NCBI GenBank assembly: GCA_964387145.1
Contig: CAYLVM010000001.1
Location: 52,549-116,548, forward strand
Source of the DNA: an uncultured Acidimicrobiaceae bacterium
Lineage (GTDB): Bacteria; Actinomycetota; Acidimicrobiia; Spongiisociales; UBA5794
Direction: 5' to 3'
DNA length: 64,000 nt
A model generated the notes under the pieces. It was given only the letters and a program-made list of their open reading frames with translations, searched no databases and had not been told where the DNA came from. Numbering within the stretch: the first letter of the stretch is position 1; the number at the start of each line of letters is the position of its first letter. Both the position numbers and the translations under genes were made by a program. Below are positions 1 to 64,000 of this stretch, one piece after another.

Positions 1-617
1 TGAGCTTCGGAACCTACGAGCAGCGCGACCGGCGTCGGTGAGTTGCCGGGTGCCTTCCCCCCGTCGACGACGGTCGCGACGATCGTGAGGGTGTGTTCGT
101 GCAAACTTGTGACCGGATCGTCGAGGACGGTGAGCCGAGCGCGGCTATGTGCACCTGCACCCGCCCGGATCACTTTCGGAGACCAGAGGTCTGCGGTGCT
201 TCCCGTGGCAGCGACGTCCCAGCCGAGAGCGGTGGCAGTTCGGATCATCGTTCCGACGTTGCCGGGGTCAGCAACGTCGACGAGGACGAGCGTGTCATGT
301 TCCCGCAGGCCCACCGGGTCCGGGGTTCGGATCACAGCGACGGGACTCTGGGGTGTGCGTGTATCGGACGCGACGGACAGTACGTTCTCCGTGACGAGCG
401 TGAACGGGATGTTCGAACCGTGACACGCATCGATCGTCGCGACGTCGTCGGGTGTGCACAGAACGGTCTTGGGGGCGAACCCTTCAGCCAGGAAGTCGGC
501 GAAGACCACCGGTCCTTCGATCAGCGTTTCGCTCCGGGCTCTGCGCTCCTTTGCGCGGTGAAGCCCACGGATCGCCTTGATCCGGGGATTCGCCGTCGAT
601 GTGATGACCTCAAGCAT
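1..617 (-). CDS. TrmH/SpoU-family RNA 2'-O-methyltransferase (TsnR-like), 3' part truncated by the window edge
   Basis: The reverse-strand translation from ATG at 617 reads MLEVITSTANPRIKAIRGLH...DVADPGNVGTMIRTA...LWSPKVIRAGAGA, matching SpoU/TrmH motifs. It is missing from the ORF track because there is no stop codon inside the window. It lies downstream of rplT, as tsnR does in mycobacteria. Confidence 0.8.
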   Translation of the reverse strand, partial: MLEVITSTANPRIKAIRGLHRAKERRARSETLIEGPVVFADFLAEGFAPKTVLCTPDDVATIDACHGSNIPFTLVTENVLSVASDTRTPQSPVAVIRTPDPVGLREHDTLVLVDVADPGNVGTMIRTATALGWDVAATGSTADLWSPKVIRAGAGAHSRARLTVLDDPVTSLHEHTLTIVATVVDGGKAPGNSPTPVALLVGSEA

Positions 618-629
618 GAGATCTGGCGT

Positions 630-671
630 CTGGCGCTGATATGGCTCGTATACGGGCTGTATCAGCGCCAG
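630..671. repeat. 42-nt palindromic hairpin element, copy A (CTGGCGCTGATA...TATCAGCGCCAG), in the rplT-trmH spacer
   Basis: 12-bp perfect arms with a wobble-paired inner stem. A second copy with covarying arms lies at 49137-49178. Both share the left flank GGCGTCTGGCGC. Confidence 0.7.
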
Positions 672-682
672 ACACCAGGGGG

Positions 683-1045
683 TTAGGCGTCAGCTGTGGC
701 GTTGCTTGCCACGGTGACGAGGGCGGCGAACGCCTCAGGGTCGTTGACGGCCATCTCTGCGAGCATCTTGCGGTCGACGTCGATGTCGGCAGCCTTGAGA
801 CCGGCCATGAACTTCGAGTACGTCGTTCCGTTGATCCGGGCCGCAGCGTTGATGCGCTGGATCCACAGACGACGGAACTGGCCTTTGCGCGCACGACGAT
901 GGTCGTACGAGTCCTGCATTGCATGCATGACTTGCTCACGAGCGGCACGGTAGCGCCGACTTCTGGCCCCGGTATACCCGGAGGCCCGGTCCATTACTTT
1001 CTTGCGCTTCTTCCGCGCGTTCACAGATCGTTTCACACGAGCCAT
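683..1045 (-). CDS. rplT: 50S ribosomal protein L20
   Basis: [17 protein letters not shown]... has the typical L20 N-terminus. It is the last gene of the infC-rpmI-rplT operon. Confidence 0.95.
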
Positions 1046-1054
1046 GGGAGCCTC

Positions 1055-1249
1055 CTAGCTATTCAGCAGTTTGTCGACGCGCTTGGCGTCCCCACCGCTG
1101 AGGGTTCCGGTGCCCTTGACGCGACGCCAACGGGCAGAGGTCTTCTTGTGGCGGTTGTGTCCACGCCAAGCCTTGCGGTGCATGATCTTTCCGCTACCCG
1201 TGCGTTTGAAACGCTTGGCAGCACCTTTGTGCGTTTTCATCTTGGGCAC
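1055..1249 (-). CDS. rpmI: 50S ribosomal protein L35
   Basis: MPKMKTHKGAAKRFKRTGSGKIMHRKA... is 64 aa, basic, and matches the L35 signature. Confidence 0.95.
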   Translation of the reverse strand: MPKMKTHKGAAKRFKRTGSGKIMHRKAWRGHNRHKKTSARWRRVKGTGTLSGGDAKRVDKLLNS

Positions 1250-1286
1250 AGTGTTCTCCTGTCATCCAGATGACGAGCGTCGGGGA

Positions 1287-1832
1287 CTACTCGTCGTCTG
1301 CTTCAGTTTCTCTCTCGGCGGGAATGTCCTTCGCCGGGACGAGGACCATCGTCATGTTCCGCCCTTCGAGGCGTGGCATGGTCTCGATCTCCGCGTAGTC
1401 CTCAACGTCTTCGTAGAGCCGCTGAAGAATGTTGCGTCCGAGCTCGGGGTGAGCAACCTCGCGGCCACGAAAGCGCATCGTGCACTTGACCTTGTCACCT
1501 TGCCTGAGGAACTTCACGACACGCTTTCGTTTCACCTCGTAGTCGCTGGCTCCGATCTTGGGTCGGAACTGCACCTCTTTGATGACCGTTCGTGTCTGGT
1601 TCTTCCTGGCTTCACGTGCTTTGACAGACTGGTCGTACTTGTACTTGCCATAGTCCATCATCCGCACGACCGGAGGTCGAGCATCCGGGGCGACCTCGAC
1701 GAGGTCGAGTCCTAGCTGCGCGGCGAGCCATCGTGCTTCGTCGATGTCCTTCTCGCCGATCTGACCGCCGTCTGGTGCAATGAGTCGCACGCGCTTGACG
1801 CGGATTCGTTCGTTCACCCGTGGCTCCGCGAT
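1287..1832 (-). CDS. infC: Translation initiation factor IF-3
   Basis: [22 protein letters not shown]...[11 protein letters not shown] closely matches mycobacterial IF3. The ORF track starts at GTG 1817. An in-frame AUC at 1832 sits 7 nt after an AGGAGG Shine-Dalgarno, suggesting the non-canonical start typical of infC. Confidence 0.85.
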
Positions 1833-1990
1833 GGGAGTACCTCCTGATCCGTGGTTTCCCGCCGAGGAAGTCGCCTACAAGAACGAAGGCAGCGCGACGT
1901 ACGCTGCGCGAAGTTCGACCTGACACACCTCGATACGGTGGAAAGGTGGGAAGCAGGCGCCTCCTCTTGCGTCGTTTGTGGCCGTAATAG

Positions 1991-2134
1991 TACCTGGTAT
2001 CTGGTACTTAGTACATGGAGGATCGCCCGATGGGCGGATTCGGTTGCTGGGTTCACAGCTCACAGTTCACAGTCGGAAACCCGGACGATTCCTGGATGAC
2101 CAACTGCTACAGGTAAACGGAGAACGACCGCTCC
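1991..2134. repeat. Structured intergenic element E1 (TGGTAYT heptamers plus a conserved ~120-nt core), between the ribH stop and the infC start
   Basis: Shares its core with E2 at 23940-24070: GATCGCCCGATGGGCGGATTCGG / TTCACAG repeats / CGGAAACCCGG / GGTAAACGGAGAACGACCGCTCC. Compensatory substitutions occur in the stems. A diverged inverted copy lies at 5624-5846. Confidence 0.7.
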
Positions 2135-2149
2135 CCGTGCGCGCATCCT

Positions 2150-2620
2150 CTAGGTATCGCGAATAGCCTGGAGCGTTCGTGTCGCGACAACGACGGCTTC
2201 CGCCGCTTCCCGGCCCTTGTTGTCCGGCCCCGGCTGGGAGCGGACCAGGGCATCGTGTGCGTTTCTCACGGTGAGGATCCCGAACGCCATCGGGACACCG
2301 GTATCGAGTTGGGCCCGCATGATGCCCTCCGATGCTCTGTGTGCAATGTGCTCGTAGTGGTCGGTGTCGCCTTCAATCACGGCACCGAGACACACGACGG
2401 CGTCGTAGCCGCGTTGGGCGACAGCGAGAGCGGCCAGCGGCAGTTCGAAGGCGCCGGGCACGTCGACGCTGAGGATCTCTGTTGCATTCGCGGCTTCGAG
2501 GAAGGCGAGCGCGCCCTCCTTGAGCCCGGTCGTGACCACCGCGTTGAACGATGCCGTGACGACGGCGACCCGCAGACCCTCGGCGCTGACGCCTGTGTCG
2601 GCTTGTTCATCGATCCGCAT
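2150..2620 (-). CDS. ribH: 6,7-dimethyl-8-ribityllumazine synthase
   Basis: LRVAVVTASFNAVVTTGL...YDAVVCLGAVIEGDTDHYEHIA is the lumazine synthase fold. The real start is the internal ATG at 2620; the track ORF 2150..2944 is over-extended. Confidence 0.9.
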   Translation of the reverse strand: MRIDEQADTGVSAEGLRVAVVTASFNAVVTTGLKEGALAFLEAANATEILSVDVPGAFELPLAALAVAQRGYDAVVCLGAVIEGDTDHYEHIAHRASEGIMRAQLDTGVPMAFGILTVRNAHDALVRSQPGPDNKGREAAEAVVVATRTLQAIRDT

Positions 2621-3827
2621 GTGTCGCCCCTGTCGTGATATGACCCATTCGCTCCGCTTTCGTCGTGAGGTAGTCGTGGTTCTCGGCGGTCTCCCCCACC
2701 CAGATGGATTCACGTTCGACGACATCGACGCCGTAGCGTTGTAGTTGGGCGATCTTGTCCGGGTTGTTCGTGAGGAGCCGGACCGATGCGATACCGAGGT
2801 CGTGAAGGATCTGAGCGTCGACACCGTAGTGGCGTGCATCGTCGGCGTGCCCGATCTGGCGGTTGGCGTCCACGGTATCGAGTCCTTGCTCCTGAAGGTC
2901 GTAGGCTGCGATCTTGTCGAGGATCCCGATCCCTCTGCCTTCATGGGCGGCGTTGTACACGATCACACCCTCACCGGCCTCGGATATGAGTCGCATGGCC
3001 TCGTTGAGCTGGGAACCACAGTCGCAGCGAAGCGAACCGAAAACGTCACCGGTCAAACACACGGAGTGAATCCGGGTGAGAACGTTCTCTCTCCCGTCGA
3101 GAGAACCCATCGTCAACGCAACATGAGGGCTGTCATCGGTCTGGGCCTGATAGCCGATCAAGGTGAACTCACCGTAGCGGGTCGGAAGCGTGGCTTGGGA
3201 CTGGCGCCTCACGAGGTTCTCGGTCCTCCACCGATAGGCGACGAGGTCGTCGATCGAGATCATGACCATGTCATGGTCTCGCGCGAACTCCATCAGCGTC
3301 TCTCCGCGCGCCATCGTCCCGTCGTCGTTGACGATCTCACACAGCACACCAGCAGGAAAGAGGCCACACAGCCTGGCAAGGTCGACTGCTGCCTCCGTAT
3401 GGCCCTGGCGAGAGAGGACACCGCCTTCGAGGCTACGCAGCGGAAAGATGTGCCCTGGTCGACTGAAGTCGGACGGCTTGGCAGAGGGATCGACAACGGC
3501 TCGGATCGTTCGCGCACGGTCGGGGGCGGAGATGCCCGTTGTGGTGCCCTTCAGATAGTCGATCGACACCGTGAACGCCGTGTTGTGAGCTTCGGTGTTG
3601 TCGATCACCATCAGTGGCAACTCGAGCTCGTCGAGTCGCTCCCCGGTGGTGGGAAGACATATCAGGCCCGATGTGTAGCGAACCATGAAGGCGATACGCT
3701 CCGGCGTGACCTTCTCAGCAGCGATGATCAGGTCACCCTCGTTCTCTCGATCCTCGTTGTCGACGACGAGAACGAACTCGCCGCGACGCATAGCGTCGAG
3801 TGCTTCGGGGATCGTCGCGAGCTTCAT
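2607..3827 (-). CDS. ribBA: Bifunctional 3,4-dihydroxy-2-butanone-4-phosphate synthase / GTP cyclohydrolase II
   Basis: The N-terminal DHBP synthase part reads [17 protein letters not shown] and the C-terminal GTP cyclohydrolase II part reads CDCGSQL...[11 protein letters not shown]. Confidence 0.95.
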
Positions 3828-4432
3828 CGTGACGCTCCGATCATGCGTTCGACGTACTTGGCGATGACGTCGACTTCCAGGTTGACGGCGGTACCGGGCT
3901 GTGCTTCACCGAGCACGGTCACGGCAAGCGTGTGCGGGATCAGGACGATCTCGAACCATTGTGTGGGTTCTCCTGGGTCGCTGACCGCCGTGACGGTGAG
4001 GCTCGTACCGTCCACGGTGATCGAGCCCTTCTCGACCACGTAGCGCCCGAGTGCCTGGGGGAACTCGATGTGCATGCGCGATGCGTCTCCTTCCGCTTCG
4101 ATCGAACGGACGTACCCGACGCCATCGACGTGGCCTTGCACGATGTGGCCGTCGAATCGGCCTTCAGCGGGCATCGGTCGCTCGAGGTTCACCGAGTCAC
4201 ATGCCGTGAGCGATCCGATCGTGGTGCGTTCGAGTGTCTCTTGGACGGCGTCGACCGTGAACGATCCTTCTCCGCGTTTCGTCACGGTGAGACAGACCCC
4301 GTTGACCGAGACCGAATCCCCGATACCGAGTCCCGTGAGGCTGGACGATGCGTCGATCGTCACCTTCCGGCCCTTGGGGATGTCCGCGATCAGGGTGACC
4401 GTTCCGAGTTCGGAGACGATTCCGGTGAACAT
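3824..4432 (-). CDS. ribE: Riboflavin synthase alpha subunit
   Basis: [12 protein letters not shown]...VNGVCLTVT / two lumazine-binding repeats. Confidence 0.92.
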
Positions 4433-5478
4433 CAGTTCCTACCTCCTAGATGAGCGATGATCCTGACGTCAGAGCCGATGCTGCGAACGTCGGTGATCTC
4501 GAGTGGTATCGCCTCGGCGATCGTTGCGAACACCCCTCCGACTGCTGGAAGGCCGGTCCCGGCTGCGAGTTTCGCTCCGATGTAGACGACGAGTTCATCG
4601 ACCTCACCCGAGTCGAGAAAGGATCGAGCGATCCTGGCTCCACCTTCGACGAGCACCGAGCGGATCCCTTCATCACCCAGGCGATCGAGTACTCCCTCGA
4701 TAGCAGCTCCCGATGCCTCGGTTCCTTGGATCACGAGCGGGTTCCGTTCCGAGAGACGTGCCATCGCGGGAAGCTCGGAAGATCCCTTGAGTATCACCGG
4801 CCTCGGCTGCGGGCCGTCGTACCCATCGAGGCGAACGGTGAGTTGGGGGTCGTCGTTGCGCAGCGTCCCAGCGCCGACGAGAACCGCGTCGTGGGCCGCA
4901 CGGAGCCGATGGGCATCTCGACGTGCCGGGAGTTGGGTGATCCACTGCGACGTGGTGTCTGCTGCAGCGATCTGGCCGTCGAGGGTCATCGCGAGTTTCA
5001 GTGTCACGAAGGGTGTGCCGGCGCGCCGGTTCGCGAAGTACACGGGGTCGTTCGCCTCGATGACAGGTGACAGGTCGCTCTCGATGACGTCGATACCTGC
5101 ATCTCGGAGGCGTGTGATCCCAGCACCGCGAACCTGTGCGTCGGGATCGCGAGTTCCCACGATGACCCGTGAGATCCCTGCGTCGATGATGGCATCGGTG
5201 CATGGCGGTGTTCGACCGTGGTGGTCGCATGGCTCGAGGGTCACGATCATCGTGTGGCCCGAAACGTCGTCGAGGCCTTCGAGCGCGAGCCGCTCGGCGT
5301 GGGGTGTTCCGGGTCCCTCGTGGGCCGCGACCGAGAGAACCGCACCCTGGGGGTTGACGATGACGGCACCGACCCGTGGATTGGGATGCGGAAGCGTCGT
5401 TGCAGTTGCCTGCAACGCACGACGCATCAACTGATCCACGTCCGTGCCGTCGAGTTGGTTGTCGACAGCGCGACGCAT
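4432..5478 (-). CDS. ribD: Bifunctional diaminohydroxyphosphoribosylaminopyrimidine deaminase / 5-amino-6-(5-phosphoribosylamino)uracil reductase
   Basis: The deaminase part reads HAERLALEG...TLEPCDHHGRTPPC and the reductase domain follows. The true start ATG at 5478 (MRRAVDNQ) sits directly after the FMN riboswitch; the track ORF is extended to 5682. Confidence 0.9.
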   Translation of the reverse strand: MRRAVDNQLDGTDVDQLMRRALQATATTLPHPNPRVGAVIVNPQGAVLSVAAHEGPGTPHAERLALEGLDDVSGHTMIVTLEPCDHHGRTPPCTDAIIDAGISRVIVGTRDPDAQVRGAGITRLRDAGIDVIESDLSPVIEANDPVYFANRRAGTPFVTLKLAMTLDGQIAAADTTSQWITQLPARRDAHRLRAAHDAVLVGAGTLRNDDPQLTVRLDGYDGPQPRPVILKGSSELPAMARLSERNPLVIQGTEASGAAIEGVLDRLGDEGIRSVLVEGGARIARSFLDSGEVDELVVYIGAKLAAGTGLPAVGGVFATIAEAIPLEITDVRSIGSDVRIIAHLGGRN

Positions 5479-5485
5479 CAAGCGT

Positions 5486-5603
5486 CCCCTTTCTTCCATC
5501 CGGACTTTCACCGTCGACTCCGGATTTCCACCGGATCGGCCCCGTAGTGGGGTTCGCGGGCTTTGACCGCCGGTCGGGAGTTGCTCCCTGCCCCGAAAGA
5601 GGT
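5486..5603 (-). promoter_or_regulatory. FMN riboswitch (RFN element) in the ribD leader
   Basis: The minus-strand RNA reads CUUUCGGGGCAGGGAGCAACUCCCGACCGGCGGUCAAAGCCCGCGA...GGUGGAAAUCCGGAGUCGACGGUGAAAGUCCGGAUGGAAGAAAGGGG. This matches the conserved FMN aptamer blocks. The ribD Shine-Dalgarno AAAGGGGA lies in the 3' strand of P1. Confidence 0.9.
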
Positions 5604-5623
5604 ATGTGGCACATACGGTAGTG

Positions 5624-5846
5624 CCTGGTACTTGGTATCCGGAACCCGGAAGAGAGCAACCCGACCGAGCGCGGAGTGCCAAGGCGACGGGCGAAGAGGG
5701 AGCAGTTGTCCTCCGTTCACCACTTACCGAGAGAAGCGGAACGTTCAGGAACAGTCAGGTGTCCCGGCTGCGAGCTGTCGACCCGCCGACCGGGTCCCCT
5801 GAGCCTCCAAGTACCAAATACCAAGTACCAAATACCAAGTACCAGG
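5624..5846. mobile_element. MITE-like element E3 with perfect 15-bp terminal inverted repeats (CCTGGTACTTGGTAT) and an internal TGGTAYT/14-nt tandem array
   Basis: The left TIR at 5624-5638 equals the reverse complement of 5832-5846. The internal GGAGCAGTTGTCCTCCGTTCACCACTTACCG block resembles the reverse complement of the 3' ends of E1 and E2. It sits 5 nt after the GGDEF gene stop and immediately upstream of the FMN riboswitch. Confidence 0.6.
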
Positions 5847-5851
5847 TACCT

Positions 5852-6778
5852 CTACGTCCGCCTATCCACCTGGTAGTTCGTGCCGGGGGTTCGCTTCGCG
5901 ACTTCCTTCATCTCGGATGCCACTGCAGAAGCTTCCCACTCGCTCGAAAGGCTCTTGTGTTCCGCCGTGGCGACACCCATCGAGAGAGAACAGATCGGGA
6001 ACGCGTGCCGCTCTCCCCTTCTGTCTGTCACCTCGATGTAGCCCTGGAGTGCATCGGCTGTGTCATAGTGTTCGAGGATGCCGTCGTCGAACGTCACGAC
6101 GACCTCATCACAGAACGGCTTCATGTTCTCGGCTCGTACGATGGCGACGAAGTCGTCACCACCGACGTGACCGATGAACGCATCCTGCTCCCCCGCAACA
6201 GCAGCCGCATTCAGCAGCACTTTTGCAGTGAACTTGATGACCAGGTCCCCTCGCATGAATCCGTAGTGGTCGTTGAATGCCTTGAAGTTGTCGAGGTCGG
6301 CGTGGACGAGAGCGAACGGATCTCCCTGTGCCACGCGGTCTTCGAGCTCGGCCGCGATGCGAAAGTTCCCGGGCAGGCCGGTCAGTGGGGAGAGATCGCG
6401 CATCTGTTGGGATCGCCGCAACACGGTCTTGACCCTCGCGATCAACTCTTCGAGGTCGAACGGTTTGGTGATGTAGTCGTCTGCGCCGAGGTCGAGGCCC
6501 CGCACACGGTCCTCAGCGAGACTCCTTGCCGTGAGGACGATGACCGGGATATTCGCCGTGGGCGGATCGCTGCGCATGCGCCTCAGGACGGTGAGTCCGT
6601 CGATCTCTGGCATCATCACGTCAAGAAGCATCAGATCCGGGGGGGCCGCTGCTGCCTTCTCGAGGGCCTCTCTGCCGCCGCCTGCGAGTTCGACCTCATA
6701 GCCGTCGAGTTCGAGGTTCAAACGCACGAACTGGAGAATGTCGGGGTCGTCATCCACGATGAGAATCCGCTCAGCCAT
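5852..6778 (-). CDS. Response regulator with receiver domain plus GGDEF (diguanylate cyclase-like) domain, PleD-like
   Basis: The REC domain reads ILIVDDDPDIL...LMLLDVMMPEIDG...TKPF. The GGDEF domain reads DLDNFKAFNDHYGFMRGDLV...HVGGDDFVAIV, so the signature is GGDDF. No histidine kinase is adjacent. Confidence 0.85.
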   Translation of the reverse strand: MAERILIVDDDPDILQFVRLNLELDGYEVELAGGGREALEKAAAAPPDLMLLDVMMPEIDGLTVLRRMRSDPPTANIPVIVLTARSLAEDRVRGLDLGADDYITKPFDLEELIARVKTVLRRSQQMRDLSPLTGLPGNFRIAAELEDRVAQGDPFALVHADLDNFKAFNDHYGFMRGDLVIKFTAKVLLNAAAVAGEQDAFIGHVGGDDFVAIVRAENMKPFCDEVVVTFDDGILEHYDTADALQGYIEVTDRRGERHAFPICSLSMGVATAEHKSLSSEWEASAVASEMKEVAKRTPGTNYQVDRRT

Positions 6779-7446
6779 CAGCTTTCAGCACCTACGATCG
6801 ATCTCAGTTCCTGTACCGTGCTCAGGGGATCATCGGCTCCGAACACCGATGATCCCGCAACGAACACGTTGGCGCCTGCGGAGCGCGCCTGGCCCGCCGT
6901 CTGGAGGTTGATGCCTCCGTCGACCTGTATATCGGCGGGAAGTGCCCGCGAGTCAACGGATTCTCTCAACGACCGGATCTTTGGGAGGACGGCATCGATG
7001 AAGTGTTGACCACCAAAGCCGGGTTCGACGCTCATGACGACCACCATCGAGCAGAGATCGAGGTAAGGATCGATGGAAGCGACCGGCGTCGAAGGATTCA
7101 CGACGAGACCGAAATCGAGACCGAGATCGCCAGCCTCTATAGCGACGGGCGTAGGATCCGGTACGGCTTCGATGTGGACGGTGACACCGTCCGCACCGGC
7201 CTCTTTGAACGCACCGAGGTACCGCAGAGGGTCGGTGATCATGAGATGGCAGTCCAGGTACAGGTCTGTTGCGCCACGCAGGGAGCGGATCACCGGAGGC
7301 CCGAGCGAGATGTTCGGAACGAAGTGGCCGTCCATCACATCGACGTGGAGCATGTCGATGTCACCGGCAATCACGGCGATCGAGTCGGCGAGATAGGCGA
7401 AATCAGCTGCAAGTATGGACGGTGCGATTGCGATACGATTCGTCAT
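6778..7446 (-). CDS. rpe: Ribulose-phosphate 3-epimerase
   Basis: IAPSILAADFAYL...HVDVMDGHFVPN...VMSVEPGFGGQ. Confidence 0.95.
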   Translation of the reverse strand: MTNRIAIAPSILAADFAYLADSIAVIAGDIDMLHVDVMDGHFVPNISLGPPVIRSLRGATDLYLDCHLMITDPLRYLGAFKEAGADGVTVHIEAVPDPTPVAIEAGDLGLDFGLVVNPSTPVASIDPYLDLCSMVVVMSVEPGFGGQHFIDAVLPKIRSLRESVDSRALPADIQVDGGINLQTAGQARSAGANVFVAGSSVFGADDPLSTVQELRSIVGAES

Positions 7447-7497
7447 CGTGTGCGAGTGTATCGGGTTGCTGCGCCGCCGAGGAGGAGGAAGACGTCT

Positions 7498-8304
7498 GTG
7501 GACAGATATCGAGTAGAACCGGGTGGTCGATTCTCTTTGGCGACTGTCGATCCGAGAGATCGTTCAGCCTTCCCCGATCTGACCAAGTCGACAAGCGTTG
7601 CGGAACTCCAAGCGATGCGTAGACACCTCGCGGAACTGCAGCGGCTGTTGTGGGCGGATGCGCGTCACGCGGTTCTCGTCGTGCTCCAAGCCATGGATAC
7701 GGGGGGCAAAGACGGCACGATCCGCAAGGTGTTCAGCGGCGTGAACCCTCAAGGTATCGATGTGAGGGGTTTCGGTGTTCCCAGCGACCTCGAACGTGAC
7801 CACGACTACCTGTGGCGTGTTCACCACCAAACGCCACGCAAGGGACGCATCGGGGTCTTCAACCGCTCGCACTACGAAGACGTCCTCGTGGTGCGGGTCA
7901 ACGAGCTCGTCCCCCGGGAGCGCTGGCAGAAGCGTTACCGCCACATCAGGGAGTTCGAAGCGATGCTGGGCGATGAGGGCACCACGATCGTCAAGATCAT
8001 GCTGCACATCTCGTTGGACGAGCAGAAGAAACGTCTTCAGGCGAGGCTCGACGACCCGTCCAAGAACTACAAGTTCAATCCGTCCGATCTCGATTCGCGC
8101 GCGCGGTGGGATGACTACATGGCCGCCTACGAGGATGCTGTCAACGAGACGTCCACCGATAGTGCCCCGTGGTACGTCGTGCCCGCCGACCGCAAGTGGC
8201 ACCGAAACCTCGTCATATCTCGGATACTCATCGACACGCTCGAGTCACTCGACCTATCGTATCCGGACCCCGAGCACGACCTGTCCTCGATCGAGATCAT
8301 CTGA
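7498..8304 (+). CDS. Polyphosphate kinase 2 family protein (single PPK2 domain)
   Basis: The Walker A motif reads LQAMDTGGKDGTIRKV, followed by ...YEDVLVVRV...WYVVPADRKWHRN. The GTG start at 7498 follows GGAGGAGGA; the upstream part of the track ORF 7003.. is antisense to rpe. Confidence 0.85.
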   Translation: MDRYRVEPGGRFSLATVDPRDRSAFPDLTKSTSVAELQAMRRHLAELQRLLWADARHAVLVVLQAMDTGGKDGTIRKVFSGVNPQGIDVRGFGVPSDLERDHDYLWRVHHQTPRKGRIGVFNRSHYEDVLVVRVNELVPRERWQKRYRHIREFEAMLGDEGTTIVKIMLHISLDEQKKRLQARLDDPSKNYKFNPSDLDSRARWDDYMAAYEDAVNETSTDSAPWYVVPADRKWHRNLVISRILIDTLESLDLSYPDPEHDLSSIEII

Positions 8305-8318
8305 CGCCCCATGGGCGT

Positions 8319-9527
8319 TCAGCGGTCGAAGGTAGCGATGAACATCCCATCGGTGCCGGTCGTGTGAGGGGCCAGGAGAACGCCGTCCCCCCACGGTTCA
8401 CCGATCGCGGTCTCGGGTCTCGACGCCCCGAGGCCGGCGATGACCTCGACCGTCTCTTGCGGGAACACCGTACAGACGCTGTAGACGAGTCGACCACCCG
8501 GCCGGACGATGCGCAACGCTTCGATGAGCATCCGTCGTTGGATCTCGCCGAGCCTCGCTGAAGAACCTGGGTCGATGCGGTGTCGAATCTCTGGCCGACG
8601 ACGCAGCGTGCCGATCCCTGTGCACGGTGCGTCGAGGAGAACCCTGTCGAAGGACGCGTCTTGGAAGGGCGGAGCTGTGGCATCAGCAACGACCCATATC
8701 GTGTTGGCGAGGGTGCCTGAACGCTTGCGGGCACTGGTGAGCCGTCGCTGATGCACGTCACAGGCGACCACCAGGCCGTTCGGTTCACACCGCTCTGCGA
8801 TGATACGTGTCTTGCCCCCAGGGGCGGCTGCGAGGTCGGCAACGCGTGCACCCGTTGCCACGTCGAGGGCATCGACCACGGCGACGGAGGCTGGATCGAT
8901 GATGTCGATGGCGTTGGCAGCCGCCAGTGCACCGACCGTCGTGTCGTGTCGAACGTAGCCCGTCCCCGCAACACCTGTTGCACTACCGCGATCGAGCCCA
9001 TCACGCGATCTGATCCCCGTCAGCGGTGGCGTGTTCGAGGCGGCGATGAACGCGTCTGTTTCGTCGCCGAAGACGGAGGTAAGCCGCTCGTACAGCCACT
9101 GAGGCATCCCGGCGTACACGTCGGACGGTACCGGTTCATCCACGCGACGGGCGATGGTTCGCAGCACGCCGTTCACGAACCCTGCCGCACGATGCCTTCC
9201 AAGTTCCCTGACGGCCTCGACCGACTGGGACACCGCACTGTGCGCAGGGCGACGCAGATACCGTAGCTCGGCCGTTCCGATCCGAAGGACCGACAGCACG
9301 TCGTCTTGGATCCGGTCGATCGGTCTCGATGTCGCTCCAGTGATCGCTTCGTCGATGGATGGAAGATAGCGAAGGGTCTCGAACACGAGGCGCTGGTAGA
9401 GGCCCCTGTCGAGAGAGGGGCTGGTCTTCTGATTGGACACCACGATGTTGCTATATGCACCTTCGGCAAGGACACGATGGAGTGCCCTCGCAGCAAGAGC
9501 CCGTGTCGAGAGCCCCTCAGTCGGCAT
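8319..9527 (-). CDS. rsmB: 16S rRNA (cytosine967-C5)-methyltransferase RsmB/Sun
   Basis: An NusB-like N-terminal domain is followed by a SAM methyltransferase domain: DLAAAPGGKT...DAPCTGIGTLRRRPE...PGGRLVYSVCT. Confidence 0.9.
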   Translation of the reverse strand: MPTEGLSTRALAARALHRVLAEGAYSNIVVSNQKTSPSLDRGLYQRLVFETLRYLPSIDEAITGATSRPIDRIQDDVLSVLRIGTAELRYLRRPAHSAVSQSVEAVRELGRHRAAGFVNGVLRTIARRVDEPVPSDVYAGMPQWLYERLTSVFGDETDAFIAASNTPPLTGIRSRDGLDRGSATGVAGTGYVRHDTTVGALAAANAIDIIDPASVAVVDALDVATGARVADLAAAPGGKTRIIAERCEPNGLVVACDVHQRRLTSARKRSGTLANTIWVVADATAPPFQDASFDRVLLDAPCTGIGTLRRRPEIRHRIDPGSSARLGEIQRRMLIEALRIVRPGGRLVYSVCTVFPQETVEVIAGLGASRPETAIGEPWGDGVLLAPHTTGTDGMFIATFDR

Positions 9528-10437
9528 CTGTGCCGAACGACGTCGGCTCTCCCCGCCTGCCGTTCATCCAGGCAACCCCGCTCATCGGTCCTTTGCCCGG
9601 TGGCTGGATGGTGATGAGTTCCAGAGAGCCATTCGAGAAACCTGCGACGACGGAGTCATCGATGAGTTCGACACGGCCGGGCACGACCGAAGGTGAAGCT
9701 ACGCGTGCGCGATGCACCCTGAGATGCCCCTCTTCGATGCGTATCCAGGCACCCGGCCTCGGGGAGAATGCGCGGACTGCACGATCGGCGGTGGTCGACG
9801 TCATGTCCTGGCTGAGGCGTGCATCCTCCTTCGTCAACTTCCTGGCGTGCGTTCCTCCGCTTGCCAGCTGGGGAACAGGCCGGCGACGTCCGTTGAGGTA
9901 GTCCGGCAACGTGGAGTCGACCAGTGAAGCTCCGAGGTGAGACAGTCGCGCTGTCAGTGTGCCTCCGGTCTCGTTCGGTCCGATCGGTGTCGCGATCTCA
10001 CCCAGGATGGGGCCCGTGTCGAGACCGTCGTCGATCTTCATCAAGGTGACTCCGGTCATTTCATCACCGTACGCGATCGCCCGTTCCACGGGTGCTGCTC
10101 CTCGCCACCGAGGGAGCAGAGAGAAGTGAACGTTCAGGAACCCGTATGGCAAGAGCGCCAACATGGCAGGTGTGAGGATTCGTCCAAACGCCACGACGAG
10201 GCCGATCGACGGGCGGACACTCGCCAACACGTCGAAGAGTTCTTCACTATCGCCGGGCTGTGCAACGGTCAGGCCGAACTGCTCGGCCGCCACTTTCACC
10301 GGAGGTGACACTTTCGTCGAACCACGGCCTGCTCGACGGTCTGGCTGAGTGATCACGAGGTCGACGTCCTCGACGTCACAGAAGGCAGCCAGACTCGGTA
10401 CCGCCGCTGCAGGAGACCCGAGGAATACGCCTGCCAT
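9517..10437 (-). CDS. fmt: Methionyl-tRNA formyltransferase
   Basis: MAGVFLGSPAAAVPSL...NVHFSLLPRWRGAAPVERAI. The start at 10437 forms an ATGA overlap with the def stop. Confidence 0.9.
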   Translation of the reverse strand: MAGVFLGSPAAAVPSLAAFCDVEDVDLVITQPDRRAGRGSTKVSPPVKVAAEQFGLTVAQPGDSEELFDVLASVRPSIGLVVAFGRILTPAMLALLPYGFLNVHFSLLPRWRGAAPVERAIAYGDEMTGVTLMKIDDGLDTGPILGEIATPIGPNETGGTLTARLSHLGASLVDSTLPDYLNGRRRPVPQLASGGTHARKLTKEDARLSQDMTSTTADRAVRAFSPRPGAWIRIEEGHLRVHRARVASPSVVPGRVELIDDSVVAGFSNGSLELITIQPPGKGPMSGVAWMNGRRGEPTSFGTDAD

Positions 10438-10940
10438 CAGAACGCCTGTCCGATTCCGAGTGATTCCTCCCGGAGTTCCTTGAGCGCCTGCTTCTTGACT
10501 CGTTGACCGAGCCGCGAGAGCAGAAGCATGCCGTCGAGATGGTCGATCTCGTGCTGGAGTACCCGCCCCATGAGCTCGTCCCCATCGTATGCAACCGGAC
10601 GGCCCGCTGCGTCGACCCCTTCCACCACGACGTAGTCGAATCGCTTGATCGTCCAGTACTTGCCAGGAACCGACAGGCACCCCTCTTCGAACTTCCACTT
10701 CCCTTCGGTGTCGACGATCGAAGGGTTGACCATGACGAACGGGCCTTCGCCGACGTCCGCCACGAACAGGCGCTTCGAGACGCCGATCTGGGGCGCAGCG
10801 AGCCCAACGCCTGGAGCGTCGTACATCGTATCGAGCATGTCGTCGACCAGACGGGCGAGGTCGTCGTCGAACACCGTGACCGCCGATGTGGTCATGCTCA
10901 GCACGGGGTCGGGAAAGGTCCGTATGGGGTAGATCGCCAT
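10437..10940 (-). CDS. def: Peptide deformylase
   Basis: GVGLAAPQIG...EGCLSVPG...QHEIDHLDG (motifs 1-3). Confidence 0.93.
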   Translation of the reverse strand: MAIYPIRTFPDPVLSMTTSAVTVFDDDLARLVDDMLDTMYDAPGVGLAAPQIGVSKRLFVADVGEGPFVMVNPSIVDTEGKWKFEEGCLSVPGKYWTIKRFDYVVVEGVDAAGRPVAYDGDELMGRVLQHEIDHLDGMLLLSRLGQRVKKQALKELREESLGIGQAF

Positions 10941-10988
10941 CGGTAGGAGGCTACCTGGGTGCAAGGTCATGTGTCGGTGAATCCTGGC

Positions 10989-12635
10989 TCACAGATCGAT
11001 CGGGTCGGCATCGACCCTGACCCGGGCGCCGCGATCCCTCAGCGATCCGACGAGATGCCGCAGACGGATCCGTGCCTCGCCCAGGTCACGCCCCTGGATG
11101 AGCCATCGAACTCGATCTCCGAGCACCGCGGGGCCGAGAACAGTGGCGACCCGTCCGATGGTCTCGGCGACCTCCACTCGCGCATCGATCGTCGTGTCGA
11201 CTTCCAGAGCGATCAGCTGCCCGAACGGGGGGAACCCGGAACGCCGACGCACACTCAGCAACTCCGCGAGGAACGTTTCGGGGTTTCCCGAGCGAAGTGC
11301 AGCGAGAACCGGCTGGTCGGGTATCGCTGTTTGCACGAGCAGACGGTTTCCGCTGCCCCGACGGACCAGATGGGCCACACGCACGTGCAGCCGCAGAGCA
11401 TCCTCGGCCGCCCTGTAGTTCGGTGCGTGAGCGAGACCGTCGATATCCACCGAGACCGCCAAATCGACGGCCGGGTGACCGATGATGTCTCTTTCCGAGC
11501 CAACCGTGATCGCTCTGTCATCGTCGCGGACGCCGACGTCGTTCCCGACGGATCGCGCGATGGCGTCACGGACGGATCCGATTCCGGCACCCAGTGCGTC
11601 GAATCGTTCTCCGCCGCAGTGACCGCATCCCTCCGGAACCGCTCCGCAGCGCCGACACTCTCCCCTGCGTGTGATCGCTGCGGCGCACGCGATACATCGA
11701 CGCATTTCTCCACACTTGATGCATCTGAATGCAGGCGCGTAGCCACGCACGGGGACGAGAACGAACGCTGTGCCCCCTCGCTTGAGGTTCGTGACGATCG
11801 CTGTGCGTGTCCGATCCAGGAGCACCGAACGCGACGGAGGCTCTTCTCGTCGGTCTGCAACCTCGACGAGCGGCCAGTTCCTTCCCTTCGTCTCGACGAC
11901 GTGCGCGCCGAGTTGCAACGTTTCGAGGCTCGGCACGGGAGTCAGGAATGTCACATCTGCACCTTCGACGCCTGCGCGGTGCACGATCACTTCTCGTACC
12001 CCGAGTGTTGGAGTTGCAGGGGACTTCATGACGCGGCGTGCATCCTCGACCACGACGATCGTCCCGAGGCGTTGGACCGGCCACAGCATGATCTCACGCG
12101 TACCGATGAGCACGGTCGGCGACTCGGTCGCCGCCCTGACCCACGCTGCGGTAGCGGATTTGGCTTGCGTTCCCGACGTTGCCATCACGACGACGACGTC
12201 CGGGGCCGTCGCCAGATCAGCAGCGAGACGTTCGACTTCGGCGATCGTGGGAGCTACGACCATGACGCTGTCCCTCACGCCTATGGAGGCTGCAACGATG
12301 GCTCGGACATGGGCGACGTGGTCACCTGCGCCCGAGACGATCACCGAGAAGGATGGCTTCTTTCGCCCGTGCGCTCGCTGTGGCTTCACAGCTCCCCGTG
12401 CAACGTTGGGTGGCATCGTGCGTTTCAGGATCACCGAAAGTGGGCTGACGTAGTGTGATGCCGCCCAACGCAGGGTTTCGAGGCCGATCTCATCGAATCC
12501 CGGAATCGTCCCGGAGAGCCCGTCGAGCGGGAGCAGCCTGCGGTCGGGCGGCGCGTCGAGCAGCGCCGTGACGAAGCCTTTGAGTCTTCGACCAGAAACC
12601 CGGATACGTACCCGTGATCCAACGGTGATGTCCAT
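10989..12635 (-). CDS. priA: Primosomal protein N' (PriA-like) with degenerate helicase motifs
   Basis: A Cys-rich zinc region CIKCGEMRRCIACAAAITRRGECRRCG...CGHCGG is present. Walker A is degenerate (VIVSGAGDHVAHV instead of GxGKT) and motif II reads VVVEDARR instead of DEEH. Synteny coaBC-priA-def-fmt matches mycobacteria. Confidence 0.8.
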   Translation of the reverse strand: MDITVGSRVRIRVSGRRLKGFVTALLDAPPDRRLLPLDGLSGTIPGFDEIGLETLRWAASHYVSPLSVILKRTMPPNVARGAVKPQRAHGRKKPSFSVIVSGAGDHVAHVRAIVAASIGVRDSVMVVAPTIAEVERLAADLATAPDVVVVMATSGTQAKSATAAWVRAATESPTVLIGTREIMLWPVQRLGTIVVVEDARRVMKSPATPTLGVREVIVHRAGVEGADVTFLTPVPSLETLQLGAHVVETKGRNWPLVEVADRREEPPSRSVLLDRTRTAIVTNLKRGGTAFVLVPVRGYAPAFRCIKCGEMRRCIACAAAITRRGECRRCGAVPEGCGHCGGERFDALGAGIGSVRDAIARSVGNDVGVRDDDRAITVGSERDIIGHPAVDLAVSVDIDGLAHAPNYRAAEDALRLHVRVAHLVRRGSGNRLLVQTAIPDQPVLAALRSGNPETFLAELLSVRRRSGFPPFGQLIALEVDTTIDARVEVAETIGRVATVLGPAVLGDRVRWLIQGRDLGEARIRLRHLVGSLRDRGARVRVDADPIDL

Positions 12636-12718
12636 GCCGTCGGGTATCAGATACGTGAATCCGTCGTCGACGGCGAACGACGGGATGTCGGGGACGACCT
12701 GGCAGGCCCGTACGGTGC

Positions 12719-13906
12719 TCAGCCGCGGCTCCGCTGCTCGAGCACGGCATCCCAGATAGCATCCGCGACGTCCTCTTTCGACATCAATGCCAGTGCGGTC
12801 GATTCGCCTCCCGGCCCGATGAGCGTGACCTCGTTCGTGTCCGTACCGAAGCCCGATCCAGGGCTGCTCACGTCGTTGGCAACCATGAGATCGACCCCTT
12901 TGCGTACCGCCTTGTCGAGGGCGGCGTCGGTGGAACCGACCTCGGCGGCGAAGCCGACGAGGAAGGGACGGGGTTCAAGCGCTCCGACTCCTGCCAGGAC
13001 GTCTGGAGTCGGCTCGAGCTCGATAGCGGGCACACCGTCGGCGCGTCGGATCTTGACGTCGGACAATGTCGCCGGACGGAAGTCTGCAACCGCTGCCGCC
13101 ATGACGGCGATCTGACATCCAACGACTCGATCCCACACGACTTCGGCCATCTCGGTTGCGGTCTCGACGGTGATGATCTCGATGTTCGTCCCGTGCGGTC
13201 TCGATTCGGCAGCGGTAACCAATATCACATGAGCTCCACGGGCCGACGCTCGGGCTGCAAGGGCGTTGCCCATCTTCCCGCTGGAACGGTTGCCGATGTA
13301 GCGAACCGGGTCGATGGGCTCACGTGTCCCTCCGGCCGTCACCAGGACTGTCATCCCCGTCATGTCTCCGGGTACGAAGACCGCGGAGAGCACAGACACG
13401 ATGTCGTCGGGCTCTGCAAGCCTGCCGATGCCGATGTCGCCCCCGGCGAGGGCACCTACCTGGGGTTCAACGATGTGGTATCCGAAGCCTTCGAGCCGCG
13501 CGACGTTGTCCCGTGTTGCGGGATGCTCCCACATCTCGGCGTGCATCGCGGGGGCAACGACGACCGGTACCCCGGATGCGAGCACGGTGGCGGTCAAAGC
13601 GTTCGAGGACTGTCCCGCCGCGATCTTTGAGATCGTCGAGGCGGTTGCGGGGGCGATGACGACGGCGTCTGCCCACGCAGCGAGTTCAGTGTGTGGAGAT
13701 ACTCCAGGTCCTGTGAACAGATCGGTGACTGGTTCACTCCCGGTGATCGCGGCCAGGGTCGCTTCACCGATGAAGTTGGACGCTGCCGATGTCATGACGG
13801 TGCGTACCTCGGCACCCTGTTCCATCATGCGTCTGGCGAGATAGACCGCCTTGTAGGCTGCGACACCGCCGGTGATGCCGAGGACCACATGGCGCCCGGC
13901 GAGCAT
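12719..13906 (-). CDS. coaBC: Bifunctional phosphopantothenoylcysteine decarboxylase / phosphopantothenate-cysteine ligase
   Basis: The N-terminal flavoprotein part reads HVVLGITGGVAAYKA and the C-terminal CoaB part reads VTAGGTREPIDPVRYIGNRSSGKMG. Confidence 0.95.
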   Translation of the reverse strand: MLAGRHVVLGITGGVAAYKAVYLARRMMEQGAEVRTVMTSAASNFIGEATLAAITGSEPVTDLFTGPGVSPHTELAAWADAVVIAPATASTISKIAAGQSSNALTATVLASGVPVVVAPAMHAEMWEHPATRDNVARLEGFGYHIVEPQVGALAGGDIGIGRLAEPDDIVSVLSAVFVPGDMTGMTVLVTAGGTREPIDPVRYIGNRSSGKMGNALAARASARGAHVILVTAAESRPHGTNIEIITVETATEMAEVVWDRVVGCQIAVMAAAVADFRPATLSDVKIRRADGVPAIELEPTPDVLAGVGALEPRPFLVGFAAEVGSTDAALDKAVRKGVDLMVANDVSSPGSGFGTDTNEVTLIGPGGESTALALMSKEDVADAIWDAVLEQRSRG

Positions 13907-13908
13907 GG

Positions 13909-14142
13909 CTACTCCTCGACCGGAGCGATGACGACCTTGTCCTCGTAAATCTCTTCGAGGGCGATCGACAGGGGTTTGCGCGACATGGAGTGGACCTGTG
14001 GTGGCACGTAGCCACCGATACCAGCGCCGAGTTCGTTGAAGTAGGCGTTGATCTGGCGGGCCCTGCGTGATGAGAGCACGACGAGCCCGAAACGGGTGCC
14101 GGTCTTTGCAACGACGGCGCCGATGGGTGGTTCGATCATCAT
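13909..14142 (-). CDS. rpoZ: DNA-directed RNA polymerase subunit omega
   Basis: MMIEPPIGAVVAKTGTRFGLVVLSSRRARQIN. The start is probably the internal Met; the track ORF begins at 14184. Confidence 0.85.
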   Translation of the reverse strand: MMIEPPIGAVVAKTGTRFGLVVLSSRRARQINAYFNELGAGIGGYVPPQVHSMSRKPLSIALEEIYEDKVVIAPVEE

Positions 14143-14183
14143 GATGTGAGTACTCCTCATGCTGGGTCTGTGCCCGCGCGGCA

Positions 14184-14768
14184 CTACAGGTTGGACGCGG
14201 TGCGATCCTGCCCGTTCAGTATATCGAGGACGCGGGCGATAGCTTCGTCGAGTCGATCGTTCTCGACGATCTCGTCGTATACGTGCGGGGCCTCTTCTAT
14301 CTGGCTCGCAGCAACACTCAGGCGACGTTGCACGTCACTCTGGGAGGTGTCACCCCGACCGTAGAGGCGCCGGGCGAGTTCATCGAGGGATGGAGGGCTG
14401 ATGAAGACGAGGAGCGCATCGGGGTACGCCCTTCGTACCTGCTTGGCACCTTCGTTCTCGATGTCGAGGATCACGTTGATGCCTCGATCGAGGATCGGGA
14501 CGACCTCGTCGCGCATGGTCCCGTACAGGTGACCTCCATACTTTGCCCACTCGAGCACCTTGTCCTCGTCGATCGCCCTCTCGAACTCCTCGATCGTGAC
14601 GAAGTGGTAGTCGACACCGTCGAGTTCTCCCTCACGGGGTTGACGGGTCGTTGCAGACACAGAGAACCGGGTGTCGGTTCGATCCAGGACGGCGGCGAGA
14701 ATCGTGGACTTTCCGACCCCCGATGGTCCGGAGATGACGACGAGTTGGCCTCTACGAGAAGCGGTCAA
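14184..14768 (-). CDS. gmk: Guanylate kinase
   Basis: LVVISGPSGVGKST...ATTRQPREGE...GINVILDIE. The probable start is TTG at 14768, which overlaps the mihF stop; the track ORF is N-terminally over-extended. Confidence 0.85.
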   Translation of the reverse strand: MTASRRGQLVVISGPSGVGKSTILAAVLDRTDTRFSVSATTRQPREGELDGVDYHFVTIEEFERAIDEDKVLEWAKYGGHLYGTMRDEVVPILDRGINVILDIENEGAKQVRRAYPDALLVFISPPSLDELARRLYGRGDTSQSDVQRRLSVAASQIEEAPHVYDEIVENDRLDEAIARVLDILNGQDRTASNL

Positions 14769-15060
14769 GGAGCTTTGCTCGCTGGTTCGGTCCGAGGCCT
14801 CTGAGAGTCCGGTTGTCCGCGATGCCGATCTCTTCGAGCAGTCGCTTCGTCGAGACCTTTCCCATGCCAGGCATCGAGACGACGATCGCCTGAATCTTGG
14901 TTCCCGCAACGAGGTCGTTCTCCTCCGCTCGCGTGAGGACATCGGAGAACGTGAGGCTGCCCGTCTTGAGCAACTGCTTGATCTCGGCGCGCACCCTGCG
15001 GGCCTCTCCTGCCCGTTCGAGGGCCGCGGCCCTCTGTTCATCGCTCATCTCGGGAAGCAT
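14752..15060 (-). CDS. mihF: Integration host factor MihF (actinobacterial IHF)
   Basis: [31 protein letters not shown]... closely matches Mtb MihF, with a helix-hairpin-helix at the C-terminus. Confidence 0.85.
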   Translation of the reverse strand: MLPEMSDEQRAAALERAGEARRVRAEIKQLLKTGSLTFSDVLTRAEENDLVAGTKIQAIVVSMPGMGKVSTKRLLEEIGIADNRTLRGLGPNQRAKLLDRFS

Positions 15061-15102
15061 GTGGCGTCCTTTCTCCTGGGGAATCGTATCAAGGTTGGAC
15101 AC

Positions 15103-15807
15103 TCACGATGCAATACCGGCGAGAATGTCCCTGGCAGCTTCAGCGGGATCGCCGGCCCGGGTGATCGGACGTCCTATGACGAGGTACGTTGCTCCCCGCT
15201 CTACCGCATCGTTCGGCCCGGCGACCCGAGCCTGGTCATCGTCGGTTGTCACGGTTCGGATTCCCGGCGTGACACGGATCAAGTCGGGTGCCACCTGGCG
15301 CACCACGTTGAGCTCGAGCGGTGAACACACGAGCCCTTCGCATCCCGCGGCCGCCGCGACGGTTGCCATCTTGCTCACGAGCTGGCCTGGAGTGCGTTGG
15401 ATACCGAGGCGTTCGAGATCGGATGAATCGAGAGAGGTCAGCACGGAGACTCCAAGCACTCCCGCCGCAGCGTTGCCTGCACCTCGTCTGAGTCCCCTGA
15501 CCGCAGCTTCGAGCATGGTCTGTCCTCCCCCGACGTGTGCAGTGATCCAGCGTGCCCCGTGTCTGGCAAGACGCTCCGCTGCGGCTTCGACCTGTGATGG
15601 GATGTCGTGGAGTTTCGCATCTGCGAACACCGGAAGATCGAGACGCACGAGCGCATCGATCGTTCCAGGGCCAGGTCCGTGAAGGAGGCCGAGACCGATC
15701 TTGACCCCCGCGACGTAGGGTGCGACGCGTTGAGCGATCTCGACTGCAGCCTCGGCGGTGGGAAGGTCGAGTGCAACGATGATGGGGCTGTCTGTTCTCG
15801 CTACCAC
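15103..15807 (-). CDS. pyrF: Orotidine 5'-phosphate decarboxylase
   Basis: IIVALDLP...GVKIGLGLL...DAKLHDIP. Confidence 0.92.
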   Translation of the reverse strand: MVARTDSPIIVALDLPTAEAAVEIAQRVAPYVAGVKIGLGLLHGPGPGTIDALVRLDLPVFADAKLHDIPSQVEAAAERLARHGARWITAHVGGGQTMLEAAVRGLRRGAGNAAAGVLGVSVLTSLDSSDLERLGIQRTPGQLVSKMATVAAAAGCEGLVCSPLELNVVRQVAPDLIRVTPGIRTVTTDDDQARVAGPNDAVERGATYLVIGRPITRAGDPAEAARDILAGIAS

Positions 15808-16712
15808 GGCTTGTACGCTCCCTTGAGTGATCGAATCGATTCGATGTCGTTGTCGTGCAGGTACTTGCGGACTCCCTTGAGGACCTTTGCTGCGATGCGG
15901 GGCCGTGCGAAGTGCGCCGTTCCAATAGCGACGGCGTCGGCTCCAGCCAGGATGAACTCGATCACATGGTCTGCGTGTGAGACGCCGCCGCAGGCGACGA
16001 TCGGTGCGTCCGGTAGATCACGTGCAACCTCGAGTACACAGCGCACGATGATCGGCCGGATCCCCGTCCCCGAGTAGCCGCCGATCAGTCCCGAGAGTGC
16101 AGGACGCCGTGTGGAGATGTCGATGGCCGCACCCATCACGGTGTTCGCTATCACGAGCCAATCCGCCCCTGCGCTCATCGCTGCTTGAGCCACTTCCGAT
16201 ATCGGCATGGCATCTGCGGACAGTTTCGCTCCGATCGGAAGATCGGTCACCGACCGGACTGCCTCGACCACATCGTGGGTGACCTGCGGGTCGAGAGCGA
16301 ACGGCTGCCCATCGAGGTTCGGGCACGACAGGTTGATCTCGATACCGGACACACCGGCTGCGCGCATCTTGACTGCCACCTGTGCAAAGCCGTCGGGGTC
16401 GTGAGCGACGACGCTCCCCCACACCGGGACCGTCATGTCCCTGAACGCGAGAGAGACGTCTTCCAACCAAGCGTCTATGCCCGGATTCTGGATGCCGATG
16501 CCGTTGAGCATCCCCGCGTCGGTGGTCGCCATCCTTGGAGGGACACGGCCGGGCCACGACTCGGGTGCAACCGACTTCGCGGTCACCGCACCGTAGCGCG
16601 ACAGGTCCACCGTGCGCCTGAACTCGACGATGGATCCCAGCGTCCCCGACGCCCCGATGAGCGGTGTGTCGAGGAGGACCGGCCCGAGGGTCACGTTGAG
16701 GGGGTGCATCAC
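15801..16712 (-). CDS. pyrD: Dihydroorotate dehydrogenase, class 1 (catalytic Cys in NLSCPN)
   Basis: GASGTLGS...NGIGIQNPG...[11 protein letters not shown]...[10 protein letters not shown]. No pyrK is adjacent. Confidence 0.9.
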
Positions 16713-19700
16713 CTCAGAACCCTACGATGATGATCCTGCAACGAGGTGACCCTGTTCGGATGTGACCGGGTGGTTTCGACCGATCGTGCAACGGCGAGTC
16801 CGCCCGCTGCGGTCGTCACGGTCGCGATCCCGTGTCGTGTGGCTGCGATGCGGATGAGCCTCCCGTCTCCACGGGCCTTGCCGCCGGCGGGAGTGTTGAT
16901 CACGAGGTCGATCCGTCCCTCTTCGATCAGTCGCACAGGGTCGTACGCCCCATCACCGACCTTGTCCACACGTGTCGAGGGGATCGAACGACGCTCGAGG
17001 TAGTCCGCCGTGCCGTCGGTTGCGAGGATCCTGAACTCGAGATCGTGCAGGATCGATGCGATCTCGGCGCCAAGAGGCTTATCCGCGTCGGCGAACGAGA
17101 GAAAGACTGTCCCCGAGACGGGCACGGTGTGGCCGGCTGCATGCAGAGCGCGAGCGTACGCCTCACCGGGGTTCTCACCGATTCCCATGACCTCGCCGGT
17201 CGCCCGCATCTCCGGTCCAAGCATCGTGTCCTCCCCCGAGAAGCGCGTCCAGGGCAGGACCGCTTCTTTCACCGCGGTGATCTCGAGGTCCGGGGTGGAC
17301 ATGGGAAGTGCTCCGGATTCCTGGAGGTCCGATATTCGTTCTCCCATCATCACCCTCGTCGCGATCTTGGCCAGGGGAACCCCCGTCGCTTTGGAGATGA
17401 AGGGAATGGTACGCGATGCCCGCGGGTTCGCCTCGAGGACGAAGACGTCGTCTCCCTGAACGGCGAACTGGATGTTGATCAGTCCGCACACGGAGAGGCC
17501 TTCGGCAAGGCGTCGCGTGATGTTCGATACCTTGACGATGACGTCGGGCGACAGGTTCGGCGGTGGTACGACGCACGCTGAGTCTCCCGAATGAACCCCC
17601 GCCTCCTCGACGTGTTCCATGATCCCGCCGATGTAGAGATCGACACCGTCGAAGACCGCGTCCACGTCGACTTCGGTCGCAGCTTCGAGGAATCGGTCGA
17701 TGAGTAGCGGGGATCCCGACAGATCGACCTCGCCTCCCGGTGTGGGTCCGTAGAACTCCCCCAGGTAGGTGGAGAGTTCCTCGATCGAGTAGATGATGCG
17801 CATCGCACGGCCGCCGAGCACGTAGGAAGGGCGTACGAGCACCGGCAGGCCGATACGGCCGACGACATCGTGGGCTTCTTCGAGCGACCGCGCGGTGCCG
17901 TTGGGTGGCTGGGGGATGTCCCGCTGGGAGCACAGGGCCGAGAACTGCTCGCGGTCCTCGGCAACGTCGATGGCGTCGGGCTGGGTGCCGGCGATCGGAA
18001 CACCAGCACGTTCGAGCGCCGCGGCGAGTCCGAGGGGCGTCTGACCCCCGAGTTGAACGATGACCGCCCGTGGCTGTTCGATCGCAACGATGCCAAGAAC
18101 GTCCTCTGCCGTGAGAGGCTCGAAGTACAGACGCGTGGAGGTGTCGTAGTCGGTCGAGACGGTCTCAGGGTTGCAGTTGACCATCACCGTGTCGTATCCG
18201 CTCTCCTCGAGGGCGAACGCGGCATGGACGCAGCAGTAGTCGAACTCGATACCCTGCCCGATCCTGTTGGGTCCCGAGCCGAGCACGATCACCGTGTGAT
18301 CCCCCGGTTCGGGTGCCTCCGACTCGTCTTCATACGACGAGTAGAAGTATGGCGTGGCTGCAGGGAACTCCGCCGCACACGTGTCGACGGTCTTGTACGC
18401 GACTTCGATCCCTGCTGAGGAGCGAAGCGATCGCACGGCGTCCTCGTCCATTCCCCAAAGGTACGCGAGTTGCCCGTCGGAGAACCCCCACTGCTTGGCG
18501 TCGCGGATCGAGCCGGCTGATGCGGCTCTCGTCTCGAGTTCGTTGCGGACCGAGACGATCGATGCCATCTGGTCGACGAACCACGCATCGATGTGTGTCG
18601 CCGCGACGATCGCATCGACGCTGACGCCTCGCCGAAGTGCTTCAGCGACCTGGAAGAGTCGTTGGGGTGTCGGCGTGGCGACTGCTTCGATGAGGGCGGC
18701 GTCGGACAGGGAGCGTAGCTGGCGCTCCAGTGGATCTGCGTTGAGACCCATCCGCCCCGTTTCGAGAGAACGCAGCGCCTTCTGGAGTGCCTCGGGGAAC
18801 GTTCGGCCAATCGCCATCGCTTCACCGACGGACTGCATCGAGGTTCCCAGTACCGGGCGAACGGAGGCGAACTTGGCGAAGTCGAACCTCGGAATCTTGA
18901 CGACAACGTAGTCGAGTGCCGGTTCGAAGCATGCTGGCGTTGCCTTGGTGATGTCGTTGGTGATCTCGTCGAGTGTCATACCCACGGCGAGCATGGCCGC
19001 GATCTTGGCGATCGGGAATCCCGTCGCCTTCGACGCAAGAGCGGAGGAGCGTGAGACCCGCGGATTCATCTCGACGATGATTCGCCGCCCCGAGATCGGA
19101 TCGACGGCGAACTGGACGTTGGAGCCGCCGGTCTCGACGCCGACTGCACGCAAGCACGCAATCGCTTCGTCGCGCATCTCCTGGTACTCGCGGTCCGACA
19201 GCGTCATGACAGGCGCGACCGTGATGCTGTCCCCGGTGTGCACCCCCATCGGATCGAGGTTCTCTATCGAACAGACGATCACCGCGTTGTCGGAACGGTC
19301 ACGCATGACTTCCAGTTCGTACTCTTTCCACCCCGCGACGGACTCCTCGACCAGTACCTCAGACACGGGAGAGGCTGCCAGAGCCTCTGTGACCACGTCG
19401 CGGAACTCCCCGGGGGTGTGCGCTAGGCCGGTACCGCCGCCACCGAGTATGAAGCTGGGTCGTACCATCGCCGGCAGGCCGATCTCTTCGAGTGCCCGCT
19501 CCGCTTCTTCGATCGACGTCACATAGCGTGCCTCAAGCGTTTCTATGCCTGCAGCATCCATGATCTCTTTGAACTTCCCTCGATCCTCCGCGGCACGTAT
19601 CGCGTCGATCGATGCACCGATGAGTTCGATCCCGAGGTCATCGAACACGTCGCGCTCTGCGAGTTCCATCGTGACGTTGAGCGCTGTTTGGCCTCCCAGA

Positions 19701-19966
19701 GTCGGCAGCACGGCGTCGGGCCTCTCCTTGACCAAGATCGCCTCGACGGTGTCGGCTGCTATCGGTTCGATGTAGGTCGCGTCTGCGAACTCCGGGTCGG
19801 TCATGATCGTTGCCGGATTCGAGTTCACGAGGATGACCCGGTACCCGAGTTCCTTGAGGACCTTGATCGCCTGGGTCCCCGAGTAGTCGAACTCGCATCC
19901 CTGGCCGATGACGATGGGTCCGGAGCCGATGATGAGAATCGAGCGAATATCTTTTCGCTCAGGCAC
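16709..19966 (-). CDS. carB: Carbamoyl-phosphate synthase large subunit
   Basis: [33 protein letters not shown]... with duplicated ATP-grasp halves. The GTG start at 19966 overlaps the carA stop; the track ORF is extended to 20224. Confidence 0.95.
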
Positions 19967-21113
19967 GGGCAGTTCCAACGATCGTAGCGAACCGATCGAA
20001 GAGGATCGATGCGTCGTTCGGGCCGGGGGCAGCCTCAGGGTGGTACTGCACCGAGAAGGCCACGACATCGCGACATGCCAGGCCTTCGTTCGTTCCGTCG
20101 TTGAGGTTCTGATGTGTGCCGTCGACGACTCCGAATGCCGAATCGAGACTGCGAGGAACGGTGTCGGACGTTGCCAGGGTTCCCGTGGGTGGCGGTTCAG
20201 TTCCCGCAAGGGACCAGAGATCAACGGCGAATCCGTGGTTCTGTGACGTGATGTCTATGGTCCCGCTCTCGAGCGAGCGCACCGGATGGTTCCCGCCATG
20301 ATGTCCGAACGGCAACTTGTAGGTTCGGGCACCGAGCGCCAGGGCGAGGAGCTGGTGCCCGAGACAGATGCCGAACAGGGGAACTCTCCCGAGAATCTCG
20401 CGAACTGCACCGATCGGGCCCGAAAGTGGCTCCGGGTCTCCCGGACCGTTGGAAAGGAAGACGCCGTCGGGATCCAGGGCCATGACGTCGGTGGCCGACG
20501 TCCCTGAAGGCACGACGGTGACCGCCAGTCCACGGTCGGTCAAGGCGTTGACGATGGCGCGCTTGATCCCGAAGTCGTACGCGACCACGTGGCCCAGTTC
20601 CGTCCCCTTGGCCGGGCGGTGATAGGCGTGATCGGTTGTGACGCCACTGACGAGGTCGGTGCCCAGTAGCGGCGGGGTGGATGCGGCGATGTCTCGTAGC
20701 TCCGAGACATCGACGTCGGTACCCATCGCTACCGGCATCGCCCCGAACTGCCTGATGCGACGCGTCAGACGACGGGTGTCGATGCCCGATACGGCAACGA
20801 CGTCGTTGGCGATCAGGTAGTCGCTGAGGTTCCCCTGTGATCGCCACGACGATGCCGGTGAGATCGAGCGCATCACGACACCGCGGGCATGGATTCGATC
20901 GGCCTGGTCGTCTTGGTCTGTGACACCGTAGTTGCCGACGTGAGGAACCGTGAACGTGATGACCTGGCCGGCGTATGAGGGGTCGGTGATGATCTCCTGG
21001 TACCCAGACATGGAGGTGTTGAAGACGATCTCGCCCGTGGCGACACCTTCGGCGCCAACGGCGATGCCGTTGAGTACCGTGCCGTCGGCGAGTGCGACGA
21101 CGGCGGGATTCAC
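19959..21113 (-). CDS. carA: Carbamoyl-phosphate synthase small subunit (glutamine amidotransferase)
   Basis: [25 protein letters not shown]...[12 protein letters not shown]. Confidence 0.95.
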
Positions 21114-22378
21114 GAACCTGCCTCGTAGGTGATCCTCCCCGACAGGATCGTCGTGCGCACTCTCCCTGTCCGCTGCGTCCCGAGATACGGCGTGTTCCTC
21201 GATCTGGATCGCGTCGTTTCCGGCGTCCAGGCAGCAACCGGGTCGAAGACGACGAGATGGGCGGGTTGGTCTACCGCCACCGCAAGACCGTGGGCGGGGA
21301 TCTGCCCGATACTCGCCGGTGTGATCGAGAGCGCTTCGAAGAACCGTGACACGTCGTCACCGATGGTCTCGACGGCTACCGATGCCGCCCATTCGAGTCC
21401 GGTCACGCCGTTGGGCGCATGCTCGAACGGCACTTCCTTCTCTCTCGCTGCGTGCGGTGCATGATCTGTGGCAACGATGTCGATGATTCCGCTGCGTAGC
21501 GCCTCAGCCAGAGCGTCACGATCATGCTTGGTGCGAAGCGGTGGCATCATCTTGAAGTCCGGATCGGTCGTCTCGACGTCTGTGTGATCGAAGGTCAGGT
21601 GATGCGGCGTGACCTCACACGTGACTGCAAGTCCATCCTCCTTGGCGGCGGCGATCAACTCGACACCTTTCGCCGTCGAGACGTGCTGGACGTGATAGCG
21701 CACGCCTGTGAGGCGGACGAGTGCCAGATCCCTCGCAATAACGATCTCTTCTGCCTCCGACGGGATCCCGTACATCCCGAGCCGTGACGATACGGCACCT
21801 TCATGCATGAATCCGTGGGCGCTGAGCGTCGAGTCCATGGCGTGCTGGGCAACGACACCTCCAAGGTTGGCGATGTAGTCCATGGCCAGGCGCAGAACCG
21901 CGGCGTCGTCGACCGAGGTCCCGTCGTCTGTGAAGATCCGAACGCCCGCCTCCCACAACTCGTCGATGTGTGCCATGCGCTCGCCGAGGCGCCCCATCGT
22001 GATCGCACCTGCAGGGAAGACGTCTGTGTACCCCACACGACGTGCCCGTTCCGAGACGTAGAACGCGATCTGTGCATTGTCGATTGCAGGAACGGTGTTC
22101 GGCATGGCTACGACGGCCGTGTAGCCACCGGCGGCCGCGGCGGCCGTACCCGTCGCGATGTCCTCCTTCCACTCCTCGCCTGGATCTCGCAGATGTGTGT
22201 GGAGGTCGACGAGGCCGGGACCGACCCAGGCGCCGGAGGCATCGATCATCTGGGATCCTTCGAGGGCGTCGCCCAGTGCAACGACGGAACCATCTGCAAT
22301 GCCAACGTCGGTCTGTTCGATACCCGTACGTGTGAGGACGGATCCTCCAGAAATCACGATGTCAAACATCGGAGTCAC
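21110..22378 (-). CDS. pyrC: Dihydroorotase
   Basis: [13 protein letters not shown]...DHAPH... are the amidohydrolase motifs. Confidence 0.93.
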
Positions 22379-23279
22379 CTCCCAAGAGTGAAAAGAGCAC
22401 GGCCATGCGGGCCGCCACGCCGTTGGTCACTTGTTGCAGAACGAGGGCACGCTCGTCGTCGGCGACGTCGTGACCGATCTCGACACCTCTGTTCATCGGG
22501 CCGGGATGCAGGACGATGGCGTCGGGTTTCAACCGGGCGAAGCGTTCGCTCGTCATCCCGTACCGCTTCGTGTACTCAGGGAGTGATGGGAATACAGAGC
22601 CTCCTCCACGCTCGGTCTGGACACGAAGGAGGTACACGACGTCCATCGCTTCCATCACCGCGTCGAGGTCCGTAGTGGTCTCTGCGGGCCACCCCGTCGT
22701 GTCCACGGGGAGGAGTGTCGGCGGTGCGACGAGAGTGACATTCGCGCCGAGCGTCGCCATCGCGAACATGTCCGAGCGTGCAACACGTGAGTGTTTGATG
22801 TCCCCCACGATTGCTATGTCGAGCCCATCGAGGGATCCGAAGCGTTGCTTGATCGTCAGACAATCCAGCAGTGCCTGGGTCGGGTGCTGATGAGCGCCAT
22901 CGCCGCCGTTGACGATCGGGATGTCAAGCCACTCGGCCAGGCGCCACGGCGTCCCCGTCGCACCGTGTCGCACGACCATGAGGTCGACACCCATGGCGTG
23001 TACGGTGAGTGCGGTGTCTTTGAGCGACTCGCCCTTCGACAGCGAGGAAGTCCCAGGCGAGAACGACATCGTGTCTGCGGAGAGAGCCTTGGCTGCCTTC
23101 TCGAAAGACATCCTCGTACGCGTCGATGGTTCGAAGAACATCGTTGCCACCGTCTTTCCCCTCAGCGCCGGCACCTTGGGGATGGGTCGGGTGAGGACTT
23201 CGGCGAACTCATCGGCGTCGGAGATCAGATTCTCGAGCGTCTCCCGCTCGAGGCCTTCGGTCGTGAGGAGATGCTTCAC
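22362..23279 (-). CDS. pyrB: Aspartate carbamoyltransferase catalytic subunit
   Basis: FFEPSTRTR...HPTQALLD...HPGP. Confidence 0.95.
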
Positions 23280-23809
23280 GATGTCGCCTCCTTGCCGATC
23301 CAGACCCCGTTGTCACCGTCGATCTCAGAGAAACGGACGGAGACGTGTTCTTCGAGAGATGTCGGGATGTTCTTGCCGACGTAGTCGGCCCGTATGGGGA
23401 GTTCGCGGTGGCCCCGATCGACGATGACCGCCAGTTGGACTGCCGATGGACGGCCGAGGTCGGCGAGCGCGTCGAGCGCGGCGCGAATGGTACGGCCGGT
23501 GAAAAGGACGTCGTCTGCAAGCACGACCGTCTTGCCGTCGAGATCCTCGGGGATGTCTGTCGGACCGATACGGGTTCTGGGTCGTGTGTCGATGTCGTCG
23601 CGGTACATGCCGATGTCGAGGGAACCGGCGATCACTGCCTTGTCTTCGATCTCGCCAAGAGCCGTCGCGAGGCGTTCGGCAAAGGGCCTGCCTCTCGTCG
23701 GGATACCGAGGAGGACCGTTCCTTCGAGACCGTGGTTGCGTTCGACGATCTCGTGTGCGATCCGCCGTGTCACTCGCGTGAGATCATCCCCATCCATCAC
23801 CTGCCGCAT
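23276..23809 (-). CDS. pyrR: Bifunctional pyrimidine operon regulator / uracil phosphoribosyltransferase PyrR
   Basis: [25 protein letters not shown]...[19 protein letters not shown]. The true start ATG at 23809 lies immediately downstream of the attenuator; the track ORF is extended to 23908. Confidence 0.92.
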
Positions 23810-23833
23810 GAAGGGTCCTTTGCTGTCGTTGGT

Positions 23834-23869
23834 ACAGAAACAGAAAAGCCGCACATCGAGATGTGCGGC
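23834..23869 (-). terminator. Attenuator terminator hairpin (GCCGCACAUC-UCG-GAUGUGCGGC) plus U-tract
   Basis: A 10-bp GC-rich stem and a U-rich tail read on the minus strand. Confidence 0.75.
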
Positions 23870-23914
23870 AGCCGGCGTGTGCTCATGTTCGTTCCTTCTC
23901 GGCCTCACGGGACC
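23834..23914 (-). promoter_or_regulatory. PyrR-dependent transcription attenuator in the pyrR leader
   Basis: The minus-strand RNA reads AACCCGGUCCCGUGAGGCCGAGAAGG, which matches the PyrR box UCCNGNGAGGC. It is followed by the intrinsic terminator GCCGCACAUCUCGAUGUGCGGC plus UUUUCUGUUUCUG, 25 nt before the pyrR AUG. Confidence 0.8.
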
Positions 23915-23939
23915 GGGTTAAAGGGTGCTTGTTGGAGCC

Positions 23940-24070
23940 ACTGTAGTACCGGGATCAGCGAATGGGCAGCGGTCGCTGAGTTGACAGTTCACAGTCGGAA
24001 AGCCTGGCCGTTTCTGGGTGCTTGCGCTTCGCCGGCAAACGGTAAACGGAGAACGGAGAACGACTGCTCC
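23940..24070. repeat. Structured intergenic element E2 (paralog of E1), abutting the nusB stop and upstream of the pyrR attenuator
   Basis: GATCAGCGAATGGGCAGCGGTCGC / TTGACAGTTCACAGTCGGAAAGCCTGG / GGTAAACGGAGAACGGAGAACGACTGCTCC align with E1 at 2018-2134. Confidence 0.7.
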
Positions 24071-24472
24071 TTATCCGCTGGTCTTCTCGGTGTCTGATCG
24101 TCCCGGTTCTTCCTTCGCAACGGCGACCGCTGAAAGGATGCCGTTGACGAACGCGCCACTCTTTGCGGTCGAGAACTCTTTGGCGAGTTCCACGCATTCA
24201 TCGATGACGACGCCGAGCGGCACGTCGGTGAAGAGCAGCTCGAAGGTGCCAAGGCGCAAGATGTTCCGATCGACTGCAGGCATGCGCTCGAGGCGCCATC
24301 TCGTGGAGGCGGCGCCTATCGCTGCGTCGATGACCTCTTTGTTCAGCCAGGCACCTTCTGCAAGTGATGCAGCCCTCGCCGAGACCTTCGTGATGTCAAT
24401 GGCATCCATCGATCTGGCGTCGGCGGCGTAGAGCGCCCCAAGCGCGCCAATCCTCGCTGCGTCGGCCGTCAT
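24071..24472 (-). CDS. nusB: Transcription antitermination factor NusB
   Basis: ...WRLERMPAVDRNILRLGTFELLF... Confidence 0.9.
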   Translation of the reverse strand: MTADAARIGALGALYAADARSMDAIDITKVSARAASLAEGAWLNKEVIDAAIGAASTRWRLERMPAVDRNILRLGTFELLFTDVPLGVVIDECVELAKEFSTAKSGAFVNGILSAVAVAKEEPGRSDTEKTSG

Positions 24473-25029
24473 GTCACGCGCGTGATGTAACCGCCGGTGC
24501 GCGTGTCCACCTTCACGACATCACCCTGCTCGACGAAGAGCGGCGCCTGGATCACACGGCCGGTCGAGAGCGTGACAGGTTTCGTCGCACCCGAGACGCG
24601 GTCTCCTTTGACTCCCGGTTCGGCGAAGGTGACCTCGAGCTCCACCGATGCCGGAAGCTCGATGTCGACGGGAGTTCCTTCGAACATGGCGATCTTGACG
24701 GTCATCCCGTCCGAGAGGAAGTCGGCGTTGTCGCCGACGAGGTCCCCCGACACGTTCATCTGCTCGTAGGTCTCGCCGTCCATGAAGTTGAAGCCCATGT
24801 CGTCCTTGTACAGGAACGTGTAGTCCCCGCGATCGATGCGTGCCTTCGGAAGGTTCTCACCGGCCCGAAACGTCTTGTCGAGAACGGCACCGGTGCGCAC
24901 GTTCTTCAACTTCATGCGTACGAACGCCTTCCCTTTCCCCGGTTTCACGTGCTGGTGATCCACGACCGAGAAGAGGCCTTCTGGCAGGTTCAACGCCATG
25001 CCTGGCCGTACGTCGTTGGTAGAGATCAT
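24469..25029 (-). CDS. efp: Elongation factor P
   Basis: MISTNDVRPGMALNL...KPGKGKAFVRMKLKNVRTG. Confidence 0.95.
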   Translation of the reverse strand: MISTNDVRPGMALNLPEGLFSVVDHQHVKPGKGKAFVRMKLKNVRTGAVLDKTFRAGENLPKARIDRGDYTFLYKDDMGFNFMDGETYEQMNVSGDLVGDNADFLSDGMTVKIAMFEGTPVDIELPASVELEVTFAEPGVKGDRVSGATKPVTLSTGRVIQAPLFVEQGDVVKVDTRTGGYITRVT

Positions 25030-25060
25030 GGCGGAGTCCTCCTGGGCGGGTTCGCGGCGT

Positions 25061-26107
25061 CTACACGAGGTCGATACCTGCGAGGGCGGCACGTACGGTA
25101 GCGTCGTTCGGGTGTATGAGCACAGGCGATCCGAACTCTTCGAGGAGCACCATCCGCAGGCCCTGCGAATCTCGTTTCTTGTCGAGCGCCATCATGGCTC
25201 TCACCGCCTCAGCGTCCGCCTCCGGGGCCGTCAGCGGGAGACCGATCCTCACGAGCACCTCCTGCTGACGGGTGACACCAGCGAAGCCGAGATGGTGGGC
25301 GGCGGCGTGACCGGCTGCGACCATCCCGATCGCGACTGCTTCTCCGTGGGGTCGTCCTGTGGTCGACTCGATGGCGTGTCCCACGGTGTGGCCGTAGTTG
25401 AGGACCGCTCGAGAACCCCGTTCGGTGAAGTCTTCGTTCACGACTGCCACCTTGACCGCAACGGAGCGGTTGACGATGTCCTCCAGGTCGGTGTCGATCC
25501 CGTCCGCCTCGAAGGCCGCGATGATCTCGGTGTCCGCGATGAACCCCGTCTTGATCGCTTCTGCTGCACCGACGATCTTGTGCCGGCGTGGAAGGGCATC
25601 GATGGTATCGATGTCGACGATCACGGCTTCAGGATGTGAGAACACGCCGGCAAGGTTCTTCCCATCGACGTTCACAGCAGTCTTCCCACCGATAGCTGCA
25701 TCGACCGCTGCGAGCAAAGTCGTTGCGACGTACATGGCGGACACGCCACGGAGGTAGGTCCCAGCAATGAAGCCGGTCACGTCGGTGAGCGCTCCCCCAC
25801 CCACACCGATCACGATGTCGTCCCTGGTGAATTTGGCTCCGTTGAGGAAGCGGTAGACGTCTTCGACGATACCGAGCTGTTTCGCCTCCTCACCGTCGGG
25901 CAGGGTGTATCCCGACACTTCGAACCCAGACCTGTGAAGGTCGTTCGCGTAGCGTTCGGCGAGGGCCACCGTCGATGGTTGGCAGAGGACGGCTACCCGG
26001 CGACCGGTACGCCGTGCAAGGAGCTCGGGGAGAACACTCGAGACGCCGTGGCCGACCAGGATCGTCGACACCGGCTCGTCACCTCTCCAGATCACGTGGC
26101 GACGCAT
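25061..26107 (-). CDS. aroB: 3-dehydroquinate synthase
   Basis: GGGALTDVTGFIAGTYLRG...GHTVGHAIE. Confidence 0.92.
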   Translation of the reverse strand: MRRHVIWRGDEPVSTILVGHGVSSVLPELLARRTGRRVAVLCQPSTVALAERYANDLHRSGFEVSGYTLPDGEEAKQLGIVEDVYRFLNGAKFTRDDIVIGVGGGALTDVTGFIAGTYLRGVSAMYVATTLLAAVDAAIGGKTAVNVDGKNLAGVFSHPEAVIVDIDTIDALPRRHKIVGAAEAIKTGFIADTEIIAAFEADGIDTDLEDIVNRSVAVKVAVVNEDFTERGSRAVLNYGHTVGHAIESTTGRPHGEAVAIGMVAAGHAAAHHLGFAGVTRQQEVLVRIGLPLTAPEADAEAVRAMMALDKKRDSQGLRMVLLEEFGSPVLIHPNDATVRAALAGIDLV

Positions 26108-26589
26108 CGGACGACCTCCCTTGCAACCTGGTCCGCATCTCGCGATGTGGTGTCGACGATGATGTCGGCAGCAGCGCTGTAGATCGCTTCGCGTTCGATC
26201 GCTATCCGCTCGAGGTCTTCCTCGCCACGTAGCAGCGGCCGATCCGTGGATTCCCCAGACAGCCGGGCGATGAGCGCGTCGGGTGGCGCGGTGAGGAGGA
26301 CCGTTGTACCCGTCGCGCGCATGGTCGCGAGGTTATCCGGATCGAGGATGGCGCCCCCGCCGGTCGCGACGACACTCGTCTGTCCTTCGGCGATCGTACC
26401 GATCATGGCGGCTTCGATCCGACGAAACGCCGCTTCGCCTTCATCGAACAGTTCGGTGATCGTCTTGCCGGTTTCGGCGACGATCCGCTGGTCGAGGTCG
26501 ATGAATGGGACACGGATCGAAGCAGCGACACGCACGCCCACGGTGGTCTTGCCCGTCCCCATCATGCCGATCAACCAGACGTGCTTCAT
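26092..26589 (-). CDS. aroK: Shikimate kinase
   Basis: MKHVWLIGMMGTGKTTVG. There is an ATGA overlap with the aroC stop. The track ORF 26092..27501 fuses it to an alternate frame of aroC. Confidence 0.92.
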   Translation of the reverse strand: MKHVWLIGMMGTGKTTVGVRVAASIRVPFIDLDQRIVAETGKTITELFDEGEAAFRRIEAAMIGTIAEGQTSVVATGGGAILDPDNLATMRATGTTVLLTAPPDALIARLSGESTDRPLLRGEEDLERIAIEREAIYSAAADIIVDTTSRDADQVAREVVRCVAT

Positions 26590-27743
26590 CAGAACGACGC
26601 GAGGCGTGCCCGGTACGCAGCACAGTTCGTGGCGAGATCCCCTACGGTGTCGCCACCGAAGGATCTCGTCACCTCGTTGGCGAGAACGTAGGCGACCATC
26701 TGTTCTGCGACGACACCTGCTGCAGGTACCGCACACACGTCGCTGCGCTCTCGGAACGCTTTCGCTTCCGCCCTGGTGGTCACGTCGACTGTATCGAGGG
26801 CACGCATGAGCGTCGCGATGGGCTTCATGTACGCGGTCACCCTCAGAACGTCCCCGGTCGTCATGCCGCCCTCGAGGCCTCCTGCGCGGTTCGTACGTCG
26901 AGCGTAGGCATCGTCGGTGCGGATGATCTCGTCGTGCGCCTGCGAGCCTCGAGCGCCCGCCTGAGCGAGTCCGTCCCCGATCTCGACGGCCTTGATGGCC
27001 TGGATCGACATGACCGCACCTGCAAGGAGCCCGTCGAGCTTCCTGTCCCAGTGCACGTGGCTCCCGAGACCGGGAGGCAGACCGTAGGAGAGGACCTCGA
27101 TGGAGCCACCGAGCGTGTCGCGGTCCGCTTTTGCCGACTCGATCTCTGCGATCATCGCCGATTCCACTTCGGCGTCGAATACCCGGACCTGTGATGAATC
27201 GATCTGGGCAAGGTCCCCGGGAACCGGCAGATCGACTGCGCCCGGCACGGTCACCGAACCGATGGCGGTGACGTGTGAGAAGACCTCGACACCTACTTCG
27301 CGGAGCAGCTGCTTGGAGAGGTAACCCACGATCGTGCGGGCAGCAGTCTCGCGTGCAGAGGCCCTCTCGAGGATGTCGCGTGCATCGTGCGTGTCGTACT
27401 TCATCATCCCGACGAGGTCTGCATGCCCTGGCCGGGGGGTCGTTTCGACCTTCGTGGCAGCGCCGGGATGTGGCGACATCTCCTCTTGCCACCGCGGCCA
27501 CTCCGTGTTGCGGATGAGTACGCTCACCGGTCCGCCGAGGGTCCTGGCGAAGCGAACTCCACCGAGGATCTCGACTTCGTCCTTTTCCAGCCGCATCCGG
27601 GGTCCCCGGCCGAAGCCGAGCCTGCGACGGGCAAGTTCGGCCGAGATACCGTCGGAGGAGACGGCCAGGCCCGACGGGAGGCCTTCAACGGTCGCCACGA
27701 GGCCTGGGCCGTGGGACTCTCCCGATGTGATGAAGCGCAGCAT
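26589..27743 (-). CDS. aroC: Chorismate synthase
   Basis: MLRFITSGESHGPGL...GGRSSARETAARV-like motifs. The start is the internal Met at 27743. Confidence 0.93.
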   Translation of the reverse strand: MLRFITSGESHGPGLVATVEGLPSGLAVSSDGISAELARRRLGFGRGPRMRLEKDEVEILGGVRFARTLGGPVSVLIRNTEWPRWQEEMSPHPGAATKVETTPRPGHADLVGMMKYDTHDARDILERASARETAARTIVGYLSKQLLREVGVEVFSHVTAIGSVTVPGAVDLPVPGDLAQIDSSQVRVFDAEVESAMIAEIESAKADRDTLGGSIEVLSYGLPPGLGSHVHWDRKLDGLLAGAVMSIQAIKAVEIGDGLAQAGARGSQAHDEIIRTDDAYARRTNRAGGLEGGMTTGDVLRVTAYMKPIATLMRALDTVDVTTRAEAKAFRERSDVCAVPAAGVVAEQMVAYVLANEVTRSFGGDTVGDLATNCAAYRARLASF

Positions 27744-27806
27744 GAACCGACAGGCTAGTGCGGTGGGTGCCGTCCGCCGCTTCGACCCGGCAGCTAGATT
27801 CATCAC

Positions 27807-28604
27807 ATGTACTCCAGCATCGGCTCGACGGATCACGAGGGTCGCCGCATCGACTTCGGACGAACCGCGGCCGACTATGAGCGATATCGGCCGGGATTCC
27901 CTGCGAGTTTCTTCTCGGTGTTGAAGGACCGCGAGTGGATCACAGTGGGTGATCGGGCGGTCGACCTCGGCACGGGGACGGGCACCATCGCTCTCGGCCT
28001 TGCCCGGTGTGGCCTCGACGTCACAGGGCTCGACATCGCTCCCGAACTACTCGAGGTCGCGACGAGGACTGCCGACAGGCAGCGATCGAGCGTGCAGTTC
28101 CTCGAAGGTCGGGCGGAAGCCACCGGGCTCCCTGCCTCGAGCTACGATCTCGTCACGGCCGGTCAGTGCTGGTGGTGGTTCGATAGTGGTGCTGTCATCG
28201 AGGAAGTACGTCGCATTCTTCGTCCCGGTGGGCGGTTGATCATCTGCGACTTCAGCTACCTGGTGCTACCGGACAACGTCGCAGGCCGAACGGAGGCCCT
28301 GATCCTGGAGCACAACCCGCGTTGGCCCAAGGCGGGCTGGCGAGGGATCCATCCTGAACAGGTTGAAGATCTCGACCATGGTGGGTTCTCCAACGTCGAG
28401 AGCTTCAGCTACGTCACGAAGGTCGAGTTCACACACGAAGCGTGGCGTGGACGCATCCGGACCTGCAATGGGGTCGGTTCGGCTCTCACCGATGATGCGG
28501 TCGAGTCGTTCGACAAGGACCTCGCGGGACTGCTCTTGCGGGAGTTCCCCGGCGACCTCGATGTGCCACACCGTGTCTTTGCCACCACGGGCATCGCGAC
28601 TTGA
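27807..28604 (+). CDS. Class I SAM-dependent methyltransferase (Methyltransf_11-like)
   Basis: AVDLGTGTGTIALGLA...YDLVTAGQCWWWF...LRPGGRLII. This lone plus-strand gene sits between aroC and the prepilin peptidase. Confidence 0.8.
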   Translation: MYSSIGSTDHEGRRIDFGRTAADYERYRPGFPASFFSVLKDREWITVGDRAVDLGTGTGTIALGLARCGLDVTGLDIAPELLEVATRTADRQRSSVQFLEGRAEATGLPASSYDLVTAGQCWWWFDSGAVIEEVRRILRPGGRLIICDFSYLVLPDNVAGRTEALILEHNPRWPKAGWRGIHPEQVEDLDHGGFSNVESFSYVTKVEFTHEAWRGRIRTCNGVGSALTDDAVESFDKDLAGLLLREFPGDLDVPHRVFATTGIAT

Positions 28605-28667
28605 CCGACCGGCATCCGACATCCCCGATGCGATGTGGGTCGAATGGGCGGCTTCGTGTCGGCCCGG

Positions 28668-29402
28668 CTACCCGATGTACCAGGCGATGATGGCATCGCC
28701 GAGGAGGACCGCACCGATGCCGGCGACGGTCATGAAGGGTCCGAACGGGATCGAGTCCTTGCGACTGCTGCGTCGGGTGACCAACAGGACGAGTGCTACG
28801 ACGCCACCGAGCAGGAAGGCGCCGACACCAGCAACGACGACGTGGCCCAGGGAGAGGTAGCCGGCGAAGATACCGATGAGGAACGACATCTTGACGTCAC
28901 CGAAGCCGAGACCCCCACGGGAGATCAACGCGAGGATGAACATCACTCCGAAGTACGCCGTCCCGCCTGCCACCGCCCAGAGGAGGCCGAATCGCTCACC
29001 TGAGATGATGCCACCAACGATCAGCAGGCCCGATGCGATGATCGTTGCGGGCCCGAGGATCCGGTTGGGGATCAGCTTCGTGTCGAGATCCGTGAGGGTG
29101 AGTAGGACCATGGTGCCGGAGAACACGAGGTAGGCAGGAAGCACAGCGAGCGACGGAACGGCGAGCGAGACGGCTCCCAAGAGGACGCCAGTCGCGTACG
29201 GCGTCAACCACGATGCGGTGGATTGACGGTGCGCTTCACCACGACAGCGGGTCATCGTGACGTTCAGCGATGTGTCGCACACCTCACAGAGAGGATCCCA
29301 CCAGCGATCCGGAAGGTTCCTCCGATGAGCCGAAGCCTCAGCAACGATGGCGCGCCCGGCTACCAGGCCGATGAGTGCTGAGATACTGAAGGAGAGCCAC
29401 AT
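28668..29402 (-). CDS. Prepilin peptidase (A24 family type IV leader peptidase)
   Basis: It has an N-terminal zinc tetracysteine CEVCDTS...TRCRGE and multiple transmembrane segments with GFGDVK. It is downstream of aroE, as in other actinobacteria. Confidence 0.8.
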   Translation of the reverse strand: MWLSFSISALIGLVAGRAIVAEASAHRRNLPDRWWDPLCEVCDTSLNVTMTRCRGEAHRQSTASWLTPYATGVLLGAVSLAVPSLAVLPAYLVFSGTMVLLTLTDLDTKLIPNRILGPATIIASGLLIVGGIISGERFGLLWAVAGGTAYFGVMFILALISRGGLGFGDVKMSFLIGIFAGYLSLGHVVVAGVGAFLLGGVVALVLLVTRRSSRKDSIPFGPFMTVAGIGAVLLGDAIIAWYIG

Positions 29403-29453
29403 GCACGGCGAGCATAGGGTGCATGGAGGCTCGGTCTGTGTCTTGGATCACTG

Positions 29454-30221
29454 TCAGCGTCCAGCGAGTGCCATGACGTCTTGCGGCGCAGGTAGACCCG
29501 TGAACAGTTCGAAGGCACTGAACGCCTGGCCGGTGAGCATGTCGATCCCGTCGGCGTGCGGGATCCCCATCGTCGTGGCCCAGAGAATTGCCGGAGTCGG
29601 CGTCGTGCTGTACGCCATGTCGAGGATCCCGGCAGCGTCGGCCAGCGTAGGCTCGGGAAGAGACTCACCTCTCATCCCGAGGGGTGTAGCGTTGATGACG
29701 ATGGACGCGTTGATCCCCGTCCCCCACGGAACAACGGTGACGAGCTCGCCCATCGAGTCCGCAAGGCCCGCCGCGCGTCGATCGTTGCGACCGCAGACGA
29801 TGACGGTGCGTTCGGCCATCGCAACGACAGCGGCACGGGCCGCTCCGCCGTATCCAAGGACCACAACGGGGAGATCGTCTGGCAGCTCGAGCAGTTCCAT
29901 GGCGTAGCGGACACCCTCGACATCCGTGTTGTAGCCGTGAAGGCGCCCCTGGGATGCGATGACCGTATTGACGGATCTCGACCGAGCAGCGAGTACGTCA
30001 TGCTCGTCGACCGCCTCGTAGGCATCGTCCTTGTGCGGCATCGTGACGTTGATGCCACTGAAGTGCCCGCTTCGCAGATCTGAGACGATCGAGGAGAACT
30101 CCCCTGCCGGCACTCTCACCGCCTCATACGTCGCGTCGAGACCGACGGCGGCAAGACCCGCGTTGTGGATAGCAGGCGACCGCGAATGGTCAACTGGATC
30201 GCCCACGACGGCGAACCTCAC
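29454..30221 (-). CDS. aroE: Shikimate dehydrogenase
   Basis: MRFAVVGDPVDHSRSPAIHNAG...GINVTMPHK...GYNTD. Confidence 0.92.
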   Translation of the reverse strand: MRFAVVGDPVDHSRSPAIHNAGLAAVGLDATYEAVRVPAGEFSSIVSDLRSGHFSGINVTMPHKDDAYEAVDEHDVLAARSRSVNTVIASQGRLHGYNTDVEGVRYAMELLELPDDLPVVVLGYGGAARAAVVAMAERTVIVCGRNDRRAAGLADSMGELVTVVPWGTGINASIVINATPLGMRGESLPEPTLADAAGILDMAYSTTPTPAILWATTMGIPHADGIDMLTGQAFSAFELFTGLPAPQDVMALAGR

Positions 30222-31309
30222 GGCAACACCCCGGCTTCCTTGGCTGTACGCACGTTCTTCTGATGCTCCTCATACGTTCTGGCGAACGCATGGGAACCGT
30301 CCTTGTCCGCAAGAACGTAGAAGAGGTAGTCGGTGAACTCGGGGTTCACCGCAGCTGCAAGGCTCGACATCGAAACCGTGCCGATCGGCGTGGGTGGGAG
30401 TCCGTCGATCTTGTAGGTGTTGTACGCAGACTCGATCTGCAGGTCCTGGGCGGTGACCCTGCCGTTGACCTGTCCGAGCGCGTAGACCACCGTGGCATCG
30501 ATCTGAAGCCTCATGCCGTCGGCAAGGCGGTTGTGGATCACCGACGAGATGAGTGGACGGTCCTCGTCTATTCCGGCCTCCCTCTCGATCAAGGAGCCGA
30601 TGATCAACGCGTCGTACCGAGAGATCGAAAGCGAGTCGAGTCGGGACCAGTCGACATCGTCGAGGCGCCGGTTCATCTCTGTGGTCATCTGACGGATCAC
30701 CGTTTCGGGCGTGTCGGACGGAGCGATCGGGTACCGCGCAGGATAGAGCAGGCCCTCCCACCGGGTAACGCTGTCGACGACATCCGATACCGGTGGCAGG
30801 AGGGGAGACGAAACCGCTCCCGATACGAGCACGGCCTCGTACTCCTGCCTCGTGAACGGGGTCTGTGCATCCAACTCGTCGAGAATGCGGTCGATCGTCC
30901 ATCCCTCCACCAGGGTGAACGCGCCTCCGGCGGCCTGGGAGGAACCGGTTGCCAGGATGCGCACAACCGTATCGGGGTCCATATCCGTCGTCAGTGCGTA
31001 GGTTCCCGCCTGGAGCTGGTCTTCGACACCTGCCCCACGGGCCGCATCACGCAGGTCGCTTGCCCGTGCAACCCGGGCATCATCGAGGATGCGATAGATC
31101 GTCGACGCCGAAGAACCGGGGGCGATGGTGACTTCGATGGGGATGCCTGGTTGCACCGTCCACGGATCTCCGGCAACGAGGCGGGCCGTGAAACGGGCGG
31201 CACCAAAGAGGGCGAGAGCACTCACGACGACGACACCGGCGATGAGGAGCCATCGCTTCGAGGGGGTGCCCTGCGTCTCAGAGAAGTTCGTCGGCTCCTG
31301 GTCCAGCAT
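30218..31309 (-). CDS. mltG: Endolytic murein transglycosylase MltG (YceG-like)
   Basis: An N-terminal transmembrane segment is followed by the YceG domain ...LLYPARYPIA... Confidence 0.85.
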   Translation of the reverse strand: MLDQEPTNFSETQGTPSKRWLLIAGVVVVSALALFGAARFTARLVAGDPWTVQPGIPIEVTIAPGSSASTIYRILDDARVARASDLRDAARGAGVEDQLQAGTYALTTDMDPDTVVRILATGSSQAAGGAFTLVEGWTIDRILDELDAQTPFTRQEYEAVLVSGAVSSPLLPPVSDVVDSVTRWEGLLYPARYPIAPSDTPETVIRQMTTEMNRRLDDVDWSRLDSLSISRYDALIIGSLIEREAGIDEDRPLISSVIHNRLADGMRLQIDATVVYALGQVNGRVTAQDLQIESAYNTYKIDGLPPTPIGTVSMSSLAAAVNPEFTDYLFYVLADKDGSHAFARTYEEHQKNVRTAKEAGVLP

Positions 31310-31724
31310 CGTGCCTCCGGGCGTCGAGATACGCTTGCAGCATCACGGCCGCAGCGATCTGGTCGCGCTTGTCCTTCCGCTTCCTTCGCCGTACGCCTCC
31401 CGAGATGAGTGCTTGCTCGGCCGTGACGGTCGTGAAGCGCTCATCGTGGTAGACCACCTCGACATCGACCCCTGCAGCGACCTCGCTGCCCAGGCGGCGA
31501 GCCGCTTGCGCAGCAGGGCCCTCCGTGCCGTCGAGACTGATGGGAAGCCCAACGACGATGAGGGACACTGCAAGTTCGTCACACATATCTGCGACCGCAT
31601 CAACCACGTTCTCCTTGGCTCGGTCGATGAATCGATCCGGCGAGGCGATGGTACCGGTAGGGTCCGCTACCGCCACGCCCACACGACGCTCCCCCGGGTC
31701 GAGGCCGATGATCCTCGCCATCAC
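31278..31724 (-). CDS. ruvX: Putative pre-16S rRNA nuclease / Holliday junction resolvase-like RuvX (YqgF)
   Basis: MMARIIGLDPGERRVGVAVAD. It is downstream of alaS with a 4-nt overlap. Confidence 0.88.
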   Translation of the reverse strand: MMARIIGLDPGERRVGVAVADPTGTIASPDRFIDRAKENVVDAVADMCDELAVSLIVVGLPISLDGTEGPAAQAARRLGSEVAAGVDVEVVYHDERFTTVTAEQALISGGVRRRKRKDKRDQIAAAVMLQAYLDARRHDAGPGADELL

Positions 31725-34342
31725 AGAGCAGCGAGCGCGCCCTGAGCCTCGGTGCGCCCCACAGCGATGGCTTCGTCCATCCCTTCGATATTCGGGCCAC
31801 CGGCCTGCGCGAGTTTCGGGTCCCTGCTGCCACCTCCACCGAGGGCCCTTGCGGCGGCGCCGGCGATCGCACCCGCCGATACACCGGCTTCGACGAGATC
31901 GTCGGTCACGAACACGATGAGGGCTGCCTTGCCTTCGGTGACGGATCCCAGAACACCGATCCCCGTGTCGATACGGTCACGCACAGCAAAGGCGAGGGAT
32001 CGCAACCCATCGGGACCTGCTCCGTCGAATCGCCTGGAGACGAGAAGGCGGCCATCGAACGATTCGGCATCGTCGACGATCCCCTTGGCGGCGTCGCGAC
32101 GCTCACGGTCCTCGAACTGCCCGAGACGCGCTTCTGCAGCTTTGAGACGGTCGCTGAGGGACATGGCAGCGTCAACGACCCTTCCAGGCTGGCTCTTGAG
32201 CACCTCTGATACGTTGTCGAGACGCGATCGCAACTCGACGAGGTGCTCATACCCGGCAGATCCGGTCAGGGCCTCGACTCGGCGTATGTTGCTCCCGACC
32301 GATCCTTCACTCACGAGGACGAGGGGTCCGATCTGGCCTGTGGTGGGAACGTGGGTTCCTCCGCAGAACTCTGTGGAGAAGTCACCCGTCTTGACGACGC
32401 GGACGCGTTCACCGTACTTGTCGCCGAAGAAGGCAAGCGCGCCCATCTGCTCGGCTTCGTCCTTGGTTGTTTCTACGGTCGTCACCCGTGCGTTCTCGAT
32501 GATCCGCTCGTTCGTCATCTTCTCGATGTGGTGCAGCGTCTCCGTGTCGACCGCAGCGAAGTGGGAGAAGTCGAAGCGGAGGCGGTCGGGAGCGACGAGC
32601 GATCCTGCTTGGTGGACATGATCACCGAGGACGTCCCGCAACGCCCAGTGCAGGATGTGGGTTCCGGTGTGGTTCTTCCGTGTCCGCTCTCGGCGTCGAC
32701 GATCGATCGAGGTTCGCGTGTCCTGACCGTGTTGGATGTAGCCCTTGACGACCTTCCCACGATGGCCGTGCACGCCGGGAAGCGTGAGTTGGGTATCGGT
32801 CACCTCCACGACGCCGGTCTCGGTCGTGATCGTTCCCGTATCACCGACCTGTCCCCCTGATTCCGCGTAGAAGGGCGTCACGTCGAGAAAGATCTCGACC
32901 TCACTCCCTGCCTCGGCGCGTTCGATCACCTCTCCTTCACGCAGGATGGACAGGATCGTGCCTCGTGCATCCAGGTCCTCGTATCCGACGAACTCTGTGT
33001 GATCGATGCCACGAAGCAGCTGCCGGTACGCCTCTGCCGTGTCTCCGAGATCGCCTCCCTTGAACGCCGCCCTGGCACGATGCTTCTGGCGGGCCATAGC
33101 GGCATCGAAGCCTCCACGATCGACCGAGAGCCCCCGCTCCGATACGATCTCCTCCGTGAGTTCGATCGGAAATCCGAACGTATCGTGGAGCTTGAACGCG
33201 GTCTCCCCCGGTACCGGTGCCCCTGGAGCAAGCTCCTCGAGTGCAACGTCGAGGAGCTGCTCACCCGAGGCAAGCGTCTTGGAGAACGCATGTTCTTCGC
33301 GACTTGCGAGTTCTTCGATGAAGTCCTGTCGATCCCGGATAGCCGGGTAGGCCTCGCCCATCTCGATGACCGTGGCACCGATGAGATCCGTAACGATCGG
33401 TTCCCGTGCGCCGAGCATGTGGGCGTGTCGGACTGCTCGTCGCAGCAGCCGACGCAGGATGTATCCCCTGCCCTGATTCGAGGGAACGACACCGTCGGCG
33501 ATGAGGAACGTGAGAGCACGGCCGTGGTCTGCAAGGATCCGTAGCGAGACGTCTGCCTTCTCGTTCTCCCCGTAGGTTGCGCCAGAGTGCCGTTCACCAA
33601 CGGCGAGGATGGCGCGCAGTGTGTCGGTCTCGAAGGCCGAGCCGACTCCCTGGAGGAGCATTGCGGTTCGCTCCAGGCCCATTCCCGTGTCGATCGACTT
33701 GGCTGGGAGGTCACCGACGACGTGATACGGCTCGTCCTGGATGTACTGCATGAAGACGAGGTTCCACACTTCCATGAAGCGTTCCTCATCGACGACAGGA
33801 CCCCCATCGGGCCCGTACTGCGCTCCCTTGTCGTAGAAGATCTCCGACGATGGGCCTGCGGGACCTGCAACCCCCATCTGCCAGAAGTTGTCCCGGTCTC
33901 GCCGCTGCAGTCGATCTGGCCGAACGCCAACGACGTCGAGCCAGATCTCGGCGGCCTCGTCATCGGACTCGTGGACGGTGAACCAGAGACGTTCGGGATC
34001 GAGCGCGAAACGTTCCGTGATGAGCTCGTAGGCAAGCGGTATCGCCGTCTCCTTGAAGTAGTCACCGAAAGAGAAGTTGCCGAGCATCTCGAAGTAGGAG
34101 AGGTGCCGTGCCGTCGTTCCGATCAGATCGATGTCCTCCGTACGGACACATTTCTGACTCGACACGACCCGCAGATACGGTGGCTCCTCCTCACCGAGCA
34201 GGTACGACTTGAACGGCACCATGCCTGCAACGGTCAGCAGGAGCGTGGGGTCGATCGGGATCAATGATGCGGAGGGGACGACCTGATGGTCCTTCTCAGC
34301 AAAGAACTCGAGGAATGTGGCGCGAATCTCGTTGGTAAGCAT
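31721..34342 (-). CDS. alaS: Alanine--tRNA ligase
   Basis: FFAEKDHQVVPSASLIP...MLGNFSFGDYFK plus the editing and C-terminal domains; 873 aa. Confidence 0.97.
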   Translation of the reverse strand: MLTNEIRATFLEFFAEKDHQVVPSASLIPIDPTLLLTVAGMVPFKSYLLGEEEPPYLRVVSSQKCVRTEDIDLIGTTARHLSYFEMLGNFSFGDYFKETAIPLAYELITERFALDPERLWFTVHESDDEAAEIWLDVVGVRPDRLQRRDRDNFWQMGVAGPAGPSSEIFYDKGAQYGPDGGPVVDEERFMEVWNLVFMQYIQDEPYHVVGDLPAKSIDTGMGLERTAMLLQGVGSAFETDTLRAILAVGERHSGATYGENEKADVSLRILADHGRALTFLIADGVVPSNQGRGYILRRLLRRAVRHAHMLGAREPIVTDLIGATVIEMGEAYPAIRDRQDFIEELASREEHAFSKTLASGEQLLDVALEELAPGAPVPGETAFKLHDTFGFPIELTEEIVSERGLSVDRGGFDAAMARQKHRARAAFKGGDLGDTAEAYRQLLRGIDHTEFVGYEDLDARGTILSILREGEVIERAEAGSEVEIFLDVTPFYAESGGQVGDTGTITTETGVVEVTDTQLTLPGVHGHRGKVVKGYIQHGQDTRTSIDRRRRERTRKNHTGTHILHWALRDVLGDHVHQAGSLVAPDRLRFDFSHFAAVDTETLHHIEKMTNERIIENARVTTVETTKDEAEQMGALAFFGDKYGERVRVVKTGDFSTEFCGGTHVPTTGQIGPLVLVSEGSVGSNIRRVEALTGSAGYEHLVELRSRLDNVSEVLKSQPGRVVDAAMSLSDRLKAAEARLGQFEDRERRDAAKGIVDDAESFDGRLLVSRRFDGAGPDGLRSLAFAVRDRIDTGIGVLGSVTEGKAALIVFVTDDLVEAGVSAGAIAGAAARALGGGGSRDPKLAQAGGPNIEGMDEAIAVGRTEAQGALAAL

Positions 34343-34368
34343 GGTCAGGCGAGGTTAGCCGTGGTTTC

Positions 34369-34578
34369 CTAGTCAACCGTTGGCGTCGCCTTGATGGCAG
34401 AACGCTGGAGACGGCGACCTGTGTACTCGATGACGTCGGCGGCCAGGGTTGCTCCGACACGCCCCACGCCTTCGGCGTCGAGACGCTCGCGCATCGCCCT
34501 GGCCCGGGTCACGACGACAACGGTCATCCCGAGGGTCGCAGCAGAGCCGTAGACGAACCATCGTGCACGGGTGAACAT
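34369..34578 (-). CDS. Small hypothetical membrane protein (69 aa, single transmembrane segment)
   Basis: The ORF sits in the alaS-rarA spacer with a hydrophobic stretch FVYGSAATLGMTVVVV. It is supported only by context and hydrophobicity. Confidence 0.4.
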   Translation of the reverse strand: MFTRARWFVYGSAATLGMTVVVVTRARAMRERLDAEGVGRVGATLAADVIEYTGRRLQRSAIKATPTVD

Positions 34579-34606
34579 GACCCAAGGTTACCCCGAGCTC
34601 CCGGTC

Positions 34607-35944
34607 CTAGCGGCGGGGCGCCTTCCCGAGGATCTCATCGATGCGTGCGAGGCGCTCGGCAAGCGCCGCCTCGTCGCCAACGCGCTTCGGGTGATAGAAC
34701 AGTGCATCCTCGAGGCCATCGGGGAGGTACTGCTGGGACACGACGGATCGCGGATCGCCATGGGGGTACACGTACCCGACTCCGAAGCCGAGCTCGCGAT
34801 CACCGGCGGTCGCACCGGCTCTGAGGTGCGGGGGCACCTCCCCGCCTGATCCTTCGGTCACCGCTTCTCTGGCTGCGATCATCGCTTCCTTCACCGAGTT
34901 GGACTTCGGTGCGAGGCTGAGGGTCAGCGCGGCGTGGGTGAGGCTGTAGGCCGCCTCAGGAAGACCAACGAACTCGAGTGCAGCGAACGAATCGACTGCC
35001 GTCGCCAAGGCTGAGGGGTCGGCGATCCCGACGTCCTCCGATGCAAAGATCACCATCCGGCGGGCGATCAATCGCGGGTCCTCTCCAGCTTCGAGCATCG
35101 TGTGGAGCCAGTACACAGCAGCGTCGGGATCGCTGCCACGCATCGACTTGATGAAAGCAGACAGAACGTCGTAGTGCCGGTCCCCTGCCCGGTCGTAGCG
35201 GATGATCCGACGTTGGAGCGCCTCCTCGACGCACCCGAGGTCGATCACTCCACTTGACCTGCCCCGTGCGATGGTTGCGGCGACATCGAGTGTGTTGAGC
35301 GCCAAGCGGGCATCACCTCCTACTCGTTCTCCGATCGCTTCGAGAGCAGGCTCGTCTGCCTCGATGTCAGCCAGACCACGCATCGGGTCGCCAAGCGCCC
35401 CGAGGAGTACGTCGAGGATCTCGCGAGGAGTCAAGGGCTCGGTGCGAAAGATCGTCGACCGTGAGATCAGCGGAGAGTTCACTTCGAAGAACGGGTTCTC
35501 CGTCGTGGCTCCGATCAGGATCACCGTGCCATCTTCTACGCCGGGAAGCAGCGCATCCTGCTGTGCCTTGTTGAATCGGTGTATCTCGTCGAGGAACAGG
35601 ATGGTCCTGCCCCGCCCCTCACCGAGCCGCTGTTCGGCTCTGGCAAGGACTCCGCGCACGTCCTTCACACCTGCAGCGGTTGCAGAGAGTTGCTCGAAGC
35701 TCCCACCGATGCTGGACGCTATGAGGCGAGCGAGTGTTGTCTTTCCTGTTCCCGGCGGACCCCACAGGATCATGGACGAGACATTGCCCGTGTCGAGCAT
35801 CGCGCGAAATGCAGCCCCTTCTCCAAGCAGGTGACGCTGGCCGACGACTTCGTCGAGGGTCCGGGGCCGCATCCTGGCCGGGAGTGGAGCGTGAGCGCGC
35901 TTTGCCTCGTGCCTGCTCGTCGAAAAGAGGTCGTCGTCCGCCAT
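34607..35944 (-). CDS. rarA: Replication-associated recombination protein A (RarA/MgsA AAA+ ATPase)
   Basis: LWGPPGTGKTTLA...ILFLDEIHRFNKAQQD. Confidence 0.93.
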   Translation of the reverse strand: MADDDLFSTSRHEAKRAHAPLPARMRPRTLDEVVGQRHLLGEGAAFRAMLDTGNVSSMILWGPPGTGKTTLARLIASSIGGSFEQLSATAAGVKDVRGVLARAEQRLGEGRGRTILFLDEIHRFNKAQQDALLPGVEDGTVILIGATTENPFFEVNSPLISRSTIFRTEPLTPREILDVLLGALGDPMRGLADIEADEPALEAIGERVGGDARLALNTLDVAATIARGRSSGVIDLGCVEEALQRRIIRYDRAGDRHYDVLSAFIKSMRGSDPDAAVYWLHTMLEAGEDPRLIARRMVIFASEDVGIADPSALATAVDSFAALEFVGLPEAAYSLTHAALTLSLAPKSNSVKEAMIAAREAVTEGSGGEVPPHLRAGATAGDRELGFGVGYVYPHGDPRSVVSQQYLPDGLEDALFYHPKRVGDEAALAERLARIDEILGKAPRR

Positions 35945-37740
35945 CAGCCCGCCGGAGTGTCCTCGACCTCGGCCCAGGCATCGAGTACCTCGCGTCGCAC
36001 CTCGATCCCGAGATCGGCGAGTTGATCCTCTTCGACACGGCTCGGAGATCCCGTGAGAGGATCTGCCCCCGTCTGGGTCTTCGGGAACGGGATGATCTCA
36101 CGGATGTTCGGCTCGTTGCGCAAGATGCTGACGAAGCGATCGATCCCGATCGCGAACCCCGCATGGGGCGGGGTGCCGTACCGCAGCGCCTCGAGGAACC
36201 AACCGAAGCGGGATCTGGCATCCTCGTCGGAGATACCCATCACTTCGAAAACCTTCGCCTGCGTTGCAGGGTCATGGATTCGGACGCTCCCCGACCCGAG
36301 TTCGGTGCCGTTGAGGACGAGGTCGTACGCCTTCGAGACAGCGGTCTCGGGAGACGTGATCATCTCATCGAGGTCCGCAGGTGCCGTGAAAGGATGGTGC
36401 GCCGGGGACAGCGCACCATCATCGCCGACGTCGAACACGGGGAAGTCGACCACGAACGCGAAGGCGAGCTCGTCGTTGTCATCGGGCTGGCCGTGATCCA
36501 GGCGCAGCTGTCCGAGCACACGATGGACGACCTTCGAGGAATCGCCAACGATCAGCACCGTGTCACCGGGGTGAGCTGTCGTTGCTTCGACGATACCGTC
36601 GAGTTCGGCCTCGGAAAGGAACTTCGCTACGGGTGAACGTAGCGAACGGTCCTCTTCGACGACCATCCATACGAGGCCCTTGGCACCGAGCTCCTGCGCC
36701 CTTGCGACCTGTGCATCGAGACCCGATCTTGCGAGACCGAGTGGTCCGGCGTTGATCGCAGCGACCGTGCCTCCTCCCTCGAGCACGCCGGAGAAAGCCT
36801 TGAACCCCGTCTCTTGGAACACGTGCGAGAGATCGACGATCTCCATGGCGAAGCGGACGTCCGGCTTGTCCGAGCCGTACCGGCTCATCGCTTCGGCATA
36901 GGTCATACGTGGGAAAGGCGTCTTTGGTACGACACCCCGAAGATCCTCGACGACGCGCACAGCAACCTTCTCGAGGACATCGAGAACGTCGTCCTGGCCC
37001 CAAAACGACCCCTCGAAATCGAGTTGTGTGAACTCGATCTGGCGGTCGGCTCGGAAGTCCTCGTCCCGGTAGCACTTGGCCACCTGGTAGTAGCGCTCGA
37101 CACCACCGATCATGAGCAACTGCTTGAAGAGCTGGGGTGACTGTGGGAGCGCGTAGAAGTTGCCTTTCCGCAGACGGGATGGGACCAGCATGTCTCTGGC
37201 ACCTTCAGGCGTCGAAGCGATCAGTGTCGGGGTCTCGACCTCGAGGAACCCCCCTTCGTCCATGACCGAACGCATCGCTCTGATCGCCCTGGAGCGTGCA
37301 CGAAGGTTCTCGGCCATCCGGTTCCGACGCATGTCGAGGTACCGGTACTCCAGCCGTAGCGTCTCATCGATGTCGGTACGGTCGTCGAGCTGGAACGGCA
37401 ACACGGCCGATGGGCTCAGCACGATGAGTTTCGATGCAACGACTTCGACCGTACCCGTTGGCAACTCGTCGTTGACGGTTCCCTCGGGGCGAGGACGCAC
37501 GGAACCGACGATCTGGACGCAGTACTCGAGGCGTATGCCGCGCAGGACATCTTCGGTTGCAGGCCGATCCTCAGGGTTCAGAACAACCTGCACGATGCCG
37601 GATGCATCACGCAGATCGACGAAGATCACTCCCCCATGGTCTCGACGACGCCCAACCCAACCGGCCAGGGTCACCTGGTCTCCAGCGTGCTCGAGCCGGA
37701 GCTCACCAGCACCAATCGACTTCATCGGGCCTGTAGCCAT
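35944..37740 (-). CDS. aspS: Aspartate--tRNA ligase
   Basis: 598 aa with class II motifs: FRDEDLRADRQ-like, GSGSVRIHD and GIDR. Confidence 0.95.
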   Translation of the reverse strand: MATGPMKSIGAGELRLEHAGDQVTLAGWVGRRRDHGGVIFVDLRDASGIVQVVLNPEDRPATEDVLRGIRLEYCVQIVGSVRPRPEGTVNDELPTGTVEVVASKLIVLSPSAVLPFQLDDRTDIDETLRLEYRYLDMRRNRMAENLRARSRAIRAMRSVMDEGGFLEVETPTLIASTPEGARDMLVPSRLRKGNFYALPQSPQLFKQLLMIGGVERYYQVAKCYRDEDFRADRQIEFTQLDFEGSFWGQDDVLDVLEKVAVRVVEDLRGVVPKTPFPRMTYAEAMSRYGSDKPDVRFAMEIVDLSHVFQETGFKAFSGVLEGGGTVAAINAGPLGLARSGLDAQVARAQELGAKGLVWMVVEEDRSLRSPVAKFLSEAELDGIVEATTAHPGDTVLIVGDSSKVVHRVLGQLRLDHGQPDDNDELAFAFVVDFPVFDVGDDGALSPAHHPFTAPADLDEMITSPETAVSKAYDLVLNGTELGSGSVRIHDPATQAKVFEVMGISDEDARSRFGWFLEALRYGTPPHAGFAIGIDRFVSILRNEPNIREIIPFPKTQTGADPLTGSPSRVEEDQLADLGIEVRREVLDAWAEVEDTPAG

Positions 37741-38951
37741 GCGATGATCTCCTTCGTTTCTATCTCTGATTGTTCACCGGAGGCCAGGTCCTTGGCCGAG
37801 ACACGCCCAACGGCCCATTCGTCTCCGATGACGAGTGCCACCGACGCAGAGCGACGGTCGGCCTCTTTGAACTGTGCTTTGACCGACCGCCGAACATCGG
37901 TCATGTCCACGCGTAACGAGGCGTTGCGGAGCTGTGAGACGAGCCGTCTGGCATCCTCGCGCCTCGACTCGTCGACGAGAACTACGAAGGCGTCGAGAAG
38001 GGGCCGATCCGCGATACCGGTAGAGGCGAGCAGGATCCGATCCACACCCATTGCAAGGCCGACCGCAGGCGTCGGTTTCCCACCGAGGAGCTCGAAAAGC
38101 CCGTCATAGCGCCCTCCCCCACCGACGCTCGACTGTGCAGCATCGTATCGGGTTGGAACGTACTCCCACACGGTACGGTTGTAGTAGTCGAGGCCACGTA
38201 CGAGCGATGGGTCCAGCGTGTAGGGGATCTCGAGCGATTCGAGTCCCTCACGGACCGCTGCGAAGTGCTCTGATGCCTCTCCACCGAGGAACTCGTCCGG
38301 CTTCGGTGCACCGGCAACGATCTCGGCATCGACCTTCGAGTCGAGCACGCGCATGGGGTTCGAGTCGACCCGTCTCTTTGCGTCCTCAGACAACTCCTCG
38401 TAGTGCTCGTGGAGGAACGCTCTGATCTCCTCGTGGTACCGGGCACGATCATCCGGGTCACCTATCGAGTTCAAACGCACCTCGACGTCCGGAACGTTCA
38501 TCTGCTCGAGATAGCGGTATCCGAACTCGATCACCTCGATGTCGGCTTCGGGTGCTGCAGATCCAAGGTACTCGACGCCCCCTTGATAGAACTGGCGTAG
38601 TCGACCCTTCTGCGGGCGTTCGTAGCGGAACATCGGGCCCCAGTACGACGCCTTGAGCCGACCCTGAACGCCTCCTGCCTGGATCGCGGCTCGCACCACC
38701 GACGCGGTCGCCTCAGGGCGCAATGTCACGGACCTGCCGCCCTTGTCCGTGAATGTGTACATCTGCTTCTCCACGACCTCTGTGTCCCCCCCGACACCGC
38801 GTGCGAAGACCTCGGTGTCTTCGAACATGGGCGTCAGGACGAGTCCGTATCCGAACCGTTCGGCGAGTTCGTCGAAGATGCGATGGGCCTCGCGCCATCG
38901 CCCGGAATCCGGTGGAAGGACGTCGATGGTCCCCTTCGGTGCGCGGAACAT
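37722..38951 (-). CDS. hisS: Histidine--tRNA ligase
   Basis: MFRAPKGTIDVLPPD...RYDG...GGGRYDGL. The start is the internal Met at 38951. Confidence 0.93.
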   Translation of the reverse strand: MFRAPKGTIDVLPPDSGRWREAHRIFDELAERFGYGLVLTPMFEDTEVFARGVGGDTEVVEKQMYTFTDKGGRSVTLRPEATASVVRAAIQAGGVQGRLKASYWGPMFRYERPQKGRLRQFYQGGVEYLGSAAPEADIEVIEFGYRYLEQMNVPDVEVRLNSIGDPDDRARYHEEIRAFLHEHYEELSEDAKRRVDSNPMRVLDSKVDAEIVAGAPKPDEFLGGEASEHFAAVREGLESLEIPYTLDPSLVRGLDYYNRTVWEYVPTRYDAAQSSVGGGGRYDGLFELLGGKPTPAVGLAMGVDRILLASTGIADRPLLDAFVVLVDESRREDARRLVSQLRNASLRVDMTDVRRSVKAQFKEADRRSASVALVIGDEWAVGRVSAKDLASGEQSEIETKEIIAWLQAR

Positions 38952-38953
38952 GG

Positions 38954-39610
38954 TCACAACAACTCCTGGAGAAACGGGTTGAGCCTTCGCTCGGCGGCAA
39001 GCGTAGTGCCAGGACCGTGTCCTGGGAGAACCCTCGTCTCGTGTGGGAGCGGGATGACCTTGCTTGCCATGGAAGCCATCAGCGTGTCGTACGACCCACC
39101 GGGGAGATCGGTCCTGCCTATGGAGCCCTGGAAGAGTTGGTCGCCGGAGAAGAGAACCGCTTCGTCCGCGACGTGGAAACAACAATGACCGGGGGTGTGC
39201 CCCGGCGTGAACAGAACATCGAAGGACACGCCCGCAAGGTCGAGACGCTGACCATCGGACAGATCACTGAACGGTGCTGCGATCACCTCGGTTCCGAGAT
39301 CACCGACAGGCTGCCCGAGAAGTGCCCGAAGCTGTTCGCCGGGGTGTCTTGCCATGTCGACATCGTCGGGGTGCAGATACGCAGTGACCGTTGGAGATAC
39401 GAGACCGTCGATGCCCCCGACGTGGTCGATGTGCCCGTGAGTCACGAGCACGGCGATCGGCGTCAGATCATGACGGGCGAGGAGCCTCCCGACGCCGTCG
39501 GGGTCGGGAGGTGCGTCGACGACGACCGCCGGCCCACCGCGTTCGGCAGCAACGACGTACGCGTTCGTCTGGAAGTGCCACAGCGGAGCAAGATCGATGA
39601 GCATGGTCAT
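38954..39610 (-). CDS. MBL-fold metallo-hydrolase (hydroxyacylglutathione hydrolase-like, Rv2581c-like)
   Basis: THGHIDHVGG...PGHTPGH. It lies between rel and hisS, as in mycobacteria. Confidence 0.85.
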   Translation of the reverse strand: MTMLIDLAPLWHFQTNAYVVAAERGGPAVVVDAPPDPDGVGRLLARHDLTPIAVLVTHGHIDHVGGIDGLVSPTVTAYLHPDDVDMARHPGEQLRALLGQPVGDLGTEVIAAPFSDLSDGQRLDLAGVSFDVLFTPGHTPGHCCFHVADEAVLFSGDQLFQGSIGRTDLPGGSYDTLMASMASKVIPLPHETRVLPGHGPGTTLAAERRLNPFLQELL

Positions 39611-39626
39611 GGTGGGGCCTCTCGGG

Positions 39627-41846
39627 TCACAGGACGAGTCGGTACGCGTCGTACACCCCGTCGATGGACCGAAGGCCACTGAGGACGTACTCGAGTGCTT
39701 CTCGGTCTGAGAGCTCTATCTCGTAGCGCAGGAGAGCGATACGGTCTCGTCCCGTGACCGAGGAGGACGCGTGGATGTTGGCGCCGTAATCCGACAGCGC
39801 CGCGGTGACATCTCTCAGGAGCTTGGTGCGGTCGAGAGCCTCGACCTGGATCCACACAAAGAACGTTCCCGTTTGCTCGGCCGCCCAAGCAACGTCGACC
39901 ATGCGCTCGGACTGCATCGTGAGCGCACCGACGTTGGCACAGTCGGATCGATGGACGGAGACGCCTCTGCCGATAGTGACGAAACCGACGATGTCATCAC
40001 CGGGCACCGGTCCGCAACACTTCGCCATGCGTACCAGCATGTCTTCGAGTCCTTCGACCACGACGTCGCCCACGGTTCGCTGTCGTCTCTTGTGAGGGAC
40101 AGGGAGGCGTTCGGCGACGACCGCCTCTGCGGAGTCCTCTGGTTTGAGGCGCCTCGCCACCCGCTGTGAAACGGTTTGGGGGCTGGTTCGGTTCTCTCCC
40201 ACGGACATGTACAGCGAGTCGATGTCATCGAATCCGAAGTCTGAGGCGACGCTCTTCAGCTCACCATCTATACCGTGGAGGGGAACACCGTCGCGCCGCA
40301 ATGCCTTGGTGACTGCATCCTTCCCTTCGGCGAGTGCGGACTCCCTTCGCTCCTTCGTGAACCACCCTTTGATCTTCGACGTCGCCCGTGAGGACTTGGC
40401 GAACTCCAACCAGTCCCTGCTTGGGTGGGCATCCTGGCTGCGCGAGGTGATGATCTCGACGATGTCACCGCTCTCGAGCTCTGTCGAGAGTGGAACAAGC
40501 CTTCCGTTGACCTTCGCTCCGGAACAGCGATGCCCAACGTCGGTGTGGATGCGGTACGCGAAGTCGACCGGTGTGGCGCCCTTCGGGAGGGTCTTGACGT
40601 CCCCACGAGGCGTGAGGGCGAACACCTCATCCTGGTACAGATCCAACTTGAGGTTCTCGAGGAACTCCTTTGGATCTTCGGCGTCGTCCTGGATGTCCTG
40701 GATGTCCTGGAGGACGGGAAGATCGTCATCCCCACTCGATCCTTCCTTGTACCGCCAGTGTGCAGCGATACCTGCTTCGGCCCGCTCGTGCATCTCATGG
40801 GTGCGGATCTGGACTTCCAGGGGTTTCCCGCCCGGGCCGACGACCGTCGTGTGCAACGACTGGTAGAAGTTGAACTTTGGCATCGCGATGTAGTCCTTGA
40901 ACCGTCCCTGGATCGGGGGCCACAACGTATGGACGAGACCGAGTGCCGCGTAGCAATCGCGAACTTCGTTCACGATGATGCGGATACCGATGAGGTCGTG
41001 GATGTCTTCGAACGCGAGCCCGGAAGCAACCATCTTTCGGTAGATCGAATAGAGGTGCTTCGGGCGACCCGTGATCTCGGCCAGGATCCCTGCGTCTGCG
41101 AGAGACTTCGAGACATCGTCTATCACCTCGACCAGGTGCTGTTCACGTTGGGGCGACCGCTTCGTCACGGCTTCGGAGATCTCGGCCATCCGTCCTGGAT
41201 GGAGGATCGCGAAACACGTCTCCTCCATCTCGTGCTTGATCTCTTGCATGCCGAGACGGTGGGCAAGAGGGGCGTAGACGTCGAGCGTTTCGGAGGCGAC
41301 CCGTCGTTGCTTCTCGACGGGGAGGGGTGCAAGCGTCCGGATGTTGTGTGTTCTGTCGGCAAGCTTGATCACCAGGACACGGATGTCCTTGGCCATTGCC
41401 ACGGCCATCTTGCGAATGGTCGCTGCTTGGGCGAGTTCTCTGCTGGAGAACTTGATGCGATCGAGCTTCGTGACGCCATCGATCAGGAGTGCCACCTCGT
41501 CGCCGAACTCGGCTCGCACACCTTCAAGGGTGAGGTCGGTGTCTTCGACCGTGTCGTGCATGAGGGCAGCAGCGAGAGAAGCCTCGTCGAGTCCGTAGTC
41601 CGCAAGGATCTCCGTCACGGCAAGGGGGTGAACGATGTACGGATCGCCGGTGGCACGCTTCTGTCCCCGATGCTGTTCCTCGGCGACCCTATATGCCCGT
41701 TCGAGCAGATCGGTGTCCTTGGAAGGGTGGGCGCGTGTGAATGAAGCAACGATATCTTCGAACATCTCGTCTGGTGTTCTGCCTGCGACTGCCGAGTCGA
41801 CGAAAGTGCCCGTTGATACGGCGTCGGATCCAGGCTCTTCACTCAT
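39627..41846 (-). CDS. rel: Bifunctional (p)ppGpp synthetase/hydrolase Rel (RelA/SpoT)
   Basis: The HD domain reads HRGQKRATGDPYIVHPLAV...HDTVEDT. The synthetase, TGS and ACT domains follow; 739 aa. Confidence 0.96.
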   Translation of the reverse strand: MSEEPGSDAVSTGTFVDSAVAGRTPDEMFEDIVASFTRAHPSKDTDLLERAYRVAEEQHRGQKRATGDPYIVHPLAVTEILADYGLDEASLAAALMHDTVEDTDLTLEGVRAEFGDEVALLIDGVTKLDRIKFSSRELAQAATIRKMAVAMAKDIRVLVIKLADRTHNIRTLAPLPVEKQRRVASETLDVYAPLAHRLGMQEIKHEMEETCFAILHPGRMAEISEAVTKRSPQREQHLVEVIDDVSKSLADAGILAEITGRPKHLYSIYRKMVASGLAFEDIHDLIGIRIIVNEVRDCYAALGLVHTLWPPIQGRFKDYIAMPKFNFYQSLHTTVVGPGGKPLEVQIRTHEMHERAEAGIAAHWRYKEGSSGDDDLPVLQDIQDIQDDAEDPKEFLENLKLDLYQDEVFALTPRGDVKTLPKGATPVDFAYRIHTDVGHRCSGAKVNGRLVPLSTELESGDIVEIITSRSQDAHPSRDWLEFAKSSRATSKIKGWFTKERRESALAEGKDAVTKALRRDGVPLHGIDGELKSVASDFGFDDIDSLYMSVGENRTSPQTVSQRVARRLKPEDSAEAVVAERLPVPHKRRQRTVGDVVVEGLEDMLVRMAKCCGPVPGDDIVGFVTIGRGVSVHRSDCANVGALTMQSERMVDVAWAAEQTGTFFVWIQVEALDRTKLLRDVTAALSDYGANIHASSSVTGRDRIALLRYEIELSDREALEYVLSGLRSIDGVYDAYRLVL

Positions 41847-41855
41847 CCCGTGAGT

Positions 41856-42965
41856 CTACCGACGTTTACGCCTCTGCTTCGGTGGCCTTGCAACCGGTAC
41901 GGTGCTGTCCGACGTGCCAGGAGGAGTCTCGATCTTCTTCTCGTCGGTCTTTTTGGCCCGCTTCTCGTCGGCCTTCTTCTTATCGACTCTCTTGGTGTCG
42001 AGCACGGCATCTTGACCGGTACCTGAGCGTTTGGCAGCCTTGCGTTCGCGACGTTCCCACTCGGGTTCCGTGATCTTCCACCGAGCCAGGAGCGGCGCTG
42101 CGACGTAGATCGACGAGTACGTGCCGACCGCTACGCCGATGAACAGTGCAAGAGCGAACTCTTTGAGCGTCTCGGCTCCGATCGCCAGGAAGCCAACCAG
42201 CAGCAGGGAACCGACGGGGAGCAGCGATGTCAGCGACGTGTTGATGGAGCGCATGAGTACCTGGTTCATGGACAGGTTCACGATGCTCGTGTACGTCGTG
42301 CGTTCATCCTGATCGTGGACGTTCTCTTTGACTTTGTCGAAGACGACGACGGTGTCGTAGAGCGAGTACCCGAGGATCGTGAGAACTGCGATGATGGTTG
42401 CCGGCGTGACGACGAACCCGATCAAGGCGTAGATCCCCCCCGCGATCATGAGGTCGTGGAAGAGCGCGGTGAGCGCAGCAGCCGCCATCTTCCATTCGAA
42501 GCGCCACGTGATGAACAGTGCCACAACGATGAGGAAGACAATGAGCGCTTCGAGCGCCTTGCGAGTGACCTCGGCACCGAACGTCGGCCCGACCGCCGAC
42601 ACGTTGAGGTCGTTGACATCTGCGCCGGCGGCGGTGGCGACCGCCGCCGTGAGCGCATCCTGTTTGTCCGCGGTCAGGGACTCTGTTTGGACGTGGATGA
42701 ACCCGTCTCCGGTGATCTGCACACGGGCGTCCCCGTATCCGACCGAGCGTAGTTCAGTGCGCATCGCCTCGACGGAGACGTCTGCCTTGTTCTCTACCGT
42801 GATGAGCACGCCACCCGTGAAGTCGATCGACAGGTTGAAGGGCCGTACGAGCATCATGACGATCGAGGCGAGGACGAGGGTGAGAGAGACGATGAGGGTC
42901 TTGCGGGAGATGGCGACGAAGTCGAAGGTCGTGCTTCCCTGGTACATACGGGTGAGGACACTCAT
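41856..42965 (-). CDS. secF: Protein translocase subunit SecF (with a ~70-aa Lys/Arg-rich C-terminal tail)
   Basis: It has the SecF transmembrane core, and the C-terminus reads ...KRVDKKKADEKRAKKTDEKKIETPP...PPKQRRKRR. Confidence 0.92.
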   Translation of the reverse strand: MSVLTRMYQGSTTFDFVAISRKTLIVSLTLVLASIVMMLVRPFNLSIDFTGGVLITVENKADVSVEAMRTELRSVGYGDARVQITGDGFIHVQTESLTADKQDALTAAVATAAGADVNDLNVSAVGPTFGAEVTRKALEALIVFLIVVALFITWRFEWKMAAAALTALFHDLMIAGGIYALIGFVVTPATIIAVLTILGYSLYDTVVVFDKVKENVHDQDERTTYTSIVNLSMNQVLMRSINTSLTSLLPVGSLLLVGFLAIGAETLKEFALALFIGVAVGTYSSIYVAAPLLARWKITEPEWERRERKAAKRSGTGQDAVLDTKRVDKKKADEKRAKKTDEKKIETPPGTSDSTVPVARPPKQRRKRR

Positions 42966-44461
42966 GACGACACCTCCGCTGCCTCGAGCACGTGTTCTCG
43001 CTCGCCTTTGCCCATGGCGCCCTTCATAGAGAACACTCCTGCCTCACCGAGAGGGCCCCGGCCCATGAGATATACAGCAGGCCTCGTGAAGAAGTAGGCG
43101 ACGATGACGTCGACGAGTGTTGCGATCCCGAGGGTGAGAGCGAACCCCTTCACCTGCCCCATCGCGAGGACGAAGAGCAGCACAGCACCGAGGAACGTCA
43201 CCGTGTCACCGGTCAACACTGTGCGGTACGCGCTCGTGAATGCGTGATCGATCGCAGGGCGCAGACCGCGTCCGAGATGGAACTCTTCCTTGATCCGCTC
43301 GAAGTACACGATGTAGGAGTCCGACGTGATACCGACGGACACAATGACACCGGTGACTCCTGCAAGTGTCAAGGTCGTCCCCTGGGTCTGGCCGAGGAAG
43401 ATGATCGTCCCGACCAGGAGTGAACCGAACACGGTGAGACCCGTGATCGAGATGATGCCGAGAGACCGGTAGAAGAACAGCATGTATCCGGCAACGAGCA
43501 GCAGGCCGAACAATCCGGCAGCGAGGCCGGCCTTGAGTGAATCGGCGCCGAGCGAGGCGGAGATGGATTCGACACGTTCACGTTCGAACGTGGTCGGCAG
43601 GGCGCCGTAGCGGAGGATCGCAGCAAGGTTCTGTGCTTCCTCTTCGGCGTTCTCAGCGTTGCCGACGGTGATGATCACGGCGTTCGGGTCGAGGCCCACT
43701 CCCGGCTGCACCTCATCGGCGACTGCCGGAGCCGAGAACACCACCCCGTCGACCACGATGGCCAGTTGCCGTTGGGGACTTCCCGACGGGAAGTTGGCGA
43801 GGTAGCCGGTCGCTTCACCGAACTTCTTTCCACCTTCGGATGTGAACTCGGGAACGACGACCCACTGCCCTCCGAAGCCCCCCGATGTGAACTGCACACG
43901 GGCATCCGTGATGTCGGCACCGGTCGGGAACACGACGGTACCCGATGGCGTCGTCACCACGACGCCGTCGACTTCGTAGACGCGGAGGTCGTCCTGTGAT
44001 GGAAGGTACGCCCGCTTCGTGACGTCGTCTGCAGCGGTGAGACCCGTCACGGGGTCGAGGCCCTCGGGATGGTCTCCCTCGGGTGCGGTGAGTGCCGGGG
44101 ATGCCCGGAACTCACCGAGTACGGCTCGAAAGGAGAGCTCACCGGTCGTGCCGACTGCCTGAAGCGCCCGCTCCCTGTCGGTGACACCGGGCAACTGGAC
44201 GACGATTGCACGACTACCGACGACGGCGACTTCAGGTTCCTGAACGCCACCGAGGTTCTCGATGCGGCGACGCATGATGTCGGCGGCCGTGTTCAGCGTG
44301 TCCTGATCCGTTCCCTCCGGCGCAACGAGCGTGACGGCGAAACCGCCCTGCAGGTCGAGTCCGAGTTTCGGTGCCCAGCCGAGGGCAAGCATCCCTGCAA
44401 GGGAGCCCCACGCGATGGCGACCGTGACGATGAGCGTGATCCACGCCTTCTTACGGGTCAT
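42962..44461 (-). CDS. secD: Protein translocase subunit SecD
   Basis: 499 aa with an N-terminal transmembrane segment, a periplasmic domain and a C-terminal 6-TM bundle. Confidence 0.93.
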   Translation of the reverse strand: MTRKKAWITLIVTVAIAWGSLAGMLALGWAPKLGLDLQGGFAVTLVAPEGTDQDTLNTAADIMRRRIENLGGVQEPEVAVVGSRAIVVQLPGVTDRERALQAVGTTGELSFRAVLGEFRASPALTAPEGDHPEGLDPVTGLTAADDVTKRAYLPSQDDLRVYEVDGVVVTTPSGTVVFPTGADITDARVQFTSGGFGGQWVVVPEFTSEGGKKFGEATGYLANFPSGSPQRQLAIVVDGVVFSAPAVADEVQPGVGLDPNAVIITVGNAENAEEEAQNLAAILRYGALPTTFERERVESISASLGADSLKAGLAAGLFGLLLVAGYMLFFYRSLGIISITGLTVFGSLLVGTIIFLGQTQGTTLTLAGVTGVIVSVGITSDSYIVYFERIKEEFHLGRGLRPAIDHAFTSAYRTVLTGDTVTFLGAVLLFVLAMGQVKGFALTLGIATLVDVIVAYFFTRPAVYLMGRGPLGEAGVFSMKGAMGKGEREHVLEAAEVSS

Positions 44462-44781
44462 TTCTCGTCCTCCGTGACCTTCTCCGCAACGGCTCGCTTG
44501 ACGATACGGATCGTGCTTCCGCCGAGGTCGACCGTGAAGACCTCGTCATCCTCTCCAACGACCCGACCGAGGATGCCCCCGATCGTCCGTACGTCGTCGC
44601 CGACCGTGATCTCGGATCGAAGCTGTTCCATCTTCTTCTGTCGCCTTCGCTGGGGAAGGATCAACAGGACGTAGAACAAGCCACCGAGGATCAGGATCGG
44701 GAACAGAAACGCAAGAATCGAGCTCCCGCCCGCTGCGGCTTGAGCCATGAGCGGCACTGGGAAGTATGCAGATACGGTCAC
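44458..44781 (-). CDS. yajC: Preprotein translocase subunit YajC
   Basis: A single transmembrane segment plus ...QRRRQKKMEQLRSEITVGDDVRTIGGILGRV. Confidence 0.88.
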   Translation of the reverse strand: MTVSAYFPVPLMAQAAAGGSSILAFLFPILILGGLFYVLLILPQRRRQKKMEQLRSEITVGDDVRTIGGILGRVVGEDDEVFTVDLGGSTIRIVKRAVAEKVTEDEK

Positions 44782-44834
44782 GAGGGTGAGCCTCCGGGAG
44801 GGGTATGGCTGCTCCGTACGGGAACCCTGAGATG

Positions 44835-45959
44835 CTAGCGCCCGGCGAATCCAAGTCCCTGCTTCCGACGTGCAACGACATCTTTGTGGAAGGCAGCGAA
44901 GGATCCTTGGGAGATGTGACGCCTGACGTCGGCCATGAGCCGGTACGTGTACGCGAGGTTGTGCAGCGTGAGCAGCCGATGCCCGGTGAGTTCACCTGTG
45001 CGGTACAGGTGCCTGATGTGAGCCCTCGTGTAGCGTCGACATGCCACACAGTCACACGTCTCCTCGAGTGGACGAGCGTCGTGCTCCCACTCCCCACGTT
45101 TGATCGACATGTCGCCGGCTCTCGTGAGTGCCTTGCCGTGTCTCGCGAGCCTCGTCGGTATGACGCAGTCGAACAGATCCACGCCGTGGGCGATCGCATC
45201 GAGAAGACCTTCTGTGTCGCCGAGTCCCATCACGTAGCGAACACTCGACGGTGGCAGCTCCGGGATCGTCGCTTCGATCGCCTCTGCCCGTTCCTGTGGC
45301 GTTTCGCCGACGGCGAGGCCACCGATCCCGAAACCTGGGAATCCGATCGCGGCGGTTTCGCGGGCCGAGATACGCCGCAACTCCAGATCCGATCCACCCT
45401 GGACGATGCCGAAGAGTGCTCGATCGCTTCGCTTCTTGGCTGCCTTCGAGCGCTCGGCCCATCGCAGCGTCTGGTACATCGCCGTCTCCGTCGCCTCACG
45501 GGGCGCCGGGAGACCAACCGGTACGTCGAGTGCCATCGCGATGTCTGCTCCGAGCGCTTCTTGGACGGCGATCGACCGTTCCGGGGTCAGCTCGATGCGG
45601 GATCCGTCGTATGAGGAGGCGAACACGAGGGTGTCCTCAGAGATCGTCGGCGACAGCGAGAGCACCTGGTACCCCCCTGAGTCGGTCAGGATCGGCCTGT
45701 CCCACGCCATGAACTCGTGCAGGCCGCCGAGCCGCTCGATGACCGATTCGCCAGGCCTCAACATCAAGTGGTAGGTGTTGGACAGCACGATCTGTGCTCC
45801 GAGCCGATCGAGATCCTCCGTGTCGAGAAGCTTCACGGAAGCCCGCGTACCGACCGCCATGAAGTTCGGAGTTTCGACGTCACCGTGGGGTGTCGACATC
45901 ACACCGGTGCGAGCCGACCCATCGACCGTCGAGGTCACAAAGGACACGGGTTCGCTCAT
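44835..45959 (-). CDS. tgt: Queuine tRNA-ribosyltransferase
   Basis: TPNFMAVGT...LTDSGGYQ... and the zinc site CDCVACRRYTRAHIRHL. Confidence 0.95.
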   Translation of the reverse strand: MSEPVSFVTSTVDGSARTGVMSTPHGDVETPNFMAVGTRASVKLLDTEDLDRLGAQIVLSNTYHLMLRPGESVIERLGGLHEFMAWDRPILTDSGGYQVLSLSPTISEDTLVFASSYDGSRIELTPERSIAVQEALGADIAMALDVPVGLPAPREATETAMYQTLRWAERSKAAKKRSDRALFGIVQGGSDLELRRISARETAAIGFPGFGIGGLAVGETPQERAEAIEATIPELPPSSVRYVMGLGDTEGLLDAIAHGVDLFDCVIPTRLARHGKALTRAGDMSIKRGEWEHDARPLEETCDCVACRRYTRAHIRHLYRTGELTGHRLLTLHNLAYTYRLMADVRRHISQGSFAAFHKDVVARRKQGLGFAGR

Positions 45960-46969
45960 CGGTCAACCTCGAGATACATGGCATCTCCGAACGAGAGGAA
46001 TCGGTACCCGTTCGCGAGTGCGTGTTCGTATGCGGTCCTCCATCGATCGCCGACCAGTGCTGCAAGCATCACGAGGAGTGTCGTTCTCGGTGCGTGGAAG
46101 TTGGTCACGAGCGCGTCGACGATCCGCGGCTCATACCCCGGTTGGATGAACAGACTCGTCGGTCCCGCGAACTCTTCGAGTACACCGGCCGCCGGTGACG
46201 CACTTTCGAGTGATCGCACAACGGTCGTCCCCACGGCGACGATCCTGCCACCACCGGAACGCGTGGCTTCACATGCTTCGACGACGTCGGGACCAACATG
46301 GATTCGCTCCGTGTGCATCCGGTGCTCTTCGATCGTCTCGGTGCTCATCGGTCTGAACGTATCGAGACCCACTTCGAGTTCGACTTCTGCGATCCCGATA
46401 CCCGCCAGAGTGAGGCCGTCGAGAAGTTCGCGTGTGAAGTGGAGCGCGGCCGTCGGGGCTGCGGCCGAGCCCACGGCACGGGCAAAGATGGTCTGATACC
46501 GCTCGGGGTCCTCGAGTGTGCCCTTGAAGTAGGGCGGGAGCGGGATGATCCCGGACTGTTCGATCGCCTCCTCGACGTCCCCGGGCGCCTCGACGGTGAC
46601 GGTCGCAACGCCGTCGATCGGGTCTGTGAGAATGGTCACCGTGAGGGTGCCACAATCAACGACCGTGCCTGCGTGGAGTTTTGCCGCTGGTCGAAGGAGC
46701 GCTCGCCACCGGTTCGGATCGACACGCTGGGTGAGCAGGATCTCGCTCTTCCCCCCACCGGGTCGCCGCCGACCAAGGAGTCGGGCAGCGCGTACCTTCG
46801 TTCTGTTGACGACCAGGAGGTCCCCGCTCCTCAGCACTTCGGGGAGCTCGTTGAATCTGTGGTCCTGGAGGCCTTCGAGCACAAGGAGGCGCGCGTCGTC
46901 ACGGGGCTCGATCGCGAACTGGGCGATCGCCTCTTCGGGCAACGTGTAGTCGAACTCGTCGGTGCGCAC
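45956..46969 (-). CDS. queA: S-adenosylmethionine:tRNA ribosyltransferase-isomerase
   Basis: FDYTLPEEAIAQ...GTTVVRSLES. Confidence 0.93.
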   Translation of the reverse strand: MRTDEFDYTLPEEAIAQFAIEPRDDARLLVLEGLQDHRFNELPEVLRSGDLLVVNRTKVRAARLLGRRRPGGGKSEILLTQRVDPNRWRALLRPAAKLHAGTVVDCGTLTVTILTDPIDGVATVTVEAPGDVEEAIEQSGIIPLPPYFKGTLEDPERYQTIFARAVGSAAAPTAALHFTRELLDGLTLAGIGIAEVELEVGLDTFRPMSTETIEEHRMHTERIHVGPDVVEACEATRSGGGRIVAVGTTVVRSLESASPAAGVLEEFAGPTSLFIQPGYEPRIVDALVTNFHAPRTTLLVMLAALVGDRWRTAYEHALANGYRFLSFGDAMYLEVDR

Positions 46970-46984
46970 AGCACAAGGGTACGG

Positions 46985-48009
<1,025 letters not shown>

Positions 48010-48010
<1 letters not shown>

Positions 48011-48585
48011 CAGGATGTCGCCCTGCCGAGTTGCTGGAGCGAACGCTTCAACATGTCGGCGACGGTGAGGTCCTGAGGCATGTCGGCAAGGGTGCCTCTG
48101 ATCTCGTCGGGTCCGTATCCAAGCCCGGCGAGGGCCTCGCGAACCTCGGAGAGCGGACCGGAAGCGGTACCAGCCTCGAAGTCGACTTCCATCTTGGGGC
48201 GGAGTTCCACCATGAGTTTCTCTGCACTTCTCTTGCCGATGCCCGGTACCGCCGTGAGCGCCGACACGTCGTGGCTGACGACCGCGATCTGCAGTTGGTC
48301 CGGTGTCATCGTGGCGAGAATAGCGAGGCCGACCTTGGGGCCGATGCCTGAGACACCGAGGAGCATCGAGAAGAGGGCCTTGTCGGCGACCGTCTCGAAA
48401 CCGAAGAGCGCGAGCTGGTCCTCGCGGACATGGAGATGTGTATGGAGCACGACCTCCTCACCGATTCCGGGAAGGCCGACAAGTGTCCGGGGCGTCACCG
48501 CAACCTGGTATCCAACGCCACCCACATCGAGCACGATGGACTCGGTCCCTCGATCAACGAGAACTCCCCGGAGACGGCCGATCAT
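48010..48585 (-). CDS. ruvA: Holliday junction DNA helicase RuvA
   Basis: [13 protein letters not shown]...[14 protein letters not shown]. The track ORF is extended into an alternate frame up to 49158. Confidence 0.93.
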
Positions 48586-49076
48586 CGTGCGATCCTCGAT
48601 GCGAGGTGCCCGCTGTGCTGCATGTGGCACAGGGCAACGCCGAGCGCATCGGCGACGTCTGCGGGTCCCGAGACGGAAGTCAGTCCGAGGCGCATCGAGA
48701 CGACGGCAGCGATCTGGTCCTTGTCGGCAGAGCCCGACCCCGTGATGGTGAGCTTCATCTGCGATGGTGTGTACTCGGCCATGGTTATGCCGTACCCGGC
48801 AACCGTCGCCATGATGACTCCAGATGCACGGGCGACGGCGATCGCCGTACCTCTGTTCCTGTTCATGAACACCTGCTCGATCGCGGCACAGTCGACCTCG
48901 TACTCCCCGAGTACACCGAGGATGTCCGCTCGGAGCTCGAGGAGGCGTTGTGCCGTGGAGCCAGCGGGGTCGGTCCGGATGACTCCCGCCGTCACGGCTC
49001 GCGGGCGATCTGGATGTGATTCGACGATCCCGTACCCGGTGCGGGTGAGCCCGGGATCGATACCTAGAACGAACAT
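48582..49076 (-). CDS. ruvC: Crossover junction endodeoxyribonuclease RuvC
   Basis: MFVLGIDPGLTRTGYGIV...AIEQVF. The track ORF is extended to 49283. Confidence 0.93.
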   Translation of the reverse strand: MFVLGIDPGLTRTGYGIVESHPDRPRAVTAGVIRTDPAGSTAQRLLELRADILGVLGEYEVDCAAIEQVFMNRNRGTAIAVARASGVIMATVAGYGITMAEYTPSQMKLTITGSGSADKDQIAAVVSMRLGLTSVSGPADVADALGVALCHMQHSGHLASRIAR

Positions 49077-49136
49077 ATGTTCGGATGATAGGAGCGGGGT
49101 GTGACATTGCAAGTATCGATCCCCGTCCCTTGGCGT

Positions 49137-49178
49137 CTGGCGCCGATACAGCTCGCATCCGAGCTGTATCGGCGCCAG
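49137..49178. repeat. 42-nt perfect palindromic hairpin element, copy B (CTGGCGCCGATACAGCTCG-CATC-CGAGCTGTATCGGCGCCAG), in the yebC-ruvC spacer
   Basis: It has 19-bp perfect arms and is a paralog of copy A at 630-671, with compensatory C/T and G/A changes in the arms. Confidence 0.75.
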
Positions 49179-49206
49179 AGTCCAGATGCGCCGCGGGGAT
49201 GGGAGC

Positions 49207-49944
49207 TCACTCGAGGGTCGCCAACACCTCGTCCGGGATGTCGAAGTTGGCGTAGACCTCCTGAACGTCATCGAGATCCTCAAGTGCGTCCACGAGCCGG
49301 AGCACCTTGGGGGCGGTCACTGCATCGACGGCGACGGAGACCGAAGGAAGGTACGTCACGTCGGCGGAGTCGATCGATACATCCGCAGCTTCGAGTTCGG
49401 AACGCACGGCTGTGAGATCGCCAGGTTCACAGACGATCTCCCACTGGTCCCCTTCGGGAGTGATGTCGTCGGCACCACCTTCGAGTGCCGCCATCATCAC
49501 CGTGTCCTCGTCGCCCGATGCAAGGATGTACCCCTTCTGTTCGAAGAGGTAGCCGACAGATCCCGGTTCGCCAAGGTTCCCGCCGTTCTTCGTGAACGCT
49601 GAACGGACATCGGATGCGGCACGGTTGCGGTTGTCGGTGAGGATGTGCACGTAGAGCGCCACTCCGCCGGGTGCGTACCCCTCGTAGAAGGCCTCCGTGT
49701 AGTCGACACCGTCGACATCACCGCTCCCTCGTGCGATCGCGCGATCGATGTTGTCCTTTGGGACCGAGTTGTCCTTCGCCTTCTGGACCGCCGTGAAAAG
49801 GGTTGGATTTGCAGAGAGGTCGTTGCCTCCATTACGCGCAGCGGACTCGATCGCCTTGATCAACTTGGCGAACAACTTGCCGCGTTTGGCGTCCTGACGC
49901 CCCTTGCGGTGCTTGATGTTCGCCCATTTCGAATGTCCAGACAT
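49207..49944 (-). CDS. YebC/PmpR family DNA-binding transcriptional regulator
   Basis: [28 protein letters not shown]... Confidence 0.95.
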
Positions 49945-49953
49945 GCGATCTCC

Positions 49954-50538
49954 TCAGCCAGCGTCCAGGAAGTCGACGAGCATCTGGTGAAGACGCGGAT
50001 CACCGGTCAGCTCCGGGTGGAATGAGCTTGCAAGGATACGACCTTGACGCACCAACACGGGGTGCTTGACTCCTTCGGGATCGGTGACCGAGCCAAGCAC
50101 AGACACATCCGCTCCGACCTTGTGGATCCACGGGGCACGGATGAACACAGCGTGCATGGGTGAATCGAGTCCGACAACGTCGAGGTCCGCCTCGAACGAA
50201 TCGATCTGACGTCCGAACGCGTTGCGCTCCACGACCGCATCGAGCACACCGAGCTGTGGCTGGTGTCCCGACACCGTCGAGGCAGCGAGGAAGATCATGC
50301 CGGCGCACGTGCCGAGAACCGGCATCCCATCGAGACACCGCTGCCGGATAGGTTCGATGAGCCCGTAGCGTTGCGCGAGCTTGCCGATCGTCGTCGACTC
50401 ACCACCGGGAATGACGAGTGCGTCGACGGCGTCGAGCTCGCTCGGTGTGCGCACCTCATTCGCACTGACACCGATCGACCGCAACAACGCGACGTGCTCC
50501 CGAAAGTCGCCCTGGAGGGCGAGCACTCCGGCGTTCAT
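49954..50538 (-). CDS. pdxT: Pyridoxal 5'-phosphate synthase glutaminase subunit PdxT
   Basis: [11 protein letters not shown]...GTCAGMI. Confidence 0.93.
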
Positions 50539-51428
50539 GAGCCTCGTAGCTGCATCATCTCGGAGTCCGGCAACGTGTCGATGTTGATACCGACCATCGC
50601 CTCTCCGAGGTTCCTCGATACCTTCGCGATCTTCTCCGGATCCTTGTAGAACGTCGTCGCTTCCACGATCGCCTCGGCACGTTCTGCAGGATCACCAGAC
50701 TTGAAGATCCCCGACCCGACGAACACGCCGTCACATCCGAGTTGCATCATCAACGCTGCATCCGATGGAGTCGCGATGCCTCCGGCTGCAAAGTTCACGA
50801 CCGGCAAGGTCCCGGTGCTCGCGACCTCCTTGACGAGGTCGTAGGGAGCGCGAATGTCCCGTGCTGCGTTCATCAACTCGTTGGTCGTCAACGTCGTCAG
50901 GTTCCGGATCTGTGCGGTCATGACACGCATGTGTCTGACGGCTTCGATGACGTTGCCTGTGCCGGGCTCACCCTTTGTGCGGATCATCGCTGCGCCTTCA
51001 CCGATCCGCCGAAGAGCCTCTCCGAGATCCTTGGCGCCACAGACGAACGGGACGGTGAAGACGTGCTTGTCGATGTGGTTCTCATCCACGGGAGACAGCA
51101 CCTCGGATTCATCGATGTAGTCGACGCCGAGCGACTGAAGTACCTGGGCTTCGACGAAGTGCCCGATCCTCGACTTCGCCATGACGGGGATCGAGACGGA
51201 GTTGACGATCTCTTCGACCTTTGCGGGGTCGGCCATGCGTGCAACACCGCCGTGAGCCCGAATGTCTGCAGGGACTCGCTCGAGTGCCATGACAGCGCAA
51301 GCGCCGGCGGCTTCAGCAAGCCTGGCCTGCTCGGCGTTGACGACATCCATGATGACGCCGCCCTTGAGCATCTCAGCCAGACCGCGCTTGACCTTGTCTG
51401 TGCCGTATTCGGTGGTTGCCTCTGCCAT
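50535..51428 (-). CDS. pdxS: Pyridoxal 5'-phosphate synthase lyase subunit PdxS
   Basis: [20 protein letters not shown]...[21 protein letters not shown]. Confidence 0.96.
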
Positions 51429-51481
51429 AGTTCGCTTCCCTTTGTGGTCGAAACCCGATTCTACATGGCGCTGGAGTTCGA

Positions 51482-52525
51482 TCAGGAACGATGCGCTGCG
51501 ATCGCGTCCTCGTACGCCACGATGTACTCCTGTGCAACACGTGTACCGTCGAACATTCTCACCCGATCCCTTGCCCGCCCTGCGAGGTCTCCCCGACGGG
51601 AATCATCGACGAGAAGCCCCGCCACCGCTTCTGCGAGATCTCGGGAGTTCCCAGGAGCGACGATTTCGCCGGAATCACCAAGGACGTGGATGAATGCCGG
51701 GATCCCGGATGCCACAACGGCACAGCCTGAGGCCATGGCTTCTGCGACGATGATCCCGAACGATTCACCGCGCAGGTTCGGCGCCACGAACACTTCCGCT
51801 TCGGCAAGGCGGGCGTACTTCTCTTCGTTCCCGACCGGGCCGAGGAACGTCACACCATCGATCTCGATATCTCGCGATGCACCCATGACGTGGAGCGACG
51901 CGCCAGCGTGCGCTGCGATGACTTTGGGCCACGCCTCGAGGAGGACATCGAGGCCCTTTCGGGGGTCGTCCCTTCCGAGGAAGGCGACACGTCCAGGTAC
52001 ATGATCACCTTTCCCATAGGCGTCGACGTCGATGCCGTTCGGGATGATCCGGGCATCGAGGACGCCCGTGACAGCGGAGCGTGCAACCGGGCTGACTGTG
52101 GTGACGACATCGAGCTTGCCGAGGATCTTGCGGACGATCGGCGACAACGTCGTGTACCCCCTTCGCGCCCACGGGGGCGCATCGGCGTGAAAGGTTCCCA
52201 CCGTTGGTCTGTCCCCGATCCGACTCGCCGTCAAGGACACCATGGGCATGAGCGGCTCATGGATGTGGACCACGTCTGCGTCGCCGACGGCGTCGTTGAT
52301 CTTGGATCGGACACGTGGATCGAGGGCGATCGGGGTCCGTGCCGCATTCGCCTTCACGATGCTCGTGCCCGCCACGAGCACGGCACCGGGGGGTCCCTCG
52401 GTTCCGGGACCGATGACCGTCGACGAGTGCCCTGCCTGCTCGAGCCATCCCGCCAACCTGATCGCTTGATCCTGAACACCGCCAGGTTTGCCGAGGTCGT
52501 AGGGGCAGACGATGGCAACGTGCAT
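51482..52525 (-). CDS. pimA: GT4 glycosyltransferase, phosphatidylinositol alpha-mannosyltransferase PimA-like
   Basis: It has a GT-B fold with [12 protein letters not shown]. The pgsA1-acyltransferase-pimA synteny matches mycobacteria. Confidence 0.85.
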
Positions 52526-53421
52526 CAGCGGTTCTCTGCGAATTCGTCAGACGGCCAGTTCGGTTGGAAGAGATGCCACTGTGATGGGGCCTCCCGAATC
52601 ATGCCCTCGAGGACGTTGGCGAGGGCCTGTGCACCGCGCGAGACTCGTTCGGCTCTGTTGTCTCCTCCCGGCAACTCGACTTCGTCGTGGACCACGATGC
52701 GATGGCCGGCTCCCTCCTGGAAGTAGACCGCTACAGGGATCAATGCAGCGTTCGTCATGTCGGCGAGCGCCACCGGACCAGCAGGGATCGTCGTGCGCTC
52801 ACCGAAGAACTCGGCCTCAAGGCCACGGCCGGTGACATCGCGGTCGGCGAGGAGAGCGATCGCCCCCCGATCCTTCAGATTGCGGACCAGCTTGGATCGT
52901 CGCTGCGGATCGGTCGTCAAGATGATGCCGACATCGAACTTGGCCCGCACATCGACGAACCACTGTGTGATGAGCCTGTTCGGCAGATCTTCGGCAATCG
53001 CGATGATCGGCACACCGATCTCTTTTGCGATGATTCCGGCAATCTCCCAGTTTCCCATGTGGGGGACGGCGAACACGATCGCTCTACCTTGGCGCTTCGC
53101 TTCGAAGATCGGATCGAAGTTGACGCGCTCGACACGCCGCGAGATGGCTTGCTTGCGGCGCGGGCGAAACCAGAACGTTTCTGTCCAGTAGCGACCGTAG
53201 GAGCGATACATCCCCTCAACGGCCTCAGCGACTTCTTGTGGTGTCGCTTCGGCGCCAAGGACGCGCCGCATGTGCCTGGTAAGGAGCTCGTTACGGTCCG
53301 ATCCACGGCGGTACGCCAACGTTCCGCCGATCTCGCCGAGACGGCGAACGGCGTACTCGGGGAGGATGCCGAACATCGCAGCCGCGATCCGAAACGGGAT
53401 GTAGGTGAGCCAGGTCTTCAC
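52525..53421 (-). CDS. Lipid A biosynthesis lauroyl/myristoyl-like acyltransferase (PIM acyltransferase, Rv2611c-like)
   Basis: ...FAVPHMGNWEIAG... is the LPLAT/HtrB-like family. The GTG start at 53421 forms a GTGA overlap with the pgsA stop; the track ORF is extended to 53715. Confidence 0.8.
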   Translation of the reverse strand: MKTWLTYIPFRIAAAMFGILPEYAVRRLGEIGGTLAYRRGSDRNELLTRHMRRVLGAEATPQEVAEAVEGMYRSYGRYWTETFWFRPRRKQAISRRVERVNFDPIFEAKRQGRAIVFAVPHMGNWEIAGIIAKEIGVPIIAIAEDLPNRLITQWFVDVRAKFDVGIILTTDPQRRSKLVRNLKDRGAIALLADRDVTGRGLEAEFFGERTTIPAGPVALADMTNAALIPVAVYFQEGAGHRIVVHDEVELPGGDNRAERVSRGAQALANVLEGMIREAPSQWHLFQPNWPSDEFAENR

Positions 53422-54035
53422 GCGTCGAGCTGCTGCCAGGTCTTTCGGATGCGTTGTGCCACGGTGAAGCCGGTGAGAACGACGAAGATCCACAGGAGCG
53501 GCTCCATGATCGGCGCACCGACACCGACGGCCATCGTTCCGATGAGGATGAGGATCATCCGCTCGGCACGACCCATCCAGCCCCCCTTGCCTTCGAGGCC
53601 AGCAAGTTCGGCCTTCGAGCGAACATAGGGCACGAGGAGCGAGAACGCCATTGCCACCACACACAGGATCAGGAGGCGGGGCTCGAACCGAAGAAACACC
53701 GCAAGGCCGACCCACACTGCGATCTCTCCGAAGCGGTCCGACATCGTGTCGAGGAACGCTCCCCGATCAGAGACTTTGTCGAGCTGGCGGGCGAGAGGGC
53801 CATCGAGAGCGTCGAGAGCCACACCTGTGCCCGCAATGAACCCTCCGAGGAGCAGGTATCCAGACGCGACGAACACAGCACCAACAATCGTCACGAGCAA
53901 CCCGATGATCGTCACGACGGCGGGTGTGAACCCGATCTTGGCAAGTACACCGGCGATCGGCTCGAGGAATGGGGCGATTCGCTTTCGTCCCTTGAGATCA
54001 AGCAAAAGGTCTCCTTCGCGCCAGAAAGGTACCAC
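53418..54035 (-). CDS. pgsA1: CDP-alcohol phosphatidyltransferase (phosphatidylinositol phosphate synthase PgsA1-like)
   Basis: DALDGPLARQ...DTMSDRFGE matches the CDP-OH phosphotransferase motif, with multiple transmembrane segments. Confidence 0.88.
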   Translation of the reverse strand: MVPFWREGDLLLDLKGRKRIAPFLEPIAGVLAKIGFTPAVVTIIGLLVTIVGAVFVASGYLLLGGFIAGTGVALDALDGPLARQLDKVSDRGAFLDTMSDRFGEIAVWVGLAVFLRFEPRLLILCVVAMAFSLLVPYVRSKAELAGLEGKGGWMGRAERMILILIGTMAVGVGAPIMEPLLWIFVVLTGFTVAQRIRKTWQQLDA

Positions 54036-54137
54036 AGACTGGACCGGTTCAGCGACCCACTAGAATTGGAGTATCCAGGAGTGCCCGCACGTCCCTGTCG
54101 GTGACTCCCCGCCTCGTAGACGAAGGGTCGAATAGCC

Positions 54138-55430
54138 ATGAGTGACAAAACCGCAAGCCTCGATCTCGGTAAGGAACCCATACAGCTCGACGTATATGAG
54201 TCGACAGTCGGTCAACCGGGTATAGATATTCGCAAGCTGAGGGCAACGACCGGCCATGTCACGTTCGACCCTGGCTTTGGGAACACAGCCGCTGCTCACT
54301 CGACGATCACCTACATCGACGGGGCCGCCGGCATACTTCTCCATCGTGGATACCGGATCGAGGCGCTCGCCGAGAACTGTTCGTTCCTCGAAGTCGCGTA
54401 CCTTCTCCTGTACGGTCACCTGCCGAACTCCACGGAGCTTGCCGCCTGGACGACCTCGATCTCGACCCACACGCTGTTGAACGAAGAGATGCGGTCCTTC
54501 TTCGACGCCTTCCCTCGCAGGGCCCACCCGATGGCGGTGCTGTCATCCGCTACAAACGCCATCTCGACGTTCTACGACGTGTACCGACGGCCGATGCGTG
54601 GGGACGAGATCGACGCCGGAGCGCGCACGCTCATCGCAAAGCTTCCCACGGTTGCGGCGTGGGCGTTCAAGAAGTCGATCGGCGAACCCTACGTGTACCC
54701 ACAGAACGACCTCGGGTACGTCGAGAACTTCCTCCACATGATGTTCGCGAGGCCCGTCGAGGACACCACGATCGACCCAGCCGTGGTGAAGGCACTCAAC
54801 GTTCTGCTCATCCTGCATGCAGATCACGAGATGAACTGCTCGACGTCGACCGTGCGCGGCGTGGGTTCGAGCCGGGCGAACATGTTCACATCGGTCGCCG
54901 CCGGCATGGGCGCGCTGTGGGGCCCACTCCACGGTGGAGCCAACCAGGCGGTCATCGAGATGCTCCAGGCGATCCACGACGATCCGACTGCAACCGTCGA
55001 GTCGACGATCGCCAGGGCCAAGGACAAAGACGACGACTTCCGGCTCATGGGCTTCGGCCACCGTGTCTACAGCAACTACGACCCGCGTGCCCGCGTGCTC
55101 GCATCCTTTGCAGAGGACGTCCTCAACAGCATGGATCGGACGGACCCCCTGCTCGAGATCGCGCGAGAGCTCGAGGCTGCTGCGCTTGCAGATGATTACT
55201 TCGCCGAACGCCACCTGTTCCCGAACGTCGATTTCTACTCGGGAATCATCTACCGGGCTCTCGACTTCCCGCTGCGGATGTTCACGGTCCTGTTCGCCAT
55301 CGGACGCCTCCCTGGTTGGATCGCCCACTGGATGGAGATGAACCTCGATGCAGAAACACGCATCATGCGTCCCCGTCAGCTCTACATCGGTGAGCCGGAG
55401 CGACCGTTCGTCTCACTCGACGAGCGCTGA
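54138..55430 (+). CDS. gltA: Citrate synthase (type II)
   Basis: ...GYRIEALAEN...ILHADHEMNCSTSTVR...MGFGHRVY... Confidence 0.96.
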   Translation: MSDKTASLDLGKEPIQLDVYESTVGQPGIDIRKLRATTGHVTFDPGFGNTAAAHSTITYIDGAAGILLHRGYRIEALAENCSFLEVAYLLLYGHLPNSTELAAWTTSISTHTLLNEEMRSFFDAFPRRAHPMAVLSSATNAISTFYDVYRRPMRGDEIDAGARTLIAKLPTVAAWAFKKSIGEPYVYPQNDLGYVENFLHMMFARPVEDTTIDPAVVKALNVLLILHADHEMNCSTSTVRGVGSSRANMFTSVAAGMGALWGPLHGGANQAVIEMLQAIHDDPTATVESTIARAKDKDDDFRLMGFGHRVYSNYDPRARVLASFAEDVLNSMDRTDPLLEIARELEAAALADDYFAERHLFPNVDFYSGIIYRALDFPLRMFTVLFAIGRLPGWIAHWMEMNLDAETRIMRPRQLYIGEPERPFVSLDER

Positions 55431-55433
55431 TCG

Positions 55434-55880
55434 TCACGGAGCTTCGACGGCCTCTTCATAGATCCCGGTGATCTCGCCGGAGAGGCCGTCGACGGTCACC
55501 AACGCCTGACGGTCCGGGGTGGGGCCTGCAGAGAATACGAGAACCTGCCAGATTGGTTTGGCGAGTGGACCGCGGAATCCCAGGGTTGCTGATCCGTGTC
55601 CGAAAGCGAACGATGTGGTGTCGCCGGCCTTCTCGATCGCCTCCATGTCCGTCACCTCGAGCTTCCATCCGCCAAGGAACTGGTAGCCGGCGATCAAGGT
55701 GAGTGGCAGGACCGCGGTGAACCACATGACATCCACCCCCGAGACGACCACGAGCGCTGCACTTCCAGCTGCCATGACGAGGTACACGGCTCCGGCGGTA
55801 CGGCGCTTGGCCGTGTCGAGCCGACGGTACGGTGTCAGCGGTTCATCACCGGGGTACCCAGCCGTTCCGGCGCCCGTCAT
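55434..55880 (-). CDS. Hypothetical membrane protein (two transmembrane helices), downstream of the MMPL gene
   Basis: A 148-aa ORF with a 4-nt gap to the MMPL stop and hydrophobic segments AVYLVMAAGSAALVVV / WFTAVLPLTLIAGY. No family was recognised. Confidence 0.55.
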   Translation of the reverse strand: MTGAGTAGYPGDEPLTPYRRLDTAKRRTAGAVYLVMAAGSAALVVVSGVDVMWFTAVLPLTLIAGYQFLGGWKLEVTDMEAIEKAGDTTSFAFGHGSATLGFRGPLAKPIWQVLVFSAGPTPDRQALVTVDGLSGEITGIYEEAVEAP

Positions 55881-55883
55881 CGA

Positions 55884-58589
55884 TCAATCCGCCTCTTGGA
55901 AGGCACCGCGCACGGTGGCGGCATCGAGTGTCGAGTCCCCCCGCCTGCGGTGCCACCGGTCCCAGAGCACCAGCATCGAGGGAAGCACCATCACCGCTGC
56001 AACCAACGCCAGGAGGATGGTGTACGCGATCACGAACCCGAACTGCCTGAACGGGATCGTCGTTGACACCATGAGGATGCCGAAGCCTGCAATCGTCGTG
56101 ATCGCCGATCCCGCGAGTGCCCCTCCGGTGTGGATGAGGGTGTGGTCGATCGCGTCGTTCTCATCCTCCCACTCGAGACGTTCCTCGAGATACCGATGTG
56201 TCACATGGATCATGTACGGAATGCCGATGCCGATGCCGATCGCCGAGATGGTGGCGGTGACCGGGCCGAACGGGATGCCGAACGCGGCCATGAGTCCGAA
56301 CACCCATATGACGACGATCGCAACCGGGAGGGTCGTGATGAGTCCGAGCATTGGGCGGCGGGACTCGAACCAGAAGTTGATCATGAGCAACAGAAGGGCT
56401 GCGCCCATCGTCAGGAGGAGAGACGACACCTGTGAGTCACGCAGCGTGTTGACGACGAGCGCGCTGATGATCGCGCTCGAGGTGGCAACAGCACCGAGGC
56501 CAGCAGCCCTGGCAGGCTCGAAGGCCTCGTTGAGGCCCTTGGCAAGCTCCGCCGCTCCTGTGTCGCCTGCGGTTGTGTCGAAGTTGAAGAGTGCTGCGTC
56601 GTAGCCACCGTCCGTGGATGCAAGCACTGCAGCGATCTCGAGGGGGTACTTCTCGAACGCAGCGTCGTACAGCGGTGTGAGGTCGGCCGACGCAGGGAAG
56701 GCTCCTCCAAGCCCGAACCCGAGCCCGATCGCCGTGGCAAAGAGCTCTTGGTCGAGCATCTCCGATTCCGGGTTGAGATAGCGCAGCATGACCGATGTGA
56801 AGGAGTTCCCCGTCGCGAAGATCCCTTGGTCGGTCTCAACCGTCTGGAGCGAAGGGACCTCGACACTGTCCGAGTAGGAGGACAGCATGGCGTTCCAGGC
56901 CTCCCCCGTGGCAACCTCTCCTGTGACAAGTACCGATGTCGTCTCAGGGAAGTCGAATCGCTCCGTGAGCGTGATGGCAGTATCACGCAGCGGAGAAGTC
57001 GTCGGTACGAAGTCGAGGAAGGAGAACTGAGTCGACAACCCGGTCATCCCGTAGGCACCGAGTCCTGTGAGAAGGAGGGAGACGATCACGGTCGCGACCG
57101 CCATCTTCCTCGGCAGGATCGATGTTCGTCCGATGAGGTTCGGTAGGATCCTGGCTTCTCCCGCTTCCATCCCCTCGGTCTCGAGCCGGTCGTTTCGCTC
57201 CGCTCGACGGTCGAGGACTTCGCGCACAGCCGGCACGAACGTGAGCATCAGCAGGAAGGACACGCTGATGCCGACCGCAGCGAGCTCACCGAACTCTGCA
57301 AGGGCGGGAATGTCGTTCGTGATGTTCGTCAGGAATCCGACGGCTGCCGTGAGTGTGGCGAGCACGAGGGCGATACCGACGGTGCGGATCGCGGTCGAGA
57401 TCGATTCGTCGACGGACCGGCCGGAAACGAGCTCCTGGCGGTAACGGGTGTTCATATGGATGGCGTAGTCGACACCGAGGCCGATGAGCAGGATGGGAAG
57501 GATCTGGACCATCTGGGACTGGCTCTCGAACCGGAGATATCCATACCCGTTCATCCACTGTATGGCGAACCCGATGGTCAGCATCGTGACCAACGTATCG
57601 GAGGTCGTTCTTCGAAGCTTCCCGCTGCCGACCGCCCAGAGGATGAATGCGGCAAGGTAGAACAGAGCCGCGGTCAACAGGATGGGCCCGAGATCGGCGT
57701 CCGCCCACGACTGCGGGAAGACGCCGGGGATCACCAGTGCCAGGCTCGGCGCGAGAGCGATACTCAACCCTGCCAGCATCAGCACGATGCCGGCGATGTA
57801 GAGCGCCCGATCTTTCACCGCGGATGGCTTGACGAGGAAGATGATCGCGAGGACGAGGAAGATGATCAGTCCTGCCGATGCGAAGAGCCGCAGGATCTCG
57901 GTCTGGAAGTCGTCGCCTGCAGCGAAGATCAGTTCGAGGCTGAACGCCTCGTTCGTGATGGTGCTCGGTGTCGGCGCCGACACGATGGCGTCCGAGATGC
58001 TCCCGGCTGCCACAGCAGCTTCATCGAAGTTGTCGCTCGACTCGTACGAGACCGCACTCAAGCCGAGTTCGGCGGTCGCCGCTTCGAGGTCGGCGTCGTC
58101 GGACACGAGCGCTGTGAGGAAGGATGTGAACTCGGCCGGCATCATCGACAGACCGGCCGTGTAGAGGGCTTTGACTTCGGCGTCCGATGTCGGCATCGGT
58201 GCGCCACCTTCGATGGCGAACTGAACCGGTGCCATGAAGGTGACGATGGCTGGTGACTGTGGAAGGTCGATGAGGATGTCGCCGGCGTCGCTGCCGCGTA
58301 TCGACTCCTCGAGCGCGATCACCGCTTGTAACCCATCGAGCGTGATGACGTCCCCCGTGGTGCTCGAGGTCAGCACCTGTATCCGTGACACCGCGCCGAA
58401 CGTCTGGGCTATCTCAGATCCCGCTGCGAGTTCGGGAGCATCGGGGGCGAACGACTCGTTCTGGTCGGCAGATGGCAGATACTTGCCAGCGAAGGAACCG
58501 AGGATGACGGTGATGACGATCGTCAAAGCGATCACCACCCATGGAGCCCGTCTCACTGCGGCCGCGAGGGCGTTGACGAGTGTCTTCAT
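55884..58589 (-). CDS. MMPL/RND-superfamily membrane transporter
   Basis: 901 aa with two 6-TM bundles separated by large soluble loops, the typical MmpL/RND topology. Confidence 0.85.
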   Translation of the reverse strand: MKTLVNALAAAVRRAPWVVIALTIVITVILGSFAGKYLPSADQNESFAPDAPELAAGSEIAQTFGAVSRIQVLTSSTTGDVITLDGLQAVIALEESIRGSDAGDILIDLPQSPAIVTFMAPVQFAIEGGAPMPTSDAEVKALYTAGLSMMPAEFTSFLTALVSDDADLEAATAELGLSAVSYESSDNFDEAAVAAGSISDAIVSAPTPSTITNEAFSLELIFAAGDDFQTEILRLFASAGLIIFLVLAIIFLVKPSAVKDRALYIAGIVLMLAGLSIALAPSLALVIPGVFPQSWADADLGPILLTAALFYLAAFILWAVGSGKLRRTTSDTLVTMLTIGFAIQWMNGYGYLRFESQSQMVQILPILLIGLGVDYAIHMNTRYRQELVSGRSVDESISTAIRTVGIALVLATLTAAVGFLTNITNDIPALAEFGELAAVGISVSFLLMLTFVPAVREVLDRRAERNDRLETEGMEAGEARILPNLIGRTSILPRKMAVATVIVSLLLTGLGAYGMTGLSTQFSFLDFVPTTSPLRDTAITLTERFDFPETTSVLVTGEVATGEAWNAMLSSYSDSVEVPSLQTVETDQGIFATGNSFTSVMLRYLNPESEMLDQELFATAIGLGFGLGGAFPASADLTPLYDAAFEKYPLEIAAVLASTDGGYDAALFNFDTTAGDTGAAELAKGLNEAFEPARAAGLGAVATSSAIISALVVNTLRDSQVSSLLLTMGAALLLLMINFWFESRRPMLGLITTLPVAIVVIWVFGLMAAFGIPFGPVTATISAIGIGIGIPYMIHVTHRYLEERLEWEDENDAIDHTLIHTGGALAGSAITTIAGFGILMVSTTIPFRQFGFVIAYTILLALVAAVMVLPSMLVLWDRWHRRRGDSTLDAATVRGAFQEAD

Positions 58590-58675
58590 GATCTTCCTCC
58601 AAGTGCGTCAACGGCCGGAACAGGCCTTGCGTCGGGCAGACTACCGGTGTGCTGATGCCATCGATGCCGGTCGTA

Positions 58676-60622
58676 TCACCGCGGAGGCCGCGCCATGTCG
58701 GCGAGTGTCTCGACAGCATCGCCCAGCGCGATCCCCCTCTGTTCGTGTTCCTCACCGCGGAGGCGAAGCCCCACGGTACCGGCATCGACGTCCTTGTCCC
58801 CGACAACGATCACAGCCGGGTGCTTCTGGGTGATCGCTCTGCGAATCTTCTCTCCGACCGTTTCGTCGGCACCATCCACATGTACCCGAACGCCACGGTC
58901 GATGAGCGCAGTCCCGACGGAATCGGCGTAGTCCTGATGCCGGTCGGCGACAGGTATGACGGTCGCCTGTACGGGAGCCAGCCACATGGGGAACGCACCG
59001 GCGTAGTGCTCGACGAGGATGCCGACAAACCGTTCGATCGAACCGAGGAGCGCCCGGTGGATCATGACGGGCCGTCTTCTCGTGTTCTCACTCGTGGCGT
59101 ACTCGAGATCGAAGTTCTCCGGCTGGGCGAAGTCGACCTGGATCGTGCTGAGCTGCCACCGCCTGCCGATCGCATCCTTGATGTGGATATCGATCTTGGG
59201 GCCGTAGAACGCCCCCTCCCCTGGTGCGAGTTGATACGGGAGATCTGCGGCTTCGAGTGAGGACGCGAGATACTGCTCCGCCTTCTTCCACAGATCCACG
59301 TCTCCAACGTACTTCTCTGGACGTGTGGAGAGGTCTGCTTCGAACTCATCGAACCCGAAGTCGCGCAGCACCATCAGCACGAAGTCGAGGAGATTCTTGA
59401 GTTCATCTGCGAGATCCTCTTCCGTGGTAAAGATGTGACTGTCGTCCTGGGTGAAACCACGAGCACGCATCAAGCCGTGCAGTACGCCGCTTCGCTCGTA
59501 GCGGTACACGGTCCCAAGTTCGAAGAGCCGCAGGGGAAGCTCGCGGTACGAGCGGCTCCTCGACCGATAGATGAGGATGTGGAACGGACAGTTCATGGGC
59601 TTGACGAAGTACTCCTGGCCGGGCTTGCCCTCTCCCCCATCGAGTTCCATCACCGGGTACATGCCGTCGCGGTAGTAGTCGAGGTGGCCTGAGGTCTCCC
59701 ACAGGTCGGCTTTGGCAACGTGCGGAGTCACGACATACTCGTAGCCATGGTTGCGGTGCGTACGACGCGAGTAGTCCTCGATCTCTCGGCGCAGTATGCC
59801 TCCGAGAGGATGCCAGACGGCGAGACCGCTTCCGAGCTCGGGAGGGAACGAGAAGAGATCCAGCTCGTTGCCGAGCTTGCGGTGATCGCGCAGCGCCGCC
59901 TGCTCGAGCTGGAGCATGTAGGCGTCGAGCGCCTTCTTCGACTCCCAGGCGGTGCCGTAGATGCGCTGGAGTTGTGGCTTGTTCTCGTCGCCGCGCCAGT
60001 AGGCACCGGCGGACCGCATCAGGCGGAACGCCTTGAGTCTGCCGGTCGAGGGAAGGTGTGGACCCCTGCAGAGGTCGAGGAACTCGGCGTTCCTGTATGT
60101 GCTGACGTGGTCGCTGTCGACGCCCTCTCCGGCATCGACACCCTGGATGATCTCGTACTTGAACGGATGCTCTGCGAACACCGACAGTGCGTCCGCAATG
60201 GGCAACTCGCCACGCTCGAACTGCTGATCGGCGGCGACGATCTCGGCCATCTTCTCTTCGATGCGCGCGAGATCCTCCGGTGTGAAGGGGCGCTCGACCT
60301 GGAAGTCGTAGTAGAACCCGTCCTGGATCGCAGGACCGATGGCGTAGGTCGCGCCCGGAAACAGGTCGAGGACCGCCTGAGCCATGATGTGTGCTGCCGA
60401 GTGGCGGATCACGTGGCGTCCTGCCTCCGTGTTCTCGGTGACGATCGAAACGGCGGCGTCGTGGTCGATCGAACGGTGCAAGTCATACATCGCGCTGTCG
60501 ACGGTGACGGCAACTGCAGCTTTGGCAAGTCTTGGTCCGATGTCCGATGCGATCTCGAACCCGGTGACACCGTCGTGGTACTCCCTCTGCGACCCGTCGG
60601 GGAGTGTGATGCGTATCGACAC
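58676..60622 (-). CDS. thrS: Threonine--tRNA ligase
   Basis: TGS domain VSIRITLPDGSQREY..., class II core ...FHILIYRSRSRSYRELP... and the anticodon-binding domain. The GTG start at 60622 follows AAGGCAGGA; the track ORF is extended to 61471. Confidence 0.95.
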   Translation of the reverse strand: MSIRITLPDGSQREYHDGVTGFEIASDIGPRLAKAAVAVTVDSAMYDLHRSIDHDAAVSIVTENTEAGRHVIRHSAAHIMAQAVLDLFPGATYAIGPAIQDGFYYDFQVERPFTPEDLARIEEKMAEIVAADQQFERGELPIADALSVFAEHPFKYEIIQGVDAGEGVDSDHVSTYRNAEFLDLCRGPHLPSTGRLKAFRLMRSAGAYWRGDENKPQLQRIYGTAWESKKALDAYMLQLEQAALRDHRKLGNELDLFSFPPELGSGLAVWHPLGGILRREIEDYSRRTHRNHGYEYVVTPHVAKADLWETSGHLDYYRDGMYPVMELDGGEGKPGQEYFVKPMNCPFHILIYRSRSRSYRELPLRLFELGTVYRYERSGVLHGLMRARGFTQDDSHIFTTEEDLADELKNLLDFVLMVLRDFGFDEFEADLSTRPEKYVGDVDLWKKAEQYLASSLEAADLPYQLAPGEGAFYGPKIDIHIKDAIGRRWQLSTIQVDFAQPENFDLEYATSENTRRRPVMIHRALLGSIERFVGILVEHYAGAFPMWLAPVQATVIPVADRHQDYADSVGTALIDRGVRVHVDGADETVGEKIRRAITQKHPAVIVVGDKDVDAGTVGLRLRGEEHEQRGIALGDAVETLADMARPPR

Positions 60623-60727
60623 GGTTCCTGCCTTCTGTGCTTGCGGAAGGACAAGGGTACCCACAGCGCGCTCTCGTCTGTCCCCCGAATATGTCACAAT
60701 GCAGGTTGCGACGTATGGGGGCCAGAC

Positions 60728-61582
60728 GTGCAACCGAAGATTCTTGCCGAGAAGATGGCTACGGGGGGAACCATCCAAGAGTTGACGGCGTCTACTCCCC
60801 TGATCAGCGCCAACCAGGTATTCCGCATATGGAGGCCAGAGCGCAGCGTCGTGCTCAAGGTGTACGGGTCCGATGCGCGTCGCCGGAGAGAGGGCCACGC
60901 CCTCGATGCCCTCGCAGACGTTGATCGTCTTCCCAGGGTGATCGACAAAGGCTCCGAGGCAACCCTCTCGTGGATCCTGTTCGAGGACGCGGGGAAGTGG
61001 AACCTCCAGAGCCTTCCTGAGAACCCCGGCCTCGCCCGCAGCGCCGGGTCGATCCTCGCGGAGATCCACGCTTTGGACGCCTCCACGTTCTCGAATCTCG
61101 CCCGTGGTATCGATCAGGAGTGGATCGCTGTGGACTTCTCTGCAACGCTCCGTCGACTCGACCGCTATCGAGGCCGCGTCGGTGTGCCGGCAGACATCAT
61201 CAGGACCGCCCTCGACGTGAAACCGCCATACGCGTCGGAGCCTACGATCGCCCACACAGACCCAACAACGAGGAACTTCATCGTCGATGACGACGGGACC
61301 GTCACCCTGATCGACTGGGAGTGGGCAACGCTCGCTCCTCCCGAATGGGATGTGTCCCGTACGGCGTGGTCGATAGGAATGCACGCCGGGCCGACTGCTG
61401 CGGCTGCGGTCTTTGCCGGGTACGGTCGTACGATCGGCGACATCCAACTGGACCGTTGGATCGTCTATCACGCGGCGCAGACCCTCGTACGGATCGCCGA
61501 GAGGAACTTGTCCTCAGGACCCGCAGGTGTTCCCCCGGTTCTCGTCGACGAGTTCAACAGGGCCGTTCTCGGAGCGAGTTGA
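60728..61582 (+). CDS. Aminoglycoside phosphotransferase (APH)-family / phosphotransferase-enzyme-family protein kinase-like protein
   Basis: ...IAHTDPTTRNFIVDDDGTVTLIDWEWA... has the Brenner-motif HxDxxxxN plus the DxE/W signature. The start is GTG at 60728, or alternatively ATG at 60755. The upstream part of the track ORF 59720.. is antisense to thrS. Confidence 0.75.
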   Translation: MQPKILAEKMATGGTIQELTASTPLISANQVFRIWRPERSVVLKVYGSDARRRREGHALDALADVDRLPRVIDKGSEATLSWILFEDAGKWNLQSLPENPGLARSAGSILAEIHALDASTFSNLARGIDQEWIAVDFSATLRRLDRYRGRVGVPADIIRTALDVKPPYASEPTIAHTDPTTRNFIVDDDGTVTLIDWEWATLAPPEWDVSRTAWSIGMHAGPTAAAAVFAGYGRTIGDIQLDRWIVYHAAQTLVRIAERNLSSGPAGVPPVLVDEFNRAVLGAS

Positions 61583-61642
61583 CCGGAAATACCGCAGTTT
61601 TTCGCGCTCTGACCCTACATTGCAGCATCCGACGAAGGGACC

Positions 61643-61846
61643 GTGATGCTGGAGATGGCACTCGTTGCGCTGTTCGTTACCGTTGCCCTGCTTGCACTGG
61701 GGGGAAGACGGACCATCGCTGAGAACCGGGCCGGTTTCCAATTCGCTGCACTCGAGGATTCGAGCGACCTTCCATGCCCGTGGTGTCAGGCCGCAACACG
61801 AGAGTCTGACAGAAACTGCCCAACGTGTGGTCAGCGCTTCGGCTGA
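61643..61846 (+). CDS. Small membrane-anchored zinc-ribbon protein (67 aa)
   Basis: An N-terminal transmembrane helix MALVALFVTVALLALGG is followed by CPWC...CPTC. It lies immediately downstream of the APH-like gene. Confidence 0.5.
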   Translation: MMLEMALVALFVTVALLALGGRRTIAENRAGFQFAALEDSSDLPCPWCQAATRESDRNCPTCGQRFG

Positions 61847-61847
61847 G

Positions 61848-62693
61848 TCAACGCTGCTCGAACTCTCGGATCGTACGCTCTGTCTGCATCCCCACCGACC
61901 GATAGAGGCTGATGGCACGTTCGTTGGACCCATCGACCCACAACACGCATCGCTGCACACTGTCTTTCCCGGTGAGATGAGCCAATCCTGCCAGAAGCAG
62001 AACCCTCCCTGCACCGGTTCCGCTGTGATCGGGCACGACGCCGATCCGGTAGATCTCGCCATCACCGTTGTCGTGTATGCGGGTCCAGCAGAACCCGATG
62101 ATCCTCTCCGGGTCGGAGAGCAAGAAGATGCCTTCGGGGTCGAACCAGGGTTCCTTCATCATCCGGGCGACATCATCCTCACCGAGAGATGCCGCTTCCC
62201 GGTGATCGGCGAACGCCCGACGGTTGGCTGCTACGAGCCCTGCGATGTCCGCTTCGGTGAAGGTGCGGAGCCTCTGCAGCAATTCATCGTCTCGGGAGCC
62301 GGATGTGGGACGATCGACCGCCATGAACAGGAGGGACCTCGCCTCGATCCACCCCATCGATTCGACCGCGCGGTCGAGGGACGGACGGTTCGACCAGATC
62401 GACAGCGCCGAGCGGTCGGGTACGAGTGCCATTGCGGAGTCCAGGACAGCAGCCTCGAACTCGTGGAACCGCATCGATGGTTCCACGGCAGTCTCGATCG
62501 CGAAGCGGACCGTTCCATCGGTCTGTCGGTGGCGGGCGCATGCAGCGACCGCTACGACGCGGTCCTGCTCGGCGATCACGACCGACGTATCGGGTTCACC
62601 GAGCGCTGCGAGCTTGGCATCGCTCAAGGGTGCATGTCCGTCCTGCTCACTGAGCGTCGTGAGGAACGTGTCTATGGCTGGGTCTCGATGCAT
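61848..62693 (-). CDS. GNAT-family N-acetyltransferase, mycothiol synthase MshD-like (tandem GNAT domains)
   Basis: The C-terminal GNAT motif reads IGVVPDHSGTGAGRVLLLAGL and the N-terminal half is a degenerate GNAT, a two-domain architecture like MshD. Confidence 0.6.
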   Translation of the reverse strand: MHRDPAIDTFLTTLSEQDGHAPLSDAKLAALGEPDTSVVIAEQDRVVAVAACARHRQTDGTVRFAIETAVEPSMRFHEFEAAVLDSAMALVPDRSALSIWSNRPSLDRAVESMGWIEARSLLFMAVDRPTSGSRDDELLQRLRTFTEADIAGLVAANRRAFADHREAASLGEDDVARMMKEPWFDPEGIFLLSDPERIIGFCWTRIHDNGDGEIYRIGVVPDHSGTGAGRVLLLAGLAHLTGKDSVQRCVLWVDGSNERAISLYRSVGMQTERTIREFEQR

Positions 62694-62716
62694 GTCATCA
62701 CCTTAGGAACCAGACG

Positions 62717-63736
62717 GTGGTGGGCGGTGCCTCCGACAGGTCTGGGCAAGGCGATATCCTCGTGGGTGTGAGCACGGTAGGACTCGTACTAGGTGGTGGC
62801 GGTATCACCGGCGCGGCGTTCCACTTCGGGACGCTGCTCGCCATCGAGATGGCGACCGGATGGAATCCGAACGATGCCGACGTCATCGTCGGCACGTCTT
62901 CGGGTGCCTTCGTTGCTGCGATGATCCGTGCCGATGCTCTCCATCTCGATACGTTCGCAGGTACCGGGGAGACTCAGGAGGAGATCCACGAGTGGCTCGA
63001 CGGGTACCTCTACCGCAGAGGGGCGCCACGGGGCGCGGTTCGTTGGATCAAGAAGGGCCTTCTCCCGGCGCTTCGCAAGCCGAACCTGTATGTGACGCTC
63101 GGAAGTCCCGGTCTGTACCGCACCGACGGGCTGATCGACTGGGTGAAAGACATGGCAGGTGATCTCGCGACTTCGTGGCCGGACAAGCCGACCGTCATCG
63201 TCGCGTACGACCTCGAGGCGAGACAGCGAATGCCCTTTGGAACGGAGATCGCACCCGACGTCGGCCTTGCCGAGGCCGTCGCCGGCTCGAGTGCCGTTCC
63301 CTTCGTGTACGAACCGGTCCTGATCGACGGCCGTTGGTACGCCGATGGTGGCCTCGCGTCGGGAACGTCGGCCGACCTGCTCCTTGCCAACGAGGAACCA
63401 CTCGACCTGGTTCTCGTCGTTGCACCGCTCGCAGCGACGACACCCCGCAAGCACGGCAGCTTCTTCGAAGACGTCTTCGACCGCGCCGGTCGGACGGCTC
63501 TTGCATCAGAGCTCGCGAAGATTCGCGACGCGTGGCCAGACACCGAGATCCTTGTTCTGCGACCAGACGAACGTGTTCTCGACATCGCCAGACCCAATCC
63601 CATGTCCGTCGGAGCTGCGATCCCTGCGTTCCTCACCACGTTGCGTTCGATGCGGTACGAACTCGCGCACCCGTCGGTCTGGAAAGTGCTGGAGCGTCAT
63701 CTGATGCCCTCTCCCCTTCTCAGCGACACGGGATGA
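62717..63736 (+). CDS. Patatin-like phospholipase
   Basis: GLVLGGGGITGAA (oxyanion hole), GTSSGAFVAA (GxSxG) and ADGGL (DGG). The start may instead be GTG at 62762 or 62768. Confidence 0.85.
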   Translation: MVGGASDRSGQGDILVGVSTVGLVLGGGGITGAAFHFGTLLAIEMATGWNPNDADVIVGTSSGAFVAAMIRADALHLDTFAGTGETQEEIHEWLDGYLYRRGAPRGAVRWIKKGLLPALRKPNLYVTLGSPGLYRTDGLIDWVKDMAGDLATSWPDKPTVIVAYDLEARQRMPFGTEIAPDVGLAEAVAGSSAVPFVYEPVLIDGRWYADGGLASGTSADLLLANEEPLDLVLVVAPLAATTPRKHGSFFEDVFDRAGRTALASELAKIRDAWPDTEILVLRPDERVLDIARPNPMSVGAAIPAFLTTLRSMRYELAHPSVWKVLERHLMPSPLLSDTG

Positions 63737-63766
63737 ACGTGCCGGCGTCGAGTTAGAGTGCCCGCC

Positions 63767-64000
63767 ATGACTCAACACGATGGACCGGACAACCTAACCG
63801 AGTACACCGACCCGTCTGGCATGTTCGGTGCAAGCGATCGGATCGAATTGATCGCCACGATCGCTCTTGCGATCGCAACGGTCCTGACGGCGTGGTCCGC
63901 GTTTCAAGCAGGTAAGTGGGGCGGCACACAGGCCATCAACTTCTCGGAGGCCGGCGCAGCACGTACCGAGTCGACGCGGGCAGATACCCGGGGCGGGCAG
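63767..64000 (+). CDS. Hypothetical membrane protein, 5' part only (the ORF runs off the window edge)
   Basis: ATG 63767 begins MTQHDGPDNLTEYTDPSGMFGASDRIELIATIALAIATVLTAWSAFQAGKW with no stop before 64000. Confidence 0.4.
   Translation, partial: MTQHDGPDNLTEYTDPSGMFGASDRIELIATIALAIATVLTAWSAFQAGKWGGTQAINFSEAGAARTESTRADTRGGQ

Follow-up and report, generated by a model that had tools for sequence, protein, structure and literature searches.

The two palindromic hairpins of the window (the whole 64-kb stretch of DNA analysed here), called copies A and B, belong to a widespread and previously undescribed palindromic repeat of uncultured Acidimicrobiia-like actinobacteria. Relatives of the two hairpins number more than 100 in actinobacterial MAGs and in metagenomes, as recovered by exact-pattern scans and a covariance model. 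By the sources named for its YebC and L20 homologs, the window's organism belongs among uncultured Acidimicrobiia/Actinomycetota. We judge it probable that these hairpins form a REP-like DNA repeat family with a candidate cognate protein, a nuclease fused to a winged helix-turn-helix (wHTH) domain. A preliminary description of this DNA had proposed a REP-like hairpin family as one of several readings. Four observations support it. These are the abundance of copies elsewhere, their location 3' of genes, the insertion/absence polymorphism between relatives, and the candidate cognate nuclease. The description also considered that only these two copies might exist, and the wide search, with its more than 100 relatives, speaks against it.

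Table 1. Positions in the window of copies A and B and of the genes and sites around them.
Feature	Position	Strand	Details
SpoU/TrmH-family methyltransferase gene, 5' part	1-617	-	PF00588 in L001-L007; ATG 615-617
Copy A, 58-nt palindromic repeat	622-679	.	family covariance model alignment
Copy A core hairpin	629-672		TCTGGCGCTGAT...ATCAGCGCCAGA; outer heptads TCTGGCG / CACCAGG
Copy A hairpin as first noted	630-671		CTGGCGCTGATATGGCTCGTATACGGGCTGTATCAGCGCCAG
rplT (L20)	683-1045	-	PF00453; stop 683-685
LexA-type box GAACATATGTTC	49071-49082	-	overlaps ruvC ATG 49074-49076
ruvC start codon	49074-49076	-	
ruvC promoter-like site, TTGCAA, 16 nt, TATCAT	49112-49085	-	promoter scan
Copy B, whole inserted block, ~87 nt	49120-49206	.	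alignment with relatives L141, L142, L143, L149, L150
Copy B, 58-nt palindromic repeat	49129-49186	.	family covariance model alignment
Copy B core hairpin	49136-49179		20-bp perfect stem, 4-nt loop
Copy B hairpin as first noted	49137-49178		CTGGCGCCGATACAGCTCGCATCCGAGCTGTATCGGCGCCAG
yebC/pmpR-family gene	49207-49944	-	stop 49207-49209

Both hairpins exist where they were first noted and their sequences read as quoted, with true palindromes that are longer (Table 1). By inverted-repeat search, the palindromy of copy A spans 623-678 (arms 623-650/651-678). That of copy B spans 49131-49184 (arms 49131-49155/49160-49184). They are the top two inverted repeats of the 64-kb window by length. The inserted unit at copy B is larger than the 58-nt palindrome, because the ~87-nt block also holds outer imperfect arms (TCCCCG...CGGGGA), whose outer helix is predicted by folding. 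The left flank GGCGTCTGGCGC is common to both copies, and the arm difference between them is compensatory (C·G to T·A), as had been described. Folding of both strands, which the description had suggested, gives very stable structures either way. The energies are -42 to -59 kcal/mol, with z = -8 to -9.6 against shuffles.

Against the family covariance model, copies A and B score 69-75 bits (E about 1e-21 to 1e-24), and the best remaining match in the window reaches 15 bits. Searches of the 64-kb window with a looser motif and with the covariance model gave no third copy, that is, two copies per 64 kb. Copy A is identical in seven contigs of the same species (L001-L007), and hence this comparison is uninformative. 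A variant ortholog of copy A is present in L099.

The two copies occupy spacers between a stop codon and the next start in minus-strand operons, in agreement with the preliminary description. The gene order at copy A is infC-rpmI-rplT, copy A, SpoU/TrmH methyltransferase. At copy B it is pdxS-pdxT-yebC, copy B, ruvC-ruvA-ruvB. The rplT stop is 3 nt from the 58-nt palindrome of copy A and 10 nt from its 44-nt core. On the other side, the methyltransferase ATG comes 4 nt past the palindrome and 11 nt past the core. With only 4 nt to this ATG, there is no room for a free Shine-Dalgarno outside the hairpin. The core of copy B begins 27 nt after the yebC stop, and the inserted block directly abuts this stop. 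The insertion point is immediately upstream of the ruvC promoter-like site. This site and the LexA-type box of ruvC are conserved in L141, L143, and L150. On the mRNA strand, copy A is followed by CGCCAGATCTCATG and copy B by CGCCAAGGGACGGGG; neither is a U-tract.

The exact-pattern scan covered one genome per species with the pattern TCTGGCGCNGAT-N(12-26)-ATCNGCGCCAGA. It found 15 loci in these species-representative genomes. Seven of the 15 are in one Actinomycetota MAG, and the others in further Actinomycetota MAGs. A slightly looser pattern over metagenome contigs gave at least 118 loci. A scan of viral contigs for the family pattern gave zero matches. The family core consists of 44-46 nt, starting with TCTGGCG and ending with CGCCAGA, with a 4-nt loop and inner stems that vary and covary. 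Three main subtypes were seen. The window type, with ~45 copies among the matches listed, has the form yWRGGmS-TCTGGCGCYGATACRGCTCG-nATn-CGAGCYGTATCRGCGCCAGA-SkCCyWr. The soil type has the form TCTGGCGCGGAGAT-N5-6-CC..., and its inner stem is hypervariable yet perfectly complementary. The SXKB01 type has an extra arm-like flank.

We built the covariance model (R1) from an alignment of 35 distinct window-type copies. None of these copies departs from GG/CC in the outer heptads or from the central AT, and the search pattern did not demand either of them. The core heptads, on the other hand, were fixed by the search patterns, so that their conservation within the scanned set is partly ascertainment. 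An independent view of it comes only from the loci ascertained by protein and from the copies found by the covariance model. This model added diverged copies, six in 8.6 kb (L091), three in 1.7 kb (L127), and three in 3.4 kb (L095). The diverged copies keep TCTGGCG/CGCCAGA while the adjacent GAT varies. The arms of the family covary, with 79 double-change cells versus 44±7 in shuffles, and 0 of 500 shuffles reach the observed value. Each copy stands alone, at a distance of 48.5 kb in the window and with whole genes in between elsewhere. We rejected a CRISPR repeat, given these solitary copies and no regularly spaced array.

To describe where the copies sit, genes in the loci were called heuristically with a simple codon-position GC caller, and only copies with both neighbours callable were counted. 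The contexts of the 27 copies counted were tandem (15), convergent (11), and divergent (1), where about 7 divergent would be expected at random. Family copies are located 0-30 nt past stop codons or tRNA 3' ends, and two of them are directly 3' of tRNA genes. The gap between an inward-pointing stop codon and the core is most often 3 nt, with 14 nt as the median. At this modal gap, a TAG or TGA falls inside the outer heptad. No functional theme was found among the neighbour genes, which include nitroreductase, SAM synthetase, ABC transporter, inositol-phosphate synthase, and amidohydrolase. The genes between close copies are ordinary as well (a DUF559 gene, alcohol dehydrogenase). The placement right after stops follows most simply from tolerance, as the only neutral target in compact spacers. 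In the case of copy B, ~4-10 nt were open before the ruvC -35 element. The usefulness of a hairpin as a transcript end may contribute to this placement.

The copies are gained, lost, and decay between relatives. At 91%, 88%, and 84% YebC identity, relatives have yebC-ruvC spacers of 47, 14, and 88 nt, respectively, without the element. Downstream of the spacer, the ruvC promoter and the LexA box align perfectly in those relatives, and L141 represents the empty site. These empty spacers beside an aligned promoter and LexA box indicate that copy B lies within an ~87-nt block specific to the window's lineage. L150, a 93% relative, keeps the orthologous block with 8 changes in the 44-nt core. Its ortholog of copy B folds no better than shuffles (z = -1.4 and -1.0). 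In L149, a 95% relative, the ortholog is more decayed still, and the contig ends inside the element. That the orthologous copy decays in sister lineages suggests that copy B at least is dispensable.

No family copies were present in about 114 kb of syntenic DNA from eight relatives. We found neither a target-site duplication, the junctions of copy B included, nor a defined cleavage site, and no event of recent transposition between near-identical genomes. At the 3' side of rplT, other lineages have unrelated hairpins. L144-146 show a 14-bp stem with a U-rich tail, and L148 shows a 13-bp GC stem. L147 has almost no spacer after rplT. The unrelated hairpins in this place argue for a selected RNA or terminator role, at least for copy A.

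A gene of ~305 aa is associated with the repeat. In L091 and L095, two loci ascertained by their hairpins, it is bracketed by two family hairpins, and its neighbours differ. At a third locus ascertained by its hairpins, of the soil subtype (L093/L060), the gene encodes a 27%-identical homolog. A perfect hairpin precedes this gene, and a tandem pair of decayed hairpins comes right after its stop. Pfam assigns AbiEi_4 to the N-terminus of the protein and REase_MTES_1575/DUF559 to the C-terminus. Three more homologs, ascertained by protein (P0290, P0260, and P0314), are 64-71% identical to the L091 protein, with a single genomic context each. Their genes have a 44-nt TCTGGCG...CGCCAGA hairpin on both sides (L151-160, L161-166, and L167-172). 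In these three loci, hairpins are present at 6/6 gene flanks versus 0/~16 other junctions. In L161, L167, and the 14.7-kb L093, the nuclease-flanking hairpins are the sole family hairpins of the locus.

Every gene examined has hairpins on both sides, which comprises six metagenomic lineages and Tsukamurella with its own palindrome. The hairpin subtype shifts along with the protein over an identity range from 27% to 92%. The upstream hairpins are 40-85 nt before the start of the nuclease gene. Across loci, the two flanking hairpins follow no consistent orientation rule. Contigs from five assemblies terminate in the loop of the downstream hairpin. We also considered short contigs with nuclease homologs as a sign of breaks at the repeat. 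This idea was dropped, as YebC contigs are equally short, and we retained as evidence only the contigs that terminate in the hairpin loop. The AbiEi_4-DUF559 nuclease gene is not in the 64-kb window.

A PDB sequence search with the nuclease profile gave nothing meaningful, and only the fold search was informative. In the AF2 model (pLDDT 86.6), the first ~200 residues match AbiEi (6y8q, E = 3.5e-7) and Rv2827c. The last ~100 residues match the I-Bth0305I catalytic domain (3r3p, TM 0.77), NGO0050 (3hrl), and Vsr (1vsr). The nuclease motif GR.DF...E.D..H..RD is invariant. No AbiEii toxin gene adjoins the nuclease gene. The AbiEi_4-DUF559 proteins are currently annotated as 'type IV toxin-antitoxin antitoxin domain', and we found no published link of DUF559 or AbiEi_4 proteins to repeats.

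A cultured host, Tsukamurella tyrosinosolvens NCTC13231, has a 26%-identical DUF559 protein (WP_068740572.1). A different 41-nt palindrome, TGCGGTGGAT...ATCCACCGCA, flanks its gene in two copies and recurs at other intergenic sites of NCTC13231. Among these further Tsukamurella copies, one has convergent stops on its two sides, 9 and 8 nt away, and another has divergent starts. The hairpins beside the nuclease gene could also just insulate a potentially toxic gene from neighbouring transcription, or be its autoregulatory operators, without mobilisation.

The location of the hairpins raises the question of a role in the transcript. They might be U-tract-less ('I-shaped', TRIT-like) bidirectional terminators or mRNA 3'-end stabilisers, with their common sequence conserved for a trans-acting factor that recognises the dsRNA stem and with dispersal as a secondary matter. 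We consider this explanation unlikely, although it is the strongest of the alternatives. It accounts for the tight placement after stops and tRNA genes and for the excess of convergent and the shortage of divergent contexts. It also agrees with the unrelated strong hairpins 3' of rplT in relatives and with copy B lying exactly between the yebC stop and the SOS promoter of ruvC itself. In the window, canonical hairpin+U sites occur at chance frequency (9 vs 8.9 expected; 8 vs 8.3 expected). With such terminators at chance level, hairpin-only signals could still matter for transcription, and another signal may serve. A precedent exists in TRIT, 147 conserved palindromes at Mycobacterium stop codons (PMC3152330).

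Nevertheless, the U-tract is absent at both copies, and a terminator scan misses both. The early remark that these are not classic terminators is thus borne out, with the hairpin present and the U-tract absent. The mycobacterial RNA polymerase is reported to require a U-tract in vitro (PMC3993855). In M. tuberculosis, TRIT and I-shaped predictions barely overlap mapped 3' ends (10.1101/2022.06.01.494293). The family itself gives further evidence against a terminator. When the copies are oriented by the upstream gene, the sense-strand stem mismatches are 23 G·U and 33 A·C, so wobble pairing in the mRNA is not preserved. The G·U wobbles reported earlier for copy A are real, three pairs by folding, and are confined to the plus strand. 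Only as plus strand is its inner stem fully paired (21 pairs via the three G·U). On the minus (mRNA) strand, the same three positions are A·C mismatches. In addition, sister lineages hold a decaying ortholog of copy B, and still others have an empty site where no other hairpin takes its place. The Tsukamurella copy between divergent starts does not fit a terminator. Finally, termination alone leaves unexplained why the nuclease gene is always bracketed, even ahead of its own promoter. If the hairpins do terminate or stabilise the rplT and yebC transcripts, this effect is probably secondary.

Maintenance or copying of the palindrome at the level of DNA explains the covarying arms better than RNA selection does. 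In several copies (L063, L136, and L123), the palindrome runs on into locus-specific flanks. Palindromy into unique flanks is what a templated, fold-back-type DNA correction or copying produces. From the preliminary description, the covariation of the arms holds beyond the shuffled expectation. The RNA selection it could imply is not supported, as the L150 ortholog of copy B has lost its fold.

If the copies are DNA elements, they could be ordinary MITEs, deletion derivatives of a conventional DDE insertion sequence with the palindrome as its terminal inverted repeats. In size (58-87 bp), dispersal, and insertion polymorphism, the copies resemble MITEs, and TA flanks (CTAGG...CCTAG) occur at many of them. 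However, the flanking dinucleotides vary as inverted and not as direct pairs (CA...TG in 11 copies). This means that they are part of the palindrome and not a target duplication, and the idea of a TA target duplication was rejected on these grounds. Where copy B inserted, no duplication is seen. In about 1 Mb of loci, we found no arm pairs spaced by a transposase gene. Looking there for solitary arms or a full-length IS with family termini turned up nothing but single arms at chance level. Nearby copies have ordinary genes between them, and the viral-contig scan gave no matches. Taken with these points, a MITE origin is improbable.

A comparably small probability, slightly lower still, goes to the copies being operator sites of a global DNA-binding regulator, for example an AbiEi-like protein acting as a mere repressor, with the copies defining its regulon. 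Proteins with an AbiEi-type wHTH are known to bind inverted repeats in the promoters of their own genes. The structural match to AbiEi, the hairpins 40-85 nt upstream of the nuclease gene start, and the conserved outer heptads with an inner stem free to vary are consistent with an operator. However, the sites are at 3' ends, between convergent genes, and after tRNAs, and not at promoters, and the neighbour genes are functionally unrelated. For the same reasons, the operator of a characterised regulator, which the preliminary description had mentioned, is not supported. The entire 44-58 nt is palindromic, including the variable inner stem, which is needless for a spaced operator. Moreover, the copies are gained and lost between close relatives, and the nuclease motif of the protein is intact.

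An Rfam search of the whole window at the gathering threshold, and of both sites at permissive E-values, gave no family match; below the threshold, there were only generic hairpin matches, to miRNA precursors (14-30 bits vs thresholds of 43-268). The copies could also be a structured non-coding RNA or a site of RNase processing, perhaps an antisense one given that full pairing of copy A is confined to the plus strand. This reading would suit the very stable fold of both strands and the 21 pairs that copy A keeps on the plus strand, and it is nevertheless highly improbable, as no Rfam match exceeds noise, three transitions on one strand are expected ~1-in-4 by chance, the family-wide count has no strand bias, no promoter is evident, and the structure is lost in an ortholog. 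The RNA-processing reading proposed earlier is not supported either, with no Rfam match, no G·U preference (23 vs 33), and wobbles on the strand that is not the mRNA.

We therefore return to the REP-like repeat with a cognate wHTH-nuclease as the preferred explanation, and propose how it might work. The unit, of about 58-87 bp, comprises the 44-46-nt core with TCTGGCG / CGCCAGA and an outer degenerate heptad yWRGGmS, to which a C-run/G-run is often added. New copies would insert into the few tolerated nucleotides right after stop codons or tRNA 3' ends. The complementarity of the arms would be kept by DNA-level copying or correction, and not by RNA selection. Copies that are not renewed would decay individually.

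The likely partner is the single-copy gene with an AbiEi-type winged-helix half and a Vsr-like / DUF559 PD-(D/E)XK nuclease half. This candidate gene is bracketed by two repeat copies in the way that RAYT genes are by REPs. Family membership, placement, gain and decay, and the association of gene and repeat are observations, and we infer binding, cleavage, and mobilisation of the repeat. The AbiEi-type wHTH domain probably reads the conserved outer stem, and the nuclease would nick or cleave there, driving the copying.

Effects on the RNA may be added to this. When transcribed, copies A and B would give the rplT and yebC messages very stable 3'-end hairpins. These hairpins are probably U-tract-less pause or termination sites, or barriers to 3'-exonucleases. 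Copy A probably also occludes the access of ribosomes to the SpoU/TrmH start.

A broader proposal can be made more tentatively, and we hold it somewhat below even. Actinomycetota might have a REP/RAYT-like system built on a different enzyme. In it, a single-copy, vertically inherited AbiEi-wHTH plus Vsr-like nuclease would recognise the conserved outer stem of the lineage-specific repeat around its own gene, and seed or maintain dozens of 3'-end copies. The TRIT of Mycobacterium could be of the same kind. If true, this would give a concrete and testable function to the large uncharacterised AbiEi_4-DUF559 family of actinobacteria. To our knowledge, no function has been described for this fusion family. 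The REP/RAYT paradigm, in which a domesticated enzyme is paired with genomic repeats of its own, would then reach a new phylum and another class of enzyme. The conserved-sequence hairpins at stop codons in actinobacteria, perhaps TRIT among them, would likewise gain an explanation of their origin. The terminator status of such hairpins has been disputed since 2011. In practical terms, the palindromes break metagenome assemblies, as contigs end inside them, and spurious ORF extensions also arise. Recognising these palindromes improves the assembly and annotation of MAGs.

The family can be compared with several known systems. Canonical intrinsic terminators are also GC-rich hairpins directly 3' of genes. 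However, the family has a far longer stem and lacks the U-tract of 7-9 nt that immediately follows the hairpin of such a terminator. Its same sequence appears at unrelated genes, and its copies come and go as mobile DNA does. Correia/NEMIS, RUP, ERIC, and other bacterial MITEs are likewise small, dispersed, palindromic, co-transcribed, and able to form RNA hairpins. In contrast to them, the family is a nearly pure palindrome, in which we found no TA or other target duplication and no parent IS.

On the protein side, the modelled candidate partner appears to combine the folds of AbiEi antitoxins (type IV TA) and of the Vsr-like homing endonuclease I-Bth0305I. It differs from the former because no AbiEii toxin gene is adjacent, and from the latter because it is not intron-encoded.

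We know of no associated protein reported for TRIT. As described in the RNIE paper (PMC3152330), TRIT are actinobacterial conserved-sequence palindromic hairpins, with many copies and bidirectional, as in the present family; this likeness is judged from the published description. Their distribution is similarly narrow around stop codons, often overlapping the end of the coding sequence (PMC3152330). On the other hand, TRIT were reported as restricted to Mycobacterium (PMC3152330), and our exact-pattern scan of one genome per species gave no Mycobacterium locus.

The closest parallel to the proposed system is REP/REPIN with RAYT. The family has a stem of 20-27 bp versus 8-12 bp in REP, and its ends are the paired heptads yWRGGmS-TCTGGCG without an unpaired GTAG or CGTC tag (PMC3733652). 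Its hosts are Actinomycetota, a phylum name absent from the main text of the REP survey (PMC3733652). The bracketed gene encodes an AbiEi-wHTH plus Vsr-like PD-(D/E)XK nuclease and not a Y1/HUH transposase. In a non-exhaustive screen of the loci, no Y1_Tnp gene was seen beside any copy examined. RAYT genes are flanked by inverted REPs, whereas the orientation of the nuclease-flanking hairpins is inconsistent. Nevertheless, each system is made up of numerous short palindromes that are extragenic and lie mostly in the spacers of unidirectional and convergent genes. Both form lineage-specific sequence families in which the repeat and the protein diverge together. In both, a single-copy and syntenically stable enzyme gene is bracketed by its own repeat.

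Some copies of the hairpin family depart from the simple palindrome (see the table). Three of them show a symmetry that continues for 8-17 nt into locus-specific flanks and takes in the final codons of the gene upstream. This suggests that fold-back or templated copying extends the palindromes outward. Three other loci carry the composite element TCTGGCGCAGACCAGGTCTCTGGCGCAGACCTGGTCTGCGCCAGA. It contains the arm TCTGGCGCAGACC twice as a direct repeat and once inverted. Around it lies a perfect inverted repeat of greater length, ACAGCGCCC...GGGCGCTGT. In the SXKB01-type copies (L008, L016, L017, L020, L021, L034 and L036), about 4 nt beyond the hairpin lies an extra, diverged segment that resembles an arm, TTCTGGGCGCGATCTGTTCCGAAAT. 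As it is found on one side only, the unit of these copies is asymmetric, with three arms.

Coordinates of the features in the window and in related contigs and loci (L-numbers)
Feature	Location	Strand	Details
ruvC own sigma-70-like promoter	within window 49071-49112	minus	TTGCAA, 16 nt, TATCAT
LexA/Cheo-type box	within window 49071-49112	minus	GAACATATGTTC, overlapping the ruvC ATG
FMN riboswitch RF00050	window 5484-5604	minus	108.7 bits, full length
Non-family inverted repeat	window 55439-55497		17-nt arms, 88% complementary, 25-nt spacer
Copies with extended palindromic symmetry	L063 5440-5535; L136 1885-1972; L123 3890-3967
Composite element	L041 7329-7373; L048 5095-5139; L058 7286-7330
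Contig ends within hairpins	L149; L037, L046, L060, L068; L155, L157-L160
Archaeal-type S-adenosylmethionine synthetase	L010 663-1877		PF01941, E = 4e-104
DUF222 + HNH gene	L161 3701-4936		two genes from a hairpin-bracketed nuclease gene

Many metagenome and MAG contigs stop within family hairpins, often exactly at the loop. Assemblies break systematically at this repeat. The repeat also generates annotation artefacts. Where ORFs cross the hairpin, their translations share a recurring pseudo-peptide, ...SGA[DE]TARIRAVSAP[DE]... (window ORFs 49085-49255 and 641-1273), and the database protein P0241 bears this pseudo-peptide as a C-terminal extension.

Two other repeats are unrelated to the family. 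The inverted repeat at window positions 55439-55497 was the top non-family match to the hairpin model, with 15 bits. The decamer CCTCTGGCGC/G occurs at least nine times, on both strands, within the 2 kb of a marine contig (L077), where it sits in apparent coding sequence.

Regarding the genes next to the hairpins, ruvC has a promoter of its own, and its ATG lies about 8 nt downstream of the -10 element. Given this distance and the LexA/Cheo-type box overlapping the ATG, the ruvC mRNA is probably leaderless and SOS-regulated. Among the yebC-ruvC relatives, the layout of promoter and box is kept in L141, L143 and L150 but not in L142. Near the other window copy, a riboflavin operon downstream of the FMN riboswitch adjoins infC-rpmI-rplT; L001 and L144, two syntenic loci, show ribBA and ribH. 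The S-adenosylmethionine synthetase gene belongs to an Actinomycetota MAG and lies directly downstream of a family hairpin.

The outer ends of the family read CCWGG, CTWGG, CCTAG or CCAAG (columns 1-5 and 54-58 of A2, the alignment of window-type copies). They correspond to the Dcm-type site and the products of its deamination. Vsr endonuclease acts on T:G mismatches in the Dcm-type site, and the candidate partner protein of the family has a Vsr-like nuclease domain. This agreement may be a coincidence.

In one MAG, the hairpin upstream of the nuclease gene is reduced to the loop and the right arm (L152 1-110, compared with L151 2390-2470); to the left of these remains, the sequence is unrelated. 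Either a rearrangement had its breakpoint within the palindrome, or the assembly is chimeric. Close to another bracketed nuclease gene, one gene combines DUF222 and HNH domains, as the REP13E12 repeat proteins of mycobacteria do.

Follow-up and report, generated by a model that had tools for sequence, protein, structure and literature searches.

A probable MITE-like repeat family associated with GTAC heptad arrays in uncultured Acidimicrobiia-like actinobacteria

BOX elements of Streptococcus pneumoniae and the BIMEs and REPs of enterobacteria are mosaic, modular intergenic repeats that vary in the number of their sub-units and often form clusters and lie in transcribed spacers. BOX modules measure 45-59 nt. 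Each REP is a palindrome in itself, has a 5' motif of the GTAG type and is linked to a RAYT transposase. The IS1031 group of the IS5 family has ends that read GAG and makes a 3-bp duplication. MITEs, defined as elements of 50-800 bp with TIRs of at least 10-15 bp, a TSD of 2-10 bp and no transposase, are represented in bacteria by families such as Correia/NEMIS, ERIC, RUP and Nezha (PMC11602168). The BrickBuilt MITE of Porphyromonas gingivalis carries a variable tandem array between a leader and a tail (PMC4596501), so that a MITE with such an array has a precedent. Heptameric intergenic repeats, which are over-represented in some bacteria, have been described in Xanthomonas (GGGAATC), Nostoc (GGGGAYT) and Calothrix, where their length varies between close relatives (PMC4692102). 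Among PIF/Harbinger elements, the eukaryotic relatives of IS5, Harbinger makes a 3-bp TSD (PMC12730594).

Here we describe a repeat family with three copies, E1, E2 and E3, in a 64,000-nt stretch of DNA, referred to below as the window. The three are likely, with a probability of about 0.8, to be old and partly decayed copies of a non-autonomous, MITE-like family of transposable elements, which occurs in an uncultured actinobacterium of Acidimicrobiia-like affinity and in its relatives; this assignment follows the names of NusB homologues, which come from MAGs of Acidimicrobiia or Actinomycetota. The family seems not to have been described before, yet it is a familiar kind of element, and what is unusual is its consistent association with 7-nt arrays. 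The present family is like BOX and the BIMEs/REPs in its mosaic build, its variable sub-unit numbers and its clusters in transcribed spacers, but its ends are classical TIRs rather than single hairpins. Membership in the REP/REPIN class was rejected because, on direct reading, the 17-bp ends are not self-complementary and the complementarity lies between two distant ends. As in the bacterial MITEs, the elements are small and non-coding, have TIRs and short direct flank repeats, occur as dispersed intergenic copies in subfamilies that share their ends, are polymorphic in insertion between strains and overlap the 3' ends of genes (PMC11602168). They differ from the described MITE families, to which no sequence similarity was found, in being embedded in GTAC heptad arrays and in containing two more arrays inside. 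BrickBuilt is alike in its variable array between leader and tail, its small inverted-repeat ends and its strictly intergenic location, but it has a single 23-nt minisatellite, whereas up to three different 7-nt arrays are found here, two of them outside the TIRs (PMC4596501). BrickBuilt also belongs to another phylum and has no sequence relation to the present family.

E1 is located after ribH and before infC (infC start at 1817), and E2 after nusB and before pyrR, all four genes being on the minus strand. The original prediction had recognised these two as intergenic copies of one element with collinear blocks, each adjoining the stop codon of the upstream gene, and all of this was borne out. 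The blocks follow the same order in E1 and E2 when read on the minus strand, and their similarity goes beyond chance: the exact 17-mer CAGTTCACAGTCGGAAA has two matches in the 64-kb window, one in E1 and one in E2 (0.14 expected by chance), AACGGAGAACGACYGCTCC is present in both, and nhmmer aligned the two copies with E=4e-10, at a global identity of 63%. The elements turned out to be longer than had been claimed, at about 1990-2150 for E1 and about 23950-24086 for E2, and they overlap the ribH TAG and the nusB TAA. The E1 core, which measures 133 bp from TIR to TIR (2018-2150, minus strand), is bordered on the infC side by a flanking heptad array (GTACCTG GTATCTG GTACTTA GTACATG; 1990-2017, minus strand) that was detected both by TRF (period 7, 4.1 copies) and by a scan for RTAYNNN arrays. 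Within the core lie the right TIR (GAGGATCGCCCGATGGG on the plus strand, 2018-2034), an internal (TTCACAG)3 array (2051-2073), the block AACGGAGAACGACCGCTCC (2116-2134) and a decayed left TIR (GAGGATGCGCGCACGGG on the minus strand, 2134-2150), which begins with the G that closes the ribH TAG (2150-2152), the flank providing the other two bases of this codon. The E2 core of 137 bp (23950-24086, minus strand) contains the right TIR (23950-23966), CAGTTCACAGTCGGAAA (23985-24001), an (AACGGAG)2.6 array (24045-24062), the block shared with E1 (24052-24070) and the left TIR (GAAGACCAGCGGATAAG on the minus strand, 24070-24086). This left TIR encodes the C-terminal K-T-S-G of NusB as well as the TAA stop (24071-24073), and in relatives NusB ends differently.

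The count of two copies had to be extended. A match to AACGGAGAACGACYGCTCC with two mismatches on the other strand (5699-5717) led to a third, inverted copy, E3 (5680-5852 with its array), which had been missed. On one side of E3 is the stop codon of a response-regulator-GGDEF (RR-GGDEF) gene and on the other an FMN riboswitch. With respect to the minus-strand genes on either side, its core (5680-5808, plus strand) points the opposite way to E1 and E2. It is more divergent, with decayed TIRs, and nhmmer aligned it to E1 and E2 at E=1e-10 to 1e-13. Its flanking heptad array of six units, (GTACCAA ATACCAA)n, to which no strand is assigned (5811-5852), ends at the RR-GGDEF stop codon (5852-5854), and a heptad-array remnant, also without strand (GTGCCTG GTACTTG GTATCCG; 5622-5645), lies on the riboswitch side in inverted orientation relative to it. 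On direct reading the two TIR arms agree at 11/17 positions in E1 and at 10/17 in E2; this degree of matching marks E1 as an old copy, and E1 and E2 are decayed copies whose own ends are poorly matched.

The search for copies in related genomes, which had been proposed with the original prediction, recovered about 30 further copies beyond the window, beside unrelated genes, in metagenome contigs and one MAG, Dive96_bin3.271. Scanning one genome per species with a common word gave four true copies, on four contigs of this MAG ('Actinomycetes bacterium Dive96_bin3.271'), while the other matches of the genome-contig scan with GGAGCRGTYGTYCTCCGTT were chance or coding matches and not copies of the element. 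Three further candidate loci (L004, L009 and L012) were rejected as an unrelated conserved coding stretch. The stretch of about 340 nt at L004:135-470, L009:290-630 and L012:3410-3750, which contains the probe word, is near-identical in an Actinomycetota MAG, Nigerium and Brachybacterium; it is seemingly the end of a coding region and probably belongs to a widely distributed mobile gene unrelated to the element. Scanning of metagenomes yielded 24 loci, inside which nhmmer added copies, and the resulting 50 or so matches correspond to roughly 30 distinct elements, several loci carrying two to five. Plasmid BLAST in distant mode with a canonical copy returned only sub-significant matches of 30-40 nt, a scan of viral contigs with the TIR returned eight single chance matches and no element, and in the literature the heptad string GGTACTT was met only in primers.

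Comparison of the copies revealed a common layout. A GTACNNN heptad array, (GGTACTT)n or its complement, is followed by the 17-bp TIR GAGGATSMGCGGATAGG, by GGAGCRGTCGTTCTCCGTT and a (YNCCGTT)n array, equivalent to (CCGTTYN)n, and then by a centre, after which come CCGGTTTCYGACYG, a (TGAACYG)n array, the inverted TIR and a second outer heptad array. GGAGCRGTCGTTCTCCGTT was the probe word of the search, so its strong conservation in the copies recovered is a matter of ascertainment and is not evidence of function. The TIR-to-TIR span of 112-203 bp falls within the size range of MITEs, and about 18 intact copies have the 17-bp TIRs as +/- pairs. Lengths differ between copies in steps of 7 nt, and a conserved reading frame could not survive such differences, so the family has no coding capacity. 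Subfamilies B (181-203 bp), C and D (112 bp) and a hairpin variant, H, have their ends in common and differ in their interiors. The hairpin variants at L050:5697-5840 and L043:60-207 consist of one TIR and (CCGTTYT)n, terminate in an inverted array, (ARAACGG)n, and are missing the second TIR; they look like fold-back rearrangements. At L048:2233-2832, L057:9751-10102 and L058:1728-2166, two or three elements of different subfamilies are arranged in tandem clusters with (TTGGTAC)3-4 between them. These clusters resemble BIME clusters, and assembly breaks are frequent there.

The orthologous sites of both E1 and E2 were found in an empty state. The E1 core is absent from the sister strain represented by L032, a different strain from that of the ENA assembly SONG20-1, where the end of ribH runs into a solo heptad array, (TACGTNN)n, at the position of the E1 flanking array, and then comes an infC leader nearly identical to that of the window. 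E2 is absent from the nusB-pyrR spacer in three related species (L066, L067 and L068; NusB 78-84% identical), in which this spacer measures 137 nt instead of the 262 nt of the window, and the alignment shows a clean gap exactly at E2. Conversely, in L036 the E3 heptad array is interrupted by an additional 112-bp element that has good TIRs and TTG/TTG flanks. With three copies in the window, about 30 elsewhere and filled and empty sites for E1, E2 and the L036 element, the family is, with high confidence, an interspersed, insertion-polymorphic repeat. The arrays vary by whole units as well: strains differ by one GGTACCT unit in the E3 array, the remnant at 5622-5645 has one additional TCCAGAT unit in L032, and the E2 copy of the SONG20 strain has four more TGAACTG units. 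Such variation in whole heptads is a potential strain marker.

We then compared the flanks of the 18 elements with recognisable ends, which read RTAY-NNN-[element]-NNN-RTAY. RTAY was present at positions -7 to -4 in 16 of these copies and at +4 to +7 in 17. The flanking NNN are identical in direct orientation in 12/18 and inverted in 2/18, and 6/18 disagree with direct identity; this count is confounded, since most copies lie inside identical heptad arrays that give identical flanks without any duplication. L052 has CAT/CAT flanks and no array nearby, and together with the other non-array cases, L040 and L049, it suggests a true 3-bp target duplication. A 7-bp target duplication was rejected because L052 fits a 3-nt repeat only, and the idea that the heptads are excision footprints was dropped, since GTAC is unlike the GAGG...CCTC termini of the element. 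Of the 33 arrays of at least three RTAYNNN units in the 323 kb scanned, 28 lie within 60 nt of an element, the chance expectation being 0.03 arrays per 64 kb; a few solo arrays exist, the empty E1 site among them. The arrays of Xanthomonas, Nostoc and Calothrix are likewise 7-nt, intergenic, length-variable and occasionally found as inverted pairs, but those are G-rich quadruplex formers not described as flanking a TIR element, whereas the unit here is GTACNNN and 28/33 arrays adjoin the element (PMC4692102). This tight tie to GTAC heptad microsatellites is a concrete starting point for asking why some bacterial genomes accumulate heptameric repeats.

These patterns can be accommodated by a transposition mechanism, to the specific form of which we attach moderate confidence. 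A DDE-type transposase, supplied in trans from an element not seen here, would bind the TIRs and insert the element into RTAY-NNN-RTAY sites (similar to GTAC-NNN-GTAC) through a 3-bp staggered cut, by which the central 3 bp would be duplicated. GTACNNN heptad arrays would present many overlapping sites of this kind and could serve as multi-site landing pads, in or beside which elements accumulate, and replication slippage may then lengthen or shorten both the flanking and the internal arrays. Effects on neighbouring genes would be side effects. As the TIR holds TAG/TAA, insertion at the 3' edge of a gene would provide a new stop codon, as at nusB and ribH, whose 3' ends the elements have remodelled; the copies lie upstream of the L20-like and PyrR leaders and are part of neither. 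The GAG at the start of the TIR and the apparent 3-bp target duplication are reminiscent of the IS5/IS1031 subgroup and Harbinger, from which subgroup the present family differs in that no transposase gene was seen with it. A derivation from IS5/IS1031 may be considered only as a lead.

Several observations run against the MITE-like reading. No autonomous IS bearing these TIRs turned up in about 400 kb of related DNA, the window and roughly 320 kb of loci included, in the plasmid collection or in the viral contigs; weak TIR-like matches in L041 and L046 lie inside the spans of long ORFs called by a heuristic caller. The 3-nt duplication is confounded by the arrays and does not hold in 6/18 copies, and the reading leaves the origin of the heptad arrays without an explanation. 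The remaining points, an orientation bias, one covarying internal pair and the folding of E1, are those on which other readings can draw.

We weighed the sequence evidence for a folded RNA. The original prediction had named three options, an ncRNA not described before, a motif of UTRs and a mobile repeat with structure, and had favoured a folded RNA tied to the operons downstream, citing differences that were said to be often compensatory; of these suggestions the mobile repeat is the part that held, and the folded RNA tied to the downstream operons is not. E1 folds better than shuffled sequences (z = -3.05), an observation in favour of an RNA and against a MITE, while E2 (z = -0.53) and a canonical copy (z = -0.08) do not. 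In an alignment of 24 copies, the RNAalifold consensus comprises merely 9 pairs, at -6.5 kcal/mol. The helix formed by the two TIRs is 74% paired in the 24 copies, against 35-44% for slid controls; when 3' letters were shuffled among sequences, however, the percentage paired was reached in 455/500 shuffles and the covariation score in 179/500 (0.176, against 0.172 in shuffles). It follows that the complementarity resides in the two consensus arms and that single copies do not compensate. TIR positions 7-8 are a constant mismatch, and the behaviour of the terminal arms is that of transposon ends and not of a selected helix. The CCGA/UCGG helix, which had been among the examples of compensatory change, is 65% paired in the 24 copies and shows no covariation, 325/500 shuffles doing as well. 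One internal pair does covary (alignment columns 29-122; AU 11, GC 10, GU 3, unpaired 0 in 24 copies); it pairs GGAGC[R]GTCG with CGAC[Y]G and varies largely along subfamily lines. The absence from Rfam that had been supposed was confirmed, as the element matched no family, either with the whole window at the gathering threshold or with E1, E2, E3 and four canonical-copy loci at E<=5. A tRNA/tmRNA scan found none, and no promoter or terminator consensus was found inside the elements.

A structured cis-regulatory RNA or sRNA, acting as a 3'UTR or 5'UTR motif to control the infC-rpmI-rplT and pyr operons, is very improbable on this evidence. It would account for the fold of E1 and for the position of E1 and E2, in the same orientation directly upstream of two regulated operons, and the lack of an Rfam match would make it new. 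The only Rfam matches nearby, however, all lie outside the elements. Just downstream of E1, upstream of infC-rpmI-rplT, is a sub-threshold L20_leader-like match (1875-1974, minus strand; 25.2 bits, E=0.011) with a terminator-like hairpin (1907-1889), and just downstream of E2 is a sub-threshold PyrR-binding-site match (23839-23928, minus strand; 36.3 bits, E=0.002) with a 9-bp GC-rich hairpin and a T-run (23869-23848); the third match is the FMN riboswitch (5484-5604, minus strand; 108.7 bits) in front of ribD. The L20-leader-like region is nearly identical in L032, which is without the E1 core, and the PyrR leader is conserved in L066, L067 and L068 despite the missing E2, so the proposed tie to infC and pyrR regulation does not hold. 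E3 is inverted, about 30 other copies lie beside unrelated genes, the heptad numbers vary freely, and the consensus fold and the CCGA/UCGG helix give no help. The empty orthologous sites largely refute regulation of these operons by the element. Even less credible, to the point that we would discount it, is a chance similarity of low-complexity, microsatellite-rich spacers: short tandem heptads make up much of each copy and can inflate apparent similarity, but the window copies align to one another at E of about 1e-10 to 1e-13, and in dozens of copies, drawn from independent assemblies, the TIRs and the blocks outside the repeats keep the same order.

An unlikely, though less remote, alternative is a host-domesticated element of the REP/BIME or BOX type, retained for a function that its hairpins or heptad arrays have at transcript or DNA level, such as stabilising the 3' ends of mRNA, insulating operons from one another or offering an array of binding sites to a host protein. 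The modular mosaic build, the variable unit numbers, the tandem clusters and the many copies directly at gene 3' ends fit such an element, as does the covarying internal pair. So does the orientation of copies in tandem gene contexts, 12 being co-oriented with transcription and 3 opposed (binomial p about 0.035, on heuristic gene calls from our own codon-usage caller), a bias that purely neutral insertion would not predict; the bias is weak. All copies are intergenic, in tandem, convergent and divergent contexts. Against such an element, some copies lie in divergent promoter regions (L029, L041, L049 and L050), single ends do not form REP-like palindromic hairpins, the elements hold no terminator or promoter consensus, the folding energies of E2 and a canonical copy are no better than those of shuffles, the TIRs of the window copies are decayed, and sister strains and related species lack the E1 or the E2 core. 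A related reading, about as doubtful, is that of a site-specific element that targets or generates GTACNNN 'landing pads' and whose arrays and cores now serve, by co-option, as modules in transcripts at the 3' ends of genes. It draws on the orientation bias, the donated stop codons and the repeat-derived spacer upstream of the FMN riboswitch, and, if it is true, actinobacteria would have their own equivalent of BIME/REP, working by a new logic of recognition.

Under the preferred MITE-like reading, what had the appearance of a conserved 'structured RNA', placed upstream of two operons under classic attenuator control, is repeat DNA, and a false lead is removed. The case illustrates how a repeat family can pass for an ncRNA: its blocks are collinear, and its inverted repeats give rise to changes that look compensatory. 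It also documents a MITE-like family, apparently undescribed, in uncultured marine or subsurface Acidimicrobiia-like actinobacteria.

The surroundings of E3 show further features. The spacer between the RR-GGDEF stop codon (5852) and the riboswitch is wholly repeat-derived, consisting of the E3 core and two heptad arrays (5605-5852), and either the rib promoter is itself repeat-borne or transcription of the operon continues from rpe-GGDEF. In this conserved gene string, rpe is separated from the rib operon by the inserted PleD-like RR-GGDEF gene (5852-6778, minus strand), and the opposite strand carries a PPK2 gene upstream of rpe; such company is unusual. Two short tandem repeats with periods of 14 and 12 (4306-4334 and 7104-7129) share the core CGAGACCGAA; both are inside coding DNA, one in the rib operon and the other in rpe or its antisense ORF.

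Follow-up and report, generated by a model that had tools for sequence, protein, structure and literature searches.

Probable insertion of a small MITE-like element into an inverted heptanucleotide array between a GGDEF gene and ribD in marine Acidimicrobiia

Background

Bacterial MITEs, such as Correia/CREE of Neisseria, RUP of Streptococcus pneumoniae, and Nezha of cyanobacteria, are non-coding elements of 110-200 bp bounded by terminal inverted repeats (TIRs). They are dispersed between genes in both orientations, show filled and empty sites in close strains, form subfamilies with common ends and different interiors, and include copies that supply the stop codons of neighbouring genes. The repeat family described here resembles them in all these features. 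Unlike these MITEs, it has no autonomous IS partner among ~760 kb of collected loci, and it shows a candidate 3-bp target duplication. Its interiors and its preferred targets are, in addition, heptad microsatellites, and copies consequently differ by multiples of 7 nt.

REP, BIME, and REPIN sequences, which are mobilised by RAYT (IS200/IS605-like) transposases, are likewise palindromic extragenic repeats with strong hairpins; they closely follow genes and form mosaics or tandem groups. The present family differs from them in being longer, with a non-palindromic interior of ~100 nt and conserved non-complementary positions in its ends. MIRUs are 40-100-bp tandem units without TIRs. Similar to this actinobacterial repeat, the sequences described here are intergenic within operons, overlap stop codons, and vary in unit number, but their variable unit is 7 nt long and their dispersed element is palindromic.

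Tandem 7-nt intergenic units are also known from cyanobacteria, as STRR heptamers. Among the long simple repeats of many bacterial genomes, heptanucleotide microsatellites are reported to be the most frequent type, and slippage of the polymerase has been given as their origin (PMC4679880). Intergenic heptanucleotide repeats have been described in Beggiatoaceae, Cyanobacteria, and Bacteroidetes, with shorter repeat-free spacers in relatives, and either slippage or protein binding has been proposed for them (PMC4679880). The arrays of this study are similar to the TAACTGA repeats of these groups and to long simple repeats in general, as tandem 7-nt units placed between genes near start or stop codons. 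Like the TAACTGA repeats, they comprise 2-10 units and are matched by shorter, repeat-free spacers in relatives (PMC4679880). Unlike TAACTGA and STRR repeats, the units are GTAYYTG, GTTCACA, AACGGAG, and TTCCGGR, and the heptads form inverted hairpin blocks that are physically joined to a TIR-bounded element.

This coupling of a TIR-bounded element with heptad microsatellites, both inside the element and at its insertion sites, is unusual, and makes the family a tractable case for studying the mutual promotion of simple repeats and mobile DNA. Searches of the accessible literature for the family sequence strings and for MITEs of Acidimicrobiia gave no relevant match, and the family, which consists of small mobile or palindromic repeats from uncultured marine Acidimicrobiia, has apparently not been described before. 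We analysed one copy, element F, and its surroundings in a stretch of 64,000 nucleotides, hereafter the window. The account that we consider probable is that a heptad hairpin came first, that a MITE-like insertion followed, and that the promoter and riboswitch of ribD were left untouched.

Genomic context

The window harbours a response-regulator/GGDEF gene of 308 aa (5852..6778, minus; Pfam Response_reg and GGDEF), which ends with the stop codon TAG at 5852-5854. Downstream of it lies ribD (4432..5478, minus; 348 aa, dCMP_cyt_deam_1 and RibD_C), the first gene of ribD-ribE-ribBA-ribH. The spacer between both genes contains an FMN riboswitch aptamer (5484..5604, minus), matched by Rfam RF00050 over model positions 1-138 with 108.7 bits against a gathering score of 66.2.

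The dispersed repeat family

Alignment revealed three homologous elements of one architecture in the window, F on the minus strand and two others on the plus strand (1960-2170 and 23900-24100). An nhmmer profile made from F, E1, and E2 recovered exactly three copies in the window. E1 (2018..2150, plus) lies between ribH and infC and is preceded by a heptad array (1990-2017); its terminal base, 2150, completes the ribH stop codon TAG (2150-2152). E1 was present in the window and in contigs L004 and L055, and L001, which has no E1, carries a (GTARTAC)x4 array in its place. E2 (23950..24086, plus) lies between nusB and the pyrR leader, and its final part (24071-24086) supplies the last five NusB codons and the TAA stop. 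The string GGAGCAGTCGTTCTCCGTTCTCCGTTTACCG is found in E2 at 24040-24070 on the minus strand. An empty E2 site was sought with pyrB as anchor, and every contig reaching the site carries E2. In another locus, L009, GGATAG of the TIR provides the stop codon of a response-regulator gene.

Public collections were scanned with the core pattern AACGGAGRACRACYGCTCC. Among genome contigs, the scan gave 31 stretches, four of which were real and belong to the MAG 'Actinomycetes bacterium Dive96_bin3.271'; the others were single chance matches in unrelated phyla. Some 30 further copies were found in metagenome contigs, many of them from Ga0190293 and VAP* assemblies. In viral contigs, the TIR pattern gave 8 single matches, none of which is a family member by nhmmer. 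In this way ~35 family copies were identified in related metagenomic Acidimicrobiia, a host lineage assigned from protein names. The copies are dispersed over non-homologous loci: three in the window, those on four contigs of the one MAG, and the ~30 from metagenomes.

In the general layout, a heptad array is followed by the left TIR GAGGATSMGCGGATAGG, a run of (GTTCACA/G)n, the core GTCRGAAACC..., a run of (AACGGAG/A)n, GACYGCTCC, the right TIR CCTATCCGCKSATCCTC, and a second heptad array. The family termini are TIRs of 17-18 nt; the consensus from 48 ends is GAGGATcaGCGGATAGGgaGcgg (GAGGATcaGCGGATAGG). The AACGGAGAACGACYGCTCCC block is conserved across the family as well. From TIR to TIR the copies measure 112-203 nt, and fall into subfamilies of 112, ~154, and ~181 nt with common ends and different interiors. 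Length differences between copies, seen as gaps in the family alignment (A6), are multiples of 7 nt. Most copies lie inside GTAC-heptad arrays. Tandem or nested chains were found in L069, L087, L051, L090, and L071, and some contigs carry two or three copies. The two ends of a copy are consistently unlike at positions 7-8 (CA vs GC), which argues for sequence-specific recognition of the ends and not for selection of a perfect hairpin.

A different reading of the family is that of a REP/BIME-like structural module maintained by the host, serving as terminator, stabiliser of mRNA 3' ends, or inter-operon insulator, which would spread via recombination between arrays or a RAYT-type enzyme and not via a DDE transposase. 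The placement of the copies fits such a module. In the window, each of the three immediately follows or spans the stop codon of the preceding gene, and a regulated leader begins shortly after it (FMN riboswitch, pyrR attenuator, and infC). The mosaic, tandem architecture in L069, L087, and L051 fits as well, as do the strong predicted hairpins, the lack of a transposase in the ~760 kb of collected loci, a GC-rich hairpin at the equivalent place in L102/L103, and a recombination tract that stops at the E1 site in L001. However, the hairpins have no U-tract and gave no minus-strand terminator call, and no compensatory changes keep any of the stems. The pairing-breaking CA vs GC at positions 7-8 is conserved, as would be expected if the ends were recognised by sequence, and the ends are 17-18-nt TIRs placed ~100 nt apart and not REP doublets. 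We therefore regard a host-maintained module as unlikely, and treat the family as MITE-like in what follows.

Mode of spread

Transposition is the mode by which we infer that the family spread. Of 24 copies, 14 have the same triplet on either side (TTG/TTG, CAA/CAA, and CAT/CAT). Thirteen of these 14 copies lie within same-orientation arrays, where phase-specific insertion automatically gives identical 3-nt flanks, and L078 (CAT/CAT) is the one clear case outside an array. E1, L077, L032, and L054 have no matching flank triplets. In 13-14 copies the arrays to the left and to the right run in one direction, and in two they are inverted. Flanks of this kind would fit a target duplication of 3 bp in which the TTG of GTACTTG arrays is strongly preferred. 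An autonomous element, sought as TIR pairs 0.8-3 kb apart, was not found in the ~760 kb of collected loci, nor was a transposase. Additional TIR matches in L066 lie inside a coding region and were discarded as chance.

Homologous recombination, acting between the arrays of different loci, could also have distributed the copies. The contig L008 may be a product of such an event, or an assembly chimera, and several copies outside arrays have no flank duplication.

GTWC opens every heptad type, namely GTACTTG, GTACCAA, GTTCACA, GTTCCGG, and, on the opposite strand, GTTCTCC, and this common start suggests one shared cause. It is conceivable, although in our view quite improbable, that the GTWC-phased heptads, instead of being passive products of slippage, are the recognition platform of a dedicated DNA-binding protein (a transposase, a recombinase, or an accessory protein) in a microsatellite-targeted transposition system of Acidimicrobiia. 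Such a protein would read the GTTCACA and opposite-strand GTTCTCC runs inside the element as well as the GTAC-heptad arrays of the chromosome. The landing pads would then be hypervariable inter-operon hairpins, and could shift the expression of adjacent genes, ribD for example, in 7-nt steps.

The ends, the subfamilies, and an empty site of the family are now defined, which should help the annotation of MAGs, because the elements break assemblies, supply the stop codons of nusB and ribH, and may produce chimeras like L008. In L008 (1530-1771, compared with L094 1-295), the 3' end of the GGDEF gene and the heptad array are joined to the element and flank of the L094 locus. Both contigs come from the same assembly, and the junction may be a chimera formed via the common repeat or a real recombination between arrays. 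In L001 (10520-10700, compared with 2150-2270 of the window), identity over the final ~110 nt of ribH drops to ~65-70% between two strains that are otherwise near-identical, and the divergent tract stops where the heptad array and E1 are located, which suggests these repeats as end points of recombination tracts.

Element F and its empty sites

The GGDEF-ribD spacer contains two inverted arms, CCTGGTACTTGGTAT on the plus strand at 5624-5638 being the exact reverse complement of 5832-5846 over 15 nt. With up to 3 mismatches, this motif has 7 matches in the window against 0.24 expected. The inverted repeat can be stretched to 25 nt with 84% complementarity (5621-5645 / 5825-5849). The right arm sits within a six-unit (GTAYYTG)6 microsatellite on the minus strand (5808..5849; GTACCTG, GTACTTG, GTATTTG, GTACTTG, GTATTTG, GTACTTG), for which TRF reported a period of 7 and 6.3 copies at 5807-5850. 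The left arm belongs to an inverted GTAC-heptad block of ~2.5 units, ATACCAAGTACCAGGCAC (5621..5638, minus).

Between the arms lies F, a degenerate family copy of 125 nt (5683..5807, minus), delimited by nhmmer (match at 5860..5676, 172 bits), the family alignment, the comparison of ends, and its absence in relatives. Its left end, GAGGCTCAGGGGACCCGG, runs from 5807 downward, and its right end, ...GGGAGCAGTTGTCC... CCCTCTTCGCCCGTCGCC, finishes at 5683. The element possesses the AACGGAGGACAACTGCTCC block and the GACCCGCCGACCGGGTC hairpin (5781-5797), and a string of 31 nt at 5699-5729 aligns with the ends of E1 and E2. With 125 nt and only spurious overlapping ORFs, F is small and non-coding. 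The last TTG of the six-unit array (5808-5810, minus) flanks it on the left, and an equal TTG (5680..5682, minus; caa on the plus strand) flanks it on the right, a candidate 3-bp target-site duplication. The flanking genes are all on the minus strand, and F has the opposite orientation to E1 and E2 with respect to transcription. In size, TIRs, copy number, and insertion polymorphism, the element agrees with a MITE. Its own two ends agree at only 7/20 positions, compared with 12-16/20 in most copies, and for this reason F is probably old and now immobile, a fossil.

Relatives were collected via GGDEF homologues (L098, L099, L100, L102, and L103), and all comparisons are between metagenomic assemblies, in which repeats are error-prone. 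F was found in the window and in L001-L005, and was missing in L098, L099, L102, and L103. In L098, whose GGDEF protein is 98% identical, the spacer measures 223 nt, compared with 373 nt in the window. This contig keeps the heptad array, the inverted block, the -35/-10 region, and the riboswitch, and misses the ~150 nt between the arms. Its spacer reads TAG-(GTACTTG)3-GTACCTG-GTACTTG-GTGTCTCGTGCCCAC-TTCTGAG-TTCCAGA-TACCAGGTACCAAGTAC-TACCGT-...riboswitch, with a 7-nt register through its whole length, and the inverted block ATACCAGGTACCAAGTAC is a perfect 17-nt complement of the array of the same contig. In L099 (GGDEF 93%) the core is missing and the heptads are few and degenerate, and L102/L103 (GGDEF 85%) have neither heptads nor core, with a GC-rich hairpin after the GGDEF stop and TAGACT as -10. 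L005 alone carries a second, independent TIR-bounded insert of 112 nt in the same array, flanked by TTG/TTG. Filled and empty orthologous sites thus exist for F, for the L005 insert, and for E1. The contig L100 (1118-1262; GGDEF 90%) has a PrmA-like methyltransferase gene after the GGDEF gene in place of riboswitch and ribD, which marks the GGDEF-ribD junction as a rearrangement point in this lineage.

The core is missing in the outgroups L098, L099, and L102/L103, which argues for an insertion rather than a deletion. By outgroup comparison, the arrays are older, and the core entered them afterwards, in the window lineage alone. A secondary deletion in L098 could in principle also have left its empty site.

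In the original prediction, the 15-bp arms were the termini of a single 223-bp element (5624-5846). Much of that description was recovered here. The perfect inverted repeat is far beyond chance (none of 100 shuffles reached 7 matches), the internal string resembling the E1/E2 ends aligns with both at 5699-5729, and the GACCCG-CCGAC-CGGGTC hairpin is present at 5781-5797. The gaps of 5 nt to the GGDEF stop (5852-5854) and of ~20 nt to the FMN riboswitch (aptamer from 5604, minus) are correct, and alignment and nhmmer support a MITE-like, non-coding interspersed element that is related to E1 and E2 but inverted and diverged. The comparison of orthologous ribD upstream regions, proposed as a check, yielded both empty sites (L098, L099, L102/L103) and filled sites (L001-L005). 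The boundaries, however, have to be moved inwards, as the family TIR GAGGATSMGCGGATAGG sets the element at 5683-5807, 125 nt, and the empty site of L098 keeps arms of 15-17 nt without the core. Arms that persist without a core are pre-existing heptad arrays and not element termini.

A single 223-bp MITE that ends in the 15-bp arms and carries the ribD promoter is for these reasons very unlikely, even though the perfect 15-nt repeat is real and its arms pair in the predicted fold. Besides the occurrence of both arms in L098 without the core, the arrays around other family copies are mostly direct and not inverted, the arms are imperfect in L001 and L005, the ends conserved across the family fall inside the arms, and the -35/-10 region occurs without the insert. 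The perfect inverted repeats around this copy would then be part of its target and not transposon ends, which corrects a tempting misannotation.

According to the explanation that we prefer, insertion into older arrays, the GGDEF-ribD spacer would first have gained a GTAC-heptad microsatellite in the form of two inverted blocks. When single-stranded, these blocks would fold into a long hairpin, placed immediately behind the GGDEF stop and shortly before the ribD promoter. A non-autonomous, MITE-like palindromic element of ~125 nt would then have inserted at a TTG of the array in the window lineage, as copy F, in the orientation opposite to its relatives E1 and E2. Most likely, the insertion lengthened the loop of the intergenic hairpin and did not rewire the control of ribD.

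Heptanucleotide arrays

Spacer length was compared among eight contigs with an identical GGDEF protein. Their spacers vary in 7-nt steps, by -1, +1, and +5 units; L003 has one GTACCTG unit fewer than the window array, and L005 has about five GTAC heptads more. The array of the window is accordingly a heptanucleotide simple repeat, with head-to-tail 7-nt units, an intergenic position, and a unit number that varies among strains. A second heptad type, (TTCCGGR)x2, was found at 5638..5651 (minus). Heptads of this type form three units in L001 (TTCCAGA x3, one extra) and the pair TTCTGAG TTCCAGA in L098.

Solo GTAC-heptad arrays without the core element were found in L087 (6620-6710) and L066 (5677-5707), and arrays therefore exist independently of the element. 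In L087, two inverted heptad blocks immediately precede the start codon of an ABC-transporter ATPase gene. A link to restriction-modification was also considered and dropped, as the window shows no depletion of GTAC (observed/expected 0.91). CTAG, on the other hand, is strongly scarce in the window, with 13 occurrences observed vs 36 expected (ratio 0.36).

Omega, a ribbon-helix-helix repressor encoded by pSM19035, recognises WATCACW heptads. By analogy, the arrays, with GTAC every 7 bp in direct and inverted orientation over the -35 and the spacer of the ribD promoter, might serve a cooperative heptad-binding protein as operator, with array length tuning ribD or the GGDEF gene and the MITE being incidental. 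The 7-nt register through the whole L098 spacer, the GTWC start of all heptads, the polymorphic unit number in near-identical strains, and the overlap of the inverted block with the candidate promoter would agree with such an operator. Nevertheless, no candidate binding protein was identified, the arrays also lie next to unrelated genes, and relatives at 85% run the same operon without heptads. Heptanucleotide repeats are, furthermore, common in bacteria and attributed to polymerase slippage (PMC4679880). We consider the operator highly improbable, and prefer the account in which the arrays are microsatellites that later served as the target of F.

Candidate promoter and riboswitch of ribD

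The candidate ribD promoter comprises a -35 TTCCGG (5644..5639) within the second heptad type, an 18-nt spacer formed by the inverted GTAC-heptad block, and a -10 TACCGT (5620..5615), all on the minus strand. The -10, which fits TANNNT, lies at 5615..5620, ~7-10 nt upstream of the riboswitch 5' end. It is unchanged in the window, L001-L005, L098, and L099, and TAGACT occupies the same place in L102/L103. A sigma-70 consensus scan of 5400-5950 found no promoter, and we infer the identity of this one from its position and the conservation of TANNNT. The original prediction had located the ribD promoter inside the element or overlapping it. This did not hold, as TTCCGG-18-TACCGT lies 38 nt beyond the end of the insert and is also present in L098 and L099. 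Going by these sequences, the candidate promoter and the riboswitch lie outside the insert and appear to predate F, and the outcome for riboflavin regulation is ordinary, with the promoter and the FMN riboswitch untouched.

The region with the insert has a predicted fold of -109.3 kcal/mol (z = -3.2), in which the arms pair, and the hairpin of the empty site one of -50.1 kcal/mol (z = -5.0). A terminator scan of 5400-5950 gave no minus-strand terminator, and no U-tract follows the hairpins. The heptad hairpin sits exactly where L102/L103 carry the GC-rich hairpin after the GGDEF stop, and might plausibly act as a terminator without U-tract or as an insulator.

A structured ncRNA or cis-regulatory RNA family, for which the conserved 19-nt block AACGGAGAACGACYGCTCC and the fold z = -3.2 might speak, can be dismissed as extremely unlikely, given that the three window copies occur in both orientations relative to transcription, that copies differ by multiples of 7 nt, and that RNAalifold on 18 copies gave 7 predicted pairs with 0 compensatory changes and a covariation term of -0.07. 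Similarly, Rfam searches at the gathering score and at E<=10 matched the FMN riboswitch only, with nothing else in 5560-5900 having an E below 2.

The pyrR gene (minus, 177 aa) starts at 23809, and its leader (23810-23949) contains the hairpin GCCGCACATCTCGATGTGCGGC followed by a T-run (23870..23839), which is probably the PyrR attenuator. E2 lies just upstream of this leader hairpin, mirroring the position of F upstream of the FMN riboswitch.

The window also contains a near-perfect palindrome of 55 nt, TGGCGTCTGGCGCTGATA...TATCAGCGCCAGACACCAG, which is unrelated to the F family. Its two copies (624-678 and 49131-49185) are 84% identical, and the first is located immediately downstream of the rplT stop codon. 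Its appearance is that of a palindrome family of the REP-like or terminator kind.

Follow-up and report, generated by a model that had tools for sequence, protein, structure and literature searches.

The window analysed here is a 64,000-nt stretch of a high-GC actinobacterial contig (~63% GC) whose minus strand carries efp, nusB, pyrR, pyrB and pyrC (Table 1), with 258 nt between nusB and pyrR. An identical NusB protein is encoded on the NCBI metagenome contig VAPL010554763.1 and in three Logan assemblies, and the 90%-identity cluster of PyrR has one member labelled 'hydrothermal vent metagenome'. Ahead of pyrR lies a PyrR-binding leader to which the Rfam model RF00515 aligned over its full length (positions 1–115), with a score below the gathering score of 54 and an E-value that refers to a search of 501 nt. 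Its attenuator terminator hairpin was placed at 23848–23869 by a terminator scan and is followed by a U-tract. The leader is kept in relatives, with pyrR directly downstream in all of them. In E-value mode the PyrR site was the sole Rfam match around the spacer, while at the gathering threshold the FMN riboswitch ahead of ribD was the sole match in the whole window; neither search matched the repeat element described below. This element, E2, occupies the nusB-proximal part of the spacer and reaches into the 3′ end of nusB, and the leader is found in relatives with and without it. The attenuator had been located beyond the far end of the element at 23834–23914 in the preliminary description, close to where the RF00515 model now places it.

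Table 1. Features of the nusB–pyrR region and of the related elements in the window
Feature	Position	Strand	Basis or remark
efp	24469..25092	-	
nusB	24071..24472	-	ORF list, protein match
pyrR CDS	23276..23812	-	ORF list, protein match
PyrR-binding leader/attenuator	23839..23928	-	Rfam RF00515, 36.3 bits, E=0.002
E2, decayed MITE copy, imperfect palindrome, 135 nt	23951..24085	-	TIR consensus match; nhmmer; empty in six relatives
E2 left TIR AAGACCAGCGGATAAGG	24069..24085	-	encodes nusB K-T-S-G and TAA; family consensus
E2 left-arm heptads GTTCTCC GTTCTCC GTTTACC GTTTGCC	24034..24061	-	
E2 right-arm heptads GACTGTG AACTGTC AACTCAG	23976..23996	-	partly complementary to the left-arm heptads
E2 right TIR GCCCATTCGCTGATCCC	23951..23967	-	at the would-be -35 position of the pyrR promoter
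Left target-duplication copy, now CCGAG	24086..24090	-	original presumably CGTAG, with the ancestral nusB stop
Right target-duplication copy GGTAC	23946..23950	-	CGTAC in L036; CGTAG in empty sites
pyrR leader promoter, candidate native -10 box TACAGT	23940..23945	-	kept in six element-free relatives; PyrR model starts at 23928
infC leader, -10 box TACTAT	1992..1987		weak L20-leader match from 1974 (RF00558, 25 bits, E=0.009)
ribD leader, -10 box TACCGT	5620..5615		FMN riboswitch from 5604
E1, 131 nt	2019..2149	-	directly after the ribH stop TAG (2150–2152); empty in L042 and L044
E3, 123 nt	5684..5806	+	perfect CCAAG duplication at 5679–5683 and 5807–5811
Native heptad array (CCAAGTA/CCAAATA) x6, recipient of E3	5807..5850	+	also in the empty site of L043

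E2 belongs to a repeat family with three copies in the window. The 19-nt head motif of the family, GGAGCRGTYGTYCTCCGTT, occurs at 24052–24070(-), 2116–2134(-) and 5699–5717(+) and nowhere else in the 64 kb; the expected number of matches is 0.20, and three were reached in none of 100 shuffles. The same three copies (E1, E2 and E3) were recovered by blastn and by an nhmmer profile, with E-values of 1e-29 to 1e-39, the profile match at E2 extending over 23939–24094 (E=5.7e-39). The repeat copy earlier reported at about 23940–24070 is therefore real, with its limits now corrected to those in Table 1 by matching the ends to the TIR consensus. The abutment of its head on the nusB TAA (24071–24073) likewise stands; the stop codon does not, however, mark the limit of the element, as the left TIR runs on to 24085.

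Beyond the window, the head motif had 31 matches in a genome scan. Of these, 27 were single matches in unrelated phyla, which we discarded as chance hits given that ~35 are expected by our own estimate from database size and pattern degeneracy. The other four come from a single MAG ('Actinomycetes bacterium Dive96_bin3.271') and show clear homology over 130–160 nt, and this related MAG carries five family copies altogether. A metagenome scan added 31 further loci, mostly from the JGI Ga0190293 and VAP* assemblies, and a profile search collected ~35 non-redundant copies in 0.44 Mb of related hydrothermal-vent actinobacterial contigs, ~30 of them from the metagenome loci. Two scans of viral contigs found no match to the element.

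The family consists of imperfect palindromes of 123–188 nt between TIR ends, which leaves no room for a transposase. The 16-nt TIR consensus is AGGATSMGCGGATAGG, and over 24 copies the left consensus AGGATGCGCGGATAGG agrees with the reverse-complemented right consensus AGGATCAGCGGATAGG at 14 of 16 positions; within a single copy the two TIRs typically match at 15–16 of 22 positions, as against 14 of 22 in E2. Read from the left, a copy comprises the left TIR, GAGCRGTCG and a run of heptads (GTTCTCC, GTTTACC, GTTCACC), followed by a centre of ~40 nt, partly complementary heptads (GTGAACT, GTGAACC) and the right TIR. The heptads form internal 7-nt microsatellites whose copy number varies freely between copies. 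A second subfamily of ~180 nt, with the same TIRs and right-arm heptads and another interior (CGCTCTC/CGCCGTC heptads), is represented by L061 2606–2808, L063 10993–11191 and L071 2261–2463 and 9914–10109 (L numbers denote related loci); these copies are 83–94% identical to each other and sometimes stand in tandem with the 152-nt subfamily. Two short variants, L055 137–215 and L063 5689–5763, have a normal left end and left-arm heptads, a short centre and an inverted left arm, and may be deletion derivatives or a third subfamily. The open reading frames across E2 are the tail of nusB and spurious overlapping frames only. Read from the sequence, an AAGGAG-like motif in the element has no start codon at a suitable distance, and a small ORF was rejected.

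The history of the nusB end can be read from orthologous loci. E2 is absent from L037, L039, L040/L041, L076, L077 and L078, all of which align without the element, and the nusB–pyrR spacer measures 120–138 nt in L037, L039, L040/L041, L076 and L077, compared with 263 nt in the filled L036 (Dive96 MAG). In five element-free relatives nusB closes with ...GAC ACG TAG|TACAGTG..., its TAG directly abutting TACAGT (TAGGGT in L040). The empty sites thus have the form GACA-CGTAG-TACAGT, the filled L036 allele reads GACA-CGGAG-[AAGACCAGC...GCTGATCTT]-CGTAC-TACAGT and the filled window allele GACA-CCGAG-[...]-GGTAC-TACAGT. Both target-duplication copies at E2 are degenerate, matching the native CGTAG at 3–4 of 5 positions, and the simplest reading would be a 5-bp duplication of CGTAG at insertion followed by point changes in both copies. 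An insertion without duplication, between the nusB Thr codon and TAG, is also conceivable, as both flanks are degenerate here (CCGAG/GGTAC) and in L036 (CGGAG/CGTAC). If a duplication did occur, a change of TAG to GAG in its left copy would have removed the stop, with nusB then reading E-K-T-S-G to the TAA in the left TIR. The NusB proteins are consistent with this: the sequence common to the relatives ends at ...DT, the tail here is 5 aa longer, and the protein has 133 aa in the window and 130 in L036, compared with 128 in five of the element-free relatives and 124 in the most distant one (L078). Of the last five nusB codons, four lie together with the TAA in the element proper and the first in the mutated left target duplication.

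Elsewhere in the family the marks of transposition are clearer. Perfect 5-bp direct repeats (CTTGG or CCAAG) flank 11 of 24 copies with defined ends, and most of the others match at 3–4 of 5 positions; inside heptad arrays such an apparent duplication is partly confounded with the periodicity of the array, and the near-perfect TATGG/CATGG of L065 stands outside any array. E1 is absent from L042 and L044, and E3 has a counterpart in L042 with matching position and orientation but is missing from L043, whose sequence corresponds to L042 minus the element and one CTTGG. Tandem or nested insertions are seen in L061 and L071. Copies in the Ga0190293 metagenome share 88–94% identity among themselves, suggestive of a recent burst in that organism, whereas the window copies are only 55–77% identical to any other copy, suggesting that they are old. 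The palindromic form, TIRs, 5-bp duplication, dispersed copies, presence/absence polymorphism and lack of coding capacity together identify the family as a MITE, presumably moved by a transposase encoded elsewhere. No inverted pair of TIRs 0.7–3 kb apart, as expected of an autonomous element, was present in the 0.44 Mb of related DNA; partial matches in L056 and L060 were considered as a parent IS and rejected, being truncated copies within an intergenic spacer of 616 nt that contains no transposase ORF. It should also be noted that at the E3 position L044 carries a sulfate-transporter gene between a GGDEF response-regulator gene and ribD (2975–4675, JGI 3300045839), and this intergenic site appears to be a rearrangement hotspot.

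The position of E2 raises the question of what drives transcription of the pyrR leader. In the window allele TACAGT (23945–23940) and the PyrR attenuator are both intact after the insertion. A TANNNT box (TACAGT, TACAAT or TAGGGT) preceded by GTAG is present in all six element-free relatives, 13–15 nt ahead of CCCTTTAACC, a conserved part of the PyrR leader. The nusB gene of L078 stops sooner, at a TGA, and still has CCGTAG-TACAAT downstream of it, which argues that the motif is not conserved merely as a stop codon. Since relatives with empty sites have the same box at the same distance from the leader, we infer that the -10 box is native and lies just outside E2; transcription is predicted to start near 23933. 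This geometry is shared by pyrR, infC and ribD, the box standing 11–13 nt before the start of the Rfam leader model, and orthologs of all three leaders keep GTAC/GTAG followed by TANNNT. At these three leader-regulated operons, over 23940–23950, 1987–1996 and 5615–5625, and in their orthologs the order is GTAC/GTAG, TANNNT, ~7 nt and a leader starting with ACA, with no recognisable -35, and the arrangement may represent a clade-specific extended -10 motif. The infC leader, ~160 nt long, is nearly identical in three species (window 1875–1974(-), L042 8322–8485, L044 8312–8475), its match to RF00558 staying below the gathering score, and infC apparently starts at a non-canonical ATC 7 nt after AGGAGG.

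The preliminary description had placed the pyr promoter inside or at the edge of E2 and had seen in the family a means of supplying or occupying the promoter regions of regulated operons. Position at the edge of 23940–24070 fits the candidate -10 box, while inside E2 no promoter was called; and the family does occupy such regions, all three window copies standing just upstream of operons with leader RNAs (an L20-leader-like RNA, the PyrR box and the FMN riboswitch), although the idea of supply is contradicted by the same -10 boxes in relatives with empty sites. A mobile promoter, in which E2 would provide the pyrR promoter or at least a -35 in its right end pairing with the flanking -10 box, nevertheless has points in its favour. 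The element ends 5 nt from TACAGT, so that the DNA upstream of about -18 is now all element DNA, including the hexamer at the -35 position, TGCCCA (23968–23963); all three copies lie upstream of regulated operons; and Correia elements are documented to make hybrid promoters of this kind (PMC2649163; PMC10969869). Against this, the -10 box, the leader and their spacing are all found in the six element-free relatives, and TGCCCA shares only 3 of 6 positions with TTGACA. A scan of 23750–24150 on both strands with an E. coli-type (sigma-70) model called no promoter. E1 and E3 contribute no promoter element, ending 26 nt and ~60 nt from the -10 boxes of infC and ribD, respectively, and other copies are inverted or sit between convergent genes. 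We consider it unlikely that E2 brought the promoter, but it may contribute a -35 to it.

What we propose instead, and regard as very probable, is that E2 is an old, decayed MITE inserted at the nusB stop beside a pre-existing promoter box of pyrR, and that the promoter was not created by the element. E2 would have inserted into CGTAG, a pentamer that contained the nusB stop and directly adjoined the upstream side of the pyrR leader -10 box. The element-free relatives have no conserved -35, a position that in them falls within the nusB coding sequence, and the pyrR promoter is for this reason probably driven mainly by its -10 box, so that the insertion was probably tolerated. Promoters of this type fit what is generally held for actinobacteria. 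The duplicated pentamer may have helped as well, by restoring 5 bp beside the -10 box.

A copy in this position could also act at the level of RNA. A transcript reading through from efp–nusB would carry the 135-nt imperfect hairpin before the PyrR box, and the element might accordingly serve as a 3′-end stabiliser, processing site or terminator for efp–nusB that insulates the pyr leader. The whole element is indeed an imperfect palindrome with pairing ends, the relatives lack a terminator in the stretch from nusB to the PyrR box, and RNase III/RNase E are known to act on Correia and ERIC elements (PMC10969869). Copies in L033, L036 and L020 fold end to end as long hairpins with z-scores of -2.4 to -3.7. 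The hairpin of E2 itself, however, does not exceed shuffled sequence in stability (z=-0.87), single-sequence folds of the interval 23940–24070 on both strands were no better than shuffles, and the two arms vary independently in heptad number (~3 in the left arm and ~11 in the right arm of L066), unlike a constrained helix. The E2 hairpin is not an intrinsic terminator: it has no U-tract, and within 23750–24150 the terminator scan called only the terminator of the attenuator itself. In a read-through transcript it could, by analogy with Correia elements, be an RNase III site.

Conservation speaks in the same direction. E2 and its L036 ortholog share 77.5% identity, compared with 88% for the leader and 56–68% for the four-fold degenerate sites of nusB, efp and pyrB. 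For E3 and its L042 ortholog the identity is 66%, compared with 68% for the adjacent non-element spacer and ~49% for four-fold sites. The element is thus no better conserved than neighbouring intergenic DNA and gives no sign of element-specific constraint; as E2 and E3 are closer to their orthologs than four-fold sites are, some constraint on intergenic DNA in general is possible. Family copies are found in both orientations; judged by the direction of the genes beside them, E3 points the opposite way to E1 and E2. The copies in L005 and L028 lie between convergent genes by our reading of the ORF lists, a setting that calls for no promoter, and the copy ahead of rpsM in L033 and the one in L020 are inverted with respect to their neighbour genes. 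Inverted copies and copies between convergent genes argue against any orientation-dependent role, be it as promoter or as RNA, and a functional RNA hairpin is in our judgement quite unlikely. No family copy was found inside a called gene, as judged with a crude GC3-based gene caller that mis-called known genes; counts of neighbour-gene arrangements from the same caller were discarded for that fault. The reading best supported is that the effects of the E2 MITE on the locus are incidental.

The association of the family with heptad arrays bears on how E1, E2 and E3 came to cluster at leader-regulated operons. Targets are CNWRG pentamers followed by TA(C), namely CGTAG-TAC, CCAAG-TAC and CTTGG-TAC, the first of these being found at nusB and also at ribH in the empty allele of L042. 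Most copies lie inside GGTACTT/AAGTACC arrays, which are in phase once the element and one copy of the duplication are removed. A survey of 442 kb of related DNA gave 18 arrays, 15 of which touch a family element, and more distant relatives without the MITE are also without arrays. In the window TACCARRTACC has nine matches against 0.66 expected, and arrays stand only beside E1 and E3; besides the array that received E3, related ones lie at 1989–2013 and 5621–5645. The arrays comprise 3–6 units, some as inverted pairs, and occur beside -10 boxes and after stop codons, with further examples at L043 1500–1531 and L071 6682–6706. In L043 the empty site, which directly precedes the ribD -10 box, is flanked by (GGTACTT)5 and, inverted, (AAGTACC)3; since this site carries them without an element, the arrays are native. 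For the same reason we rejected the arrays as part of the element or as an extended TIR; the latter is also contradicted by the flanks in L042, L059, L061, L066 and L072, which are direct and not inverted repeats. Heptads as excision footprints (the 5-bp duplication plus 2 nt) were rejected too, since termini of the type AG...CT do not give the 'TA' of the heptad.

The regularity of the heptads, striking both inside and outside the element, might instead point to a protein-binding module in which the internal heptads (GTTCTCC, GTGAACT) and the flanking GTAC arrays serve as operators for a host regulator or nucleoid protein, and the frequent contact between external arrays and elements would fit such a role. 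Yet sites repeated every 7 bp do not stay on the same side of the DNA helix, the number of heptads is free to differ from copy to copy, and TIRs, duplications and presence/absence polymorphism already explain the spread of the family, all of which makes an operator function very unlikely. Sub-terminal repeats are common at transposon ends, where the transposase binds. The clustering at leader-regulated operons is better explained by a target preference for GTAC-rich pentamers and arrays beside promoters than by promoter delivery. In this clade the GTAC targets border -10 boxes on their upstream side and frequently overlap the stop of the gene before. The heptad microsatellites and the preference for arrays are unusual, and on them rests a possible but doubtful extension, namely that the family is a promoter-homing MITE whose transposase recognises GTAC-flanked pentamers and (GGTACTT)n arrays upstream of -10 boxes, and that arrays and elements may co-evolve.

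In its general features the family resembles the prokaryotic MITEs ERIC/IRU, RUP, Nezha and MITEAba12, with which it shares a size of 120–190 nt, TIRs, a short duplication, the lack of coding capacity, dispersed intergenic copies with presence/absence polymorphism, nested or tandem insertions and a hairpin spanning the whole element. It differs from these named families in the 7-nt microsatellites in both arms, in its strong preference for GTAC-flanked pentamers or arrays and in its host, an uncultured hydrothermal-vent actinobacterium, and to our knowledge it has no sequence similarity to any of them. The closest functional analogue is the Correia element (CREE/NEMIS) of Neisseria, a palindromic MITE of ~100–155 bp that is often found just upstream of genes and duplicates a TA dinucleotide. 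As with E2, the end of a Correia element can abut a native -10 box, making a hybrid promoter possible, and its hairpin can enter a read-through mRNA (PMC2649163). Correia ends combine with native sequence into 'Black' and 'Snyder' promoters, and the hairpin is bound or cleaved by RNase III (PMC2649163; PMC10969869). They have, however, their own 26-bp TIR and are confined to Neisseria (PMC2649163), whereas the family described here has the TIR AGGATSMGCGGATAGG, a 5-bp duplication and no evident IHF site. E2 is not a Correia element: TIR sequence, target duplication and host all differ.

Tn3-derived TIMEs and other IS families that duplicate 5 bp share with this family the length of the duplication and the TIR-bounded, non-autonomous form. 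Inverted repeats of the Tn3 type are ~38 bp long and start with GGGG, while the TIRs here are of ~16 nt and start with AGGAT. REP/BIME sequences, mobilised by RAYTs, are likewise intergenic palindromic repeats, often following stop codons, but REPs measure 20–40 nt and have neither a target duplication nor such TIRs. At 123–188 nt the elements described here are 4–6 times longer and have a 5-bp duplication, and membership in this class was rejected. The window also contains a second, unrelated palindromic repeat of ~55 nt (stem CTGGCGCTGATA...TATCAGCGCCAG) at 623–678 and 49131–49185, with further copies at L042 9630–9671, L056 ~5318, L060 ~6318 and L069 ~6387; in the window and in L042 one copy directly follows rplT, and the repeat may be a terminator or a REP-like family.

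For the pyr operon, these observations reduce what had been described as a composite regulatory region to a transposon insertion scar beside an ordinary, conserved leader promoter and a PyrR attenuator. They also point to a simple promoter geometry in this clade, in which GTAC/GTAG and the TANNNT box precede the leader RNA by a nearly constant distance. In E2 we have a case where a MITE has rewritten the terminal codons and the stop of a conserved gene, nusB. For annotators, the family is an unnamed MITE of uncultured vent actinobacteria, now with a TIR consensus, a target duplication and a target motif. Its only unusual aspect is the tight association of elements with GTAC-heptad arrays. If homing to promoters is true, the elements would systematically replace the upstream promoter half of core operons (pyr, infC-rpmI-rplT, rib, rpsM), with the arrays as possible products of transposition or landing pads for it.
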